Assembly: GCA_963756875.1 (NCBI GenBank)
Contig: CAVWPA010000003.1
Location: 576,001-640,000 of the forward strand
From: an uncultured Verrucomicrobiae bacterium
Lineage (GTDB): Bacteria; Verrucomicrobiota; Verrucomicrobiia; Chthoniobacterales; UBA10450
Direction: 5' to 3'
Length of the DNA stretch: 64,000 nt
The first letter of the stretch is position 1, and every line of letters begins with the position of its first letter. Below the pieces are notes generated by a model. It did no database searches and was not told the origin of the DNA. It saw only the letters and a list, made by a program, of their open reading frames with translations. This document shows, piece after piece, positions 1 to 64,000 of the stretch. A program made the position numbers and the translations under genes.

Positions 1-682
1 CAGGACCCTCCTGCGGCGCAAATCTCAGCGGGGCGCCCGCCTGATCGAGGGGCGCGCCCATCTTTTTCGCCAACATTTTCATCAGCGCGGGGGAAGCCAA
101 ATCAATGATCCAGTTTTGAAAGGGCGCTGAAGCGGCGAGATCCCTGGCAAGCGCCGCGACTTCCTCTTCGGTCAGGTAAACGAGCAACCCCTCGGTAACA
201 ATCAACACTCGGTTCGCTCGTCGGCCCAATTCTGAGAACAGTTCGCGACGAGCTGCGGCATTCGAGAGATCCAACCGAACACGCTCCAGCGCACACACCG
301 GCTTCTCGCTTCGAAGGATCTCTTCCTTGTATCCGAGAATTTCCGGCAGATCGACTTCGATCCATTGCAAAGAAGGGGGCAAGTCCATGCGGTACGGGCG
401 AGTGTCGAGCCCTGCGGCGAGATTGACGACCATGTCCGCGCCTTTGTGTATTTGATCGGAGATGAATTGGTCGAACAGCCACGTGCGCGCGACGAAAGGC
501 CAGGAATGTTTTTCGGTGAACGGGATGGACGCGGCGATGTGCTCCCCGCGTTCGCCTGCGAGTCTGCGCGCGAACGGATCGCGAAATACCGCGTCAGGCC
601 GTTCCGTTTCTCGCGCGCGATAAACGGCCACCCAACGCGCCGTGTCGGAGATATTGCGAATTTGTGATTCCGGCTCGTTCAT
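1..682 (-). CDS. Class I SAM-dependent methyltransferase, LCM (leucine carboxyl methyltransferase)-like; 3' end runs off the window
   Basis: Not in the ORF track because it has no stop in the window. Manual translation from ATG 682 gives MNEPESQIRNISDTARWVAVYRARETERPDAVFRDPFARRLAG...VVNLAAGLDTRPYR...WIEVDLPEI...IVTEGLLVYL, open to base 1. Confidence 0.85.
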   Translation of the reverse strand, partial: MNEPESQIRNISDTARWVAVYRARETERPDAVFRDPFARRLAGERGEHIAASIPFTEKHSWPFVARTWLFDQFISDQIHKGADMVVNLAAGLDTRPYRMDLPPSLQWIEVDLPEILGYKEEILRSEKPVCALERVRLDLSNAAARRELFSELGRRANRVLIVTEGLLVYLTEEEVAALARDLAASAPFQNWIIDLASPALMKMLAKKMGAPLDQAGAPLRFAPQEGP

Positions 683-713
683 CTGCTCTTTGAATATAAG
701 CCAGCGAAGAGGG

Positions 714-804
714 AAACGTCGAACGTCCAACGCTGAACGCCCAATGTCGAACTGGCATCTTCTGAATTGGACGTTGAGCGTTGGACGTTGGGCGTTCGGC
801 GTTT
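714..804. repeat. Inverted pair of AACGYCN heptamer arrays (long hairpin)
   Basis: AACGTCG AACGTCC AACGCTG AACGCCC AATGTCG ... TTGGACG TTGAGCG TTGGACG TTGGGCG TTCGGCG, directly downstream of the tRNA. Confidence 0.85.
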
Positions 805-820
805 GCTTCCTTCTTCGGAC

Positions 821-902
821 TGCCAGGGAGGGGACTCGAACCCCTAAGGATTGCTCCACCAGATCCTAAGTCTGGCGCGTCTGCCAATTTCGCCACCCTG
901 GC
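821..902 (-). tRNA. tRNA-Leu (anticodon TAG), CCA not encoded
   Basis: Reverse complement GCCAGGGTGGCGAAATTGGCAGACGCGCCAGACTTAGGATCTGGTGGAGCAATCCTTAGGGGTTCGAGTCCCCTCCCTGGCA: acceptor stem, D-loop, CCAGA/TCTGG anticodon stem with a CTTAGGA loop, long variable arm, GGTTCGAG T-loop. Confidence 0.97.
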
Positions 903-1050
903 TGCCGAAGTTTAGATTTTAAGTTCCGGATGCGTGAATTCAAACGCCGATTACAGCATGGATCTTCGCCGCGTTTTGACACAGAAACGTAACAAAACTC
1001 ACTTTGTCCTTGGCGTTCGTTAGGTGATAAATTGGTCCCAAGCTTCAAGG

Positions 1051-1905
1051 ATGCGATACCTCAATGCGCCGCAGCCTTCGCTTGCAGAGCCGGCCCGCGA
1101 AGTCGGCGGCGAGCGGCGTTTTCGCGCGGCTTGGATCTCGGACATTCACCTGGGCACGCGCAGCAGTAACGCGCTGGCATTGCTGGATTTTCTGCGAGAT
1201 CACGACGTGGCCACGCTTTATGTGGTGGGAGACCTCATTGATATCTGGCAGCTTCGGCGCGGGATTTACTGGCCACAGCAGCAAAATGACGTCATCCAGA
1301 AAATTTTGCGGAAGGCGCGAAAAGGGACGCATGTCATCTATATCCCGGGCAACCACGATGAGTTTGTGGCCGGGTTCGAGGGAAACTACGGGAACATCAC
1401 AATTCAGAAGCATGCAATCCACACTACGACCGACGGCCGGCGGATCCTGGTCATTCACGGGCATGAGCTGGACACGGTGGTGCAGAACGCGAAGTGGCTG
1501 GCGTTTGCCGGCGACGTTGGCTACCAATTTCTGTTATCGCTGAATCCGGCGATCAATTTCGTGCGCAGACACTTTGGCCTGGGCTATTGGTCGCTAAGCG
1601 CCTACGCCAAGAAGCGGGTTAAAGACGCGGTCAGTTTCGTGGGCCAATTTGAGAAGGCCGTCGCCCATTTTGCGGAGAAGTATTCGGTGGACGCGGTGCT
1701 CTGCGGTCATATTCACAGCGCCGCCATCCGGCAGATAGAAGACATTACGTATTATAATTGCGGCGATTGGGTGGAAACCTGCTCGGCGCTGGTCGAGCGC
1801 AACGATGGAACGATTGAAATGGTAAAGTACGAGCCGTTCTCCGCGGCGAGGCCGTCGTCGGTCCCTCCGCAACGCCTTATGCCTGTCGAGGCGGGCCGAA
1901 TGTGA
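1051..1905 (+). CDS. UDP-2,3-diacylglucosamine diphosphatase (LpxH-like) metallophosphoesterase
   Basis: Calcineurin-like motifs SDIHLG, GDLID, PGNHD, HGH, GHIH and NCGDW; ATG 1051 chosen as start. Confidence 0.85.
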   Translation: MRYLNAPQPSLAEPAREVGGERRFRAAWISDIHLGTRSSNALALLDFLRDHDVATLYVVGDLIDIWQLRRGIYWPQQQNDVIQKILRKARKGTHVIYIPGNHDEFVAGFEGNYGNITIQKHAIHTTTDGRRILVIHGHELDTVVQNAKWLAFAGDVGYQFLLSLNPAINFVRRHFGLGYWSLSAYAKKRVKDAVSFVGQFEKAVAHFAEKYSVDAVLCGHIHSAAIRQIEDITYYNCGDWVETCSALVERNDGTIEMVKYEPFSAARPSSVPPQRLMPVEAGRM

Positions 1906-2063
1906 GAGACATGAATCGACCGCGCGCCCGGTTGGACTGAACTTCTCTATTTCGCAGCATTAGACAAAATCATTCGCCGGCGGCGTCTAGTAATTGAATC
2001 CAATTGCAGATCTCCTGCATCCTATTGGTTAACGAATAAGCAGATGCGGCTACTTCTTTTCAT

Positions 2064-4481
2064 ATGATGACTGATCTTCGTTTCGCTCTTCGCCAATTAT
2101 TTAAATCGCCCGGGTTTACTTTGCTGGCGTTGATCACGCTGGCTTTGGGCATCGGGCTGAACACCGCCATCTTCAGCCTGATCAACGATCTGTTCCTAAA
2201 GGGCCTGCCTTTTAAGGAGCCGTCCCGGGTTTTGCACCTTTACTGCGGAGTGAAAGGCCAGGAACCGCTGAATTATCCGATCTCGGCGCCCCGCTTTCTG
2301 CATTATCGCGAAGGTCAGACAATTTTTTCGGGCATCGCCGCGGAGAGATTCTCCACGTTTACGCTCACGGGAGTGGGTGAGCCGGTCCAGTTCTTTGGCA
2401 GAAAAGTAACATCCAACTATTTTGACGTGCTCGGTGTTCGGCCCATTCACGGCCGCAATTTTCTGCCGAAGGAAGAAGAAACGGCTGACGTGGCGCTCGT
2501 GTCGGAGAATTTCTGGCAGAAACAACTGGGCGGCGATCCGAATGTCATCGGCCGCAGCATCACCCTGGATGGAGTGGCGCACACGATTGTCGGCGTTCTG
2601 CCGAACATGCCGGCCGCCTGGTTTGGGCCGAACGCACAAATCTGGACGACGAAACCGATGGAGATTCCCGGATTTTCCCACGAACGAATGATGCGCGGGA
2701 CCGGTTTTCTGCGGGTAATCGGCCGACTGAAACCCGGCGTGACTCTGCAGCAGGCGCGCGCGGCATTGCCTTCACTCGAACAGAGTTATCGTGCCGAGAA
2801 TCCCGGCAAGATAGACAGTCTCTTCGTCACCGTAGTGAAAACGTTGCCGGAGGATGTGAGCGGCGATTTGCGGCCGGCCTTTACAACACTGCTTGCCGCG
2901 GTGGCTTTCGTGTTGCTCATCGCGTGCAGCAACGTTGCCAATTTGTTGCTGGTTCGTTTCAGCGGCCGGCGCCGCGAGATCGCGTTGCGCATGGCGCTGG
3001 GCGCGTCGCGCGCGAGCGTTCTCCGGCTCTTCATTTTCGAAAGTCTGCTGGTAAGCGTGGCGGCGGGCGTCGTAGGTGCTTTGCTGGCGTGGCGGTTGGT
3101 GCCGCTCGTTCCGAAAATGGCGGCGAACTTTCTCCCGCTCGAGCCCACGAACGGTGCGGGACTTTCGATCCCGGTGCTTGGATTCACCGTTGCGCTTTCG
3201 CTGCTTACAGGATTGCTCATGGGAATTTATCCCGCGTGGCAAAGCTCGCGCGCCGATCTGGTGGAGGGCCTCAAGGAAGGCGGTCGCGGAACCAGCGGCA
3301 GCCTTCGTCAGCAACGCTTTCGGAAAGTTCTGGTCGGCGCGCAGGTCGCGCTCTCGGTCACATTAGTCGCAGGCGCGGCCCTGCTGATTACCAGTTTTGT
3401 GCAATTGAGCCGGCAGAATATTGGCTTCAACCCCGAAAACCTCTGGGTGGGCGGCATCACGCTGCGTCAGGCTCAATACCCGGATGTTGCCACCCGCGCG
3501 CGATTTATCGACAGGACCCTGGCCGCGTTGCACGCCGTTCCCGGGATCGAAAGCGCGTCGCTCAGCTCCGACATTCCTTTGAACGGCGGAAGCCTGGTCT
3601 TTTACGCGCGTGCCGACCGTGAAGTTTTGCCCGTGGAGAAGCGTGCAGCGGCTCCCGGACATGAAGTTTCGCTGGGATATTTTCGCAACTGGGGGATTCC
3701 CATTTTATCCGGACGCGACTTCAACAAACATGATACTGCCGATGTGCAGAAAGTGGTGCTGATTAGTCAGGCAGGCGCGCGAAAAGTTTTTGGCAACGAA
3801 AATCCAATCGGCCACACGCTTTTGCTGACGAGCGACGGTGTGCCGGCGCAAATTATTGGCATTGTGGGAGACGTGCGCGGGCAGCGAGTGGCCCAACCGA
3901 CAGACATGGAATTTTACCGGTCGCTGGCGCAGGCCAATTTCCCATTCTTCAGTATCGCGGTCCGCAGCAGACTCAAACCGGAACCGGTGACCAAGCTTGT
4001 GCAATCGGCGCTGGCCCCGATCGATCCCGGGCTTGCCATCGCCCAACCGCAAGCGATGGACACGATCGTCGCCCAGGCGCTGGGCCAGGCGCGATTGATG
4101 ATGTGGTTGCTTGGGATCTTTGCGGGCGTTGCTTTGTTGCTGGCCACGGTGGGGATTTACGGCGCGGTTGCTTACACGGTTGAGCAGCGCACCGGGGAAA
4201 TCGGCGTGCGTATGGCGCTCGGCGCGCAGACCGCCGACATCCTGCGATTAATCGTAAACCAGGGGATGCGACCTGTCGTTTTTGGTCTGGTCGCCGGTTT
4301 AGCAGCGGCGCTTGCGCTGGGACGGTTGATTGCTTCGCAGCTTTATCAAACTTCGACGCACAGTCCGACACTGCTTTCGGCCACGCTCGTCATTCTCGGT
4401 GCGGCGGCGTTGGCCGCCTGTCTGATTCCTGCGAAGCGCGCAACGCTTGTCAATCCTGTCGAAGCGTTGCGGGCGGAATAG
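2064..4481 (+). CDS. ABC transporter permease, duplicated MacB/FtsX type (ADOP-like)
   Basis: DLRFALRQLFKSPGFT...LALGIG N-terminus; two MacB-PCD/FtsX halves (ACSNVANLLL..RRREIALRMALGA; EIGVRMALGA); ends NPVEALRAE. Confidence 0.92.
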   Translation: MMTDLRFALRQLFKSPGFTLLALITLALGIGLNTAIFSLINDLFLKGLPFKEPSRVLHLYCGVKGQEPLNYPISAPRFLHYREGQTIFSGIAAERFSTFTLTGVGEPVQFFGRKVTSNYFDVLGVRPIHGRNFLPKEEETADVALVSENFWQKQLGGDPNVIGRSITLDGVAHTIVGVLPNMPAAWFGPNAQIWTTKPMEIPGFSHERMMRGTGFLRVIGRLKPGVTLQQARAALPSLEQSYRAENPGKIDSLFVTVVKTLPEDVSGDLRPAFTTLLAAVAFVLLIACSNVANLLLVRFSGRRREIALRMALGASRASVLRLFIFESLLVSVAAGVVGALLAWRLVPLVPKMAANFLPLEPTNGAGLSIPVLGFTVALSLLTGLLMGIYPAWQSSRADLVEGLKEGGRGTSGSLRQQRFRKVLVGAQVALSVTLVAGAALLITSFVQLSRQNIGFNPENLWVGGITLRQAQYPDVATRARFIDRTLAALHAVPGIESASLSSDIPLNGGSLVFYARADREVLPVEKRAAAPGHEVSLGYFRNWGIPILSGRDFNKHDTADVQKVVLISQAGARKVFGNENPIGHTLLLTSDGVPAQIIGIVGDVRGQRVAQPTDMEFYRSLAQANFPFFSIAVRSRLKPEPVTKLVQSALAPIDPGLAIAQPQAMDTIVAQALGQARLMMWLLGIFAGVALLLATVGIYGAVAYTVEQRTGEIGVRMALGAQTADILRLIVNQGMRPVVFGLVAGLAAALALGRLIASQLYQTSTHSPTLLSATLVILGAAALAACLIPAKRATLVNPVEALRAE

Positions 4482-4493
4482 GTAACGCCGCAT

Positions 4494-4531
4494 GTCCCAA
4501 AAACGGAACAGCATCTTCCCAGACATGGAAC
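4494..4531. promoter_or_regulatory. Tandem enhancer (UAS) sites for a sigma-54 activator, copy 1
   Basis: GTCCC-N6-GGAAC (4494) and TTCCC-N6-GGAAC (4516), 22 bp apart; same layout as at 7825/7847. Confidence 0.65.
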
Positions 4532-4608
4532 ATCTGCGACCGCTTCATTCGAACCTGCCGAATCTCAATTGTCTGGAGTCCAGCTATTTATAACTGCAGT
4601 TCATTTCG

Positions 4609-4624
4609 TGGCACACGGGGTGCA
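4609..4624 (+). promoter_or_regulatory. Sigma-54 (-24/-12) promoter
   Basis: TGGCACACGGGGTGCA: GG-N10-GC spacing, 29 nt before ATG 4654. Confidence 0.7.
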
Positions 4625-4653
4625 TAACGAGTGGCATCAACCAAACAAAACCT

Positions 4654-4869
4654 ATGAACGAACAATTCGAATCCACTTACGCCCTGTTAATGCGCTCGGA
4701 AGAAAAAGGACGCAGCATTCTGGAAATTGTGCTCTACGCCGCCTTCATTCTCAGTGCGATCGCCGGTATCTGGCAGCTTGCACAAACTCCGGTAAACATT
4801 ACTGCTCCCGGACTGGAGCGGTGCACTGTATGCCAAATCTCCGACGCGCAGGTTCCTGAGCGGAGCTAA
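4654..4869 (+). CDS. Small single-TM hypothetical protein (71 aa)
   Basis: ATG after an A-rich leader, hydrophobic segment ILEIVLYAAFILSAIAGIWQLA, directly downstream of a sigma-54 promoter. Confidence 0.7.
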   Translation: MNEQFESTYALLMRSEEKGRSILEIVLYAAFILSAIAGIWQLAQTPVNITAPGLERCTVCQISDAQVPERS

Positions 4870-5012
4870 AGCTAATCCACTCAGCACTCATCGGGCGACC
4901 ATTAGCTGCGCGGAAGTTGCGTCTTTCCGATGGTTATTTCGCGCAGCGAGTGACGGTAGATTCAGCTTTCATCGGATTGACACCGCGCCGGAAACGCGGT
5001 TGAGAAGTAGCC

Positions 5013-6359
5013 GTGGCCAGAGTCTTAATCGCGGATGATCAGCGCGACGTGCTTGAAGCGCTTCGCATTCTTCTAAAGAGCGAAGGCCACCAGACCGATG
5101 CGGTGACTTCGCTGGCAGGCGTTTTCAACTCGTTGGAAAAGCGAGATTACTCGCTCCTGATGATGGATCTTAATTACACGCGTGACACGACCTCGGGTCA
5201 GGAAGGCCTGGAAGTTATCCCAAAGATTCAGCAGATCGACGGCACTTTGCCGATCGTAGTCATGACGGCCTGGGCAACGATCGATCTTGCGGTTGAGGCG
5301 ATGAAACGCGGCGCGCGCGATTTCGTGACAAAACCGTGGGACAACGAACGGTTGTTGACGATTGTCCGTACGCAGATCGAACTTGCCGGGGCCTTGCGCC
5401 GCGGCCAAAAGCTCGAGGCGGAAAACCAGCTGCTCCGCGGCACTGCGCCGAATCTCATCGCGGAATCTTCCACGATGCGGCCGGTCATCGAAATGATCTC
5501 ACAGGTCGCGCCATCCGACGCGAATGTGCTGGTCACCGGAGAAAACGGAACGGGAAAGGGATTGGTGGCGCAAGCGCTCCACTCGCTCTCGCCGCGCGCT
5601 GCCAAATCGATGATTACGGTAAACATGGGCGGCCTCTCCGAGACACTTTTCGAGAGCGAGCTGTTTGGACACGTGAAAGGAGCATTCACCGATGCCAAGA
5701 GCGATCGCGCCGGCCGATTCGAGCTCGCGGACGGAAGCACGCTTTTTATGGACGAAATCGCGAACATTCCGCTCAATCAGCAGGCAAAATTGCTCCGCGT
5801 GATCGAGACCGGCGAATTCGAGCGGGTAGGTTCTTCAAGAACCTTGCACGCAAATGTTCGGATTATTTCCGCCACGAACGCGAACCTGAATGATGAAGTT
5901 GCTGCCGGTCGCTTTCGTCGGGATTTGCTCTTCCGGTTAAACACAATCGAAATCCCGTTGCCTCCGCTGCGCGACCGGCGCGACGATATCATGCCGCTGG
6001 CGGGGCATTTTTTGCGCCAGCATGTCCAGCGGTATCGCAAACAGATTGCCGGGTTCGACGAAACGGCCCGGGAACGGCTGATGCAACATTCTTTTCCGGG
6101 CAATGTTCGAGAACTGGATCACGTCATCGAGCGCGCTGTTTTGATGACGCGCAGCCCGCAGATCAAAGCGGCGGACCTGGGTCTGGCGACTGGCCGGGAC
6201 GATTCACGAAGTCTCGAAGAGATGAGCCTCGAAGAAGTCGAAGCTTTTCTGATCAAAAAAGCGCTGGCGAGAAATGACGGGAACGCGCGCAAAGCCGCCG
6301 AGGCGCTGGGGTTGAGTCGAAGCGCATTTTATCGGCGGCTTCAACAATATGGATTATGA
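5013..6359 (+). CDS. Sigma-54-dependent response regulator (NtrC family: REC-AAA+-Fis HTH)
   Basis: REC (IADD...MDLN...KPW), Walker A GENGTGKG, ESELFGHVKGAFTDA, FPGNVREL, C-terminal HTH AAEALGLSRSAFYRRL. Confidence 0.95.
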   Translation: MARVLIADDQRDVLEALRILLKSEGHQTDAVTSLAGVFNSLEKRDYSLLMMDLNYTRDTTSGQEGLEVIPKIQQIDGTLPIVVMTAWATIDLAVEAMKRGARDFVTKPWDNERLLTIVRTQIELAGALRRGQKLEAENQLLRGTAPNLIAESSTMRPVIEMISQVAPSDANVLVTGENGTGKGLVAQALHSLSPRAAKSMITVNMGGLSETLFESELFGHVKGAFTDAKSDRAGRFELADGSTLFMDEIANIPLNQQAKLLRVIETGEFERVGSSRTLHANVRIISATNANLNDEVAAGRFRRDLLFRLNTIEIPLPPLRDRRDDIMPLAGHFLRQHVQRYRKQIAGFDETARERLMQHSFPGNVRELDHVIERAVLMTRSPQIKAADLGLATGRDDSRSLEEMSLEEVEAFLIKKALARNDGNARKAAEALGLSRSAFYRRLQQYGL

Positions 6360-7780
6360 ACTGTGGAGGCGGCCTCGCGTGCCGGCTGGCGGCAAGTCCA
6401 AACACTTCGCTGGGCGACACCTTCGCCGCGCACAGGGCAGAAATGAATCCGGCGATCGAAGAAGGCCGGCATCGTGTTTCGCACGAGAACCATCTGACAT
6501 GGCTCGCCTTCGGAGCCGCTGCGCCGGCGATTGTCGTCGTCCTTATCATTCTTTGGTTTGGGGATTACAGCGCCAAGGTGCAATGGACGCTGACCCTTCT
6601 CATTATCGGCTCCTTTGTGGGATTCATCGCCAGCGCTCGCGAACGTCTCGTTCGTCCGCTGCAAACAATGACGAATCTCCTGGCGGCGCTGCGGGAAGGA
6701 GACTATTCGATCCGCGCGCGCGGCGCGCGAGACAACGATGCTCTTGGCGAGGCGCTCCTTGAAATCAATTTGTTAGGCGAAACGCTGCGCGTGCAGCGAC
6801 TTGGCGCATTCGAAGCGACCGCGCTGCTTCGCACGATCATGGCGGAGATCGACGTGGCAGTATTTACCTTCGATCCCGACCGGCGCCTGCGCTTGGTGAA
6901 TCGCGCCGGCGAACATTTGCTCGGGCATCCCATGGACAAACTGCTCGGCCGCAACGCAGACCAGCTGGGACTCGCGATTTGCCTGGATTCGAACGAAGAC
7001 GCGCCGCTCACGTTGAATTTTCCCGGCGCGTCCGGGCGGTGGGGTGTTCGACGAAGCACTTTTCGCGAACACGGCTTGCCGCATGAGTTGCTGGTGCTCA
7101 CCGATCTCAGCCGCACCTTGCGCGAAGAAGAACGCAGCGCGTGGCAGCGGCTCGTTCGCGTGCTCGGACACGAAATGAACAACTCGCTGGCGCCGATCAA
7201 ATCGATCGCTGCCAGCCTGGAGACACTTCTTCAACGTCAACCGCCGCCGGTCGACTGGCAGGACGATGCGCGCAGCGGCTTGAAGTCGATTGCTGCGAGA
7301 GCAGGCGCGCTGAGCCGTTTTATGGAAGCGTACGCCAGGCTGGCGCGTTTGCCCCCGCCGCAAAAAGAAGACATCGATCTTGGAGAACTCGTTCGGCGGG
7401 TGGTGAATCTGGAGCCGCGTTTGCGAGTGAATGTTTTACCGGGTCCGGAAGCAAGAATCAGCGCCGATGCTGCTCAGATCGAGCAGGCATTGATCAATCT
7501 CGTGCACAACGCGGTCGATGCGTCACTGGAAACTGGCGGCAAAGTTTCGATGGGCTGGCGCGCGAACGGAGACTGCGTGGAAGTTTTTATCGACGACGAG
7601 GGTCATGGAATCATGAACCCGACCAATTTGTTCGTTCCGTTTTTCACAACCAAACCGGAAGGGTCCGGCATCGGTCTGGCGCTCAGCCGCCAGATTGCGG
7701 AAGCGCACGGCGGTTCGCTCAGCGTCAGCAACCGCCTCAATCGCGCCGGAGCGGAAGCGCTGCTTCGGATTCCTCGTTAG
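6356..7780 (+). CDS. Membrane sensor histidine kinase (NtrY-like, PAS-HisKA-HATPase)
   Basis: Two TMs, H-box VLGHEMNNSLAPI, N-box NLVHNAVDA, DEGHGI, FFTTKPEGSGIGL. ATGA overlap with the regulator; alternative start ATG 6443. Confidence 0.92.
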   Translation: MNCGGGLACRLAASPNTSLGDTFAAHRAEMNPAIEEGRHRVSHENHLTWLAFGAAAPAIVVVLIILWFGDYSAKVQWTLTLLIIGSFVGFIASARERLVRPLQTMTNLLAALREGDYSIRARGARDNDALGEALLEINLLGETLRVQRLGAFEATALLRTIMAEIDVAVFTFDPDRRLRLVNRAGEHLLGHPMDKLLGRNADQLGLAICLDSNEDAPLTLNFPGASGRWGVRRSTFREHGLPHELLVLTDLSRTLREEERSAWQRLVRVLGHEMNNSLAPIKSIAASLETLLQRQPPPVDWQDDARSGLKSIAARAGALSRFMEAYARLARLPPPQKEDIDLGELVRRVVNLEPRLRVNVLPGPEARISADAAQIEQALINLVHNAVDASLETGGKVSMGWRANGDCVEVFIDDEGHGIMNPTNLFVPFFTTKPEGSGIGLALSRQIAEAHGGSLSVSNRLNRAGAEALLRIPR

Positions 7781-7824
7781 AGCAAAAATAGGAGACGCTC
7801 TGCGCAACGAGCGCCTCTAGAACA

Positions 7825-7862
7825 GTCCCAAAAGCGGGACGAAGGAGTCCCGCAACTGGAGC
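7825..7862. promoter_or_regulatory. Tandem enhancer (UAS) sites for a sigma-54 activator, copy 2
   Basis: Perfect inverted repeat GTCCC-N6-GGGAC (7825) and GTCCC-N6-GGAGC (7847), 22 bp apart. Confidence 0.7.
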
Positions 7863-7938
7863 AGTTTTTCTAACATCGTTTTTTTGATCATGTTGTAAAC
7901 TGCTTATGTTCAATTATTTGTGACTTTGTTTTGTGCGG

Positions 7939-7954
7939 TGGCACGCGCATTGCA
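7939..7954 (+). promoter_or_regulatory. Sigma-54 (-24/-12) promoter
   Basis: TGGCACGCGCATTGCA matches the consensus TGGCACG-N4-TTGC exactly. Confidence 0.85.
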
Positions 7955-8032
7955 ATAGGGAGCGCGCGACAGGAAAAACTTGAATCCAATCAGTCACCGA
8001 GACGCATCTTAAAAGAACAAAGCATTATTAAT

Positions 8033-8323
8033 ATGAAACCCGTTTCACTCATTCAGAACAGCCAGCAGGACGCGAATCGCCGCTTTCCGGTGATCGACCG
8101 CAATTATCACGCGCTCGAGCTTGGCGAATTCAAATCGCGCTGCGCCGGAACATTGCCTTCCTCTTTCGCACAGATTAGCTGCAACTATTTTAACGTCGAA
8201 GCGCGCCGCCATTTTCTCATCGAAGGCGTTTTGTTTGCCATGATCGCGGTCACGGCGATGCCCGCGATTTGGGATTGCGGTCGCGCGATTATCCAACTGC
8301 TGCGCGCGGTCGGTGGAATGTGA
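8033..8323 (+). CDS. Small hypothetical protein with C-terminal TM (96 aa)
   Basis: ATG 8033 after an AT-rich leader; MKPVSLIQ...YFNVEARRHFLIEGVLFAMIAVTAMPAIW; first gene after the sigma-54 promoter. Confidence 0.7.
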   Translation: MKPVSLIQNSQQDANRRFPVIDRNYHALELGEFKSRCAGTLPSSFAQISCNYFNVEARRHFLIEGVLFAMIAVTAMPAIWDCGRAIIQLLRAVGGM

Positions 8324-8416
8324 TGTAGCGGAAACTCAACCCCGATGGCAAATCCCGAAAGAAAAACGGAAAATACGATTGTGCGGCCCACCGGGTTCAC
8401 CTCGAACTTGTCCTCG

Positions 8417-9670
8417 ATGGACATTCCCCGTCCTGATGTTGCTGCCAAAAAGCGCAAGCGCCGGATTATCACGATCGCCGCGGTCGCAGTCGGGGTCATT
8501 CTTGCCACGATTGGTTTGTCCCGGTTAAAGCCCGCTGTGCCGACGGTCGAGCGTTCGACAGTCTGGATCGATACGGTGAAGCGCGGTCCGATGGTGCGAC
8601 AGGTCCGCGGACTCGGGACGCTCGTTCCGGAAGAAATTCGGTGGATACCGGCGAATACAGAGGGGCGCGTGGAAAAAATTGTGGTGCGGCCGGGAGCGCA
8701 CGTGGAGCCGGACACGGTGATTCTGGAAATGAGCAGCCCGGAATTGGAACAGGCGGCACATGACGCCGAACTGCAATTAAAGGCCGCGGAATCAGAACTG
8801 GTCACTTTGCGTGCGACGCTGCAACGCGGGTTGCTCGACCAGGAAGCGACAACGGCCAAGGCCAAATCGGATTACGAACAGGCGAAGATGGAGCGCGAGA
8901 CCGATGACCAGCTGGCGAAGAACGGTCTGATCGCAGTGCTTCAATATAAAACGGCGCAAGTAAAGGAGGCCGAGCTGAAGAACCGGGAAGATATCGAGGA
9001 GAAGCGCCTCAGCTTTGCCCGGGACTCAATCGATCCACAGCTCGCATCCAAGCAGGCGGCGGTCGATCAAGCTCAGGAGCTGGCCAAGTTGAAGGCCGAC
9101 CAGGTGCAAGCGTTACACGTGCGCGCCGGCATGTCCGGAGTTTTACAGCAGTTGCCTGTTGACGTTGGGCAGCGAGTGAAAAGCGGTGACAATCTCGCCC
9201 GCGTTGCCGATCCAACAAAACTCAAGGCACAAATCAAGATCGCGGAAACGCAGGCCAAGGATATTCAGATAAGCCAGAAGGCCGTCATCGACACGCGAAA
9301 CGGAGTCGTGGATGGGCATGTGATTCGCGTGGACCCCGCGGTCGAACAGGGAACGGTCACTGTCGATGTTGCAATTGACGGCAAACTGCCCAAAGGGGCG
9401 CGCCCTGATTTGAGCGTCGACGGCACGATCGAGCTGGAACGTCTCAACGATGTCGTCTACGTCGGTCGCCCGGCTTTCGGACAGGAGAACAACACGGTCG
9501 GCATGTTCAAAATTGTCCCTGGCAGTAACGAAGCCGTTCGCACCCCGGTGAAACTGGGCAAGAGCTCGGTCAACACGATTGAAATTTTAAGCGGTCTCCA
9601 ACCAGGCGACCAGGTGATTTTATCCGACACCAGCGCGTGGGACTCCCACGAACGCATCCGACTCAATTAA
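8417..9670 (+). CDS. Periplasmic adaptor (MacA/HlyD-family membrane fusion protein)
   Basis: N-terminal TM, VKRGPMVRQVRGLGTLVP, lipoyl-like GRVEKIVVRPG, coiled hairpin, GLQPGDQVI; alternative start 8345. Confidence 0.9.
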   Translation: MDIPRPDVAAKKRKRRIITIAAVAVGVILATIGLSRLKPAVPTVERSTVWIDTVKRGPMVRQVRGLGTLVPEEIRWIPANTEGRVEKIVVRPGAHVEPDTVILEMSSPELEQAAHDAELQLKAAESELVTLRATLQRGLLDQEATTAKAKSDYEQAKMERETDDQLAKNGLIAVLQYKTAQVKEAELKNREDIEEKRLSFARDSIDPQLASKQAAVDQAQELAKLKADQVQALHVRAGMSGVLQQLPVDVGQRVKSGDNLARVADPTKLKAQIKIAETQAKDIQISQKAVIDTRNGVVDGHVIRVDPAVEQGTVTVDVAIDGKLPKGARPDLSVDGTIELERLNDVVYVGRPAFGQENNTVGMFKIVPGSNEAVRTPVKLGKSSVNTIEILSGLQPGDQVILSDTSAWDSHERIRLN

Positions 9671-9724
9671 TCGCGTCCAGTAACACCCAACTCACAATCA
9701 GAAACCAAAACCATCCATACCAAC

Positions 9725-10423
9725 ATGAACAACGGATCAACTCCTCTTATTCATCTCGAAAACGTCACCAAGGTTTTCCTAACGGACGAAGTGGAAACGC
9801 ACGCGCTTTCGGGGATTCACCTGGACATTCGCCCCGGCGAATATATTTCCATCGCCGGACCGTCCGGCTGCGGTAAATCGACGCTGTTGTCGATCCTCGG
9901 CCTGCTCGACGCGCCGTCGGACGGCAGTTATTCGCTCAAGGGCCACGAAGTCGCGAACCTTTCGTTTCCCGATCGCGCGCGCATTCGTAATCGAGAGATC
10001 GGTTTCATTTTTCAAAGTTTCAACCTCATCGGGGATCTGACCGTTTACGAGAACGTCGAGCTGCCGTTGACCTATCGCGGGATGTCCGCGGGCGAACGCA
10101 GGCAGTACGTGACGGAAGCGCTCGACCGCGTCGGAATGGGCCATCGGGCCAAACATTTGCCGAGCCAGCTTTCCGGCGGTCAGCAACAGCGCGTGGCTGT
10201 GGCCCGCGCGCTGGCGGGGAAGCCGGCAATTCTTCTGGCCGACGAGCCAACCGGCAATCTCGATTCGCGGAATGGCGAGGCCGTGATGGAGTTGTTGAAG
10301 GAACTGCACGCCGTCGGCGCGACGATCTGCATGGTCACACACGATGAGCGCTTTGCTCAGCATGCCGACCGCACAGTGCATTTGTTCGACGGTCGCGTGG
10401 TGGAGGACAGGATTGCAGCGTGA
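9725..10423 (+). CDS. ABC transporter ATP-binding protein (LolD/MacB-type)
   Basis: GPSGCGKS, LSGGQQQR, LLADEPTGNLD, VTHD. Confidence 0.95.
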   Translation: MNNGSTPLIHLENVTKVFLTDEVETHALSGIHLDIRPGEYISIAGPSGCGKSTLLSILGLLDAPSDGSYSLKGHEVANLSFPDRARIRNREIGFIFQSFNLIGDLTVYENVELPLTYRGMSAGERRQYVTEALDRVGMGHRAKHLPSQLSGGQQQRVAVARALAGKPAILLADEPTGNLDSRNGEAVMELLKELHAVGATICMVTHDERFAQHADRTVHLFDGRVVEDRIAA

Positions 10424-10438
10424 GAATTCCCGCCCCAC

Positions 10439-13027
10439 ATGATTCGGGATTTCAAATTTGCGCTGCGGCAGCTTTTTAAAGCACCGGCGTTTACGATTGC
10501 GGCGGTAATCGTGCTCGCGCTCGGGATCGGCGCGAACACCGCCGTTTTCAGCCTCGTAAATACGCTTTTCTTTGCTCCTCCCTCATACGCGAAGCCGCAT
10601 GAAATGGTGCAGCTCTTTTCTCAGAACAAGAAAAACCCCAAAACATTTCGCGGTTTCTCCTACCCCACGTACCAGGATATCCGCGCGCAAAATACGGTCT
10701 TCAGCGATGTGCTGAGCTTCAATCTGGCATTGGTCGGTTTGGGCCAGAAAGGCGACACGCGGCGCGCATTCGCCGCCATTGTCAGTTCAAATTACTTTTC
10801 GGTTCTTGGGGTGCCATTGGCGGGGGGCCGGGCGTTTTTGCCGGAAGAGGAAACGCCCGGTCGCAACGCGCCGGTCGCGATTGTCAGTTACAATTACTGG
10901 CAGAAGCACGATCTCGATCCGGCGGTACTCGGCTCGCAGTTGCTGATCAACGGCCAGCCGTTCACGATCGTCGGAATCGCCCCCAAAGGGTTCACCGGCA
11001 CGATGCAGGTTTTCTCGCCCGAGGTCTGGCTGCCACTCGGCGTTTACGATCAGATTCAGAACGATTTTGCTTCCGACAACCAAACGGGACTTGCGGATCG
11101 CAAAGGAACGCAATTGCTGATTTTGGGCCGGTTTAAGCCGGGGATGACCGCAGCAACCGCAAAGCCGGCGCTTGAAGGGTTGGCCGCGAACCTGGAGAAA
11201 ACGTATCCCGTCGAGCAAAAAAATCAGACGTTCATCACACGGCCCGTGTCGCGGAATTCGGTGAGCACGAATCCATCCCCCGCGGGCGGATTGAGCTCGA
11301 TTGCGCCGCTGCTCCTCGGAATGGCAATCGTGGTGCTGCTGGTGGCGTGCCTGAATCTTGCAAACATGCTGCTGGCGCGGGGCACGGCACGGCGCAAGGA
11401 AATCGCCATCCGGCTCGCGCTCGGCGGCAGCCGTCTATTGATCGTGCGCCAGCTGCTCATCGAAGGTTTTGTGCTGGCGTTGCTCGGCGGCATCGGGGGC
11501 CTTTTGATTGGACTTTGGTCGTCCGATCTGTTGGTTGGTTCGCTGCGCAGGCTGATGCCGCTCGACATGGTCTGGCTGAACGGGCCCAACCCCGCGGTGC
11601 TGGCGGCGACATTTGGATTTTGTTTGTTAGGCACTCTTCTCTTTGCGCTGGGGCCGGCGTTAAAAATTTCGCGCAGCACGGTGGCAGCCGACTTGAAGGA
11701 ACATGCCGGCGAGGATGTTGTCCGCCGCCGCTGGAAATTTCTCCCGCGCAACCTGCTCGTCGTCGTGCAGATCGCATTTTCCCTCGCGCTGCTTACCGCC
11801 GCAGCGTTGTTCATCCGTGGCGCGGGCAAAGCCGCGTCCGTCGATACCGGACTGAAACCCGGCGCAAGTTACCTTATGGAAGTCGATGCCAGCCTGGCCG
11901 GTTACGCCCCAAAGCGCGCAGAGGAACTTTATCAGCGTTTAAGCGAGCGACTCGCTGCGTTGCCGGGAGTGGAACACGTGAGCATCTCCACAACCGTTCC
12001 GTTCGGCATGATTTCGCTGGATCGGCATATCCAGCGCGCCGGATTCCGTCCCGGACCCGACGCCAAGCCGGCCACCGCTGCTGAAGGCCTCGCCTTTGAT
12101 GCGGACTGGGACAGCGTGGGCGCGGACTACTTCTCGACTGTCGGTTTGCCCGTGATTCGCGGTCGCGCATTTACCGAAGCCGAAGCAACGCAGCCTGGCC
12201 CGAAGGTGGCGATCATCGACGAAGTTCTGGCAAAGAAGCTTTGGCCGGACGGCGATGCTCTTGGACAACGCGTCCAGTATGCACGCGACAACGCGCCAGT
12301 GTCCCAGCGGGACGGATCGGCGGGGGTGGGAATGAATGCGGACCTTGGCGAAGACAAGAAAAAGGGCGAGACGATTGAAATCATCGGCATCGTGCCTGCG
12401 ACGCGACACCAATTATTCGAGAAAGACCCAGGCGGTGCGATTTATTTGCCATTTGCGCGCGGATTCCAAAGCGACGTTAACTTCTTCGTCCGATTTCGCC
12501 CGACCATTGCGAGAAATGAGGCTGCCACCGCCGACTTGTTACGACGCACTGTGCGTGAGGTTGATCCCGCGATCCCGATTCTTTCTTTAAAAACATTCGC
12601 GCGGCATCTCGATTCGAACCTGGAACTCTGGGTTGTACGCGCCGGGGCAACACTGTTTTCCATCTTTGGCGCACTCGCCCTTGGTCTGGCGGTCGTTGGT
12701 CTCTACGGCGTCAAAGCATATTCTGTTGCCCGTCGAACACGAGAGATCGGGATTCGCATGGCGCTGGGCGCGAAGCCGGCAGCGGTTTTGCGGCTGATTA
12801 TGACGGAGGGCTCCATCATGCTTTTGAGTGGCGTTGCGATCGGCCTTCTTCTGGCCATGGCAACCGGCAAGGTGCTTAGCGGAATGTTATACGAGGTCGG
12901 CGCGCTCGATCCCGTCGCCTTTACCGCCGCGCCTCTCGTGCTTGCCGCCGCAGCACTCGTCGCCACCTGGCTGCCGGCCCGTCGTGCGGCCGCGTTGAAT
13001 CCGATCGAAGCGCTTCGTTACGAATGA
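10439..13027 (+). CDS. ABC transporter permease, duplicated MacB/FtsX type (ADOP-like)
   Basis: DFKFALRQLFKAPAFT, ACLNLANMLLARG, EIGIRMALGA, NPIEALRYE. Confidence 0.92.
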   Translation: MIRDFKFALRQLFKAPAFTIAAVIVLALGIGANTAVFSLVNTLFFAPPSYAKPHEMVQLFSQNKKNPKTFRGFSYPTYQDIRAQNTVFSDVLSFNLALVGLGQKGDTRRAFAAIVSSNYFSVLGVPLAGGRAFLPEEETPGRNAPVAIVSYNYWQKHDLDPAVLGSQLLINGQPFTIVGIAPKGFTGTMQVFSPEVWLPLGVYDQIQNDFASDNQTGLADRKGTQLLILGRFKPGMTAATAKPALEGLAANLEKTYPVEQKNQTFITRPVSRNSVSTNPSPAGGLSSIAPLLLGMAIVVLLVACLNLANMLLARGTARRKEIAIRLALGGSRLLIVRQLLIEGFVLALLGGIGGLLIGLWSSDLLVGSLRRLMPLDMVWLNGPNPAVLAATFGFCLLGTLLFALGPALKISRSTVAADLKEHAGEDVVRRRWKFLPRNLLVVVQIAFSLALLTAAALFIRGAGKAASVDTGLKPGASYLMEVDASLAGYAPKRAEELYQRLSERLAALPGVEHVSISTTVPFGMISLDRHIQRAGFRPGPDAKPATAAEGLAFDADWDSVGADYFSTVGLPVIRGRAFTEAEATQPGPKVAIIDEVLAKKLWPDGDALGQRVQYARDNAPVSQRDGSAGVGMNADLGEDKKKGETIEIIGIVPATRHQLFEKDPGGAIYLPFARGFQSDVNFFVRFRPTIARNEAATADLLRRTVREVDPAIPILSLKTFARHLDSNLELWVVRAGATLFSIFGALALGLAVVGLYGVKAYSVARRTREIGIRMALGAKPAAVLRLIMTEGSIMLLSGVAIGLLLAMATGKVLSGMLYEVGALDPVAFTAAPLVLAAAALVATWLPARRAAALNPIEALRYE

Positions 13028-13050
13028 CCGGCTGAGATCGACATCGTTTT

Positions 13051-15528
13051 ATGCTGAACGAGATCAAGGTTGCGCTGCGCGGGTTGCTGAAAAGCCCGGG
13101 GTTCTGCGCAATTGCGATCGCCACACTGGCCCTGGCCATCGGCGCGAACAGCGCTGTCGTGAGCCTGGTCAATGCGCTGCTCGTTAGGCCATTGCCGTAC
13201 GAAAATCCCGCAAAACTGGTTTTGATCTGGGAACAGTTCAAGGCCCAGGGGCTGGAACGCATTCCGGTATCGGCGCCGGAGTACGTCGATCTTGAACATG
13301 AATTTGGAAAATGCGCGCAGCTCGCGGCCTTTGATTACCGTAGCTTCAACCTTGGCGGGGGAGGCAGGCCGGAGAGAATTTCCGGTGCCGCCGTGTCGCC
13401 GGCATTGTTTCCACTCCTCGGTGTGGAACCCGTTGCCGGGCGGACGTTTGCCCGGGAGGAACAAGGCCTGGGTCGCGACGACGTCGTTGTGATCGGCCAG
13501 CGGCTCTGGAAACGGCGATTCAACTCGGATCCGGATCTAATCGGCAAATCTCTGCTGCTCAACGGCCGCAGTTACACCGTGATCGGAGTAATGCCGGCAA
13601 GTTTTGAATTCCCGATTCCGCTTTTTGGCGTTCAAGGCAATCAATTCGCCGAACGCGTCGATATCTGGAAGCCCGTGGCGTTTACTCAAACCCAACTGAA
13701 GAATCGCGGGAATCGCAATTACGGCGTGATCGCCCGCTTGCGCGATGGAATGACGGTCAAGCGAGCGCAAGCGGAGCTCGACAGCTTGATTAGCAACTGG
13801 CGCCGCCAATACCCCGACAATTACGGAAGCGGAGAAAGTTTCGGGGCGAAGATTTATCCGTTGTCGGACCAGGTGATTGGAGGAATGCGGGTGGGCCTTG
13901 GGATCCTGCTTGGCGCGGTCGTGTTCGTTTTGCTTATTGCCTGCGCCAATATGGCGACAATGTTGTTGGCTCGTGCCAGCGCGCGCGAACGCGAACTGGC
14001 CATCCGTGTCGCCCTCGGCGCCGGCCAGTGGCGACTTTTGCGGCAAATGCTCACCGAAAGTGTTCTGCTCGCCGTCGGCGGCGGTATCGCAGGCGTGCTT
14101 CTTTCGCTTTGGGGAATTGAATTTTTGAAACGTGCCGGGGCGCGCACCGTGCCGCGTCTCGACCAAGTCGGCGTCGATCCCACCGTGCTCGTGGTAATGG
14201 CCGCCGTTGCTATTGGGACCGGAATTTTGTTCGGACTGCTTCCAGCTTTGGCGAGTTCGAAACCGGAGCTCACGGAAGCGCTAAAGGAAGGTGGCCGGGG
14301 TTCGAGTTCCGGCCCGCGCCGCAATCGCATCCGTAATACCCTGGTGGTTGCCGAAATCGCGCTCGCGCTCGTGCTGCTGATTAACGCGGGCCTCCTGATG
14401 AAGAGCTTTTCCCGGCTGCAGTCCGTCAATCCTGGGTTTAATCCGCACAACGTGCTGACAATGGAAATCTCGCTGCCGCAACTCAAGTATCCGTCGCCGG
14501 GAGCTTCTTATTTGGGAACGGGAACGACGATCAGCTTTTTTACCGAGGCAAACAGGCGCATCGCGAAACTGCCCGGCGTGGAAGCCAGCGCAGCAACAAA
14601 CGTTCTCCCGATGAGCGGGACGAACACCGATTCCTCCTTCGAAATTGAAGGACGCATTACCAGCGGCGGCGGCCCCGGTCCGGACGAGGAAATTCGAACG
14701 ATCACGCCCGACTATTTCCGCGTTCTGCAAACGCCGCTTTTGCAAGGGCGCTTCTTCAACGACGCGGACACGGCCGGTTCGCCGCCGGTGGTCATTGTGA
14801 ACCGCGCGCTGGCCCGAAAATATTTCCCGAACGGCAATGCCCTTGGGAAACACATCACGCTTGATGATCCGCGCCACAATCCACGATGGATCACAATTGT
14901 GGGCATTGTCGGCGACATCAGGCACCGCGGGCTTGATGTCGATCCACAACCGGAATATTACCTGCCGCACACGCAGATGCCCGCGCGCGGCATGATCCTT
15001 GTCGCGCGCAGCACCCAGGATCCCCGTTCGCTGGCCTCCGCGATTCGCCGCGAGATTCAATCAATCGACCCGGATGAGCCAGTCGCGAATATCCGCACAC
15101 TGGACGCCGTCGTTTCCGATTCTCTCGCGCCCCGCCGGCTGGCAGTGATGCTTCTCGGTGCGTTCGCAGCCATCGCGTTGTTGCTTTCGGCCGTCGGCAT
15201 CTATGGCGTGATTTCGTATCTGGTCGTGCAGCGCACTCACGAGATCGGTGTGCGCATGGCGCTGGGCGCACAGCGCCAAGATGTGCTCCGTCTCGTGGTC
15301 GGGCATGCCGCAAAACTTGTCGGAATCGGCACGGTCCTCGGGTTGATCCTCGCGCTTCTCTCCAGTCGGGTGGTGGCCACGTTGCTTTACGGCGTTGGCG
15401 CGTTCGATCCGGTGACAATCGCACTTTTCACCGTTGCGCTCATTTCGGTGGCGCTGCTGGCAAGTTACATCCCGGCCCTTCGCGCCACGCGGGCCGACCC
15501 CATGATCGCACTCAGTCACACCAACTAA
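13051..15528 (+). CDS. ABC transporter permease, duplicated MacB/FtsX type (ADOP-like)
   Basis: ALRGLLKSPGF, ACANMATMLLAR, EIGVRMALGA, ATRADPMIAL. Confidence 0.92.
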   Translation: MLNEIKVALRGLLKSPGFCAIAIATLALAIGANSAVVSLVNALLVRPLPYENPAKLVLIWEQFKAQGLERIPVSAPEYVDLEHEFGKCAQLAAFDYRSFNLGGGGRPERISGAAVSPALFPLLGVEPVAGRTFAREEQGLGRDDVVVIGQRLWKRRFNSDPDLIGKSLLLNGRSYTVIGVMPASFEFPIPLFGVQGNQFAERVDIWKPVAFTQTQLKNRGNRNYGVIARLRDGMTVKRAQAELDSLISNWRRQYPDNYGSGESFGAKIYPLSDQVIGGMRVGLGILLGAVVFVLLIACANMATMLLARASARERELAIRVALGAGQWRLLRQMLTESVLLAVGGGIAGVLLSLWGIEFLKRAGARTVPRLDQVGVDPTVLVVMAAVAIGTGILFGLLPALASSKPELTEALKEGGRGSSSGPRRNRIRNTLVVAEIALALVLLINAGLLMKSFSRLQSVNPGFNPHNVLTMEISLPQLKYPSPGASYLGTGTTISFFTEANRRIAKLPGVEASAATNVLPMSGTNTDSSFEIEGRITSGGGPGPDEEIRTITPDYFRVLQTPLLQGRFFNDADTAGSPPVVIVNRALARKYFPNGNALGKHITLDDPRHNPRWITIVGIVGDIRHRGLDVDPQPEYYLPHTQMPARGMILVARSTQDPRSLASAIRREIQSIDPDEPVANIRTLDAVVSDSLAPRRLAVMLLGAFAAIALLLSAVGIYGVISYLVVQRTHEIGVRMALGAQRQDVLRLVVGHAAKLVGIGTVLGLILALLSSRVVATLLYGVGAFDPVTIALFTVALISVALLASYIPALRATRADPMIALSHTN

Positions 15529-15529
15529 T

Positions 15530-16198
15530 ATGATCAAGCTGCGCCGAGTCGAACGTTTCCATCCGCTGGCCAAGGGGAAATTCTTTTATGTCCTGCGCGA
15601 CATCAACATCGACATCGAGGAAGGCGAATTCGTTTCCGTCATGGGGCCGTCCGGCGCCGGGAAATCGACGCTGCTCCACATCCTCGGAATGCACGACCAC
15701 GGTTGGAGCGGCGAGTATTTTCTGGGCGAAACGGCGGTCCATCCGCTCAAGGCAAAAGAGCGAGCAGCGCTGCGCAACGAGCAGATCGGATTTGTGTTTC
15801 AGCAATATCATCTGCTCGATGACCTCACCGTTTACGAAAATCTCGATATCCCGCTCTCGTATCGCAAGGTAGGCAAAAAGGAGCGGGAAAGCCTGGTCGC
15901 AGACACGCTGGACCGTTTTCAGATTGTCGGGAAAAAGGATCTGTATCCGAGTCAATTGTCCGGCGGACAGCAACAACTCGTCGGAGTAGCGCGCGCCATC
16001 ATCGCCAAGCCCAAACTTTTATTGGCTGACGAGCCGACTGGAAATCTCCACTCGAGCCAGGGCGAAGAGATCATGAATTTGTTCAAAAGATTGAACGCTG
16101 AAGGCACCACCATCGTGCAGGTGACCCATTCGGAAAAGAACGCCGCTTACGGCAACCGGATCATCCAATTGCGCGACGGCTGGATTGTGGAGAAGTAA
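15530..16198 (+). CDS. ABC transporter ATP-binding protein (LolD/MacB-type)
   Basis: GPSGAGKS, LSGGQQQ, LLADEPTGNL, VTHS. Confidence 0.95.
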   Translation: MIKLRRVERFHPLAKGKFFYVLRDINIDIEEGEFVSVMGPSGAGKSTLLHILGMHDHGWSGEYFLGETAVHPLKAKERAALRNEQIGFVFQQYHLLDDLTVYENLDIPLSYRKVGKKERESLVADTLDRFQIVGKKDLYPSQLSGGQQQLVGVARAIIAKPKLLLADEPTGNLHSSQGEEIMNLFKRLNAEGTTIVQVTHSEKNAAYGNRIIQLRDGWIVEK

Positions 16199-16214
16199 AG
16201 AAAGGACAAATCGT

Positions 16215-18720
16215 ATGATTCTCGATTCGTTTCGGCAGGATGTGCGGGTTGGTCTCCGTGTTTTGTTCAAGGAGAAATCGTTTTGTTTTCTGGCGGTGCT
16301 TGTTCTCGGTCTCGGAATCGGCGGCGCCACCACGCAGTTCACTGTGGTCAACGCCATTGCCCTGCGTGGCTTTTCCTTTCCGCATCCCGAGCAATTGGTC
16401 AGCGTGGGATTGATCGACCCCCAGGCCAACGCGCAAAATAATAATTTCGGTATCGGGACCATTCCAACGGCTCAGGATTACCTCGATTTGAAGGCCGCGC
16501 AGAAGTCGTTTTCGCAAATAGCCGGTTATTTGAGCGGATCGACCATTAACGTCACTTATAAAAATAACCCGCAGCGTTACACCGGCGCTTACGTTACCGA
16601 CGAAATATTCAAGATGATTGGCGTCGCGCCGGTCATGGGACGCGATTTCACTGCCGACGACAACAAGCCCGGCGCGGAAAAAGTGACAATTCTGGGTCAC
16701 GATATCTGGCAACGCGACTTTAACGGCGATCCCCACATCGTCGGCCAAAGCATTCGTATTAATGGAAAGCCCGCGACCATCATCGGCGTGATGCCGCCGA
16801 ACTTTAAATTCCCGTTTTCCGACGACCTTTGGGTGCCTCTTTTTAATGAGTATCCTCCAAAACCGCGCGGCGAACTGTTGATCGGCGCGAATAATGCCGC
16901 GCCCGCGGTGATCGGTCGTCTTAAACCGGGAGTGAGCATCGATCAGGCGAACGCTGAACTGGTGGGTCTGGCTCGTCGTTTGGCGCAGGAGTATCCGAAG
17001 ACGAATCAAAACTGGATTTCAGCCAGCGTGCAGCCGCTTCTTAACGCCATGGCGCCGATCCAATTGCGTCAGACCGTTTGGGCGATGCTGGCCGCTGTCG
17101 TTTTCGTTTTGCTCATCGCCTGCGTGAACGTGATGAACATGCAATTTGGCCGCACCGCTCTTCGGGCAAAGGAACTGGCGATTCGCGGCGCACTCGGCGC
17201 CACACGCTGGAGAATTGTCCGCCAGATGTTGACCGAGAGCCTGGTAGTCGCGGTGCTGGGGGCGGCCGTAGGCATTGTCATTGCCTACTGGGGCGTGGAT
17301 CTTTTTGTCCGCGCCACGAACGCGCTGCCTTTTCCGTTGCCGTACCTGGATTCGATTCAAAATTGACGGTCCCGTTCTCCTGTTCACCGTCGCGATCACC
17401 TTGGTGGCCACTGTCGCTTCCGGACTCGTCCCGGCATTGCTGAGCGCCCACGGCAACGCCGCTGCGATCATGAAGGAAGGCGGACGCGGAAATAGCAGCC
17501 GCCTGGTCAATATCATCACCCGCGTGCTTGTGGTCGGCCAGATCGCCTTGACCGCCGCCCTGCTGATTGCGGCCACGTTGCAAATCAAATCAATCCGAAA
17601 TCAAATGACCTTGAACTACGGCTACGACGAAAATGCCGTCTACACCGCGCGCATGGCCTTGATGGAAGGGGCTTACCCAACGCAGGACTCCAGACGGCAG
17701 TTTTTTCTTCGCGCGGTGCGGGCGCTGCGGGCGAACCCGCAATTCAGCGCTGCCGCCATGACGGATCGCTTTCGCATGACTTTTGCCGGGCAGGGCCAGT
17801 ATGAAGTCGACGGCCAAACGTACATGACCGACCGGGATCGGCCGCGCGGCAACTTCGAATCGGTTTCGGACGACTACTTTTCCACTCTCGGATTACGAAT
17901 TTTGGAAGGGCGCGACTTCACGGCCGACGACACCGACTCCAAACAGCCGGTGGCAATCGTGAACGCGAGTTTCGCGCATAAGTACTGGGGTAACCAAAGT
18001 CCCATCGGGCGGCAGATTCGAATCTACAATCCGGGCCAGCCGCAACCGTGGCGCACGATTGTTGGGGTGGTCCCGGATACTCTGATGCAGGGGCCGTTCG
18101 ACCAGCAAACCGATAATGCCGGCTTCTACATGCCGTTGCTCGGAGCCCAGCCGGCAACTCAATTTTGTACCATCGTGGTTCGTCCGCGCCCCGGCCAACG
18201 AGCGGACACGCTTGGACCCGCGTTGAGCAAGGCCGTTGCCGAGATCGATTCGAATTTGCCGACTTATTTCGCCGGGACACCGGCTCGCTTGCACGATGAA
18301 ATTCTGGCCGCAAGCCGCATTATCGCGACACTGTTCGGCATCTTCGGCGCGGTGGCATTCATTCTGTCCGCCGTCGGCCTCTACGGTGTGATGAGTTTTT
18401 CCGTCAACCAACGCACCCAGGAATTTGGCATTCGCATGGCTCTTGGTGCCGACGCCGCGCGAATTTTTCGCATGGTGATGAAGCAGGGCGCGTGGCAGTT
18501 GGTCATCGGACTGGTTCTGGGCGCGGGCGGCGCGGCACTGCTTCTCGGAGTGCTCGCCGCGGCTGCTTTGCAAAATATTCTTTTCAAGGTAAACGCGCTC
18601 GATCCCTTCATTTATTTCGCCGTCGCGGGATCGCTCACCGTCGTCGCAGCAGCCTCCTGTTTTGTTCCTGCGCGCCGCGCCACCCGCGTCGATCCCATTG
18701 TCGCGCTTCGCTATGAGTAA
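16215..18720 (+). CDS. ADOP-like ABC permease with one +1 frameshift at ~17345 (probable sequence error)
   Basis: ORFs 16185-17366 and 17275-18720 are the two halves. Removing one C in CCGTACCTGG gives ...PLPYWIRFKIDG...; ends DPIVALRYE. Confidence 0.85.
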
Positions 18721-18898
18721 ACTCCGGAGGTCCGGGTTATGAAGACTAACCCCGTTGCAGCCTTGCGATTCGAATAAGTTCCACTCGCCGGCAGTCCGGG
18801 TTAACTGAGGCGGACAGAGTAGATGCCCTGCTTACTCTTGCCACAGGTTCGGTGTGCGTTACCATCTTCATGGTACTTTTTGCAATGCCTCCCGAAAC

Positions 18899-20080
18899 AT
18901 GTCTGCCGTGATCGCACGATTCTTTTTTGTTTGCGGCACGCTGCTGATTTTCGCGAGCGTTGCGCTCGGCGCAGGTAAATATCAGCGCACCAAAGACGAT
19001 AAAACCACAGTCTGGAACGCGAATCCCAAACCCGGCGACACAGCGACCTGGTTCGGGGGTCGAGACAGCGACGGATACGCGAGCGGGTTTGGCACGCTCA
19101 CCTGGTACACAGCCAGCGGCAGGGTTTACGGCCGCTATTACGGCAACATGGTCCACGGCAAATTTGATGGATCGGTGAATCTCCATTTAAAAGGAAGAAC
19201 AGCGCACGCCATCTTTACCGATGGCCAGCGAACCAGCCGCTGGGCGGCGGGTCGCGCGCCGTCCCGGATCCCCGAGCAGCAAGGCAAGCCCTCCAAACAT
19301 GAGCTCGCTGTCGCGAAGGCGGAAGCTCCGGAAGGCGTCCCGGAACCGTCGGCTACTCCAAGACAGAGGCCAACGCCAGGCGTGGAGCATTTGATAGCGA
19401 AGAAACCGGCGCCGACGCCGCGGCCTGGGCCGGTCATTGTGAGAGCGGAAAAAGTTACACCTCTTGCGAAGAAACCGGCATCGACGCCGAGGCCCGCGCC
19501 GGTCATTGCGAAAAAGGAAAGAATTAAGCCTCTTGCCAAGCTTCCCGAGCCTTCGGCTGCGCCGAGTCGGAGCCCATCGCCTCCTCCTTCGGTTGCATCG
19601 GCAAATACTGGCGTGGCTCGCGTCGAACACTCAATCAAAGAGACACCGGCGGAAGGACCGTTACCGGCCGCCAGTTCGCCTGCGAAAAAGATTGTCTCGA
19701 AACCGGCCGCTACTCAAAACACGAAAACTAAAATGGATGCTTCCTTGCAGGCACTGATCGGCCCGCCATCTTCGCTGCGGAAAAACGTCGCCACCGGCGG
19801 CTGGTCCGAGGGCGAAAAGGCTGAGCCAGGGTCATCGCCGGCTGCGAATACACGCCTCACAAAGAAGGAAGTGATCGATCTGGCGGACGCAGAAGCGCGC
19901 GCGCGGGGCTACAATCCCGCCGAATTCCAGCGCCCACAGCCGCAGTATAGTCCAGCCGAACAAAGATGGCTGCTGTTTTACGATCAGAAGGCGGGCGGTG
20001 AGATGCCGGAGATTGGAAAATATTTCACGGTCATCGTCGACGATAAAACGAAGAAGACGTCGCTGACCCCGGCGCATTGA
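18899..20080 (+). CDS. Secreted hypothetical protein: Gly/aromatic beta-rich N-domain, Pro/Lys/Ala linker, small C-domain
   Basis: Signal peptide, GFGTLTWY..YYGNMVHGKFDG (MORN-like pattern), low-complexity linker with a ~23-aa duplication (AKKPAPTPRPGPVI / AKKPASTPRPAPVI). Confidence 0.7.
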   Translation: MSAVIARFFFVCGTLLIFASVALGAGKYQRTKDDKTTVWNANPKPGDTATWFGGRDSDGYASGFGTLTWYTASGRVYGRYYGNMVHGKFDGSVNLHLKGRTAHAIFTDGQRTSRWAAGRAPSRIPEQQGKPSKHELAVAKAEAPEGVPEPSATPRQRPTPGVEHLIAKKPAPTPRPGPVIVRAEKVTPLAKKPASTPRPAPVIAKKERIKPLAKLPEPSAAPSRSPSPPPSVASANTGVARVEHSIKETPAEGPLPAASSPAKKIVSKPAATQNTKTKMDASLQALIGPPSSLRKNVATGGWSEGEKAEPGSSPAANTRLTKKEVIDLADAEARARGYNPAEFQRPQPQYSPAEQRWLLFYDQKAGGEMPEIGKYFTVIVDDKTKKTSLTPAH

Positions 20081-20089
20081 ACCTTGCCC

Positions 20090-22468
20090 TTAGTCCGTCG
20101 CGCGCGCAGTCGATCGTATTTCTTGCGCAGCCGCCCCGGCGTCCGCCGCCGGAGTAATGCTAATCACGACGAACTTGCTTGTCGGCGTGTTTGATCGCTC
20201 CGCGACACTGTTGATCGGAACCAGAACATTTCCCTCCGGAAAATAGGTAGCCGTACAGCCTCGTGCGATCGAATGAGGCGCGATCTGAAAATGGCGCGCG
20301 CAACGTTTCTCGTTCTCTCCAAAGTGGCTGGTGAGATCGACAATCTGTCCCTGGGTTAATCCGGCTTCTTTTATGTCCTCCGGATTCATGAAGAGCACGC
20401 GGCGTCCGTTGTAGATGCCGCGATAGCGATCGTCCAAACCATAAATGTGCGTGTTGAACTGATCGTGGGACCGAATCGTCATCAAAATGAATTTCCCCGC
20501 GCTCAATTCGTTGCGCGGGATCGGATGCACGGTGAAAAGCGCTTTGCCGGTTTTATTATTAAACTTCCGGTGATCGCGCGCGGCGTTAGGCAGATAGAAA
20601 ATATCTTGAGAGATCCGCTTGTTAAAATTTTCAAAACCGGGAATCACATGTTCGATGTGATCGCGGATACGGTTGTAATCGGCAATTAGTCCTTCCCAAT
20701 CGACCGGGCTGCGAGCGCTCAGCGTCGCCCACGCCATGCCGGCAACGATCGCCGGCTCGCTGCGAAGCTGGTCGCTCGCCGGCTCGAGCACCCCGCGCGA
20801 TGGATTAATGATGCCCATCGAGTCCTCGACCGTGACGAATTGTTCGCCCGTCGCCTGTCGATCGATTTCCGAGCGGCCAAGACACGGGAGAATCAGTGCG
20901 ATCTCCCCGGTAATAAGATGAGAACGATTGAGCTTGGTCGAAACATGCGCGGTTAGACGGCACTTTTGAAGCGCCTCGGCGGTAAACTCCGTGTCCGGCG
21001 CGGCGGAAAGGAAGTTGCCGCCCATTGCAATAAATGCGCGGATCGCGCCGCGATGCATCTGCTTGATTGTCTCGACCGTATCGGTGCCATGCTCGCGCGG
21101 TGGATCGAAACCGAACTCGCTTCCGAGCTTTTGCCGGAACGTTTCGTTCATGCGTTCCCAGATTCCCATCGTCCGATCGCCCTGGACATTGGAATGACCG
21201 CGCACCGGACATGGACCCGTTCCGGGACGTCCGATATTTCCGCCGAGCAGCAGAAAATTCATGATCTCCTGAATGGTCCCGACAGCATTGCGATGCTGGG
21301 TCAATCCCATTGCCCAGCAACAAATGATGCGTTTCGAGTTGATCGCGATCTCAGCCGCGGCCCGGATCTGCTCTCGCGTCACACCGCTGCTCACGAGAAT
21401 ATCGTCCCAGCTCGCTTTTTCCAGGTCGTCGACGAACTGCTCGAAGCCGGCCGTGAAATCCTTGATGAATCCCTGATCGAAAACCGTGCCCGGCCGCTTG
21501 CGCTCTTCGGCCAGCATCTCTTTCATGATCCCCTTCAGCACCGCGATGTCGCCATTGATTCTGATCGGCAACCAGAGATCGCTCAGCTTCTGGCCTTCGC
21601 CAAACAATAACCCGGGCGCGCGCAGGGGATTTTTTAGCTCCTGCGGATTCTTGAATCGGAAATTGCCGACCTCGGGCATCGGATTGATCGAGACAATTTT
21701 AGCGCCCGCTTCCTTCGCCTGCTGCAGGCTGTCTAACATTCGCGGGTGATTTGTTCCCGGATTCTGACCGATGATAAAGATCGCGTCGGCGCGGGGAAAG
21801 TCGTGGAGCGTAACGCATCCCTTTCCGACCCCGATCACTTCGTTCAACGCAGTGCCGCTCGACTCGTGGCACATGTTCGAGCAATCCGGCAGATTATTGG
21901 TTCCAAACTGGCGAACAAATAACTGATAGAGAAACGCGGTCTCGTTGCTGGTTCGGCCGCTGGTGTAAAACGCGGCTGCATTCGGACTTGGAAGCGCATT
22001 GAGTTCGGTGGCAATCAGCTGGAAGGCATCATTCCACGAAATCGACTGGTAATGGGTTGCGCCGGCCGGCTTGATTAGCGGCTGCGTCAAGCGCCCCTGT
22101 TGCCCAAGCCAGAAATCGCTTTGGCTTCGCAGATCGTCTAACGAGTGCTGCCGGAAAAAGCCTTCGGTCAGTCGCTTGGTCGTCGCTTCATCGGCGACGG
22201 CCTTTGCACCGTTCTCGCAGAATTCCGCCACCTTCCGATCCTGATCTGGACTTGGCCATGCGCAGCTCTGGCAATCGAATCCCTTCTTCTTATTTATCGC
22301 GAGGAGCGTCTTGAGCGCGCGCATCGGTCCCATTTCGCGCAGACCAAAGCGAACCGTCTGGTAAATCGCCGGCAAACCGGCGGCAACCTTTGATCCCGAT
22401 AACACGTCCGCCGGTTCCTGCTCGACCGGCGGCTGCGCACCGGGCACTGGATCTTGCTCGAGGGCCAT
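20090..22468 (-). CDS. FdhF/YdeP family molybdopterin oxidoreductase
   Basis: GFDCQSCAWP, EFCENGAKA, FYTSGRTSNE, NNLPDCSNMCHESSG, RGHSNVQGDRTMG, IRSHDQFNT. Confidence 0.93.
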   Translation of the reverse strand: MALEQDPVPGAQPPVEQEPADVLSGSKVAAGLPAIYQTVRFGLREMGPMRALKTLLAINKKKGFDCQSCAWPSPDQDRKVAEFCENGAKAVADEATTKRLTEGFFRQHSLDDLRSQSDFWLGQQGRLTQPLIKPAGATHYQSISWNDAFQLIATELNALPSPNAAAFYTSGRTSNETAFLYQLFVRQFGTNNLPDCSNMCHESSGTALNEVIGVGKGCVTLHDFPRADAIFIIGQNPGTNHPRMLDSLQQAKEAGAKIVSINPMPEVGNFRFKNPQELKNPLRAPGLLFGEGQKLSDLWLPIRINGDIAVLKGIMKEMLAEERKRPGTVFDQGFIKDFTAGFEQFVDDLEKASWDDILVSSGVTREQIRAAAEIAINSKRIICCWAMGLTQHRNAVGTIQEIMNFLLLGGNIGRPGTGPCPVRGHSNVQGDRTMGIWERMNETFRQKLGSEFGFDPPREHGTDTVETIKQMHRGAIRAFIAMGGNFLSAAPDTEFTAEALQKCRLTAHVSTKLNRSHLITGEIALILPCLGRSEIDRQATGEQFVTVEDSMGIINPSRGVLEPASDQLRSEPAIVAGMAWATLSARSPVDWEGLIADYNRIRDHIEHVIPGFENFNKRISQDIFYLPNAARDHRKFNNKTGKALFTVHPIPRNELSAGKFILMTIRSHDQFNTHIYGLDDRYRGIYNGRRVLFMNPEDIKEAGLTQGQIVDLTSHFGENEKRCARHFQIAPHSIARGCTATYFPEGNVLVPINSVAERSNTPTSKFVVISITPAADAGAAAQEIRSTARATD

Positions 22469-22609
22469 GGATCTTTGATCAAGTATCGAGCATCTAGCAT
22501 CCAGTATCCAGTATCCAGAATCGCTCTGCGACTTCTGACTTCAGCATTGGACGTTGCGGGTTCGACGTTTTCCGTTTTCGTCCGACTTCCGCGCTCTCGC
22601 CCTCGCCCC

Positions 22610-23737
22610 TTACCGCTTTGCGTCTTCAATCCCCCGCCGCGTCGTCAAGTAAACCGCGAAACTCCCGAGCCAATGTCCGCCTTCGTAATGCTCCCCGGTC
22701 ACCGCCGCCAGCCCTGCGCGACGATGCGCATCCGCCGTCGCTTGTAACGCTGGCCGGCGCGGATCGTCCGCCGGCAATCCGGAAATGATTCCTTCCAGCA
22801 TCCACGCCCGGCTCAAATTCAATCCATCCAGATGCGCAAGCTTCGGATCGCTCGGATCGGGCGAAACCACCGGCTTTAACCAGTCTGCGATTTCCTTCTC
22901 ATTACTGCCAGTCCGGCTCGGACTCGGAATTTGCGGCATGAATCCTTTTAACCACGTCGCGAATTGTTTCGGAGGAAGAACCCGTCGCATCACGTCCGCT
23001 TCGCCGAGACATGGCGAAAGAAAATCTTCTCCGGAAGGTTCGTAGGCGAGGGGACAATTTTTGTCCGCGAGAAAGAATTTCTTCGCCGAATCGCTGCAAA
23101 GTTTGGCGAGTGGTTGATTGCCGGTCGACCGCGCGTAATCCAGGATCAATCCGAGCGCGAACGCGGTTTGATCGTGCTCGCCGATCCGGACCGGGTTCGA
23201 AAGTTTCGGCAACCATGTCGTCAGGCGTTCCACGGCTGTGTCTTCGAGCGGCTTTAGATTCGCCGACCACGTTCGCGCCTGCGGATCGTTCCATTCATGC
23301 AGTTCCGCGCACAATTGCAGGAGCCACGCCAGCCCGTAAGGCCGCTCAAAACTTGCCCGGCCTTTCCCATTCAGATAAGCGGCTTCCTGTTTGATGTTCT
23401 CAGCGGTCAAACTCTGCGCCAGCGCCTTGCGTGCGTCGGCGGCGAACGGCGCATTGGGAAACGTGCGCAACAGGCGCACCAGCAGCCAATGTCCGTGCAC
23501 CGACGAATGCCAGTCGTAACAGCCGCAAAACGCGGGAGTCAGTTTACGTGGCGGCGCGACGTCCGCATCGCTGTTGAGAACGTGCGCGATCTTGTTCGGA
23601 TACTCCTTATGCACGCAAGCCAGCGCCAGCTTCGCAAATCGTTCCGCCGCTTTCGCATCGAATTTTGGCGTCGGAGTATTTTCCGCGAATAGCGCGCCAC
23701 CAAGGACCAGAAGAAGCGCTGCGATCCCAACCTTCAT
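22610..23737 (-). CDS. DUF2891 family secreted protein
   Basis: EYPNKIAH, PAFCGCYDWHSSVHGHW, FERPYGLAW, HLDGLNLSRAW, HYEGGHWLGSFA. Confidence 0.88.
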   Translation of the reverse strand: MKVGIAALLLVLGGALFAENTPTPKFDAKAAERFAKLALACVHKEYPNKIAHVLNSDADVAPPRKLTPAFCGCYDWHSSVHGHWLLVRLLRTFPNAPFAADARKALAQSLTAENIKQEAAYLNGKGRASFERPYGLAWLLQLCAELHEWNDPQARTWSANLKPLEDTAVERLTTWLPKLSNPVRIGEHDQTAFALGLILDYARSTGNQPLAKLCSDSAKKFFLADKNCPLAYEPSGEDFLSPCLGEADVMRRVLPPKQFATWLKGFMPQIPSPSRTGSNEKEIADWLKPVVSPDPSDPKLAHLDGLNLSRAWMLEGIISGLPADDPRRPALQATADAHRRAGLAAVTGEHYEGGHWLGSFAVYLTTRRGIEDAKR

Positions 23738-23820
23738 CGCTGAAATAATGCCGGTGGGGCGAGACTCTGTCGAGCCGACGAATTACCCAACGGCGATTGG
23801 GAAGCCGCTCCTCCTTGAAG

Positions 23821-23873
23821 GGTAGGGACGGCGCGCTGCGCCGTCCAGGACATCGCAGCGCGATGTCCCTACC
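23821..23873. repeat. GTAG-type REP doublet (inverted pair)
   Basis: GGTAGGGACGGCGCGCTGCGCCGTCC plus inverted GGACATCGCAGCGCGATGTCCCTACC; relatives at 29748-29805, 31769-31794 and 55069-55094. Confidence 0.8.
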
Positions 23874-23961
23874 TCTTTCGGAGTTGGACGTTGGGCGTTC
23901 GGCGTTTCTGACCTCCGACGAGGCCCTTACCTCTTACCCCTTCGCTCTTCGCCCTTACCGC

Positions 23962-26900
23962 TTATTTCTTCGCTGTCACTTTGTCCGCTTCCTCGACGTC
24001 GGCTTTCAGCTTTTGCTCGCCTTCCTTGGCTTTCTGATCGAGTTCGCTGAACACAGCGGATTGTGCCGCAGTGGGCTTGCCATACGACAAGTCAATGTCC
24101 GACGCCAGGTACGCGAGATGATCGCGCAGCTTGGTCCCATAGAGCAGATCGCCTTCGCTCGATCTACTGGCCAACTCCGCCACACTGTCGATGTCGCGGG
24201 TGAGCGCGGCCAGAGCGCCGGCGGCCTGCGCGTCGGTCACGCTCTTGGCGGAAACGGCCTTCTGCAGCTTGTCGCGTGCGGCCAGCGCTTCGTTAATCTG
24301 CTTATTCAGCGCATCGAGGTCCGCATGAATCTTTAGATCTAAATCCAAGCGCGCTTCCAGGTCCTCTTTTGTGGCATGAAGCCGCGGATCGAGAGCGACC
24401 GCAAAGCTCTGTTGCGTTTTCTGTCCGCCATAATTGAGCACAACCGAATACGTGCCAGGTGCCACGACGGGACCCTCGACCGAATCCTCCAGGCCGCCTG
24501 CCGCGATTGGAGCATGGAAGCCGGTTATCTCCGTCGCATACGGATAACGCAGGTCCCACTGGAGCCGATTCATCCCCGGCTCGACAGCAGCAAGCTTCGC
24601 TTCCTTTTCTCGAATTTTCTGATCTGTGCTCTTCTCGCTGTGGTCCACTTCGGCGGCAACATTTTCCAGATGGCCGCCGACCTGCGCTTCGCTCACCCGT
24701 TCTTTCTCCTTTATCTCTTTTTCCGTGGCCAGGTGCAGCGGGATGCTACGAATCACTTTTCCTTGTGCATCGGTGAATTCGAGCGTTGCCGGCGTTTTGC
24801 CGTCGTAGTTTTGAGGAATGTGAAAGAAAACGGTCGCGCCGAACGGCGGGTTATAACCGGCATCGGGAGGACGTCTTCTGTCTGGATCGAAAGCGCCATA
24901 ATCATGAGTCAGCCACGCCTGTTCCGGAGCGAACAGGAAGCTGGCATTGGATTGCACGGCTGGATTTTTGGCCAGCTGTTCGAGAAACGCCAGATTATCA
25001 AGGACCCAAAAAGCGCGACCGTGAGTGGCTGCAACCACTTCGCCCTGGCGCGTATTAATGGCAATGTCGCGCACCTGCGCCACGGGCAGATTTAGCGTAA
25101 GCGGTTGCCAGTGGTCGCCTTCGTCCAGACTGAAATACACCGTGCTGCGAGTGCCGAGGAACAACAGTTTGGACTCGTTAGGGTCTTGCCGGATATCGAA
25201 GACAAATTCGGTTTCCGGCAGGCCGGCCGTAATCGCGGTCCAATGCTTGCCCAGATCGGTGGTCTTAAAGACGTACGGCTTGAAATCGTCCAACATGTAG
25301 CGCCGTGCCGTCAGATACGCGGTCTGCTTGTCGGTGTGTGACGGCTCGATGCAACTGATCCATGACTCGGGCAGCCCGGGCGGAGTCACCTTTTCCCAGT
25401 TCTTTCCGCCATCCGTGGTGACGTGGGCGAGACCGTCGTCGGATCCGGCCCAAATGAGATTAGCGTCGAGAGGCGAAACCGCGAGCGCCGAAACCAAAGG
25501 ATAGATTTCCGCTCCTGACTGGTCGAGATCGATGGGGCCGCCGCTGGGAACTTGCCTGCTTTTCTCGTTGCGGGTGAGATCGGGCGAGATTTGAGTCCAG
25601 GTCGCGCCGTAGTCGTCGCTCTTAAATACATATTGCGCAGACGTGAACAGTTCCTTCGGATTTGCCGGCGAAAACAGAATGGGATGTGTCCATCCCCACC
25701 GATACTTTAGCTCGCCTGACGATGCGCCCTCCTGGTAATGCGGCCACGGGCTCACGCTCCGGTATTCGTCCGTGCGCCGATCGTGTTTCACGAAGATGCT
25801 GTAGTATCCGCTGCCGTAAGTGATTTCGGGATCTCCCGGTTGCGGCACGGAGTAAGTGCTTTCGCCATAGGCAACGCTGTGCCACGCGGCCAGCGGAATC
25901 GTTCCACCGGCGTGGGCGCTCGGCCCTTCAAAAGCGCCTTCGTCCTGCTGCGCGCCGTAAATGTGAAACGGAAACTGGTCGTCAATGTTAACATGATAGA
26001 ACTGGCCGGTTGGCTGGTTGTGCTCGGTGCTCCATGTCTTGCCGGCATCGGTCGAGACGGTCGCGCCGCCATCATTGCCCTCGAGCAGAATCCGGGTGTC
26101 GTCCGGGTTGATCCACACCACGTGATTATCGCCGTGCGGCGTTTTCAACTTGTTGAATGTTTTGCCGCCGTCACGTGAAACCCACAGCGCATCCACCTCG
26201 GGCGCGTAAACGGTGTTGGGATCCTTGGGATCCGCATAAATCGTCATGTAATAAAAAGCGCGTTGCCGCAGTTTCATCTCCTCATTCACGCGCTTCCATG
26301 TGGCGCCGGCGTCATCCGAACGGAACACGCCGCCTTCCTTTGCCTGAATGATGGCGTACACCGTGTTCGGTTTGCTCGCAGCAATGGAGACGCCGATGCG
26401 TCCCAGCACCGTCGTCGGCAAACCGGGATTGCGCGTGATATTGGACCAATGCGCGCCGCCGTCGGTGCTCTTATATATGCCGCTGCCCGGACCGCCGCTT
26501 ATAAGCCCCCACGGCGTGCGGATCGCCTGCCACATCGTGGCGTACATCACGCCCGGATGATTCGGGTCCATCACCAGACAGATGGCGCCGGTGTTGTTGT
26601 CCACGAACAAAATTTTCTTCCAGGATTTGCCGCCATCGGTGGACTTGAAAATGCCGCGGTTGGGATCGGGCGCGAACACGTGCCCCATGGAAGCGACATA
26701 AACAACGTTGGGATTCTTGGGATCAACGAGGATTGCGCTGATCGCGTGGGCGTCGCGCAAACCGGCAAACTGCCACGTTTTGCCGGTGTCGGTGGATTTG
26801 TAAACGCCGTCGCCGGGGATCACATTGGCGCGAATATCGGCTTCGCCGGTGCCGACATAAAGAATCTTGGGATCGGACGGTGCCACGGCTACTGCGCCGA

Positions 26901-27207
26901 TGCTGGAACTCGGCCCCGGCAGCTTGCCATCAGTGATGTTCTCCCATTCGACGCCGTTGTCCGTGCTTTTCCAGACGCCGCCGCCCACCGTTCCGGCATA
27001 AAACAGGTTATTGTTTCCCCGAACGCCGGTCACCGTGACCACTCGCCCGCCGATGAACGGCCCGATGGAACGCCACTTGAGCTTGCTCATCAGGTCTTGC
27101 GTAGCAAGGGCCTTCGATTGTTGAGATTGCGCGAGCGCAGGAAGCAACGCAGCGAAAGCGAAAACAAAAAGCGTGCGGACATTCACAAAACCAAAAACAT
27201 TTTTCAT
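23962..27207 (-). CDS. Secreted BNR/Asp-box (VPS10/sortilin-like) beta-propeller glycosyl hydrolase-family protein
   Basis: Signal peptide, LKWRSIGP..GGRV, many S.DGG.TW Asp-boxes, PHGDNH, C-terminal helical tail. Confidence 0.85.
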   Translation of the reverse strand: MKNVFGFVNVRTLFVFAFAALLPALAQSQQSKALATQDLMSKLKWRSIGPFIGGRVVTVTGVRGNNNLFYAGTVGGGVWKSTDNGVEWENITDGKLPGPSSSIGAVAVAPSDPKILYVGTGEADIRANVIPGDGVYKSTDTGKTWQFAGLRDAHAISAILVDPKNPNVVYVASMGHVFAPDPNRGIFKSTDGGKSWKKILFVDNNTGAICLVMDPNHPGVMYATMWQAIRTPWGLISGGPGSGIYKSTDGGAHWSNITRNPGLPTTVLGRIGVSIAASKPNTVYAIIQAKEGGVFRSDDAGATWKRVNEEMKLRQRAFYYMTIYADPKDPNTVYAPEVDALWVSRDGGKTFNKLKTPHGDNHVVWINPDDTRILLEGNDGGATVSTDAGKTWSTEHNQPTGQFYHVNIDDQFPFHIYGAQQDEGAFEGPSAHAGGTIPLAAWHSVAYGESTYSVPQPGDPEITYGSGYYSIFVKHDRRTDEYRSVSPWPHYQEGASSGELKYRWGWTHPILFSPANPKELFTSAQYVFKSDDYGATWTQISPDLTRNEKSRQVPSGGPIDLDQSGAEIYPLVSALAVSPLDANLIWAGSDDGLAHVTTDGGKNWEKVTPPGLPESWISCIEPSHTDKQTAYLTARRYMLDDFKPYVFKTTDLGKHWTAITAGLPETEFVFDIRQDPNESKLLFLGTRSTVYFSLDEGDHWQPLTLNLPVAQVRDIAINTRQGEVVAATHGRAFWVLDNLAFLEQLAKNPAVQSNASFLFAPEQAWLTHDYGAFDPDRRRPPDAGYNPPFGATVFFHIPQNYDGKTPATLEFTDAQGKVIRSIPLHLATEKEIKEKERVSEAQVGGHLENVAAEVDHSEKSTDQKIREKEAKLAAVEPGMNRLQWDLRYPYATEITGFHAPIAAGGLEDSVEGPVVAPGTYSVVLNYGGQKTQQSFAVALDPRLHATKEDLEARLDLDLKIHADLDALNKQINEALAARDKLQKAVSAKSVTDAQAAGALAALTRDIDSVAELASRSSEGDLLYGTKLRDHLAYLASDIDLSYGKPTAAQSAVFSELDQKAKEGEQKLKADVEEADKVTAKK

Positions 27208-27406
27208 AATTCAATCCCTCCTCGGGAATTCTTTTTTTAATCGTCGCGCGTGTCAATAATATACCAACTCGGCTCAGGCCCTCGAAAGATCCAAGTTCCA
27301 AAATCCAAACCCCGAAGAAACTCCAAAGCTCAAATTAAGAAAGATTCTTGTAGCCACGGCGCTGGATGTTGGGCGTTTTCTGCTCCGACGTCTGACCCTG
27401 AACTTT

Positions 27407-27496
27407 AATCCTGCTCTTTCACTTTCACATGCACTCCCGTAAGTCCGTGGAAACACAAACAAAGCAGAGTAAGTGAAAGTGAATGTGTAAGATTCA
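27407..27496. repeat. ~90-bp dispersed hairpin element with hexamer-repeat arms
   Basis: Its reverse complement matches 52735-52824 with 7 mismatches by eye; a shorter copy lies at ~54980-55057. Confidence 0.85.
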
Positions 27497-27652
27497 TGAT
27501 TTGCCCCGTTTTTCCGACTTCGGCGTTGGACGTTGAGCGTTGGATGTTGGGCGTTTTCTGACTTCCTTCTCCCTAGCCCTTGCCCCTTTGCTCTTTGCGC
27601 TTCCCCCGGCCTGCCCCTTGCTCATTACGATGTGTACGTTACTTTTTCGCCC

Positions 27653-28438
27653 GTGAAACCCGTAGTCCTCCCACTCGCTTCCCTTCTTTCACTGCTGCCA
27701 ATCTGCGCATTTGCGGGCAGCAACGTCGTCAACCTCTCCCACTACGACATGATGCATCCTGACTTTATCGGGATGAAAAACGAAGGCATCGTCGGCGTGA
27801 TTCATGAGGCGACTTATCCGCGGTACGAGCGCGACGACAAATATTATCGGCGACAGGTGGCCGCGACCGACGCCGGATTATTGTGGGGCGCGTATCATTT
27901 CGGCGACGGAACAAATCCCATCCGGCAGGCCGACCATTTTCTGAGAGTTGTTGAATCATCGCGGGTGCGGACGCCGTTTCAACTCGACGATCCTTCAAAG
28001 CCCGGCCCCGGCGTGTTACTGGTGCTCGATTTTGAACACAACGGCCATTATCCCGGCGGCACGATGACCGTTGGTCAGGCGGTGGCCTTCGTGGAGCGGA
28101 TCAAGCAGCGCACCGGGAAATATCCGGGTCTGTATGGCAGCGAGTATCGTCTGCGACAGATGTTGTACGGGCGCGGGTCGAATGAATCGTACCGGCGCAC
28201 GTTATCGAATTGCTGGCTTTGGATCGCCAATTATCACGACCAACCGCGCAACACATCGCCCTGGAGCACCTGGCGGCTGTGGCAATATTGCGGCGACGGC
28301 AAATGCGATTTGCGTCCTCGCCACAGGTTTCCGAAAAGCATCTCGAACATTAGAAAAGCCGAGCGCAACATCTTCCGCGGGACCGACGTCGCCCTTCGCA
28401 ACTTCTGGACCCAAAACGCCTGGCATCCCGAGGGCTGA
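27653..28438 (+). CDS. Glycoside hydrolase family 25 (lysozyme/muramidase-like)
   Basis: Signal peptide, VVNLSHY, HEAT, LWGAYHF, LVLDFE (DxE), PGLYG, LWIANY, WRLWQY; GTG start inferred. Confidence 0.85.
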   Translation: MKPVVLPLASLLSLLPICAFAGSNVVNLSHYDMMHPDFIGMKNEGIVGVIHEATYPRYERDDKYYRRQVAATDAGLLWGAYHFGDGTNPIRQADHFLRVVESSRVRTPFQLDDPSKPGPGVLLVLDFEHNGHYPGGTMTVGQAVAFVERIKQRTGKYPGLYGSEYRLRQMLYGRGSNESYRRTLSNCWLWIANYHDQPRNTSPWSTWRLWQYCGDGKCDLRPRHRFPKSISNIRKAERNIFRGTDVALRNFWTQNAWHPEG

Positions 28439-28883
28439 GCAGGCGTGTCGCCTGCGAGAGATCATGATCTTGCTCATGCTCATGATCCTGATCGATACTA
28501 GATACTCGATCCTGGATGTTTCCTGCTGTAGGGGCGGGGCTTTCAAAACTCTGTCGAGCCGAGAAATCGCTGCCGCACGCGGTCTCGTGCTCGTGATCAA
28601 AGCCGGGAGCCAGGAGCGTGGAGCTCGCTGGTGGATCGGCCGCTCCGCCGGGCGATGCTAAAAATTTGGCAGCCTTTGGCAGCGTAGAAGTAACATCGAG
28701 CAAGGGACTGCTCGATCCACCTTTTCCCGCTTCCTCTTAGTCTTACTCCTGATCCTGATCGAAGCTCGAAGCGAGGCGCACCACGGCCCGCCGGATTCTA
28801 GATACCGGATCCTAGATACCACACACCAGAGACTGGATCTTAGATACTAAATACCACATACTGGGTCCTAGGTCCGGTAATCC

Positions 28884-29589
28884 ATGCTAGTCAGCCATTG
28901 TAAGCATTTTATCTACACGAAAACGGTCAAAACAGCGGGCACTTCCATCGAAGTCTATTTTGAACCGTATTGCGTGCCAGAAGGGGAATGGAGATTTCAA
29001 CACGGCCACACGGAATACGAAAGTGATTCGGGAATTATCGGTTATCGCGGAAAGAAGAACGGGGAGAAGAGATGGTTCAATCACATGCCTGCGGCGACGA
29101 TTCAAAGACAACTGGGCAAAGCGATTTGGGATGAGGTACTTCAAATTCTGCGTTGTCCGAAATCCCTTCGACAAATTAGTTTCAGCCTTCCATTTCGCAG
29201 AAGGACAGAAGAGTCATCCTGTAGCCGGAGAGAAACCGAGAACCCGGGTCAAAAGCCTGGGAAACTCCATGGATCAACGTCCGGTCGAAGAACGATTCAG
29301 GTCATGGATAATGCAGGGAGCCTTTCGAATGGATCGCGGTGCATACACAATCGATGGGAAAATTTGCATGGATTACTTCATTCGGTATGAGGATATCGAG
29401 AACGGCGTAAAGCACGTTTGCCAGGTCCTCGAAATTCCGTTCGAACCGGAACGAATCCCAAGTTTAAAGGTTGGATTCCGTCCCCGCGGGCTCTCGCTGC
29501 GCGATTATTATTCTCCTGAAACAATCCAGCTCGTAGTCGAACGATACGCGTTTGAATTCGACAATTTCGGCTATTCCACGGTTCCCTGA
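28884..29589 (+). CDS. Sulfotransferase family 2 protein, frameshifted at ~29135
   Basis: 5'-PSB-like KTVKTAGTSIE in the first frame; FKFCVVRNPFDKLVS and DYFIRYEDI in the second; one extra G in GATGAGGTAC. Confidence 0.8.
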
Positions 29590-29747
29590 GCGTCCGGTGT
29601 AGAGGCGGCTGTGTCAGCCGCAACATTACCCTCAGACTTGCGCGTGAGGACACGCGCCCCTACACAAGATGCCCTTTTTCTCGATTCGCGGGTCGCGGAT
29701 TGATCTTAGCGCCTTCCGGCGAATCGGTCGGCGAAGCCGCAAACCTT

Positions 29748-29805
29748 GGTAGGGACGCCGCGCCGCGGCGTCCGCTTCCGGACATCGCAGCGCGATGTCC
29801 CTGCC
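29748..29805. repeat. GTAG-type REP doublet
   Basis: GGTAGGGACGCCGCGCCGCGGCGTCC...GGACATCGCAGCGCGATGTCCCTGCC. Confidence 0.8.
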
Positions 29806-29899
29806 ACCCACTGATCTCCGACCTCGCACTTCCGACATCCGTTTTCTACTGGAAAAACAGTCAACCTTGCCCGAGAGTATTCGGCTGAGGTTTTTTGCT

Positions 29900-31903
29900 T
29901 TGCCAGAGAACAAACCGAATCCAACTGCAACAACAAAGTCAGCCGTGCCGGACGGCGCACGGGAGTCCGCTGCACCGTCTTCAGACCGCCAGTCCGGCTC
30001 GGACAGGGCCGATCTTCGCCCCGAGTTCATCCACGACGCCGTAATCCGCCTGGCCGGCAATTCGCAGGACGGCATCCAAACCGCCGGCGCATTTCTCGCC
30101 CGGCTCGCCGGACGCAGCGCGCAGGAAGTCATGACTTACATGACCATTCCGGCCACGATTTCCGGCGGCCCCTCGATTTTCCAGGTCCGTATCGGAACCG
30201 GCGAGGTGCTTTCCTCGGGCGACGAAGCCGATTTTCTTGTCGCGTTTTATCAACACAGTTACGAGGACCACATCGACTTTTTGAAGGAAGGCGGCGTGCT
30301 CCTTTACGATTCCGATAACGTCCAGCCGAACCTCGACGACAAACGTTTCGTGTATGTGGGCGTGCCGATTACCGGGCTCACCATCGAAGCGCTCGGCGGC
30401 ACCGCCAAGGACAAGGGCAAAAACATTTTCGTTCTCGGATTGATCGCAAAAATTTTCAGCCTCGACGTCGAAAAACTGAAACGCATCATCACCGAAAAAT
30501 TCGCCGGCAAAGACGAAAGCATCGTCAACACCGCGATGATGGCGTTCCAGTCCGGGTACGCTTATCCGGTCGGAAAAATCCTGACACACCATTATCAATT
30601 CGAAAAAGTCGAGAAACCCGGCGGCCGCGCCCAGATCACCATGGACGGCAACCAGGCGCTCGCCTACGGACTCATCGCTGCCGGCGTCCGTTACGGCGCC
30701 GGTTATCCCATTACGCCCTGGTCGTCGGTCATGGAGGTGCTTCGGAGCGAGTTCCCGAAATACGGCGGACTTTTTGTCCAGGCTGAGGACGAGCTCGGCG
30801 CCGTATCGATCGCGCTCGGCTTTTCGTATTCCGGATATCTCGCCGTGACCGGCAGCGCCGGCCCGGGCATTTCGTTGAAGACCGAGGCGATCGGTTGGGC
30901 GTCGATGGCCGAGATCCCGATCATTATTTGCAACATCCAGCGGGGCGGCCCGAGCACCGGTCTGCCGACCAACGTCGAGCAGAGCGATTTGCATCAGGCG
31001 ATTTACGGCGGGCACGGCGACAGTCCGCGCGTCGTGCTGGCCGCGAAAACCGTGGAAGACTGTTTTTACACCGCCATCGAAGCGGCGCGGATCGCGCGCA
31101 AATACAGCACACCCGTTTTCATTTTGAGCGATGCCTCTCTGGCCACGCGGATCGAAGCGTTCGACGAGCCGGACCTTTCCAAATTAATGCAGGACCCGAA
31201 ACCCGATCTGACTCCGCGGCAGACATTCAAACCGTACCCGCTCGATGCCATCACGCAGCACATCCCGCCGGGAACACGGGTCCTCGATGAAAAATATCCG
31301 CTGCTCTCCGGGCTCGAGCACGACGAGATGGGCCATCCGACCGGCAATCCGAAGGTGCACATGGCCATGACGGCCAAGCGCCGGAACAAATTGCGCAAGC
31401 TGGCCGAAGAAATTCCGGTCCCGGAAGTGTACGGCGACCAGGAAGGCGACACGCTGCTCGTCGGCTGGGGATCGACCTACGGTCCAATCCACGACGCGGT
31501 GACCATGGCACGCGAGCAGGGGAAGAAAGTCGGGTCGATTCATTTCCGTCATCTGCATCCGTTGCCGAACGGGCTCGAAAAGATCTTCGCCAAATTCAAG
31601 CGCGTGGTGGTGGTGGAGATGAACGACCAGGGCGTTTATGGGTTTGGCCAGTTCGCCACGATTTTGCGTGCGCGCTATTGCGAACCAAAGATCGAAAGCT
31701 TCACCAAGACCGACGGCCTAACCTTCCGCGTAAAAGAAATTCTCCAGGGCGTCTTCCCGGATTGGGCTGGTAGGGACGCCGCGCTGCGGCGTCCGCCTTC
31801 TTCGCCGAATGGAGAAAAAACTGTAGAGGCAGAAAATCGCCACTCCGGCTCGGAGCCGGCCGCGCGGGAGAAGTCCGCGAAGCAAGGAGCAAGGAGCGCC
31901 TGA
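29900..31903 (+). CDS. 2-oxoacid:ferredoxin oxidoreductase alpha subunit (KorA-type, gamma+alpha fusion); start uncertain
   Basis: IRLAGNSQDGIQ, GNQALAYG, GYPITP, QAEDE, SAGPGISLK, QRGGPSTGLPT, VGWGST. Confidence 0.92.
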   Translation: MPENKPNPTATTKSAVPDGARESAAPSSDRQSGSDRADLRPEFIHDAVIRLAGNSQDGIQTAGAFLARLAGRSAQEVMTYMTIPATISGGPSIFQVRIGTGEVLSSGDEADFLVAFYQHSYEDHIDFLKEGGVLLYDSDNVQPNLDDKRFVYVGVPITGLTIEALGGTAKDKGKNIFVLGLIAKIFSLDVEKLKRIITEKFAGKDESIVNTAMMAFQSGYAYPVGKILTHHYQFEKVEKPGGRAQITMDGNQALAYGLIAAGVRYGAGYPITPWSSVMEVLRSEFPKYGGLFVQAEDELGAVSIALGFSYSGYLAVTGSAGPGISLKTEAIGWASMAEIPIIICNIQRGGPSTGLPTNVEQSDLHQAIYGGHGDSPRVVLAAKTVEDCFYTAIEAARIARKYSTPVFILSDASLATRIEAFDEPDLSKLMQDPKPDLTPRQTFKPYPLDAITQHIPPGTRVLDEKYPLLSGLEHDEMGHPTGNPKVHMAMTAKRRNKLRKLAEEIPVPEVYGDQEGDTLLVGWGSTYGPIHDAVTMAREQGKKVGSIHFRHLHPLPNGLEKIFAKFKRVVVVEMNDQGVYGFGQFATILRARYCEPKIESFTKTDGLTFRVKEILQGVFPDWAGRDAALRRPPSSPNGEKTVEAENRHSGSEPAAREKSAKQGARSA

Positions 31904-31912
31904 TATGAACGG

Positions 31913-32050
31913 AAAACGCCCAACGCTCAACGCCGAACGCCCAACGTCAAAGTCAGAAGGGGCAACCGCCGTTGCCGTCTCGGCGGCAACTCTCACAAAC
32001 AGATTTTCTGAATTGAGCGTTGGGCGTTGGACGTTCGGCGTTGGACGTTT
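31913..32050. repeat. Inverted AACGYCN heptamer arrays between the alpha and beta subunit genes
   Basis: AACGCCC AACGCTC AACGCCG AACGCCC AACGTCA ... TTGAGCG TTGGGCG TTGGACG TTCGGCG TTGGACG. Confidence 0.85.
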
Positions 32051-32073
32051 GCTTTCAAAGGAGCGCAATTAAC

Positions 32074-33027
32074 ATGAGTGAATCCGCAACAGCTACACCA
32101 ACCGCCACTCCGGCATCGGAGCCGCGCGAAAAATTAACCAAAAAAGCGATAACGGCCGATCATCCCACCTGGTGCCCCGGTTGTGGAGATTTCGCCGTCC
32201 TGGCCTCCTATTACAAAGTCCTCGAGAAACGCCAGATCGAGCACGAAAAGATCGTCACCCTGGCCGGGATCGGTTGTTCCTCGCGGTTTCCCTATTTCGT
32301 CAACGGCTTCGGCGCGCACTTCATTCACGGCCGCGCCGTTCCGCTGGCCAGTGGGATCAGTCTGGCCCGGCCCGATCTGAACGTGTTCCTGTTCGGCGGC
32401 GACGGCGACGGCTTCTCCATTGGCGGCAACCATCTCAATCACGGCGCGCGCAAGAACATCAACATGGTCTACTTCATCATGGACAACTTCGTCTATGGCC
32501 TGACCAAGAAACAGACCTCGCCCACGTCGCCCATCGGGTTCAAGAGCAAGACCGATCCCACCGGCGCCATCGATCAACCGGTCAACCCGATGAAACAGCT
32601 GATCGCGGCCGGGGCGACATTCATCGCCCGGACGCACGCCGCGCAGGTCAACCACATGATCCAGATGATCGAGCGCGCCATGGACCATCCCGGGTTCAGC
32701 GTCATCGAATGTTTGAGTGAATGCGTCGAATTTTATCCCGGCGCATTCGACCCGGCCAACCCGCGCAAAGGCGGCGCGTTCGAGCTGATCCAGGAAAAGA
32801 AATACGACAACACCCCCGAAGACGAGCTCCGCCACGACGTCACGGATGAATTAGCAGCCTACAAACTCGCCCAACTCCCATTCCCCGGCGTGTTCGGAGT
32901 GTTTTATCAAAACGACAGGCCGACCAAAAACGCACTCGAGAAAAAGTGGATCGAAAGTTCGCGCGAGAAGACCGGCAACGCCTCGGATCTCCAATTACTG
33001 CAAAAAACGTTCGATCGCCTGAAGTAA
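32074..33027 (+). CDS. 2-oxoacid:ferredoxin oxidoreductase beta subunit (TPP-binding, KorB-type)
   Basis: TWCPGCGD, GIGCSSR, HGRA, GGDGDGFSIG, DNFVYGLTKKQTSPT; AAGGAG RBS before ATG 32074. Confidence 0.94.
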   Translation: MSESATATPTATPASEPREKLTKKAITADHPTWCPGCGDFAVLASYYKVLEKRQIEHEKIVTLAGIGCSSRFPYFVNGFGAHFIHGRAVPLASGISLARPDLNVFLFGGDGDGFSIGGNHLNHGARKNINMVYFIMDNFVYGLTKKQTSPTSPIGFKSKTDPTGAIDQPVNPMKQLIAAGATFIARTHAAQVNHMIQMIERAMDHPGFSVIECLSECVEFYPGAFDPANPRKGGAFELIQEKKYDNTPEDELRHDVTDELAAYKLAQLPFPGVFGVFYQNDRPTKNALEKKWIESSREKTGNASDLQLLQKTFDRLK

Positions 33028-33282
33028 GATCGAACGTCAATCCGACTCTCAACAACCTGTCGCGCCGGAGCCAGAAAGGCGGATCAACTATCAACACTCA
33101 ACTTTCAGACTGACCGCATGAAGTGACTGGGGAGCGGTCGCCGCGGCGACCTGTCTTGGCGTCCTCGCCGAACACCCTCTTCTGTAGCGGCAGCCGTGTC
33201 GGCTGCAACCGTACCAGCCTAAAAGTCTGTTAACGGATAACAATTAACTTCTAACCGATAACTCCGCGCAGGCCCCCGCGGT

Positions 33283-34839
33283 TCAGACTCCGGGAACGAC
33301 CGTAGTCTCTTCCATTTCCTCAGGCGTTATCTCGGCCTTGTCGGTGATCAGCTTGCGCAGGAACGGAATGAGCAGGACGAGCGCGATGCCGACCACGAGG
33401 CTGCCCGCGCCGAGTGCGCCGAAGAGCTTCGCATACTCAGGGTTGGTCACGATCGCCGTGGTGCCCTTCGGCTCGGGGATCATGCCCGAGAAGTCGCCCG
33501 CGAAGAGTGACGCGAGGCCTGTCATCAGCATCCAGCTGCCCATCATTATCCCCTGATACTGCTTCGGCGCGAGCTTGCCGATCATCGCGTATCCGATCGG
33601 AGAGATGAGCAACTCGCCGATGCTCTGCAGCACATAACTCATGAACAACCACACGAACGCGCTCTTGCCGTCAACGCCGGCCAGCTTGATGCCTACCGGG
33701 AGAATGAGAAAGCCCAGCGCCATCAAGGTCAGCGACGTTGCAAACTGCTTCGGGATGTCGATCCTCCATCCGCGCGCGCGCATCCGGGTAAACAACGCCG
33801 CGAGAATTGGTCCGCCGACCACGATGCAGACGGTGTTGATGTTCTGAATCCACTGCGGCTGAATTCTTACCTTGCCGATCATCAGGTTGACGTTGTGGAC
33901 CGCGAACAGCATCAGGCCGCTCGGTGCCATTTGATACAGCGACCAGAACGCCAGCGAGCCGGTGGTCAGAATCAGATACGCCGTCATGTTCCGCCGCTCT
34001 CGGCGATCCGGGTGGCGGACCGTGAGATAGATGAGCGTCAGCGCGACCGCGCCGCAGATCCCCTTGACGAGCGTCTCGGTCCCGCCGGGCCTCTGGAGCA
34101 AGAACCACACGACCGGTATGAGACCGAGGAGAATGCCGATGCCGGCGAGCAGGCGCAGCCGGAATTGCTTCGACGTCGCCTCGAGTAGTGGCGTGTTGCG
34201 GTCGGCCAGCGTCTTCCACGAAAACAGGGCGAGGATGATGGAGACGAAGTTGCCGAGCGTCGCGAAGATGAAAAGGCTTGCGTAGCTCTCGGTCCCCTGG
34301 AAGTAACCGGCGACAGCGAACCCGACGAAGAACCCGACGTTCATGCCGGCGTAGTTCCAGAGGAAAGCACCTTCGCGGCGCGGGTCCTCCGAGGTAAAGC
34401 GCTGCGTCAGCATCATGTTGATGCAGGTGACGTTCAGGCCGCTGCCGGTGAGGAAAAAGGCGAGGCCGATGTAGAACATCGCCGCCGTGCCGACCGCAAT
34501 GCACCCGCAACCGATGACCTGCACCGCCATGCCCCCGACGAAGAGATTCCGGTTCGAGAGAAAACGCCCGCCCAGGTAACCGCCGAAGAGATGCAGACCG
34601 TAGTTGAAAGCGCCGAACACGCCCATCAACGCGGTTGCCAGCTTCACCGAGAGCTGCAGATGCTTCGTCGCGTAGAGGACCAGCGTCGAATAAAGGACGG
34701 CGAAGCCGAGCGTCGCGAAGATCTGAATAAAGAACAGCACAGCCGTTCCCTCCGGAGCCGCGGCGAACCGGCGTTTGATAAAATTGACGGGGTTCGTCCG
34801 CCCGCGAACCTCGCCCTCCGGGTGACCTTTAGTTGTCAT
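33283..34839 (-). CDS. POT-family oligopeptide:H+ symporter (MFS)
   Basis: Many TM segments; DPRREGAFLWNYAGMNVG, GELLISPIG...KLAP...MMGSW. Confidence 0.88.
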   Translation of the reverse strand: MTTKGHPEGEVRGRTNPVNFIKRRFAAAPEGTAVLFFIQIFATLGFAVLYSTLVLYATKHLQLSVKLATALMGVFGAFNYGLHLFGGYLGGRFLSNRNLFVGGMAVQVIGCGCIAVGTAAMFYIGLAFFLTGSGLNVTCINMMLTQRFTSEDPRREGAFLWNYAGMNVGFFVGFAVAGYFQGTESYASLFIFATLGNFVSIILALFSWKTLADRNTPLLEATSKQFRLRLLAGIGILLGLIPVVWFLLQRPGGTETLVKGICGAVALTLIYLTVRHPDRRERRNMTAYLILTTGSLAFWSLYQMAPSGLMLFAVHNVNLMIGKVRIQPQWIQNINTVCIVVGGPILAALFTRMRARGWRIDIPKQFATSLTLMALGFLILPVGIKLAGVDGKSAFVWLFMSYVLQSIGELLISPIGYAMIGKLAPKQYQGIMMGSWMLMTGLASLFAGDFSGMIPEPKGTTAIVTNPEYAKLFGALGAGSLVVGIALVLLIPFLRKLITDKAEITPEEMEETTVVPGV

Positions 34840-35042
34840 CTACCCGAGCGCTCCCGCTTGAACTCGTGTTCATCCGGCCGCCATTTGGACTGCGACCCCG
34901 AACAATGTCAAGACCTCCGACGGAACGTGTCGACTGGTAAGCTCACTCGATCCTCGATTCCGTAGAGGGCGTGGCTCAAAGTTGAGGGTTGTCGTTTTTT
35001 TTGCCATTAGTCGCCGAGAGCTGTCTTGACTGTAATTATCAC

Positions 35043-35082
35043 TTGATATGTGAACGCTGTTTAGTATAATGAACAGCGTTTA
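35043..35082 (+). promoter_or_regulatory. Sigma-70-type promoter overlapped by a TetR operator
   Basis: TTGATA-N16-TATAAT; inverted repeat AACGCTGTT-N10-AACAGCGTT straddles the -10 box just before the TetR ATG. Confidence 0.75.
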
Positions 35083-35705
35083 TGAAAGCGAGAGCGAGAC
35101 GACAACGTTACCGGCAGGAGATGCGCTCTGAAATCCTGAACGCAGCCCGGGAAATCTTCGTGCGGAGTGGCCTCGAAGGATTTTCCATGCGAACCCTCGC
35201 CCGCTCCGTCGGCTATTCGCCCGCCGCGATTTATCTGCACTTTAAGAGCAAAGAAGAGCTCTTCGACATCCTGGTCGAGGAAAGCTTCGTCTCATTGTAC
35301 GATGCGCTTGGTATCTTGCTAAAAGAACGAGGCAAGGATCCGGTGCGGCAATTGAAGCGCGGGTTGCGGCTCTATGTGGAATGGGGATTGAAACAACCCA
35401 GCGCCTACCAAATCGCTTTCATCATCCGAAATCCTGCGAAGAAGCCGTACCGGACTCATCGCGCATTCGATCTTGCCCGCGCCCTGGTGAAACTTTGCCT
35501 GGGCAGATCCAAGGCAGCCGAGCACGAATTGGAATTGCGTACCCAGGCGCTGTGGGCCGCCACGCACGGCATCACCTCTCTTCTCATACAGAGATCCTCT
35601 TTTCCCTGGGTCTCGAAGCAACGCCTGATCGATCAGGTAATCGACAGCGCCGTGCAAGGGGCAATCGCTCCAATGAAGCGACGAAAATTAAACGGGAAAA
35701 ATTAG
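35082..35705 (+). CDS. TetR/AcrR family transcriptional regulator
   Basis: ILNAAREIF..SMRTLARSVGYSPAAIYLHFKSKEEL; WHG-like C-domain LWAATHGITSL. Confidence 0.93.
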   Translation: MKARARRQRYRQEMRSEILNAAREIFVRSGLEGFSMRTLARSVGYSPAAIYLHFKSKEELFDILVEESFVSLYDALGILLKERGKDPVRQLKRGLRLYVEWGLKQPSAYQIAFIIRNPAKKPYRTHRAFDLARALVKLCLGRSKAAEHELELRTQALWAATHGITSLLIQRSSFPWVSKQRLIDQVIDSAVQGAIAPMKRRKLNGKN

Positions 35706-35715
35706 GAGGGCACCT

Positions 35716-37239
35716 ATGCAAACAAAATTCGAAACCCCTGCAAAAAAATCCGAGGCAGCGCGAGCTGGATCCTGGATTCCTTTAGTTGTCGCGATTGTTC
35801 TTCTGCCATTTGCCAACGGAGCAAACGCCATCGCGCTGGCCGCATGGTTGGCGCCGCTCTTTTTGCTGCGATTTGCTCGAAGGCAGAGGATCATTGTCGG
35901 TATTCCCTTTGTTCTGGCCGTGCAAGTTGCCGCGCTCGCGTTCCAGTATCGCGGAATGGTGCCGTTTCCGACGGCTCTCTACGTGGCCGTGATGGTCTTT
36001 TATGGGCTGTGTTTCACTCTGCCCTATCTGGGCGACCGTCTCCTGGCGCGCCGGCTCTCCGTCTTTTCGGGCACGCTCGTTTTCCCGCTGATCTGGACAA
36101 CAATAGAATATCTCCTGTCTTTTGGACCGTTCGGAAGCTGGTTTGCGACGGCCTATTCGCAGTACGGTAACCTGGCACTGCTCCAAATGCTTTCGGTCAC
36201 CGGCCTCTGGGGTGTCACATTCCTGATCGGATGGACGGCCGCGACGGGAAATGCGTTGTGGGAAGAGTGGGCCACTGCGCGACGCGTCCCGCGGGTTGCG
36301 ATATGGTGCGCTTTGCTTGTCATCATCACGATGCTCGCGGGTGGTGCGCGTCTTGCCCTCTTCCCACCTGGAGGAGAAACCGTCCGGGTGGCCACCCTTT
36401 CACGGATCGAGGGCAAATTGCATCCTGATCCGAAAGTCGTCGGGCGCATGTTCCACCACGAACCACTCACCCCTGAAGAAATTGCGACGATTCGGCAAAA
36501 CTCCGCTGCGATTGACAACGACTTGTTGAAGCGAAGCGAGGGCGAAGCAAAAGCTGGGGCCCGCATCATTTTCTGGGGTGAGGCGAATGCACCGGTGCTG
36601 AAGGAGGATGAGAACGATCTGATCCGGCGTGGCGGGATCCTGGCGAAGCGCGATGGCGTGTATCTCGGAATAACGCTTGCCAGCTGGCATCTGGAAACAA
36701 CGCCGTCTCTCGAAAACAAGATCGTTCTCATTCAACCCGATGGCAGTCCTGCTTGGGAATTTTTTAAAGCCCATCCGGTGCCAGGTGGGGAAGCGGCGAT
36801 CTCCATTCGGGGCGATGGAAAGTTACGCGCACTTGATACTCCCTACGGGCGGCTGAGTTCGGTAATCTGTTTCGACGCCGATTTTCCTCAGCTCCTCGGA
36901 CAGGCGGGACGACTGGGAACCGACATAATGCTCGATCCGTCTAACGATTGGAAAGCGATCGACCCGTGGCATACGAGGATGGCTAGTTTTCGAGCAATCG
37001 AACAGGGGTTCAACCTCGTCCGGCACACGAGCCAGGGTCTCTCTGCCGCTTTCGACTACCAAGGTCGACAGCTGGCATCGATGGATCACTACCACACCAC
37101 CGATCACGTCCTCGTAGCACAGGTTCCAACTCGCGGAACGCGGACTCTCTACGCGCTGATTGGAGACTGGTTTGCCTGGGCTTGCCTGGTTGGGCTAACA
37201 GGTCTGGTCATCTTGGGAGCAAAAAATCGCGCTCTCTGA
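35716..37239 (+). CDS. Apolipoprotein N-acyltransferase (Lnt)-like membrane carbon-nitrogen hydrolase
   Basis: N-terminal TMs, SVTGLWGVTFL, nitrilase triad E (WGEA), K (FKAHPVP), C (ICFDADF), FRAIEQG; AGGAGG RBS. Confidence 0.85.
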   Translation: MQTKFETPAKKSEAARAGSWIPLVVAIVLLPFANGANAIALAAWLAPLFLLRFARRQRIIVGIPFVLAVQVAALAFQYRGMVPFPTALYVAVMVFYGLCFTLPYLGDRLLARRLSVFSGTLVFPLIWTTIEYLLSFGPFGSWFATAYSQYGNLALLQMLSVTGLWGVTFLIGWTAATGNALWEEWATARRVPRVAIWCALLVIITMLAGGARLALFPPGGETVRVATLSRIEGKLHPDPKVVGRMFHHEPLTPEEIATIRQNSAAIDNDLLKRSEGEAKAGARIIFWGEANAPVLKEDENDLIRRGGILAKRDGVYLGITLASWHLETTPSLENKIVLIQPDGSPAWEFFKAHPVPGGEAAISIRGDGKLRALDTPYGRLSSVICFDADFPQLLGQAGRLGTDIMLDPSNDWKAIDPWHTRMASFRAIEQGFNLVRHTSQGLSAAFDYQGRQLASMDHYHTTDHVLVAQVPTRGTRTLYALIGDWFAWACLVGLTGLVILGAKNRAL

Positions 37240-37309
37240 CCTCCGACCGCTGACCTCTGCTTCCGCTCGCCACCTCATGCAATGTCAACCCGCTTTTGGT
37301 TCCAAGCCG

Positions 37310-38333
37310 TTAGACCACGACTTGCGCGTCGGAGGCTTGAAAGGTGGATGAAGGAACGTGCGAGTTGCAGTGGGTCACAATTCCGCACCATTTCATCGCG
37401 CAAATGATCCAATAAGGAAGTGTCTACCTCCCACCACCGCAGACCACTACGCGCGAGACGCGGATAATTGTGATGATTTTCGTGCCATTCACCGGCGAGG
37501 AGTCCGTAAAAGATTTGATTCACCGGATGTCCGTGTTTGCCGGTGGCGCCATGCATCGCGCTGTGACCGCGGTAATTAAAATCACGCAGGAGAAACACAC
37601 AGAAAAACACGCCCGAAATCCACGCCCATACTCCCCACCATCCGGCCACGGCGAAGGCAAGCCCGCCCCAGAATAAATGCGCGAACACGGCGCGAGCGAG
37701 ATAGATCCAGACGTTTTCGATCGAACCCGTGCGTCGATATTGTTCGTGCGAACTGCTGATGATCCCGATGTGTCCAAGGCTTTTCGCCAGCCGGTCAAAC
37801 TCGGCCGCGGTGAGGTTGCGATTTGTTTTCTGTTGCGTTTCGGTCGCGAGATAACTGCCGAGCCATCCGAGGTGCGGCCCGTACGGATCGCCCGGATCAT
37901 CCGGTTTCGCGTGATGAAGTCGATGAGGGATCACGTAGCTCTCCTCGCGAAAAGGAATCGGGTTCGTCCACAGGAAAAATCGCGCGCACCAGATGCTGCG
38001 GAACTTGAATGCCTGATGCGAACAGAAGCGGTGAAACCAAAGCGTATTGTAAATGGTTCCGACGAAGCTCGAGATCAGCAGGACCGCAGCGATGGAAGCG
38101 ATGGAAAAATGAGAAATAATTAGAAACCAGACAAACACCCCGAAACTCGCCAGGTGATAAAGCAGGTAGAGCGCGGGAATCAGGCGCGTTCGATCTTTCC
38201 AAAAACTGATCGCATCGAGCAACTCAGCCAGCACCTGCCGGGTCGTGGGCGTTTTGGGTGCCGGGCCTGGATGCCCGTAGGTCGGTTCGTCCAGGATCGC
38301 CTGTCGGTAAGTGGGATGTGCGTTCTCGCTCAA
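37310..38333 (-). CDS. Membrane fatty acid (acyl-CoA) desaturase; probable +1 frameshift at ~37421
   Basis: His boxes HRFCSH, HRLHH, HENHH. Removing one base after WWEVD gives DLPYWIICAMKWCG..., with a stop at 37310. Confidence 0.82.
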
Positions 38334-38847
38334 GATCGGGCCGCGTCAGCTAATAATAGACCACGTATGGAATGCGGTGGCCAGCCTCACCGGGGCTGCA
38401 GATGCTTCGTCGCTTACGGGATCAGCGTTGAGTAAAGAACGGCGAAACCTCCGTCCTCTGACCTCGCTCCCTGCTCCCTGCTCCGTGCTCCCGCCCGCCG
38501 CCCCCAGCAATGTCAGGCGGTTCGCAGGGTGCGAACTTTACGGCAGCGTTGGCAAGGAGCCAACTTTACGGCTGGACGGGGACGTGCTGGGGAGGGAGGC
38601 CGGGCACCGAATTGGGGAATTGCGGGAGGCCGCGAGCATTGTTTGCGAGCCGGTCTAGGGAAGCCGGCGACGCGGTTTGGGAAACCGAGCCGCTCTCTGT
38701 CCTCCGACCTCCTTGGGATCGAATGAAATGGGGTCGTGTCCCTCCTTCGCTTCCGGCACCTTTTTTGCTCGATTTTCCGCTGTAAAAAGCGCTGACACGG
38801 TCTACAAATTGCCTATACTATTAATGAGACATGTCGAATAAACAGTT

Positions 38848-39576
38848 TTGGACGAAAACAAACGCAGCCGTGCTAAAGGCAGTCCGATTATCGAAAGGAA
38901 AGGGCGACAGCGCTCTCCGACGGGACTGGAAATTGAAGCAGGTTTCGAGAAGTGGATCGCATTCGCACGTCAGCATCTCGGACGTTCGTACTCTTGGGAC
39001 GGGCCTTTCACGAACGATCTCGACCGAGTAAACGCCATCGATACTGAAACGGCGTTACTCCTCAAGATAGCGCCAGACTGGAGCGCGGAGGCATTCTACT
39101 CAGCTTGCACGGCGGCCAATCCCGACGTGACGAAAGGGTCGGAGCATTATGTAACGCGCTATCAAGACGGACTGTCTCCGCGCGTAGTGAAAGCTTCCAT
39201 CCCAGGGAAGTATGGGCGGCACGAGTATTCTCCGAGTCTGTACCTAAACTCTTGGCGACTGTTTCAACGATTCTTGCCGGCACTTGCGATTCGCGTCCAT
39301 GGCGTCCTCGTGCAGCCGGTAGCAGGGAAAGATACACCGTTGCCAAGCGTAGTCACCAGCATGCAGTACATCGAGGGCGGTCATCCGAAACCCCAGCAGA
39401 TTGCGGCGTACATGAAATCCCGCGGGTGGTTGGAATACACCGACCAAAGTGAAACGCAAGATTACGTTCAGAGACAGTCGCGTCAGATCATAAGGGATGC
39501 GCACCCGGGCAACTGGATTAAGCAGCGCGGAACTGCTGAGTTGATGCCAGTCGACATCAGCATCGAGCAGTTTTGA
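38848..39576 (+). CDS. Stand-alone kinase resembling the polyvalent-protein kinase family (Kinase-PolyVal-like)
   Basis: G.EH.V (GSEHYV), [19 protein letters not shown], catalytic-like RDAHPGN, PVD; start (TTG) uncertain. Confidence 0.65.
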
Positions 39577-39596
39577 GGCTCAATGTCCACCACGTC

Positions 39597-39708
<112 letters not shown>

Positions 39709-39789
39709 CTTCCGTCCATTCGTCAGCGGAGACTTGTCAAGATTTGTTGACTGACCCCAATTCCAATTCATTTCGCTCCCATTCGGCAT

Positions 39790-41374
39790 CTAAAGCCCAG
39801 CAGAACTGACGTAATCGATCGCGAACTTTGTATCGGACGCCCGATTGATCCACTGCAAGACGCTTTCGTATCTCCGCAATTTTGGCCGGCCAGTACCGCA
39901 GTGGTACGCGGGGCAAACACACTGTAGCGGTGACAGCCCCTGTAACAGAATTGACGGCAATTCCCTCGAGAACGCCGGCTCGAGGAAATTCAGAGCACGT
40001 AATGTCGCGCCGGTCATCTTGTAACGCGTCAGTAAACATCAGGGTCGCCGCGTAGGGCAACTGTTCAAACGGGATAGATGGGATGCCGTTGCTGCACAGG
40101 GTGTCGCGCGTGTGTTGATCGTGAAACATCATACTCAGTGCGGCGATGATGCATGCCTTGAGTGAAATCTCTGGATCATAAAGCTCGTGCTTGGCTGCTC
40201 TGTCGCGGCGACACCGAGTGATGAGATACAGGCCAGAAATCAAACTATGACCACACCGCCGGCCGTCAAAATATGCTCTTCGGAGCGCAGGGTCGAAACT
40301 AGCGACCACATCATCACCAAAGCCGGCCGGTCGCCACGCGTCGCTGACCCGCGTGAAAAGCTTGACCAAGTCTTCTCTCGCCTCGAGGAACTCGGTGTGC
40401 CACGCGTTGTTAATCGCGTTGAGAACTATGGATGGAACGTCATTTGACTGGTCGCTTCTGTTCTGGCTGCCGATGCTAAAAGCGAAAGTGCGCCAAAAAT
40501 CTTCACCCATGTAACCTGGGTCGTGGAACATGCACGTCAACGACCACAAGCTCTCCCACAAATGCAGCTTAGAAATCCGTTTTGGATCAGCAATATAGCG
40601 GTCGGGCAGTTCGGTTCGGGCTCGATGCTCGAGCATGCCGCCGAGCACTAGGAATCCGTTGAGTAGATTGTTGAAAGTGTGGAAAAAATGATCTCGTGCG
40701 CCTTCGTTTGCGCCAGCACGTTCCCAATCTTGAAGAGTCTGAAACAAGCCGATAGGAAAGAACAAGCGGCGATCTCCGCTTCGGATCTCCCTGGCGAGCG
40801 TGATTAGCAGATCAGATTCATCGTCGTAGGAAGGTAGAGACCGCAGTAGCGGAGTGTAGCGACGGTCTAACAGCTCAAATCGGCGCATTAAATAGGGGCT
40901 GAATCCCCGAACGTTTAACAATGCCTTACGCGTTGCCGCAGGGATGTGGCCACGTTCCAAAGCACCCCGCCGTAACTTGGGCATCGCGTAATCCGGCGGC
41001 CAAACGCGAAGCAGACCCTCCGAGGTCTCGAGAAGCAGTCCGAAGCCGAGCTTGTAACATTCCTCTGCGACCGCTTCCGCGATGTCGGTTGCGGAGACTT
41101 CGGGTGAATCCGTCGCGACGATTACTGCCGAAATCCGTTTCGCCGCTGTGAGTTGCTTGTGCGCACTCCGAACCCAATCAGGAATGCGCGGGAGACCCAG
41201 TGCATAAACAAGGTGATAGTGTCGGCCGTCCGCCAAACAAAGGTCTGGGCCGAAGCTCAATTTTTTCTTTAGCAGCCGCTTTTTATTGATCTCCCCAAAC
41301 GAAATCTCGCGAAGAACCCTGTCGCGACGCAAAGCGGCCTTTATTCCTTGCGCTGTAGCGCGAGTAAATCGCAT
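39790..41374 (-). CDS. HD-domain phosphohydrolase with N-terminal possible degenerate restriction-endonuclease-like domain; probable +1 frameshift at ~39871
   Basis: [35 protein letters not shown] give an H..H / HD / H / H / D metal-ligand pattern. Frame-corrected end is [27 protein letters not shown] (uncorrected ORF ends at 39737). Confidence 0.7.
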
Positions 41375-41383
41375 GAAATCGAT

Positions 41384-42457
41384 TTAGAAGGTTTCTCGCG
41401 AAGCGCGCGCTGCCCGAATGAGCTCGTCTAAGGCCCGGCGAAACTTATCAATCATCTTCTTCTTGGCCGCCGACGAGCCCTTGGCTTCGGTAATGTATCT
41501 CGACTCGTATTGGTCGAGGGTACGCGTAAGCGCGACAATCGCTGCTATGACGCGCTGTGGTTTTGCTGGGCGCTCTTCCAGAAGCTCTGGTAACTGGGTC
41601 GTAATTTCCGCCTTAGCGTCTTCGAATTGAAAATCCTTTCTATTAACCAAATCTTTGAAAAGATTGAGCGCGGTCTTCTTCTTCGAGCCGTCCAGCGCTC
41701 GAGAGAACAGCGGCGACACGCTACGTATCTGTTCTCTACTAGTGAGTGTGCCGGTCTCTATTCCGCCAATAGTCTTGTCCAACGGTACTCGCCGCACCTG
41801 ATTCGCAGTTGTGTCGACGGCCTTGTTGCCATTGAAGTAGTTTGGGAAGGCTTCGACTGCAGGCTCGATAATACTCGCCTCTATGGCCAAGATGTACGAA
41901 TAAACATTCCGCGATGGCTCGCGTTCATCGAAACGAAAGATTTCATCCTTCAATTGCTTCGGCCAGGAGAGCACGTGTACTTTATCTTTTGCCGTAACCA
42001 GTGACATGTTCGTCTCTTCCGCGAGCTTGGCTGCCCATTCCGCTTTTTGTGCAAGCCTGAGGCCTCTATCAAGCTCGGGATAGGCTTCCACGAGCGAACG
42101 ACACTGCGCCATCGGCCCCCACTGCTCGCGGGTCATATGCAGATGAAACATTAGCTTGCGAACATCCGCCGTTACTCCACGCCCCTCCAGAATGTGAACA
42201 GGCACCATGTCCAACGCTAGCTCGCGAGCTGCCCAATACCGTCTCTCCCCATCAACCAGCTCATATTTGATCTCACCAGCTGTCCTGGACAGATCGCGAA
42301 TAACCAAAGGGACGAGGATGCCAACACGATTGATCGAGGCAACGAGTCGCTCGAAACTTTCGTTCCGGTCAATCGCCCCCCTAGGATTGTGGTCGCTAGG
42401 CCTGATTTCTTTCAGGCGGATGCGTTTTACGCGACTTGCGAATTGAGAAGTATCCAT
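41384..42457 (-). CDS. ParB/Srx N-terminal domain protein with HTH and long C-terminal region
   Basis: IRPSDHNPR, LVASINRVGILVPLVI, YELVDGERRYWAA (ParB Arg patch), HTH-like AAKLAEETNMSLVTAKDKV. Confidence 0.85.
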   Translation of the reverse strand: MDTSQFASRVKRIRLKEIRPSDHNPRGAIDRNESFERLVASINRVGILVPLVIRDLSRTAGEIKYELVDGERRYWAARELALDMVPVHILEGRGVTADVRKLMFHLHMTREQWGPMAQCRSLVEAYPELDRGLRLAQKAEWAAKLAEETNMSLVTAKDKVHVLSWPKQLKDEIFRFDEREPSRNVYSYILAIEASIIEPAVEAFPNYFNGNKAVDTTANQVRRVPLDKTIGGIETGTLTSREQIRSVSPLFSRALDGSKKKTALNLFKDLVNRKDFQFEDAKAEITTQLPELLEERPAKPQRVIAAIVALTRTLDQYESRYITEAKGSSAAKKKMIDKFRRALDELIRAARASRETF

Positions 42458-42463
42458 AAGCAG

Positions 42464-43606
42464 TTACCGCTTCGTTGTCATAATCAGGATAGTTTCTGAA
42501 GTGCTGCCTCGGCACGCGCGCCTTACTCGGCGTGCAGTGGGAATTGTGTCCTTGTAGGTTGCACGCACCTGGTATCCACCGATCTCATTCACCGCGATTT
42601 GAGCGAGCGCATGTGCCAAGGGCTCCCCATAGGCAGTGCTCAATACGTCACCGACCACCAACACGCATCGTCCTCCGGGTTTCAAAATTTGCCGCCACAG
42701 AGTCAAACACTTGCGCATGAGCTCGAAAAACTGTGTTTCGGTGGGAGAGACCTGTGCATCAAGTTCGTCTGGATCGTCGACACCGAGAAACCAGAGGCGC
42801 ATGCGATTGTCGCGGCCGTAGTCGAGCTGGCGCATATACGGCGGACTAGTGATTATCGCGTCGACCGGATCCGCGGGGCGAAATAGCTCTGCGTTCCTCA
42901 AAAAGCATTGCCGCTGGATCGAAAAGTCCACGTTTGGGATGCGTTTGAGCGCACGCCCCACCTTCGCTTCGAGACGGCCTGCAACCGCGCGGTACCGATA
43001 CAACTCGGGGAATACGTCGACCGGAAAGCGACTGAGTCGCAAGTAGGGAACAGCGTGACTGCTTGGAAACGACAGAAAACCCGGCCTCTGATGATGCAGA
43101 ATACCGAGAAGGCACGCTAACAAGAATCGTTCGCTGCGCCGCGCTAGCACGGCGCGCCAAGCGAGAATCTCTTGCAATGTTTTCCGATGGAAAAACGCAC
43201 GTATCCATTTCGGCACTACAGATAAATCAATCGATGGCATCGTCCGCACGGCGGCTTCGGCGGCACGCTGCAAACGGTGCAACGCGTCGTCTTGCGAAAT
43301 CAATGGGAAGAGTTTTGCGCGAGTGAGAAGGGATGCGTATGGACTTAGATCATTTGCGATGACGTTGCGGCCGGCAATCCAAGACTCCAACGCGATGGTT
43401 CCGCAACCAGCGAATGGATCGTAGACGCAGTTTCCCGCTCTGGTGCAATGGCGAACGAGAGCATTCGCCATCGTTGATTTAATCTTTCCTATGTATGGCG
43501 ACAACTGGTGGAGAGTCGTCTCCTGATGCACTGCGCTCCCGGCCCAGTCGCAAGTCACACCATTCAGTCGCAGATGGCTATTCCGATTCATGACTACGGC
43601 GGACAT
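42464..43606 (-). CDS. Amino-DNA methyltransferase, alpha-type motif order, probably N4-cytosine
   Basis: LHQLSPYIGK (motif X-like), VYDPFAGCGT (motif I), then a target-recognition region, then IITSPPY (motif IV) and ILKPGG..VLVVGD. Confidence 0.88.
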   Translation of the reverse strand: MSAVVMNRNSHLRLNGVTCDWAGSAVHQETTLHQLSPYIGKIKSTMANALVRHCTRAGNCVYDPFAGCGTIALESWIAGRNVIANDLSPYASLLTRAKLFPLISQDDALHRLQRAAEAAVRTMPSIDLSVVPKWIRAFFHRKTLQEILAWRAVLARRSERFLLACLLGILHHQRPGFLSFPSSHAVPYLRLSRFPVDVFPELYRYRAVAGRLEAKVGRALKRIPNVDFSIQRQCFLRNAELFRPADPVDAIITSPPYMRQLDYGRDNRMRLWFLGVDDPDELDAQVSPTETQFFELMRKCLTLWRQILKPGGRCVLVVGDVLSTAYGEPLAHALAQIAVNEIGGYQVRATYKDTIPTARRVRRACRGSTSETILIMTTKR

Positions 43607-43908
43607 CCCGGCACAGTATCAACGCGAGATAGATTCGTCGACTTCTTAAAGAAAACGGGGTCAGACAATTGGGGTTCAGGCAACAAATCTTGACACCGTG
43701 GGTTCCTGAAGCTTAGCACTCTATCGGCCGCTCACTGATTCACCTTGTCCCCGACAATCATCCGGAGAGCTTCTGGATTTGGCTGACGGAAGCGGCTCCA
43801 GTAAGGATCCAAGGAGCGATCGCCAGAATCTTATCTGATTTTTCCAAATTGTGTTTGGCGCAGCCGCCTTCGTTCAGACTACGGCCAGCCAGGGAGCAAT
43901 CGCGGGGA

Positions 43909-45898
43909 TCAAATCTGGGGAATTCCGAGTCCTCTAAGATAATTGAATGTCGAATCATAAAAAGTAGGGGATCGCGTCGGATCAGCGACTTCGCCAGGCG
44001 GCACGAACACGACCATTCCTTGGCGCGCACGTGTAAGCAAGACGCGGTAAGCATTGCGGAGATACACCCGGTTGTCGGCATTCGCGATGTTGCACCAACG
44101 ATCCCCTCGGAAATCGTGATAATTCCAGTCCGCACCGTTAAAGCGAAAGTCACCGCACCACGCGACGCAGACCCAATCAAGTTCCAATCCTTGCACTTGA
44201 AATTCAGTCGCAGCGTCTTCGAGATAATAACTCGACCGCGTGTCGTCTCTGCCATTCAAAAAATAGTGTACCGGGTCAACTGAGACGCGGATGTCGATTG
44301 CGTGCGGCTTCAGTCGCATCGCTTTTGATGAGGCGACCAAGCCGTAGCGCTCCGTTCCTCGCGCGCGATCGCGAACCCATTGTTTCGCCGCATTCAGATC
44401 ACGCGTGATTGCGATCGGATATCTCGCGGCCAATTCTCCGAATGCGCGCTTCGCCTGTTCTTCGTCGCAATCGAGAAGCGCTTTGACGAATGCAGAAACA
44501 TTTTCCGCGCGAAACGATCGCATGGAGACTGCGAGATGCAGCGCGTCGTCGAACTTGGTGCGCGGACGCTCGCGCACGATCTCCAGGCGCTCGACCGGTC
44601 GCATACTCGCTGTCTGTGAGCCGTGACGAAATGAACATCTCCCATGCAGGAAAACTTCGATTCACTGCTTGGAGCCACGCATCAATACCCGGCTTCACCT
44701 GTATTAATCTCCTGGCCGCCACCAACAAGGCATACGATTACCGCCCAATCCTTGTGTCTATCCATGTATGAGATCAGAAACTCTGGCTCCGAATGAGAGA
44801 ACCCAGCGGCCGTTTCTTCGCGCAGCATGAAGTTGGCGGTCTGCCTAAGATTCCAAGCGCGTTGCGCCTCATCGAAAATAACAACGTGCTCATCCGGCGG
44901 ACCGAGATCGATCAGCGCATCGTCGCGGAAATGGTGAACGTTTTGAATAAACGACTTGATCGCGTTCTCCAACTTTTCCTTTTCGCGCCTTCTCGCCGTG
45001 TTGCTTCCGACGCGCGACTTCGTCACGCGTTAGCGCTTCACGAAGAACGGCAACCAATGGGCCATTGCCAGACAGAAAAACAGCATGAGTTGGCTCGATC
45101 CTCTTCACGCCGCGTCGCAAGATTCAGCCCGACTAAAGTTTTTCCTGCTCCGGGCACGCCAGTCATAAACAAATTCGCTTTAGCGCCCTTTAGCATGAGC
45201 TTCATCGACGAGTTCTTCAATTCGTCGCGAGGTAACGTGCAGATTCTGCGCGCCGGCGTCGAACCGCGCGATCGCTTCGACCGAATGTGCGCATACAGCG
45301 CGCGCGCAGCTTCGATGATCGTGGGCGTCGGATGATACGACGCTCGCGACCACGCTTCTGCATTCGACGGCGATGCCACTAATTCTCGCTAAGCGCAGCG
45401 TCGAGCGCGCTGCGAAAGTGTTCGGGATCGACGACAATCGGCCGGTAAAGTTTGTCGGCGTCTGGCATCAACTCGATCTGAGGACATTCGTTGCTTCTGT
45501 TGGGTCAGAATGGGAATGATTGAAGCATCGTGACTTGCCTCATGAAAATTCTTTAGGTCCAGCCCGTAATCCCAAACCTGATCGATCGCCGCACGATCAA
45601 ACGTTTTCTCGCCGACTTTGAATTCGATTGCGAAGACCACTGGCCCAATCACAAGAACGACGTCGATCCGCCGTCCCATTCGCGGAATGTTGAACTCGAA
45701 GAAGATCGAACCCGCAAAGGCCAATGAGTTGCGGGCGAAGAAACTCGATCTGCGCGAGCCACGCGTCAGCGTTGCGTTGGAATCAAAGTCGAACTCGCAG
45801 AATTAGTTGTAAGCTGGCCCAGACAATTTCGGGGGTCGCGTGGAGCAAAGTCTGCAGTCGAAGCGCCGTACCAGAATCGCAAGAGACGAAGACCGCAT
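43909..45898 (-). pseudogene. DUF2075 / Schlafen group 3-like nuclease-helicase carrying many single-base indels (pseudogene or poor consensus)
   Basis: Colinear fragments across frames: [12 protein letters not shown] (PD-(D/E)xK-like), [56 protein letters not shown]. Confidence 0.8.
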
Positions 45899-46009
45899 CA
45901 ATGTGGTGGTGATTTGTCCTTCCACATCTAAATGCTAGCCACCGCGCTGCGATTCGACGAGAAAAGACTTGGCATTCGCCGCGAACCTGGCCAGGTAATT
46001 ATGCCCATC

Positions 46010-46251
46010 ATGGGCAAAGATTTCATTTCAAACTGGACAGTGTGGATCTCGGACAGGTGCTCGACGGGTTGCGATGTCGGCAACAATCGTGGGCGAATAC
46101 TGCGATTTACCTGCGTGACGAATATTTCCCTGATGATTCGTTCGTATGCGAAGAATGCAGTGACACCAATGAAGCGCAAAAGATCGCAAACATGTATCAG
46201 CGGATCATTACGACAATTGAAAATCAGATCGCCCAACAACGTGGTCAATAG
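46010..46251 (+). CDS. Small hypothetical protein (~80 aa), frameshift near the start
   Basis: ...FHFKLDSVDLGQVLDGLRCRQQSWANTAIYLRDEYFPDDSFVCEECSD..EAQKIA; nearest ATG (46010) is out of frame. Confidence 0.55.
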
Positions 46252-46252
46252 A

Positions 46253-46390
46253 ACCGCGTTCGATCCCGCTGATGTACGTGCGGTCGAGCTCCGCTTTTTC
46301 CGCCAGAGCTTCCTGCGACAGCCCGGCCGCGTCACGGCGGCGGCGAACGTTTAATCCGAATCGGGTGAGAGTGTGGTGTCGATGCGACAT
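46253..46390 (-). pseudogene. Truncated XRE-family HTH protein, restriction-modification controller (C-protein)-like
   Basis: MSHRHHTLTRFGLNVRRRRDAAGLSQEALAEKAELDRTYISGIERG with a DRTY recognition helix; similarity stops at the stop codon of the convergent gene. Confidence 0.8.
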
Positions 46391-46407
46391 GCACACACTT
46401 CACCTGA

Positions 46408-46442
46408 ATGTTGCCTTTCAATCCACGGACTATAAGTCACAT
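46408..46442 (-). promoter_or_regulatory. 35-bp C-protein operator (C-box GACT-TAT-AGTC plus degenerate second box)
   Basis: Minus strand ATGTGACTTATAGTCCGTGGATTGAAAGGCAACAT, ending 17 nt before the C-gene ATG. Confidence 0.85.
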
Positions 46443-46761
46443 CAATATCGCTCGAAGACGGAGCGACAAAGCTTGTTGCCCCTGCGGTTCTTTGCCGCCC
46501 CGAAGTTTATTCCTTTCTGGAGCGCAGACTGACTGAACAGTGACAAGTGACCCGCCACGGCGGGTTCGTCTGAACGGGAACATGTGACCCGCCTACGCGA
46601 ATACTACGGCGCGGCAAGCGAGTGGCGAGAGGGCACATAGCTCATGATGTCGTCGATTTCCACAATATTGATCTTGAATTTCGCCTATATCGGGGAGGTC
46701 GAGCCCAGTCAGGCCGATTTATTCCTTGCATGCATGGCACGCACCGGGCTTACTTAGGGGC

Positions 46762-46929
46762 ATGGTCGCCATAATCGCCAAGCGTAGCGTTGCAGAAGTC
46801 CGAAAGGAAGTCCGAGCCATCAGGAAAGCCGGGGACGAAATCAACAAGTCGGCGAAATCAGCGCGCGCATTTCTGCGCAAAAACGGCTTCATTACCAAGG
46901 ACAATAAAGTCAGCAGGCAATATCGGTAG
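46762..46929 (+). CDS. Small basic protein (55 aa), candidate antitoxin
   Basis: MVAIIAKRSVAEVRKEV...SARAFLRKNGFITKDNKVSRQYR; AGGGG before the ATG; 8 bp upstream of the next gene. Confidence 0.65.
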   Translation: MVAIIAKRSVAEVRKEVRAIRKAGDEINKSAKSARAFLRKNGFITKDNKVSRQYR

Positions 46930-46937
46930 CCCGGTCA

Positions 46938-47534
46938 ATGTTTGCCACATCGTTCGTTCTTGGCTATCACGGCTGCGAACGAAAAGTTGGTGAGACCATT
47001 CTGGCCGGCAAAGACCACGTCACGCTTAGCGAGAACGTCTACGATTGGCTCGGCCACGGCGCGTATTTTTGGGAGAACAGCGCAAAACGCGCGAAGGATT
47101 GGGCCGACTTTCTAACGAAACACCCGCCGGAACCGGATAAGAAAATAACCGATCCTTTCGTCGTCGGTGCGATCATTGATCTCGGCGATTGTCTCGATCT
47201 GACCGACGCAGGCTCACTGGAGATCATTCGCGCTGGTTACGATGAGTTCCGCCGAACCATGGAGCAGGCTGGTGCTCCCATGCCGAAAAATGAGCCGGCA
47301 CTCCGCGGCGACGTCGATCTTGTGAAACGCCACCTCGATTGTGCTGTAGTTAATTTTGTCCATCTGCTGCGTGAACGAGAGAAGAATCCGTTTGACACAG
47401 TCCGCGGAATTTTCACCGAAGGTGGTGAGCTCTATCCCGGCGCAAAGATCATGGCTAAAACGCATGTGCAGGTATGCGTTCGCAATCCCAAGAAGAGCAT
47501 CAAAGGCTATTTTCGCCCTCTGGCCCAGAACTAG
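46938..47534 (+). CDS. Hypothetical protein with ADP-ribosyltransferase-like motifs (candidate toxin)
   Basis: GYHGC, DWLGHGAYFWE, GAIIDLGDCLDL, FDTVRG, HVQVCVRN follow the H-G..G.G.Y.F pattern of H-Y-x ART folds. Confidence 0.6.
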   Translation: MFATSFVLGYHGCERKVGETILAGKDHVTLSENVYDWLGHGAYFWENSAKRAKDWADFLTKHPPEPDKKITDPFVVGAIIDLGDCLDLTDAGSLEIIRAGYDEFRRTMEQAGAPMPKNEPALRGDVDLVKRHLDCAVVNFVHLLREREKNPFDTVRGIFTEGGELYPGAKIMAKTHVQVCVRNPKKSIKGYFRPLAQN

Positions 47535-47650
47535 CCAACCGACCGCCAGGTCATAAGAAGTTGGGTCAAATCTCAACTCCGAAAGCATTCGCGAGCAGGT
47601 TATTTAACATTCTTGTTCCCGGATCCTTGTAGCTTTGACCAACCGGTTCG

Positions 47651-49552
47651 TTAGGGAGACGGGATGTTCTGCTGCAGGAGCTCGAGTTCGTGCCAGCGCG
47701 CGTAGAGGTGCGCGACTTTGTCGCGCGCGGTTTTCAGTTGAGTTTCTAAATCGAAGATCTCCGCGCGCGGGTTCGCGTAGAAATCCGGCGCGGCAAATGC
47801 CGCTTCCAGGTCCGATACTTCGCGCTCCGCGGCAAGAATGTTCGCCTCCATCGATTCCCATTCGCGCTCTTCTTTCCATTTGAGCCTGGCCGGTTTCCCT
47901 TTGCCCCGCCTAGGCGGGGCGGCGACGACAACTGGCGGGCGATTTGAATCGCGAGTCGGAGCGAGCAGGGCTCGTCGTTCCAGGTAGTAATCGTAGTTCC
48001 CGACGCTGTACGCGACGCGGCCTTCCCCTTCGAAAGCGAGGATCGAGGTGCACACGCGATTCAGGAAATAGCGATCGTGACTGACCACGATGACGCAGCC
48101 GCCAAAGGCGACGAGCGCTTCCTCGAGCAAGCGCAACGTGCCGAGATCGAGATCGTTGGTCGGTTCGTCGAGCATCAAAACGTTGCCGCCGCGCTTCAGG
48201 ATTTTGGCGAGCAGCACCCTGCTGCGTTCGCCACCGCTGAGCTGCGAGATCCTGGTGTTGATCCGGTCTTCGCTGAAAAGAAATCGCCGCAGATAGGCGC
48301 GCAAGGTGATGCTTTGCTCGCCAAGGGTAACGTGTTCACCGCCGGTGCCGACTTCTTCCCAAACCGTTTTCGCGTCGTTGAGCAGAAGCCGATTTTGATC
48401 GACGTAATTGATCTCGGTCCGAGCGCCGATCTCCACTTCACCACTCGCCACGGGCAGTTCCTGCAGAATGACTTTAAGGAGCGAGGATTTGCCGAGTCCG
48501 TTACGGCCGACAACACCCAGGCGTTCGCCGGCTGTGAGATTGAGATTCACGTGCTCAAAGAGGGTGCGTCCACCCAGCTCCACGCTGACGTCGGTCAATT
48601 CGATGATGCGATTCGCAAGCTTCGGCGGCGTGGGGATAATCAACTCGACGTCGAGCTCCGCTTCCGGCGCTTCCTGCGCAGCCATCTCGAAATAACGTTC
48701 CACGCGGTCCACCGATTTCGTCCGGCGCGCCCGGGGCGCTTTTCTGACCCATTGCAGTTCCCGTTTTAAAAACTTCTGCCGTTTATGTTCCTGCATTTCC
48801 TCCACCGCTTTTCGCTGGACGCGCGCGAGCAGGTAATCGGTGTAGTTGCCGTCGTAACTGGTGAACTCGCCGCGCGACAGCTCGACGATCCGCGTGGCCA
48901 CCCGATCGAGAAAATAGCGATCGTGCGTGACGAACAAACAGGTGCCGGCATAACGAGCGAGAAAATCCTCCAGCCATTCGATCGAGCCGGTATCGAGATG
49001 GTTGGTCGGTTCGTCGAGAATCAGAAAATCGGGACGGGCGAGCAGCGCCCGGCAAAGTGCGACGCGGCGTTTTTCCCCGCCGGAAAGCGTGCCCACGACG
49101 CGATCCGGTTCCGGCGCGTGCAGATTCGTGATGAGCGACTTGATCCGGTGTTCCAAATTCCAACCGTCGGCGTGGATAATCTTGTCGAGGAGCGTGGCGC
49201 TGAGCGGGCTGTCACCCGGGACGCGTTCGTATTCGGCAATGAGGTCGAGAATCCGCTGTGCGCCGCTGAGAATGTTGGCATGGACGGTGGCTGCATCGTC
49301 CAGGCCGGAAACTTGCGGCATATAGCCGGTGACGAGATCGCGCCGGCATGAGAATTCACCGGAATCGGGTTGGGCCACGCCGGCCGCGATCTGGAGGAAG
49401 GTCGATTTGCCAGAGCCGTTGCGGCCGACGAGCCCAATGTGTTCGCCCTCCATGAAGGCAATCGTCGCGCCGTTGAGAACGACCTGATGGCCGTATTTGA
49501 CGGAAAGGTTGTTCGCGCTCGCGATGACTGTGCCTGCCGAGGTTTCTGCCAT
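47651..49552 (-). CDS. ABC-F family ATPase (Uup-like)
   Basis: Two ABC domains (GRNGSGKS, LSGGEKRR, LDEPTNHLD; GRNGLGKS, LSGGERSR, DEPTNDLD) and a C-terminal coiled coil (LYARWHELE). Confidence 0.92.
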   Translation of the reverse strand: MAETSAGTVIASANNLSVKYGHQVVLNGATIAFMEGEHIGLVGRNGSGKSTFLQIAAGVAQPDSGEFSCRRDLVTGYMPQVSGLDDAATVHANILSGAQRILDLIAEYERVPGDSPLSATLLDKIIHADGWNLEHRIKSLITNLHAPEPDRVVGTLSGGEKRRVALCRALLARPDFLILDEPTNHLDTGSIEWLEDFLARYAGTCLFVTHDRYFLDRVATRIVELSRGEFTSYDGNYTDYLLARVQRKAVEEMQEHKRQKFLKRELQWVRKAPRARRTKSVDRVERYFEMAAQEAPEAELDVELIIPTPPKLANRIIELTDVSVELGGRTLFEHVNLNLTAGERLGVVGRNGLGKSSLLKVILQELPVASGEVEIGARTEINYVDQNRLLLNDAKTVWEEVGTGGEHVTLGEQSITLRAYLRRFLFSEDRINTRISQLSGGERSRVLLAKILKRGGNVLMLDEPTNDLDLGTLRLLEEALVAFGGCVIVVSHDRYFLNRVCTSILAFEGEGRVAYSVGNYDYYLERRALLAPTRDSNRPPVVVAAPPRRGKGKPARLKWKEEREWESMEANILAAEREVSDLEAAFAAPDFYANPRAEIFDLETQLKTARDKVAHLYARWHELELLQQNIPSP

Positions 49553-49701
49553 GGGGAACGTTGAACGTCGGGTGAGTAACCCGCCTCCGCAAGGCTACTC
49601 CGAAAGCGGGGGAGGGAATGGAAAGAATTCGGGGTCAAATCTAAATATTTGACATTCTTAGTTGCGGTTCCTTTCCCGCTTCGAAGTTCATAAGCGCAGC
49701 G

Positions 49702-50444
49702 TCACCAGGGAATTACTTTTCGATCTCTCCAGAACTTGCCTGTTTCACTCTGCGGTGCTTCGCAAGCCAACCACACGATTCCCGAGGCCCCTTCTGCAAC
49801 CGAACGCGTCGCATTAGCTCCACCCATATCGGTTCTCACCCAGCCGGGACAGACGGAGTTCACCGCGAACTTCGGTAGCGCCGCGGCCAGTTGCGATGTG
49901 ACGCCGTTCAGGGTTGTCTTCGAAATGCAGTAGGCGGGGCCCATCCGTCGGCGCCGTCGGCAAGTTGGCCGCCGCCGCTCGATACATTTACGATCCGCGG
50001 TTGGTCGCTCTTCTCTAGCAACGGCACGAACGCCTGCGCCACCAAAAGCGGCCCCAAGGAGTTTGTCCGCAGCGTCGTTTCAAATGTCTCGGACGAAATC
50101 TTGAGCACCTCTTTATCTTCATCCAGGAGGATGCCGGCATTGTTAACCAACGTGTCGAGATGATCTGCCTGGCGCGCGAATTCTTCCGCTGCGCGTTGGA
50201 TACTGTCGATGTCGGTGATGTCGATCTGTAAGAAGGTAACAGTACCGTCGTTTTTTTCTTCAATCGCCCGGCCGGCTTCGGCCTCGCCTTCCTTTCGAAG
50301 TTTCTCCGCAGCCGCCAGTCCGGCATCGGACTTGCGCGCGCCGATGAAGACGTGGAAATTTCGCCGCGCGAGCTGGCGGGCGACTTCAAAGCCGATCCCT
50401 TTGTTGGCGCCGGTGACCAGCGCGATGCGTTGATTTCTGTTCAT
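49702..50444 (-). CDS. SDR family oxidoreductase (carbonyl reductase-like), frameshift at ~49935
   Basis: IALVTGANKGIG, LVNNAGI, IVNVSSG; YCISK (YxxxK) and VCPGWVRTDMGG in the second frame. Confidence 0.87.
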
Positions 50445-50564
50445 CTGGAAACTTACCGCAGGTTACGCGGATGAAAACGGATGCTGTTCGTCACGTTGTT
50501 GCAGCTTAAAGTTCGTGATCGCGAGGGCGCGATCACCAGCACGCGAGGCGCGTGCGCTCCCCGG

Positions 50565-50621
50565 CCCGATCCCTTTATTTGCGCCGGTGACGAGCGCGAT
50601 CCTTCTTTTCGTATGGTTCAT
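50565..50621 (-). pseudogene. 19-codon remnant of a second SDR 5' end
   Basis: Encodes MNHTKRRIALVTGANKGIG, then runs into a REP-like palindrome. Confidence 0.75.
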
Positions 50622-50629
50622 AATAGCAA

Positions 50630-51060
50630 TGCTGGATACTGGATTCTAGATGCTGGATACCTGATTGGGAAACGAGGATCGCAGGGCAAGGGGCGGCGCG
50701 ACGCGCCGTTATCAGTTAATTGTTATTGGTTGTCAGGGAAGGACGAAGGATGGAGCAAAAGCAAACGCCGAACGCTCAACGCCGAACGCCCAACGTCGAA
50801 GTCAGAAGTCGGAAGTCAGAGGAAGCGAAGAGCCAAGAGGTAAGGGCAAAGGGGTAAGGGCTAAGCGGACGGAGCAGAAGGCGGACGGGGAAAACGCCGA
50901 ACGCCCAACGTCGAACGCCGAATGTCGAAGTCAGAAGTCGGAAGTCAGGGGAGGCGAAGAGGTAAGGGCGAAGGGGTAAGGGCAAAGAGGTAAGGGCTAA
51001 GGGTGGCGCACCCGACACGTCTGCCGCTACAGAAGGCAGAAAACGCCGAACGCCGAAAGC
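50630..51060. repeat. Mosaic of heptamer arrays (GCTGGAT, AACGCCG, AGTCAGA, GGGCAAG families)
   Basis: The module AACGCCG-array/AGTCAGA-array/GGTAAGG-array occurs twice in tandem (~50762-50866 and ~50891-51002). Confidence 0.85.
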
Positions 51061-51235
51061 TTTCGCCCGCCCGTTATCGGCGGTGGTTTTGCAAGCGCGC
51101 CAAGAGACGCTCAGGAATAGGCAATTTTTGCAAAGCCGCACACCGTTTGCGCTGCTTAGATTAGAGGTAACAAAAACTCGAAAGCCGCTTTATCACATGC
51201 CTAAAGCTTAATATTTTCTTTCGGTAGCTTTTTGG

Positions 51236-51265
51236 AGCGGGGTCAGCACGCTGGCCCCGCTTTTT
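51236..51265 (+). terminator. Intrinsic terminator-like hairpin on the + strand
   Basis: AGCGGGGTCAGCACGCTGGCCCCGC folds into a GC-rich stem and is followed by TTTTT. Confidence 0.65.
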
Positions 51266-51584
51266 CGTACGGGAATCCGGTGGAAGCTGCCAGCTTCCCG
51301 GGATCCGGACTCAATAAATGGTCGGGGCGTGGAGGGGCACGGAAAGCGAAGGGCCAAGAGCCAAGAGCCGAGAGGTAAGGGCAAAGGGAACGGACGTCAG
51401 AGGTCTTCGGCAGGGGCGCCGAAGGTCCGAGCCGGAAGGGCATCTCGGCAGGCTGCCGAGCTCAACAGGCTGGCAGCCTGTGCTCCCCAGAGCGGAGATC
51501 GGAGATCATGATCACGAGCATGAGCATGAGCATGAGTAAGAGAAAGCGGTGGAGCATCTAGCATCGAGTATCCAGCATCCAGAA

Positions 51585-52640
51585 TCAGCGACCGTATTTC
51601 TGGACCAGGTGGTCGATGTAGGCGCTGTATTTCTCGGCGAGCGGGGCGCTTTCGATGAAGAGAATGTTCTCGGCGTTGAATTCGGCGCTCCGGGAGAAGT
51701 TATAGGAGCCGGTGATCACGGTGTCGTCGATTATCAGAACTTTGTTGTGCATGAAATCGTGGTGCCCGGTCGGCGTGTACGGGGTCGAGTTTTTTCCAAC
51801 CAGGCCCGCGCGCGTGATGATCTCTTTTAACGCGCCGATCTTCCAACGGTTCGACGGCACTTCCTGCCACTGCGGGTACACCTCGGCCATTTGCGTGCGA
51901 TCGTAGATCCCATCAATCGTGACCCGGCCCGCGCGCAACAAATTAAGCAGCCCGCCGATGAGCGTGCCGGAGTTGATTAACAAGCTACAGATGCGGACAC
52001 GATGCTGTGCCGCCCGAACGCGTTTCGAGATTTCGGTATCGATTTCGTACCCGCAGCCCGGCGAAAACATGACGCGCGTTTCGGCCGGTTGACCGGAATA
52101 GATCAGCGACACGGGCTCGGTATGAATCTGGCCGGTGTTATCGAAGTTTTCTTTTTCCCAAAGCTCTTCGAACTCTTCCGCGTAGTAACCGGCCAGCGGC
52201 GCTGAATCGATCTCGACGATGTTGTTCTCCATCAGAGTAAATGCGTCGTCGGTCATGTTGGTCGAGCCGGTCCAGATCGATTGGCGATCGCGCAGGATGA
52301 ATTTGCTGTGCATCAGTTTCATGCCGGCAATGGGACGCGAGGGATAGCCCAACGATTGGACAAAGGCGCTGGTGCCGGACGGGGCCGGGTCCTGACCGCC
52401 GGCGACATTTGGTTGAATCGGTTTGTCGCCGTCGTAGCAGAAACGGATCCGCACGCCGGCGTCCGCGCGTTCGCGCAACGCGGAGCTTAACGATGTTTTC
52501 AACGGATCGCTGAACCGCATGTCGTAAACGGCAATATCGAGAGATTCTTTCGCGGCGCGTATAAACGCGGTCAGCCGCGCCATGATGGCGTCGGCGGATT
52601 GTTCGCCCTGAGCGAGAAAGAAAACCGAAAGAGTATCCAC
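51585..52640 (-). CDS. Phospholipase D superfamily protein (two HKD motifs)
   Basis: MHSKFILRD..WTGSTN and MHNKVLIID..TGSYN..NAEN. Confidence 0.9.
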   Translation of the reverse strand: MDTLSVFFLAQGEQSADAIMARLTAFIRAAKESLDIAVYDMRFSDPLKTSLSSALRERADAGVRIRFCYDGDKPIQPNVAGGQDPAPSGTSAFVQSLGYPSRPIAGMKLMHSKFILRDRQSIWTGSTNMTDDAFTLMENNIVEIDSAPLAGYYAEEFEELWEKENFDNTGQIHTEPVSLIYSGQPAETRVMFSPGCGYEIDTEISKRVRAAQHRVRICSLLINSGTLIGGLLNLLRAGRVTIDGIYDRTQMAEVYPQWQEVPSNRWKIGALKEIITRAGLVGKNSTPYTPTGHHDFMHNKVLIIDDTVITGSYNFSRSAEFNAENILFIESAPLAEKYSAYIDHLVQKYGR

Positions 52641-52734
52641 GGGGGAAAGCAGAAATCAGAAAGGGCGAAGAGCAAAGTGGTAAGAGGTAAGGGCAGGGAG
52701 GACGGAAGCCAGATTTCGGAGTTCGGGCAAAGCG

Positions 52735-52824
52735 TGAATCTTACACGTTCACTTTCACTTACTCCGCTTTATTTGTGTTTCCACGGACCTACGAAAGTGC
52801 ATGTGAAAGTGAAAGAGCATGATT
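52735..52824. repeat. ~90-bp dispersed hairpin element (inverted copy of 27407-27496)
   Basis: TGAATCTTACACGTTCACTTTCACTTACTC...GTGCATGTGAAAGTGAAAGAGCATGATT. Confidence 0.85.
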
Positions 52825-52934
52825 GAAGAGGACAGAGGACAGAGGACAGAAAACGCCGAACGCTCAACGCCGAACGTCCAACGCCGAACAGCGAATAACT
52901 GACAACAGATAACGCCAGGTGAGCTGGCGGCCGA

Positions 52935-53300
52935 TCAGTTCCTTGCGGACTCGGCGGCGGATTTGGCCAGGACCTTCTGGCTCCAGTCTGCGCGCAAGAC
53001 TTTCATCTCTGCGTTGAGCGCGTTCATTCGCGCCGTAACGCCTTTGTATTTTTTGGTGACACCCAAGACCGTTCTGGTGACCGCGCCCTGACTGACGAGG
53101 CTCTGGAGTTTTTCATACGTGCGCAGGCGCAGCATCTCTTCCCCGCCGCTGGCGGCATTCCGTTCCCGGAGATTGAGGAGGATGATGTCGAACAAGCCTT
53201 TGAATTCGAACGAGGCCCTGGAAGAGAGGACGGCTACCAACTCTTCGGTGATGTTGTCGGGCATCCGACGTGAAAAGGAGACGCGAGAAGACTTGGACAT
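52935..53300 (-). CDS. Hypothetical protein (121 aa, possibly winged-helix-like)
   Basis: Clean ATG ORF with SGGEEMLRLRTYEKLQSLVSQGAV...KKYKG. Confidence 0.7.
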   Translation of the reverse strand: MSKSSRVSFSRRMPDNITEELVAVLSSRASFEFKGLFDIILLNLRERNAASGGEEMLRLRTYEKLQSLVSQGAVTRTVLGVTKKYKGVTARMNALNAEMKVLRADWSQKVLAKSAAESARN

Positions 53301-53345
53301 TTCATACTATAGCCGAGATTTGGGAAATTGCGAGCGAGGGCGGGG

Positions 53346-53467
53346 AAGGGCCAAGGGCCAAGGGCCAAGAGGTAAGGGGCAAGGGCTAAGGGCTAAGGGC
53401 TAAGGGCCAAGGGCTAAGGGGCAAGGGCAAGGAACAGAGAACAGAGAACAGAGAACAGAGAACAGAG
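53346..53467. repeat. Abutting heptamer arrays (AAGGGCY)n and (AGAACAG)x5
   Basis: Read directly from the sequence. Confidence 0.92.
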
Positions 53468-53473
53468 AAATGG

Positions 53474-54862
53474 TCACGCTTCATCCGCGATGACGAAGAA
53501 GCCGGTTTCGCCGCCGCCGGATGTGACGTTGACGATCGGTGAATCGGAGAGGCGAACCATGGCGCCGCAAACTGTTCCCCGAAAGAGGAAGGGGTTGGTG
53601 TCCACGAACATCGGCCGCAGGCTCCAGTCGGTTTCACTGAAGACGGGAAAGTGTTCCGGCTGCAGATCGATTGCGTCCTGCACGATGTAATCGGCGGAAA
53701 GCGCGGCGGCGATGGCGTCGTCCCACGCACGCTGGTCCAGTCGCGTCCCAATGTGCACGCCGTGGCCGCCGTAATCGTCGTTCGGCTTGAGCACAAGACT
53801 TTCCCGGTTTTTGCGAATGAACTGGAGCAGCTCGATGGAACGTCCGTTGCGTGTGGTGCGCCGGTCTCTCACCCGCCGCGTCCACGGCACGCAACGCCGG
53901 ATTGCTTCGTTCTCGCTTTGTGTGAACCAGTGTTGGTTTTCTTCATCCGTCAGGATTTCGAAGCTGGCCTTCTTGTGCATGATCTTGCACCGGAACGGAT
54001 TCACGAGGCAGACATCGTGATTCATGTAAGCGCGGAGGAGCGGGTGCTTCTCATCGAACCGGCTGAGGAATTCGTGGATGAGGACTCGTTTGTAAACGAG
54101 ATTTATTTCAAAGTCACCAGATCGCAGCTTCCCGTCCCGGTAATCAAGGTCGTCCGGCGAACAGATCAGCGTGCGAACGCCGCGCGCGGCGAAATGATCT
54201 CGCAACAGAACAAATTCGTTCGAAGTCGGGAGATTTTTCCAATCGAGAATGGCAATATTCGGCGCATCGCTAATGCCGCTCCATTCGGCGTAAGTCGCCA
54301 GCAGGGTTTCGAGTAATCGGTCGACGGCGGAGAACTGCCGCAGGCGGTACCGTTCTGCAAGCATCGTCATTGCCGGAAGCCCAAACAGAAGGCGATTCAG
54401 GCCTTCCTGGTCCGAAAGACTGGAAGGGTTTTCCGCGTTGTATTCAACGAACTTGATTTCGTCTCCGTGCACAAAACTGTCGAGGCGCGTTGTAATAGCG
54501 GCGCTTGAAAATCCCGGATCGACCAGCGCGAGTTTGATTTCGGTATCGGTGAGACCAAGCCGAGTCATCAATTCCGGAGATTGCACCGCCGCCGCGGCGA
54601 TTTTTTCCTGGGCGCTGACAATCGACTCCGCACTTTGGGTCAGCGAATGAAATTGCGTTTCGTCGAGCAGGTGTGGTCTTAGGGCAACGCCAATCGGCCG
54701 TTCGCCGTAAACGAGGCGGTTTGCGCGCATGGCATCGCGCAGCTTTTCGAAGACTTCGGCCGACAGCGCTTGATCTGCCGCGAGTAATTCGTGGTATTCG
54801 TCGATGGCCCTTTTCCGCAGCGGCTGGCCGGATGATTTGCGCTTTTTCAGGAAAGTTTTCAT
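53474..54862 (-). CDS. Circularly permuted ATP-grasp (type 2) peptide-ligase-like protein
   Basis: RLDSF..IKFVEYNAENPS, VYKR, VLKPNDDYGGHGV, YIVQD, VNVTSGGG. Confidence 0.85.
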   Translation of the reverse strand: MKTFLKKRKSSGQPLRKRAIDEYHELLAADQALSAEVFEKLRDAMRANRLVYGERPIGVALRPHLLDETQFHSLTQSAESIVSAQEKIAAAAVQSPELMTRLGLTDTEIKLALVDPGFSSAAITTRLDSFVHGDEIKFVEYNAENPSSLSDQEGLNRLLFGLPAMTMLAERYRLRQFSAVDRLLETLLATYAEWSGISDAPNIAILDWKNLPTSNEFVLLRDHFAARGVRTLICSPDDLDYRDGKLRSGDFEINLVYKRVLIHEFLSRFDEKHPLLRAYMNHDVCLVNPFRCKIMHKKASFEILTDEENQHWFTQSENEAIRRCVPWTRRVRDRRTTRNGRSIELLQFIRKNRESLVLKPNDDYGGHGVHIGTRLDQRAWDDAIAAALSADYIVQDAIDLQPEHFPVFSETDWSLRPMFVDTNPFLFRGTVCGAMVRLSDSPIVNVTSGGGETGFFVIADEA

Positions 54863-55100
54863 CCTTGAATCGGAAGTCTAAATTCCGCCAGGGGCGGGAG
54901 ACAAGGCCGGAGGGGGAGGCGGGAAACGGCGATACTAGATACTAGATTCTGGATGCTGGATGCTGGGGGACGCATCATTAATCTTACACATTCACTTACT
55001 CTTGCTCTGATCGAGGAGAGGTGCATGTGCAAGTGAAAGAGCAGGATTAAAGTTCAGAGCCGGAGGACAGACGCCGCAGCGCGGCTTCCCTACCTCCTGT

Positions 55101-55670
55101 TCAGGCTTTTTCGTAGATTCCGACAAAAACGGTTTTCCAGGTGCGACCGTTGTCGGATGAGATGTCCCATTGCTGTTTGACTTTTCCGTCCGGCAACGGT
55201 GTCCAGGTAACGCGATTCAGTTGCGTTTCCTTTGCGGTTTTGGTCACGCCGCTCAAGACCATGGCTTTGCCTTCCAGGCCGCCCTGCAAATGGAGGATCG
55301 TTCCGTCACCGCCGACCCAATCCTGGTGCCATTTTTTGTCGGCGGGATCGTAGTAATTGATGCTCATGCCGGTCTTCCCGTGCGCGGATTTCCATTGTTC
55401 GCGGATGGCGCAGCCTTCGGATGCGCGGCTGATTTCGCTGGTGCCGACTTGTTTGCCCTTGGGGCCGATAACGTTCCAATGGCCTAACCAAAAGTCGAAC
55501 TGCCGAAATTCAGGCGCCGTGCACGCCGGTGGTGGAGGAGAAGCGCTTGGAGTGTTGTTGTTGTCCGGCTTCGGTGCGGGTGTCGGTGAAGCGGCCCAGG
55601 ACAAGGGGATTAATGCGAATGCGGCAATGATCAGCGCGGTGATTTTCGTGAAGGGAGTCAATCGGTGCAT
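55101..55670 (-). CDS. Secreted beta-barrel hypothetical protein (DUF1579-like)
   Basis: Signal peptide, Pro linker, EFRQFDFWLGHW, YYDPADKKWHQDWV, SSDNGRTW. Confidence 0.75.
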   Translation of the reverse strand: MHRLTPFTKITALIIAAFALIPLSWAASPTPAPKPDNNNTPSASPPPPACTAPEFRQFDFWLGHWNVIGPKGKQVGTSEISRASEGCAIREQWKSAHGKTGMSINYYDPADKKWHQDWVGGDGTILHLQGGLEGKAMVLSGVTKTAKETQLNRVTWTPLPDGKVKQQWDISSDNGRTWKTVFVGIYEKA

Positions 55671-56046
55671 GTCTAAACACTTATCATAAAAAACTTGTGT
55701 GTGCCGAGGCACCTTGGCCGCCGGAGGTCGAAGGGCAGAGGTCGGCGTCTACAGCCATCAGGGGGAAAGAGGCCAGGGGTAAGAGCGGCCCGGCGACTGA
55801 GCGCCGTGGCTACAAGACTTGGAGTTTGAGGTTTGAAGTTTCCCCGGGGTTTGGATCTTTGGAACTTGGGATTTTACGTCGGCTCCCGCCGCGGCCGGCA
55901 GGCTGTAGGGTCTCGCCCCACCGGTGAAGAGTCAGTGCGCGGGGATGCTTGCTTTAGATCGGGTTTGTCTCCTATTCTCCAATACCTTCGGGCGATCGAC
56001 TACCCCGCCACGAGGAACTTGTCCGAGAATTCCAAAGGCACTGTTG

Positions 56047-57846
56047 ATGGCGGAACCCGATAGTAAGAAACAATCGAAGCCGGGACGACCGATCGGCCCA
56101 TTCAGGCTGTGGTTATTGGCCGTTGTGGTCGGGATTGTGTCGGGCCTTGGTGCCGCGGCTTTTAGGGGACTGATCGCGCTGTTTCATAACCTGTTTTTCC
56201 TCGGAAAGCTGTCGATCTTCTATGACGCCAATGCGCACACGGCGGCCGGCCCGTGGGGTGCATGGATCATTGCGGCACCGATTGTTGGCGCGCTTGGCGT
56301 TGCGTTTCTCGTACAGACATTCGCCCCGGAGGCCAAAGGCCATGGCGTCCCGGAAGTGATGGACGCCATCTATTATAGCAAGGGAATTATCCGGCCCGTG
56401 GTCGCTGTGATCAAAGCACTGGCCTCGGCGATTTCCATCGGCACCGGCGGGTCGGTGGGACGCGAAGGTCCGATCATCCAGATCGCTTCGGCGTTTGGGT
56501 CCACGATTGGGCAATGGCTGCGGATCCCTGCCTGGCAGCGGGTGACGTTGATCGCTGCTGGAGCGGGCGGTGGGATTGCCGCGACGTTCAACACGCCGAT
56601 CGGCGGAATTCTGTTCGCGGCGGAAATCATGTTACACGAAGTCAGCGTCTGGACGCTGGTGCCTGTGGCGATCTCCACGGCAACCGCGACTTACGTGGGT
56701 CGTCTGTTTTTCGGCGCTAATCCTTCGTTCGTAATTCCGGCGTTTCAGGAATCGTTTTATCACGCGACCAATCCCATAGTGCTCCTTTCGTATGTGGGTC
56801 TGGCAGCTCTGGTGGGTTGCGCCGCGGCATTGTTCATCAAGTCGATTTACGCGTTTGAGGATTTTTTCGAGCAGAAGATCCGCGGGAGCTATTACGTTCG
56901 CCATGCGTTGGGAATGGCTCTCGTGGGCGTGATGATGTATCTCCTGATGCAACGCTGGGGGCATTACTATATTCAAGGGATCGGTTACTCGACAGTGCAG
57001 GATATTCTGTCGGGTGTGCTGGCGGCGTCTTTGCCGCTGGCGCTGCTGTTCGTATTGAAGCTGGTGGCCACGTCGCTGACGCTGGGTTCCGGCGGATCGG
57101 GCGGTATTTTTTCTCCGTCGTTATATCTGGGAGCGACCCTGGGGGCGACGTATGGCACGGTGTTGGGCAAGCTTTTTCCCGGGCTGCTGATTAGCCCGCC
57201 GGCGTTTGCGGTTGCAGGCATGGCGGGAATGGTCGGCGGCGCAACCGGAGCGGCCATCACCGCGATTGTGATGATTTTCGAAATGACCCGCGACTACGGC
57301 GTGATCGTACCGATGACCATTACCGTGGCGATCAGTTATGGAGTGCGGAAGGTCCTGCTGAAGGAGAGCATCTACACGTTAAAGCTGTCGCGACGCGGTC
57401 ATTACATGCCCGAGGCGCTCCAGACGAATTTTCAACACATGCGACTGGCGAGAGACTTGAAGAACAACGTGGTGGCGCTTGTGCCGGCGACCTCAACTTT
57501 AGACCAGTTGCGACAAAAACTGGCCGAGCCGGGCGCGATTCCGTTGTTCGTCATTGAAGACGACGGCAAGGTCCGGGGAGTGCTGACCGAAGAGATGGCT
57601 TACCGGGCGATGCGCAATCAGCCGCAAACGGCGACATTGGGCGACGTGGCAAACACGAATTACGACGTGATCAGCGAAAACACCACGTTGTTCGAAATTG
57701 TCACCCGAATGCACACCAACCGGACGGATGTTTTCCTGGTCTCCGCGAATTTGGCGGTAAATTCCGCCAGGGAAATCGGCGGCTGGATTTCCAAGGACCG
57801 AATCGCGCATTCGATGGCCGAGGGGATCGGATTATTCACGGATTAA
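56047..57846 (+). CDS. ClC-family chloride channel / H+-Cl- exchanger with CBS-like C-terminus
   Basis: GHGVPEV, GGSVGREGP (gating Glu), FNTPIGG, GGSGGIFSP, IFEMT, SIYT. Confidence 0.93.
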   Translation: MAEPDSKKQSKPGRPIGPFRLWLLAVVVGIVSGLGAAAFRGLIALFHNLFFLGKLSIFYDANAHTAAGPWGAWIIAAPIVGALGVAFLVQTFAPEAKGHGVPEVMDAIYYSKGIIRPVVAVIKALASAISIGTGGSVGREGPIIQIASAFGSTIGQWLRIPAWQRVTLIAAGAGGGIAATFNTPIGGILFAAEIMLHEVSVWTLVPVAISTATATYVGRLFFGANPSFVIPAFQESFYHATNPIVLLSYVGLAALVGCAAALFIKSIYAFEDFFEQKIRGSYYVRHALGMALVGVMMYLLMQRWGHYYIQGIGYSTVQDILSGVLAASLPLALLFVLKLVATSLTLGSGGSGGIFSPSLYLGATLGATYGTVLGKLFPGLLISPPAFAVAGMAGMVGGATGAAITAIVMIFEMTRDYGVIVPMTITVAISYGVRKVLLKESIYTLKLSRRGHYMPEALQTNFQHMRLARDLKNNVVALVPATSTLDQLRQKLAEPGAIPLFVIEDDGKVRGVLTEEMAYRAMRNQPQTATLGDVANTNYDVISENTTLFEIVTRMHTNRTDVFLVSANLAVNSAREIGGWISKDRIAHSMAEGIGLFTD

Positions 57847-57873
57847 CTTGCCGCTACAGCGCGGATTCTCACC

Positions 57874-58590
57874 TTGCGTGCGACCAAATTTGAGTTTGAA
57901 CGGCGTTTTTGGATCATCTTCGCCATTTACCTGGCAGGATTTTCGCTTTTCGCCTTCGACCACACCGGGTTCGTTGCAGGGCTGCGGCACTTGATCGCGC
58001 CGTCGATTGCTCCGTACACTTTGCAGGCGGCAATGTTCAGCCATGTCGTGATCGGGGTGGGCGCGTTGCTTGTTTTTCTCGCGGCTGCTTTGCGCACCTG
58101 GGGCGCTGCTTATCTGCGCACCGATGTCGTGCACGATAAATCTCAACATTCAGAGGCGCTCGTGGCCGATGGTCCGTTTCGCTATGTCCGAAACCCGCTT
58201 TATTTTGCAAACCTGCCGATGGCCGCCGGGATTGGCGTCCTGGCCAGCCGCCTGGGATGGCTTTTCCTGATAGCGGCGAGCTGGCTTTTCGTTTACCGGC
58301 TGATTTTTCGCGAGGAAGAAGCGCTTCGACAAAGCCAGGGCGAGTGGTATCGCGCCTACCTAAAAGCAGTCCCGCGTTTCTGGCCGTCGGCCTCGCCCTG
58401 CGTTCCGCCGGGGAATCGTTCGCCTTTGTGGGGCCAGGCCGTGGCAGGTGAATCCTTCATCTGGATCTTCGGCATCGCCGAACTCTACGCGGCCATCACT
58501 TTGAACATGAAAATTGCGGGATTCGTGTTCGTTCTGGGATTTGTCGCTCATTTCCTGGTTATCCCTCTTATGCGAAAGAGGAAGCGGTAA
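57874..58590 (+). CDS. Isoprenylcysteine carboxyl methyltransferase / PEMT-family membrane protein
   Basis: LVADGPFRYVRNPLY, REEEAL, Y.AY...VPRFWP. Confidence 0.85.
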   Translation: MRATKFEFERRFWIIFAIYLAGFSLFAFDHTGFVAGLRHLIAPSIAPYTLQAAMFSHVVIGVGALLVFLAAALRTWGAAYLRTDVVHDKSQHSEALVADGPFRYVRNPLYFANLPMAAGIGVLASRLGWLFLIAASWLFVYRLIFREEEALRQSQGEWYRAYLKAVPRFWPSASPCVPPGNRSPLWGQAVAGESFIWIFGIAELYAAITLNMKIAGFVFVLGFVAHFLVIPLMRKRKR

Positions 58591-58686
58591 GAGCAAAGAG
58601 GAAAGGGCCAGGGGCTGGCGGAGCAGGGGTCGGAGGTCAGAAGTCTCTGCTCTGACTTCGATGTTCGACGTTTCTGTACCCGGGAA

Positions 58687-59385
58687 TCACCTGGCTTTCG
58701 CCCGTGTATAATTGATCTCCATTGTCTTCACTTCCTTGCCGCCGTGGTTCTCGTACCACTCCAGCGTGTGATGATCCTTATCGGCGATCTTTAACACTTC
58801 GCGAACTTTCGCGATGATTCCAGGCATCGGTTCGATTTCGGCATCGTAGGTGAATGTCTTTGTCGCCGGGTTGTAGTTGCCTTCCGAAAATTCAATGCCC
58901 GTGCCCATATTGTCGATCCACGCCTCTACGAACCTTTTTTTCACGTTGTCGTAGCCGTCGATCCCCATGCCTTTGAATGGCACCTCTTTCATCTTGCCGT
59001 CCGCGCCGGGCATTTTCATTTTTCCGCTGACGTTGGTGATGAAGTAACGCCCATCCATGATGGGCTTGATCGTCGCGGTGCCGTTTGATTCTTCCGGTTT
59101 GGCATTCGGGTCGTGGCTCATCCAAAATTTGATGGTGTAAATCCAGTTGCCGGCGAGATCTGCGAGCAGCTTGTGATTTTCGTTCAACTTCGACAGGTCC
59201 ATCATTTGCCTCATCATTTCGGCTTCGTTCGGCGTCCCGGCCGGGGCGGCAACCGGGCTGGTGGCGACGATCGGCGAAGTGGCAGCGCCACGCGACGAGT
59301 TCCCCGGACTTGGTTGCTGGGCGAACAAGGAAATGCTGATCGATCCGGCTGCAAAAACAGTCGTTAGGAAAAGGAAAATCTTCAT
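58687..59385 (-). CDS. DUF1579 family secreted protein
   Basis: HKLLADLAGNW, FKGMGIDGYDNVKKRF..WIDNMGTG, KTMEINYTR. Confidence 0.85.
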   Translation of the reverse strand: MKIFLFLTTVFAAGSISISLFAQQPSPGNSSRGAATSPIVATSPVAAPAGTPNEAEMMRQMMDLSKLNENHKLLADLAGNWIYTIKFWMSHDPNAKPEESNGTATIKPIMDGRYFITNVSGKMKMPGADGKMKEVPFKGMGIDGYDNVKKRFVEAWIDNMGTGIEFSEGNYNPATKTFTYDAEIEPMPGIIAKVREVLKIADKDHHTLEWYENHGGKEVKTMEINYTRAKAR

Positions 59386-59563
59386 GGCGCCGATTGTTCT
59401 AAAGAGCAGCAAAAATGGAAGGAGAAAGTGGGAATGGCGTCAACCGATAACCGGTAACTAACAGTCGACCGCGTTGGCGCGGGTCGTCTGCGCAATATGT
59501 GCACAGCAAAACGCAACCGGTGTACATCGACTTCGCATAAGGGCAGCTACGTTCTTGGTAATT

Positions 59564-62500
59564 GTGAACGCAAAGAGTAAGACGAGAATTGGCAGATCAA
59601 ACGGCAAAAATTCGCGGGCCAATCCCGCCCCTGATTTCAAACACGAGCGCCGGCCGGTTTCGGGGGATATCCCGACGACCGGTCATAAGACAGTGGATGC
59701 AAACGAGGCCGTCGCGCGCGTCGCCTACGCGCTGAACGAAGTGATTGCGATTTATCCGATCACGCCGGCGTCGCCGATGGGCGAATGGGCGGACGCATGG
59801 GCGGCGAACGGAGTGAAAAATTTATGGGAAACAGTGCCGTACGTGGTGGAGATGCAAAGCGAGGGGGGCGCGGCAGGCGCCATTCATGGCGCGCTCCAGA
59901 CGGGGGCGTTGAGCACAACGTTTACCGCGTCGCAGGGGTTGCTTTTGATGATCCCGAACATGTACAAAATCGCGGGCGAGCTTACGCCGACCGTTTTTCA
60001 CATTGCAGCGCGATCGGTTGCAGGGCAGGCGCTTTCCATATTTGGCGATCACAGCGACGTGATGGCGGCGCGCGCCACCGGGTTTGCGATGCTCTGCTCG
60101 TGTTCCGTGCAGGAAGCGCAGGACATGGCGCTGATCGCGCACGCGGCCACGCTCGAATCGCGCATTCCGTTTTTGCATTTCTTCGACGGATTCCGGACGT
60201 CGCACGAAATCTCGAAGATCGATGTGCTGGCGGACGATGTATTACGCGAGATGATCGATGAAACGCGTATCCTGGAACATCGTGCCCGCGCGCTGTCGCC
60301 CGATCATCCGGTGGTCCGCGGCACGGCGCAAAACCCGGACGTTTTCTTCCAGGCGCGCGAGACGGTGAACCCGTTTTATGCCGCTTGCCCGGAGATTGTT
60401 CAGCGGACGATGGACCGTTTCGCGGAGTTGACGAAGCGGCGTTACAGCTTGTTCGAGTATCACGGCGCGCCCGATGCCAGACGCGTGATTGTGTTGATGG
60501 GGTCCGGCTGCGAAGCCGCGCATGAGACGGTCGATTTTCTCAATCGGCAAAAGGAGAAAGTCGGTGTGCTCAAGGTCAGGCTCTACCGGCCGTTCGATGC
60601 GAAAAGCTTCGTTAAAGCGCTGCCGAAAACCGTGCGTAAAATTGCCGTTTTGGACCGCACGAAAGAGCCCGGCTCCAGCGGCGAGCCGCTTTATCTCGAC
60701 TGCGTGAATGCGCTTTACGAGCAAGGGCGCGACGAAATGCGGGCGGTCGGCGGGCGTTACGGACTTTCCTCGAAAGAATTCACGCCGGCGATGGTGAAGG
60801 CGATTTTCGACAATCTTGCCCAACCTTCGCCGAAAAATCATTTCACCATCGGTATCAATGACGACGTTTCGCATAGCAGCATCGATTTCGATCCCAACTT
60901 TTCGATCGAGGCGGGCGATGTGGTGCGGGCGCAATTCTTTGGGCTCGGATCGGACGGCACGGTCGGCGCGAACAAGGAGTCGATCAAGATTATCGGCGAA
61001 AACACGGATTACTTCGCGCAAGGCTATTTCGTTTACGATTCGAAGAAATCGGGGGCCATAACCATCTCGCACCTGCGGTTCGGGCCGCGGCCGATTCGAT
61101 CGACGTATCTAATCACGAGCGCGAATTTCATCGGGTGTCATCAACCGTTCCTCCTGGAGCGGTTTGATGTTTTCAAGGACCTCGCGCCGCAGGGGACAAT
61201 CTTGTTGAACTCGCCATTTGGTGCCGACCAGATTTGGAAACATCTTCCGGAAAACGCGCAGCGCCGCCTCATCGAGCAACGGGCGCGCTTCTTTGTGATC
61301 GACGCCAACAAGGTGGCGCGCGAGTCGGGAATGGGCGGGCGGATCAACACGGTCATGCAGACATGTTTTTTCGCGATCTCCGGCGTGCTGCCGCGCGAGC
61401 GAGCAATCGCAGCAATCAAGGATTCGATCGAAAAAACTTATGGGAAAAAAGGTGAAGAGATCGTGAAGAGAAATCTCCATGCAGTGGACGAGGCGCTGGC
61501 ACACCTGCACGAAGTGGAAGTTTCGGGAAAGATGGTGACCGCCGAGCCCGGGCACAATGGCCAGCTTCAAGGTGCGCCCCCGTTTGTGCGAAATGTGCTC
61601 GGCGAAATCATGGCCGGCCTCGGCGATCGCGTGCCGGTGAGCGCATTGCCTAACGACGGAACCTTTCCTACCGGCACCGCGCAATGGGAAAAACGAAACC
61701 TGGCACTGGAAGTGCCGGTTTGGGACCCCGCGGTCTGCATTCAGTGCGGCAAATGCGTAATGGTCTGCCCGCATGCGGTGATTCGCAGCAAAGTTTACGA
61801 AGCGGCTGTTCTCCCCAGCGCGCCCGCGTCGTTCAAATCGCATGATGCGCGGTTGCCGGAATGGAAAGAGCTCAAGTACACGTTGCAGGTATCGGCTGAA
61901 GATTGCACGGGGTGTGGGATTTGCGTCGATGTTTGCCCGGCCCGGAACAAATCGGAGGCGCGGTTTAAAGCGATCAACATGCAGCCGCAGGCGCCGTTGC
62001 GTGAAGCCGAGCGCGCGAACTGGAACTTTTTCCTTTCCATTCCGGAGATGGACCGCAGCCGTGTTGCGCTGAAGAGCGTGCGTGAAATGCAGGTGGAACA
62101 GCCGCTCTTCGAGTTCTCGGGTGCGTGCGCGGGTTGCGGCGAGACGCCGTACATTAAATTACTGACGCAACTTTTCGGCGACCGGCTGGTGATCGCGAAT
62201 GCCACCGGTTGCTCGTCCATTTACGGCGGCAACCTGCCGACCACGCCATATGCGAAAAACGCCGATGGCCGCGGCCCGGCGTGGGCGAACTCGCTTTTTG
62301 AAGACAACGCGGAGTTCGGTCTCGGGTTCCGTGTTTCGATCGACAAACAACAGGAGTTCGCCGGCGAATTGCTTCAGCGGCTCAGCCCGCAGGTAGGCCG
62401 GGCGCTGGCAACTGAAATTCTGAATGCACGGCAGCGTGATGAGGCGGACATTTTCGATCAGCGTGCGCGGGTCGCGGAACTAAAGCACAGGCTCGAATCG

Positions 62501-63223
62501 CTGGATGGACCATATGTGAAACGTTTGCAGGCTTTGGCCGACATGTTTGTGCGCAAGAGCGTTTGGATTGTCGGCGGCGACGGCTGGGGCTACGACATTG
62601 GTTACGGCGGGCTCGATCACGTGCTGGCGAGCGGGCACAACGTGAAAGTGTTGCTGCTCGACACGGAGGTCTATTCCAACACCGGCGGGCAATGCTCCAA
62701 ATCGACGCCGCGCGCTGCGGTTGCCAAGTTTGCGTCCGGCGGCAAACGCGGACCCAAGAAGGACCTCGGACTGATGGCGATGAGTTACGGGACGATCTAT
62801 GTCGCGTCGGTGGCGATGGGGGCAAAGGATGAGCACACGTTGAAGGCGTTCCTGGAAGCCGAAGCCTATGATGGTCCCGCTATCATCATCGCGTACAGCC
62901 ATTGCATTGCGCACGGAATCAACATGACGACCGCGATGCAAAATCAAAAGGCGGCCGTGAACTCGGCGCAATGGCTTCTTTATCGGTACAACCCGGAGCG
63001 CGCGGCGATGGGCGACAACCCGCTTCAACTCGATTCCGCACCGGCCAGGATGAAAGTGGAGGATTATTTCAAGCTCGAGAACCGGTTTCGGATGCTGGGC
63101 AAGACACACCCGGCAGCCGCAAAAGAGCTGGCAAAGCGCGCGCAGGTGGACGCGAGCACTCGCCGCGAACTTTATGAATATCTCGCGGCCCGCAAATTTA
63201 CCACGGAGAAACCAACGTCATGA
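59564..63223 (+). CDS. nifJ: Pyruvate:ferredoxin (flavodoxin) oxidoreductase, single chain; start uncertain
   Basis: YPITPAS, MQSEGGAAG, FDGFRTSHE, GLGSDGTVGANK, two CxxCxxCxxxCP clusters, FSGACAGCGE, GGDGWGYDIG, EVYSNTGGQ. Confidence 0.96.
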   Translation: MNAKSKTRIGRSNGKNSRANPAPDFKHERRPVSGDIPTTGHKTVDANEAVARVAYALNEVIAIYPITPASPMGEWADAWAANGVKNLWETVPYVVEMQSEGGAAGAIHGALQTGALSTTFTASQGLLLMIPNMYKIAGELTPTVFHIAARSVAGQALSIFGDHSDVMAARATGFAMLCSCSVQEAQDMALIAHAATLESRIPFLHFFDGFRTSHEISKIDVLADDVLREMIDETRILEHRARALSPDHPVVRGTAQNPDVFFQARETVNPFYAACPEIVQRTMDRFAELTKRRYSLFEYHGAPDARRVIVLMGSGCEAAHETVDFLNRQKEKVGVLKVRLYRPFDAKSFVKALPKTVRKIAVLDRTKEPGSSGEPLYLDCVNALYEQGRDEMRAVGGRYGLSSKEFTPAMVKAIFDNLAQPSPKNHFTIGINDDVSHSSIDFDPNFSIEAGDVVRAQFFGLGSDGTVGANKESIKIIGENTDYFAQGYFVYDSKKSGAITISHLRFGPRPIRSTYLITSANFIGCHQPFLLERFDVFKDLAPQGTILLNSPFGADQIWKHLPENAQRRLIEQRARFFVIDANKVARESGMGGRINTVMQTCFFAISGVLPRERAIAAIKDSIEKTYGKKGEEIVKRNLHAVDEALAHLHEVEVSGKMVTAEPGHNGQLQGAPPFVRNVLGEIMAGLGDRVPVSALPNDGTFPTGTAQWEKRNLALEVPVWDPAVCIQCGKCVMVCPHAVIRSKVYEAAVLPSAPASFKSHDARLPEWKELKYTLQVSAEDCTGCGICVDVCPARNKSEARFKAINMQPQAPLREAERANWNFFLSIPEMDRSRVALKSVREMQVEQPLFEFSGACAGCGETPYIKLLTQLFGDRLVIANATGCSSIYGGNLPTTPYAKNADGRGPAWANSLFEDNAEFGLGFRVSIDKQQEFAGELLQRLSPQVGRALATEILNARQRDEADIFDQRARVAELKHRLESLDGPYVKRLQALADMFVRKSVWIVGGDGWGYDIGYGGLDHVLASGHNVKVLLLDTEVYSNTGGQCSKSTPRAAVAKFASGGKRGPKKDLGLMAMSYGTIYVASVAMGAKDEHTLKAFLEAEAYDGPAIIIAYSHCIAHGINMTTAMQNQKAAVNSAQWLLYRYNPERAAMGDNPLQLDSAPARMKVEDYFKLENRFRMLGKTHPAAAKELAKRAQVDASTRRELYEYLAARKFTTEKPTS

Positions 63224-64000
63224 AACTGCGAACCACCTATCTTGGATTGAAGTTGCGGACGCCTCTCGTGCCGTCTGCATCGCCTCTTTCGGAACATCTC
63301 GACAATATCAAGCGAATGGAAGACGCGGGCGCGTCGGCCGTGGTCTTCCATTCGCTTTTCGAAGAACAACTGCGCCGCGAGCGTCACGAGTTGGAACATT
63401 ATCTCGATCAAGGAACGGAATCCTACGCCGAAGCGCTCAGTTATTTCCCGGAGCCACTCGAGTTCAAAGTGGGGCCGGAAGCTTATCTCGAACACATCGC
63501 GAAGGCGAAAGCCGCGGTCGACATCCCGATCATTGGCAGCCTCAATGGGACGACGTTTGGCGGCTGGATGAAGTATGCCCGGCAAATCGAAGAGGCGGGC
63601 GCGGATGCTCTGGAGCTGAACATTTATAACGTGCCCAGCGATCCCGACACGACCGCCGAAGATATTGAAAACGGTTACCTGACGATTCTCGCATCGGTGA
63701 GAGCGCAATTGAAGATTCCGGTAGCGATGAAACTAAGCCCGTTTTTCACAAATCTCGCGCGTTTCGCACGGAGCCTCGACCGGCAGGGGGTCAACGGGCT
63801 CGTGCTCTTCAACCGGTTTTATCAACCGGACATCGAAATCGAGACGCTGGAGGTCAGCCCGAACGTGCTTCTGAGCACACCGATGGCGATGCGTTTACCG
63901 ATGCGATGGATTGCGCTTCTGTACAGCCGGATTAACGCAAGTCTTGCGGCGACCAGCGGAATTCATCGCGCCACGGACGCGCTGAAAATGCTAATGGCCG
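63220..64000 (+). CDS. Dihydroorotate dehydrogenase-like flavoprotein (partial, runs off the window)
   Basis: ATGA overlap with nifJ; MKLRTTYLGLKLRTPLVPSASPLS...SLFEEQ...IIGSLNG...DALELN...AMKLSPFF...LFNRFYQPD. Confidence 0.9.
   Translation, partial: MKLRTTYLGLKLRTPLVPSASPLSEHLDNIKRMEDAGASAVVFHSLFEEQLRRERHELEHYLDQGTESYAEALSYFPEPLEFKVGPEAYLEHIAKAKAAVDIPIIGSLNGTTFGGWMKYARQIEEAGADALELNIYNVPSDPDTTAEDIENGYLTILASVRAQLKIPVAMKLSPFFTNLARFARSLDRQGVNGLVLFNRFYQPDIEIETLEVSPNVLLSTPMAMRLPMRWIALLYSRINASLAATSGIHRATDALKMLMA

Follow-up and report, generated by a model that had tools for sequence, protein, structure and literature searches.

A candidate restriction-modification-like defence cassette of methyltransferase, ParB-like, and HD-domain proteins in a Verrucomicrobiae bacterium

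Overall organization of the cassette

The window (the whole stretch of 64,000 nucleotides that was analysed) contains three genes on the minus strand. The first encodes a DNA methyltransferase (P0001, 380 aa; 42464–43606), recognized from its ORF and a PF01555 match; the second a ParB-like protein (P0002, 357 aa; 41384–42457), recognized from its ORF and a ParB_N match; and the third, identified from its ORF, its homologues, and a structural model, a protein with an HD domain (P0003, 545 aa as it stands; 39737–41374). As an earlier note on this DNA reported, the genes are co-oriented and closely spaced, with 6 bp between the methylase and ParB genes (42458–42463) and 9 bp between the ParB and HD genes (41375–41383), and the cassette is 3.8 kb in size. 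The public gene call for the methylase (P0263) starts five codons later, giving 375 aa. A scan for sigma-70-type promoters over 39300–44300 returned 0 sites versus 2.9 expected, a result that is uninformative for this organism.

A tandem array of 16 ACTTTCT heptamers (39597–39708, no strand; score 175, 89% matches) lies just 3′ of the cassette. On the other side is a minus-strand pseudogene of a DUF2075/Schlafen-group-3-type helicase (43912–45388), in which PF09848 is distributed over three ORF pieces (profile positions 136–353, 4.5e-41; 54–132, 4.4e-16; 1–29, 3.9e-05). This helicase family is not among the gene clusters common to cassette loci. In the synteny comparison, TetR and LNT genes (35037–37233) are the sole genes common to the window and two same-family genomes, and the far boundary of the island, sought by synteny with the same two genomes, was not found within 20 kb. 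A definition of the island by synteny was therefore dropped.

Integrity of the HD gene

Comparison of the ORF with its homologues indicates an extra base near position 39871 of the HD gene, by which the last 26 residues are replaced; the ORF ends at 39737 with an unrelated, out-of-frame tail of 44 residues. The frameshift site and the original 3′ end of the gene lie at 39790–39871 (minus strand; stop codon 39792–39790). In this other frame, 39870–39790 encodes 26 residues, of which 21 are identical to the C-terminus of P0004, a 527-aa homologue. The third gene described in the earlier note is thus present, but the protein of ~530 aa given there is obtained only when the inserted base is read through. 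Because a ~530-aa reading of the gene depends on this change of frame, the window copy may be inactive, with the methylase and ParB genes left intact.

The cassette in the window might even be a dead remnant within an island in decay, without function today save perhaps that of an orphan methylase. In favour of such decay are the inserted base, the splitting of the helicase gene over three frames, a G+C content of 0.52–0.56 at 39–47 kb that is below most 1-kb flank bins (range 0.52–0.61), and the end of synteny with the two same-family genomes at 37233. However, of the 527 residues the frameshift touches no more than the C-terminal 26, and the catalytic residues are all upstream of it. In addition, the frameshift may be an assembly indel error, the genome being a three-contig assembly of a type produced from long reads. 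A search for sequencing runs that contain the HD gene listed none. We regard a dead remnant as a substantial possibility, not quite the one that we would choose, and it bears on the state of the window copy, not on the nature of the family.

The methyltransferase

P0001 passes the family cut-off of PF01555 (47.9 bits versus a curated cut-off of 26.7; E-value 2.1e-12) and contains both the AdoMet motif I (DPFAGCGT, residues 63–70) and the catalytic motif IV (TSPPY, residues 252–256), indicating that it is a member of the N6/N4 amino-methyltransferases. Motif I precedes motif IV by ~180 residues, which we take to be the alpha order, in agreement with the earlier note. The SPPY sequence presumably points to the N4-cytosine enzymes, and the predicted product of methylation is N4-cytosine or N6-adenine. 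In PADLOC, P0001 matches generic MTase_II models (PDLC03325, 9.1e-25).

The ParB-like protein

P0002 matches ParB_N (PF02195; 5.5e-14). Its N-terminal domain is of the ParB/Srx nucleotide-binding type; the middle of the protein is helical and aligns with the DNA-binding regions of ParB, and the C-terminus forms a helical hairpin. Box I (NPRG, residues 24–27) and box II (GERR, residues 70–73) are intact, and residues N24, R26, G70, R72, and R73 do not vary among the 39 sequences compared. Box III reads MFHLHMTREQW (family consensus MFHIHMxRxQW), versus ENLQRE in Spo0J. The ENLQRE-type residues of partition ParB proteins serve CTP hydrolysis; they are substituted throughout the P0002 family. A Pfam scan of the 24 ORFs at 24–58 kb detected no ParA-type family, consistent with the earlier description of a ParB/Srx protein with GERR and no ParA. 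Residues 1–91 of P0002 match the N-terminus of a ParB–methylase fusion model (PDLC03229 of PADLOC MTase_II; 1.2e-05), its only PADLOC row, and P0002 also matches phrog_498, "DNA methyltransferase" (7.8e-09).

The third protein

In the model of P0003 (pLDDT 90.5, pTM 0.90), residues 1–130 form a restriction-endonuclease core fold, residues about 145–520 form an all-helical domain of the HD/PDE superfamily, and a C-terminal beta subdomain is present; these fold assignments come from VIA-align matches alone. The metal-ligand set of H229, H232, H284, D285, H376, H418, D419, and D449 is invariant in 92 homologues, and the same set is likewise invariant in a distant subfamily of the protein. The catalytic residues of PD-(D/E)xK nucleases are not conserved in the N-terminal domain (residues 1–135), where only P43, P65, A99, and L113 (plus M1) are near-invariant and position 44 is D, T, E, S, or N. 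Both the metal-ligand set and a nuclease-like domain lacking (D/E)xK had been proposed from the letters of the gene.

The best fold matches of the HD domain are PPX/GppA domains. At the sequence level, P0003 belongs to no family of Pfam (E ≤ 1), NCBIfam, or PHROG. The Pfam HD model PF01966 does not match it at E ≤ 1 and matches 2 of 40 distant relatives with 17–19 bits, under the 22-bit cut-off. None of the 120 homologues is named, and the family, which comprises 496 cluster representatives among 1.8 billion proteins, is unannotated throughout. Searches of PDB chain sequences with the single sequence and with a profile of 92 sequences gave no relative (best row E 1.2), and Foldseek against the PDB gave nothing at E ≤ 0.001. 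The only PADLOC row is BrxA (E 0.0015, over 84 residues). A lead in the ESM Atlas to a viral HD cluster (0.77) was rejected as too weak; the other clusters are unnamed. Fused forms, including ParB–HD and methylase–ParB–HD, were not found among longer proteins, which is weak evidence.

The ParB–HD pair is conserved and its partner is exchanged

Of 13 loci in other genomes (Acidobacteriota, Verrucomicrobiota, and Bacteroidota), 11 contain these three genes in the same order, ParB being preceded by an orthologue of the methylase, which rules out chance adjacency. The co-occurrence envisaged in the earlier note is thus borne out, and the trio is a self-contained unit: the ParB and HD ORFs abut or overlap at other loci, and no flanking gene is common to more than three of the loci. 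A twelfth locus (L013) keeps the ParB–HD pair, but the PF01555 methylase that precedes it (1.5e-30) is not an orthologue. L013 is the sister of L005 in both the HD tree and the ParB tree, and the two trees have the same topology.

In the distant subfamily, sampled as 80 metagenome loci, HD is directly preceded by ParB in 67 loci. In 53 of the 80, the third gene codes for a protein of ~367 aa that contains CxxxCxxC and matches B12-binding and radical-SAM families weakly; in 10, it codes for a PF01555 methylase. At L021, the third gene is a Dam-type PF02086 methylase, and the ParB–HD–methylase architecture is found in L015–L017. Since ParB and HD stay adjacent and the third gene varies, the ParB–HD pair forms a constant core whose SAM-dependent partner can be exchanged. 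From the gene adjacency and the congruent trees, and from these only, the ParB and HD proteins may bind each other.

The cassette is absent from 60 relatives and from a sample of 400 genomes across the phylum; it is rare, patchy, and horizontally mobile. Damage to the HD gene recurs with the methylase whole: a frameshift in the window, two transposase insertions in L010, and a split gene in L011. Nor do the collections searched show the cassette to be a phage or plasmid module: 72,556 plasmid and 50,697 phage records gave no match, and none of the 35 pattern matches obtained by scanning viral contigs with the HD-family alignment encodes a relative.

Genomic neighbourhoods

Around the distant subfamily, 20 of 146 neighbour ORFs match PADLOC models at 1e-8, including Type I, IIG, and III restriction-modification (R-M), Cas1, CARF, TIR, PbeC/DndD, DpdB, MzaA, and PDC candidates. 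In a control set of neighbours, 8 of 127 match, all of them generic ATPase-, methylase-, or cyclase-type. The enrichment (Fisher p of 0.048 for the raw counts and of 1.5e-4 for specific matches, 18 versus 1, "specific" being assigned by the analyst's judgement) is a rough figure, because the control is one genome (G000) from a source other than the metagenomes and related loci are not independent. The 13 close loci lie mostly amid housekeeping genes, different ones in each genome, and R-M-type neighbours are detected by Pfam in only three of them (L005, L012, and L013). The defence-island enrichment that the earlier note proposed to look for is seen around the distant subfamily, with specific matches that are absent from the control.

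Comparison with known systems

The cassette resembles Type III and Type I R-M in that a methyltransferase is encoded together with a component that tracks along DNA in an NTP-dependent way and a protein of nuclease fold, and self DNA is presumably protected by methylation. Mod of Type III R-M supplies sequence recognition, and the cassette methylase could do likewise. Unlike these systems, the cassette has neither an SF2 helicase/translocase nor an active PD-(D/E)xK site; its NTP-binding part has the ParB/Srx fold, its catalytic part is an HD domain, and the modification enzyme of its relatives can be radical-SAM-like.

The GmrSD/BrxU/SspE type (DUF262 ParB-fold NTPase plus DUF1524 HNH) also couples a ParB/Srx nucleotide module to a nuclease, and the accessible part of PMC12839542 describes GmrSD as ParB plus HNH. 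However, each of those enzymes is one polypeptide, targets modified DNA, and lacks a methylase of its own, whereas the cassette has two proteins, HD instead of HNH, a canonical ParB_N that contains GERR, and a methylase linked to them. No PADLOC model of these families matches P0002 or P0003 at E ≤ 1. ParB–methyltransferase fusions of phages and plasmids combine the same two domain families as the cassette (ParB_N and PF01555), but they are fused orphan methylases of mobile elements; in the cassette, the genes are separate and the constant partner of ParB is HD.

ParB-type activators, namely DpdB and the partners of thymine dioxygenases, likewise consist of a ParA-less ParB beside a DNA-acting enzyme, according to the portions available of PMC13229309 and PMC12839542. 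They pair with TGT or a dioxygenase, whereas the cassette ParB pairs with HD and a methylase. Mutations of the NTP pocket are described in PMC13229309, as far as its text was available, as having no effect in the dioxygenase partners, in contrast to the invariance of the pocket residues in the 39 sequences of the cassette family. P0003 has no sequence-level membership among known HD enzymes (YhaM, the Cas3 HD domain, SAMHD1/dGTPases, HD-GYP, class I PDEs, and the C-terminal domain of PPX/GppA), and its family differs from them by the unique N-terminal dead nuclease fold and the C-terminal beta subdomain. Cas3 is not among the match lists of P0003, an absence that excludes nothing.

No named system in PADLOC-DB 2.0.0 (PADLOC 2023) has models matching all cassette components, and no description of the trio was found in the literature searched, from which subscription journals and supplements were outside the scope. 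In particular, neither a ParB–HD–methylase nor a ParB–HD–radical-SAM cassette appears in the portions available of PMC12839542, PMC10853773, bioRxiv 2026.10.19.760177, PMC11529989, PMC9519451, and PMC13229309. PD-lambda-5, described in the available part of PMC9519451 as a compact RM+Abi system and with no mention of ParB, was rejected as a place to file the cassette. The earlier note had likewise matched the trio to no named system.

Discussion

The domain identities, the conserved operon, the ParB–HD pairing, the swappable partner, the patchy distribution, and, for the wider family, the defence neighbourhoods are established. The pairing of ParB–HD with interchangeable SAM-dependent enzymes fits a logic of mark plus effector. 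We moderately favour the reading that the cassette is an undescribed R-M-like defence that matches no named system. The three genes would form one horizontally mobile operon working on R-M logic, in which the methyltransferase would mark host DNA and the ParB-like and HD proteins would be the constant effector module. ParB would bind nucleotide through its intact NPR/GERR pocket and load on DNA, where it would serve as a clamp or a switch. Through its catalytically dead restriction-nuclease-fold domain, the HD protein would hold or read DNA, and its binuclear-type HD centre would attack unmarked DNA. The methylation target, what ParB senses, the substrate of HD, and protection itself are what we infer in this scheme.

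More tentatively, restriction machines of a new class could be built around ParB–HD. A nucleotide-gated clamp of the ParB fold would take the place of the Type I/III helicase motor and deliver an HD nuclease, anchored by its dead nuclease fold, to unmarked DNA. The self-mark would come from interchangeable enzymes, mostly of the cobalamin-type radical-SAM kind in distant relatives.

Alternatively, the cassette could act by abortive infection through nucleotide depletion, HD being a phosphohydrolase of (d)NTPs or signal nucleotides that is switched on when ParB senses foreign or unmethylated DNA and that starves phage replication. The PPX/GppA domains that match HD best in fold come from enzymes whose substrates are phosphate chains and precursors of ppGpp, and the conserved operon and defence-type neighbours fit equally. 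However, such an effector needs neither a linked methylase nor a DNA-binding nuclease-fold domain, both of which are constant here, and the swapping of modification enzymes is better suited to the marking of self and non-self DNA. We consider nucleotide depletion unlikely.

A modification machine without restriction, with ParB loading or activating the SAM-dependent enzyme on dsDNA and HD as an accessory that acts on an intermediate or by-product, could serve epigenetic marking or protection against restriction. In the available text of PMC13229309, ParB-like proteins are activators of DNA-modifying enzymes, with phage thymine dioxygenases activated on dsDNA by ParB homologues; the cassette ParB could thus serve the methylase, not the HD protein. 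DpdB is the ParB-like ATPase of the Dpd modification system in the accessible part of PMC12839542. In addition, ParB–methylase fusions exist, as in the PDLC03229 match of P0002, the c2-like radical-SAM proteins of L051 and L078 adjoin DpdB-like and PbeC-like genes, and the radical-SAM partner family matches the phage family phrog_9298 (2.4e-31). Against this, an ordinary amino-methyltransferase works without helpers, and the constant pair is ParB–HD, not ParB–methylase. Of the three proteins, HD is the largest and the best conserved, and its catalytic set is complete; it is repeatedly broken, as expected for a costly effector; and its family was not found in the phage and viral collections searched. 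Modification without restriction thus seems rather improbable to us. Mobile-element maintenance, in which ParB would partition or silence a plasmid or an integrated element and the cargo would be an orphan methylase plus an HD enzyme unrelated to it, fits the ParB_N domain with intact GERR, the ParB-like overall architecture, the patchy distribution, and the transposases inside L010, but it is very improbable given that Pfam detects no gene for ParA, an integrase, a relaxase, or replication among the 24 ORFs scanned in the window or the 84 neighbour ORFs at the 13 loci, that plasmid and phage records contain no match, that different housekeeping genes flank the cassette in each genome, and that the partition-ParB box III is replaced family-wide.

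Should the R-M-like defence prove true, a ParB-type nucleotide switch and an HD enzyme would be a new effector pair in immunity among modification-linked defences, and the CTP-clamp fold would have a new role beyond chromosome segregation. As the cassette is only 3.8 kb, heterologous tests are easy, and the P0003 family, unannotated so far, could be named and tested. The partners seen comprise four kinds of methyltransferase gene (the window type, that of L013, the PF01555 methylase of the distant subfamily, and the Dam type) and the radical-SAM-like protein. On the same reading, a constant ParB–HD pair with swappable partners would provide a clean handle for finding unknown DNA modifications. 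If the radical-SAM-like protein were the self-marker, it would imply an undescribed DNA modification by radical chemistry.

Organization of the cassette

The cassette comprises three genes on the minus strand, encoding a DNA methyltransferase (43606-42464, 380 aa), a ParB-like protein (42457-41384, 357 aa), and an HD protein (41374-39737, 545 aa as written), with gaps of 6 bp and 9 bp between them. The description of the trio in the earlier note as three close, co-oriented genes is confirmed, with the caveat of a frameshift in the HD gene.

The methyltransferase carries DPFAGCGT at residues 63-70 and TSPPY at residues 252-256. It matches PF01555 of Pfam above the cut-off (2.1e-12) and type II methyltransferase models of PADLOC (best 9.1e-25). 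Motif I lies ~180 residues before motif IV, an order that we take to be the alpha class, in accordance with the original assignment as an alpha-order amino-methyltransferase.

The ParB-like protein matches ParB_N of Pfam (5.5e-14) and is aligned to Bacillus subtilis Spo0J (6sdk_A, 2.3e-08), with the NPR and GERR motifs inside the alignment. Residues N24, R26, D69, G70, R72, R73, F104, H107, and W113 are invariant among 39 family members; the invariance of the pocket residues indicates that the nucleotide pocket is under selection. Where Spo0J has ENLQRE, box III of the family reads MFHxHMxRxxW, a form of its own. The protein has the overall ParB layout. Of the features first attributed to it, the GERR patch stands, and the HTH is supported in part only. 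In line with the claim that it has no ParA partner, none of the 24 ORFs scanned between 24 and 58 kb carries a ParA-type family.

Directly downstream of the HD gene (39597-39708), the heptamer ACTTTCT is repeated 16 times in tandem, with 89% matches. The region between LNT and the cassette (37275-39576) contains two ORFs without a clear family, of 352 aa (minus strand) and 242 aa (plus strand), the latter with a weak Kinase-PolyVal match (E 0.001). Because synteny with two same-family genomes stops at 37233, these ORFs may be part of the same acquired island as the cassette.

State of the window copy

The 545-aa ORF diverges from its family past residue 501. The DNA at the break reads gcg gag a tac gaa, and the alternative frame (39870-39790) encodes 26 residues, 21 of which are identical to the C-terminus of P0004, a 527-aa homologue that shares 83% identity overall with the window protein. 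One extra base near 39871 therefore replaces the last 26 residues with 44 unrelated ones. The length of ~530 aa and the end at 39790 proposed from the sequence hold for the repaired reading, not for the ORF as written, which has 545 aa and ends at 39737. The insertion may be real or an assembly error; the assembly of this genome consists of three contigs.

A DUF2075/Schlafen-group-3-type helicase gene adjoining the cassette upstream (43912-45388, minus strand) is split across three frames, and is either a pseudogene or an artefact of indels in the assembly. It is not kept with the cassette at other loci. The split helicase gene favours genuine decay of the island, without proving it. Every invariant residue of the HD protein lies upstream of its break. 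With the HD gene and the helicase gene both broken, it is a serious possibility, short of an even chance, that the window copy is a dead remnant.

Structure of the HD protein

The HD protein has no family in Pfam (2025), NCBIfam (2026), or PHROG, and searches of the PDB with the single sequence and with a profile yield no relative. A search of 5.8 billion proteins yields 120 homologues; the named ones are all 'hypothetical protein', and the source organism, stated for a few, is in each case an Acidobacteriota lineage. Residues H143, E218, R227, D228, H229, H232, H284, D285, H376, H418, D419, D449, Q452, R455, R456, and a few others are invariant in a 92-sequence alignment, which bears out the H..H/HD/H/H/D metal-ligand set noticed previously.

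The AlphaFold2 model is of high confidence (pLDDT 90.5, pTM 0.90) and falls below 50 solely in the frameshifted tail. Foldseek returns no match to it at E<=0.001. With VIA-align, residues 1-130 adopt a restriction-endonuclease fold (PaqCI 7.9, SdaI 7.4, NucS 6.9, AF1548 6.8), and re-examination of Foldseek's top 993 chains is concordant, with PPX at 11.8 and PDEs at 9-10 (215-235 residues aligned) for the HD/PDE-superfamily domain. In the N-terminal domain no acidic residue and no lysine is conserved, so that the proposed nuclease fold lacking (D/E)xK holds; in all likelihood this domain binds or reads DNA without catalytic activity. Nucleotide depletion by the HD enzyme, which would suit the resemblance to PPX, is considered unlikely in view of this putative DNA-binding module.

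Co-occurrence and partner exchange

Among 185,579 species, each represented by a single genome, 13 loci are identified. At 11 of these, tblastn recovers the complete trio with unchanged gene order, so the co-occurrence on which the first reading depended is found in other genomes. L003 is a truncated cassette remnant, and at L013 a different PF01555 methylase (1.5e-30) precedes ParB-HD. In all-against-all ORF clustering of the loci, the trio genes form the sole widely common families; the next cluster of real genes is common to 3 loci, the clusters between being antisense ORFs within the trio genes. The HD and ParB trees of the 11 intact loci (the broken L003, L010, and L011 being left out) share their topology, with one Bacteroidota row among Verrucomicrobiota rows; the window genome is here counted as Verrucomicrobiota on the strength of its nearest relative, L001, and of neighbouring genes in common with L004. 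The HD gene is damaged in the window, L010, and L011, and the methylase survives. The L010 cassette contains two different transposases, of DDE and Mutator type (L010:2782-3867, L010:6518-7879), one between methylase and ParB and the other within the HD gene.

Searched with a profile of the family, a set of 1.84 billion representatives yields 496 proteins at E<=0.001, including a second tier of ~500-aa proteins that keep the invariant H/H/HD/H/H/D/R set. A metagenome scan gives 80 loci with this distant subfamily. The HD gene is directly preceded by a same-family ParB in 67, and most of the other 13 have no upstream sequence. No more than three genes away from the HD gene, a ~367-aa protein (c2) is found in 53 loci, a PF01555 methylase in 10 (either preceding ParB or following HD), and a Dam-type PF02086 methylase in one (L021); ParB stands alone in 12 and neither is present in 6. 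The family thus has a constant core, ParB-HD, to which different SAM-dependent enzymes can be joined; between close relatives, such exchange is seen at L013.

The c2 protein carries the motif RGCxRxCxFC (CxxxCxxC). Weak B12-binding and Radical_SAM matches, all under the Pfam cut-offs, occur in 9 of 13 members scanned, along with weak matches to B12-radical-SAM families of NCBIfam. One member (L036:7461-8561) matches phrog_9298, 'radical SAM domain protein' (2.4e-31); phages may thus possess this modifier too, perhaps for counter-defence.

Longer c2 relatives of 535 and 397 aa on the opposite strand (L051:8387-12394, L078:9141-11833) adjoin DpdB-like ParB proteins, at L051 also a PbeC/DndD-like ATPase and a GHKL ATPase, apparently as a further type of ParB-linked radical-SAM cassette. 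One metagenome contig (L092:1-4342) contains two tandem ParB-HD pairs.

ParB homologues are activators of phage thymine dioxygenases, according to PMC13229309. The trio could likewise serve modification alone, with ParB as activator of the modifying enzyme; with HD constant beside ParB and the modifier exchanged, we regard this as improbable.

The HD family was not found in 60 relatives of the window genome (36 of the same family, 24 of the same order) or in 400 sampled genomes of its phylum. A prophage or plasmid module had been named as a reading that would overturn the proposal; the HD family is found in neither the viral contigs nor the plasmid and phage records searched, and a mobile-element maintenance module is very improbable.

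Defence neighbourhood

For the distant subfamily, neighbours were defined as ORFs of >=150 aa, no more than five ORFs away from the HD gene, after removal of core clusters and identical duplicates. Of 171 ORFs that qualified, 146 were compared with PADLOC at a threshold of 1e-8. Twenty match: parts of Type I, IIG, and III R-M systems, three REase_II, HNH, Cas1, CARF, two TIR, PbeC/DndD, two DpdB, MzaA, PDC-S02/S35/S60, and RT-protease; two of the 20 are generic. Among 127 control ORFs from the window flanks and seven distant stretches of the same genome (8 of 135 being dropped), 8 match, all generic (sigma-54 AAA, ABC ATPases, two SAM methylases, a cyclase, and a weak PLD). Fisher's test gives p 0.048 for the raw counts and 1.5e-4 for specific matches (18 versus 1, by judgement). 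The defence-island enrichment that the earlier note wished to see checked thus appears in the distant subfamily, and is suggestive only, because the control was drawn from a single genome and some of the loci are related to each other.

In the window, a two-domain PLD-family protein (51585-52640, minus strand) weakly matches DrmC of PADLOC (1.7e-09); this protein probably lies outside the island, as a phospholipase-D-type enzyme with a housekeeping role.

Proposed mechanism

No system of PADLOC 2.0.0 fits the trio, and no such cassette is described in the full-text literature searched, consistent with the initial failure to match the trio to a named system. The interpretation as a defence system is supported in part, by the domain content, the operon structure, the constancy of ParB-HD, the swappable modifier, mobility, and context; from these we infer marking, ParB loading, and HD attack. 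The methylase would mark self DNA. ParB would load on DNA through its conserved nucleotide pocket and ParB-like DNA-binding layout. The dead nuclease fold would hold the HD protein on DNA, and unmarked DNA would be hydrolysed. Type III enzymes switch to sliding along DNA following ATP hydrolysis. The proposed mechanism resembles theirs, but a ParB-type clamp would take the place of their helicase-like motor.

The decay pattern, in which the HD gene is damaged and the methylase kept, fits a costly effector guarded by the methylase. On balance, we lean towards the cassette being an undescribed modification-linked restriction system. More tentatively, and with considerable doubt, the family may represent a clamp-guided HD restriction machine of a new kind, with a mark made by a radical-SAM enzyme.
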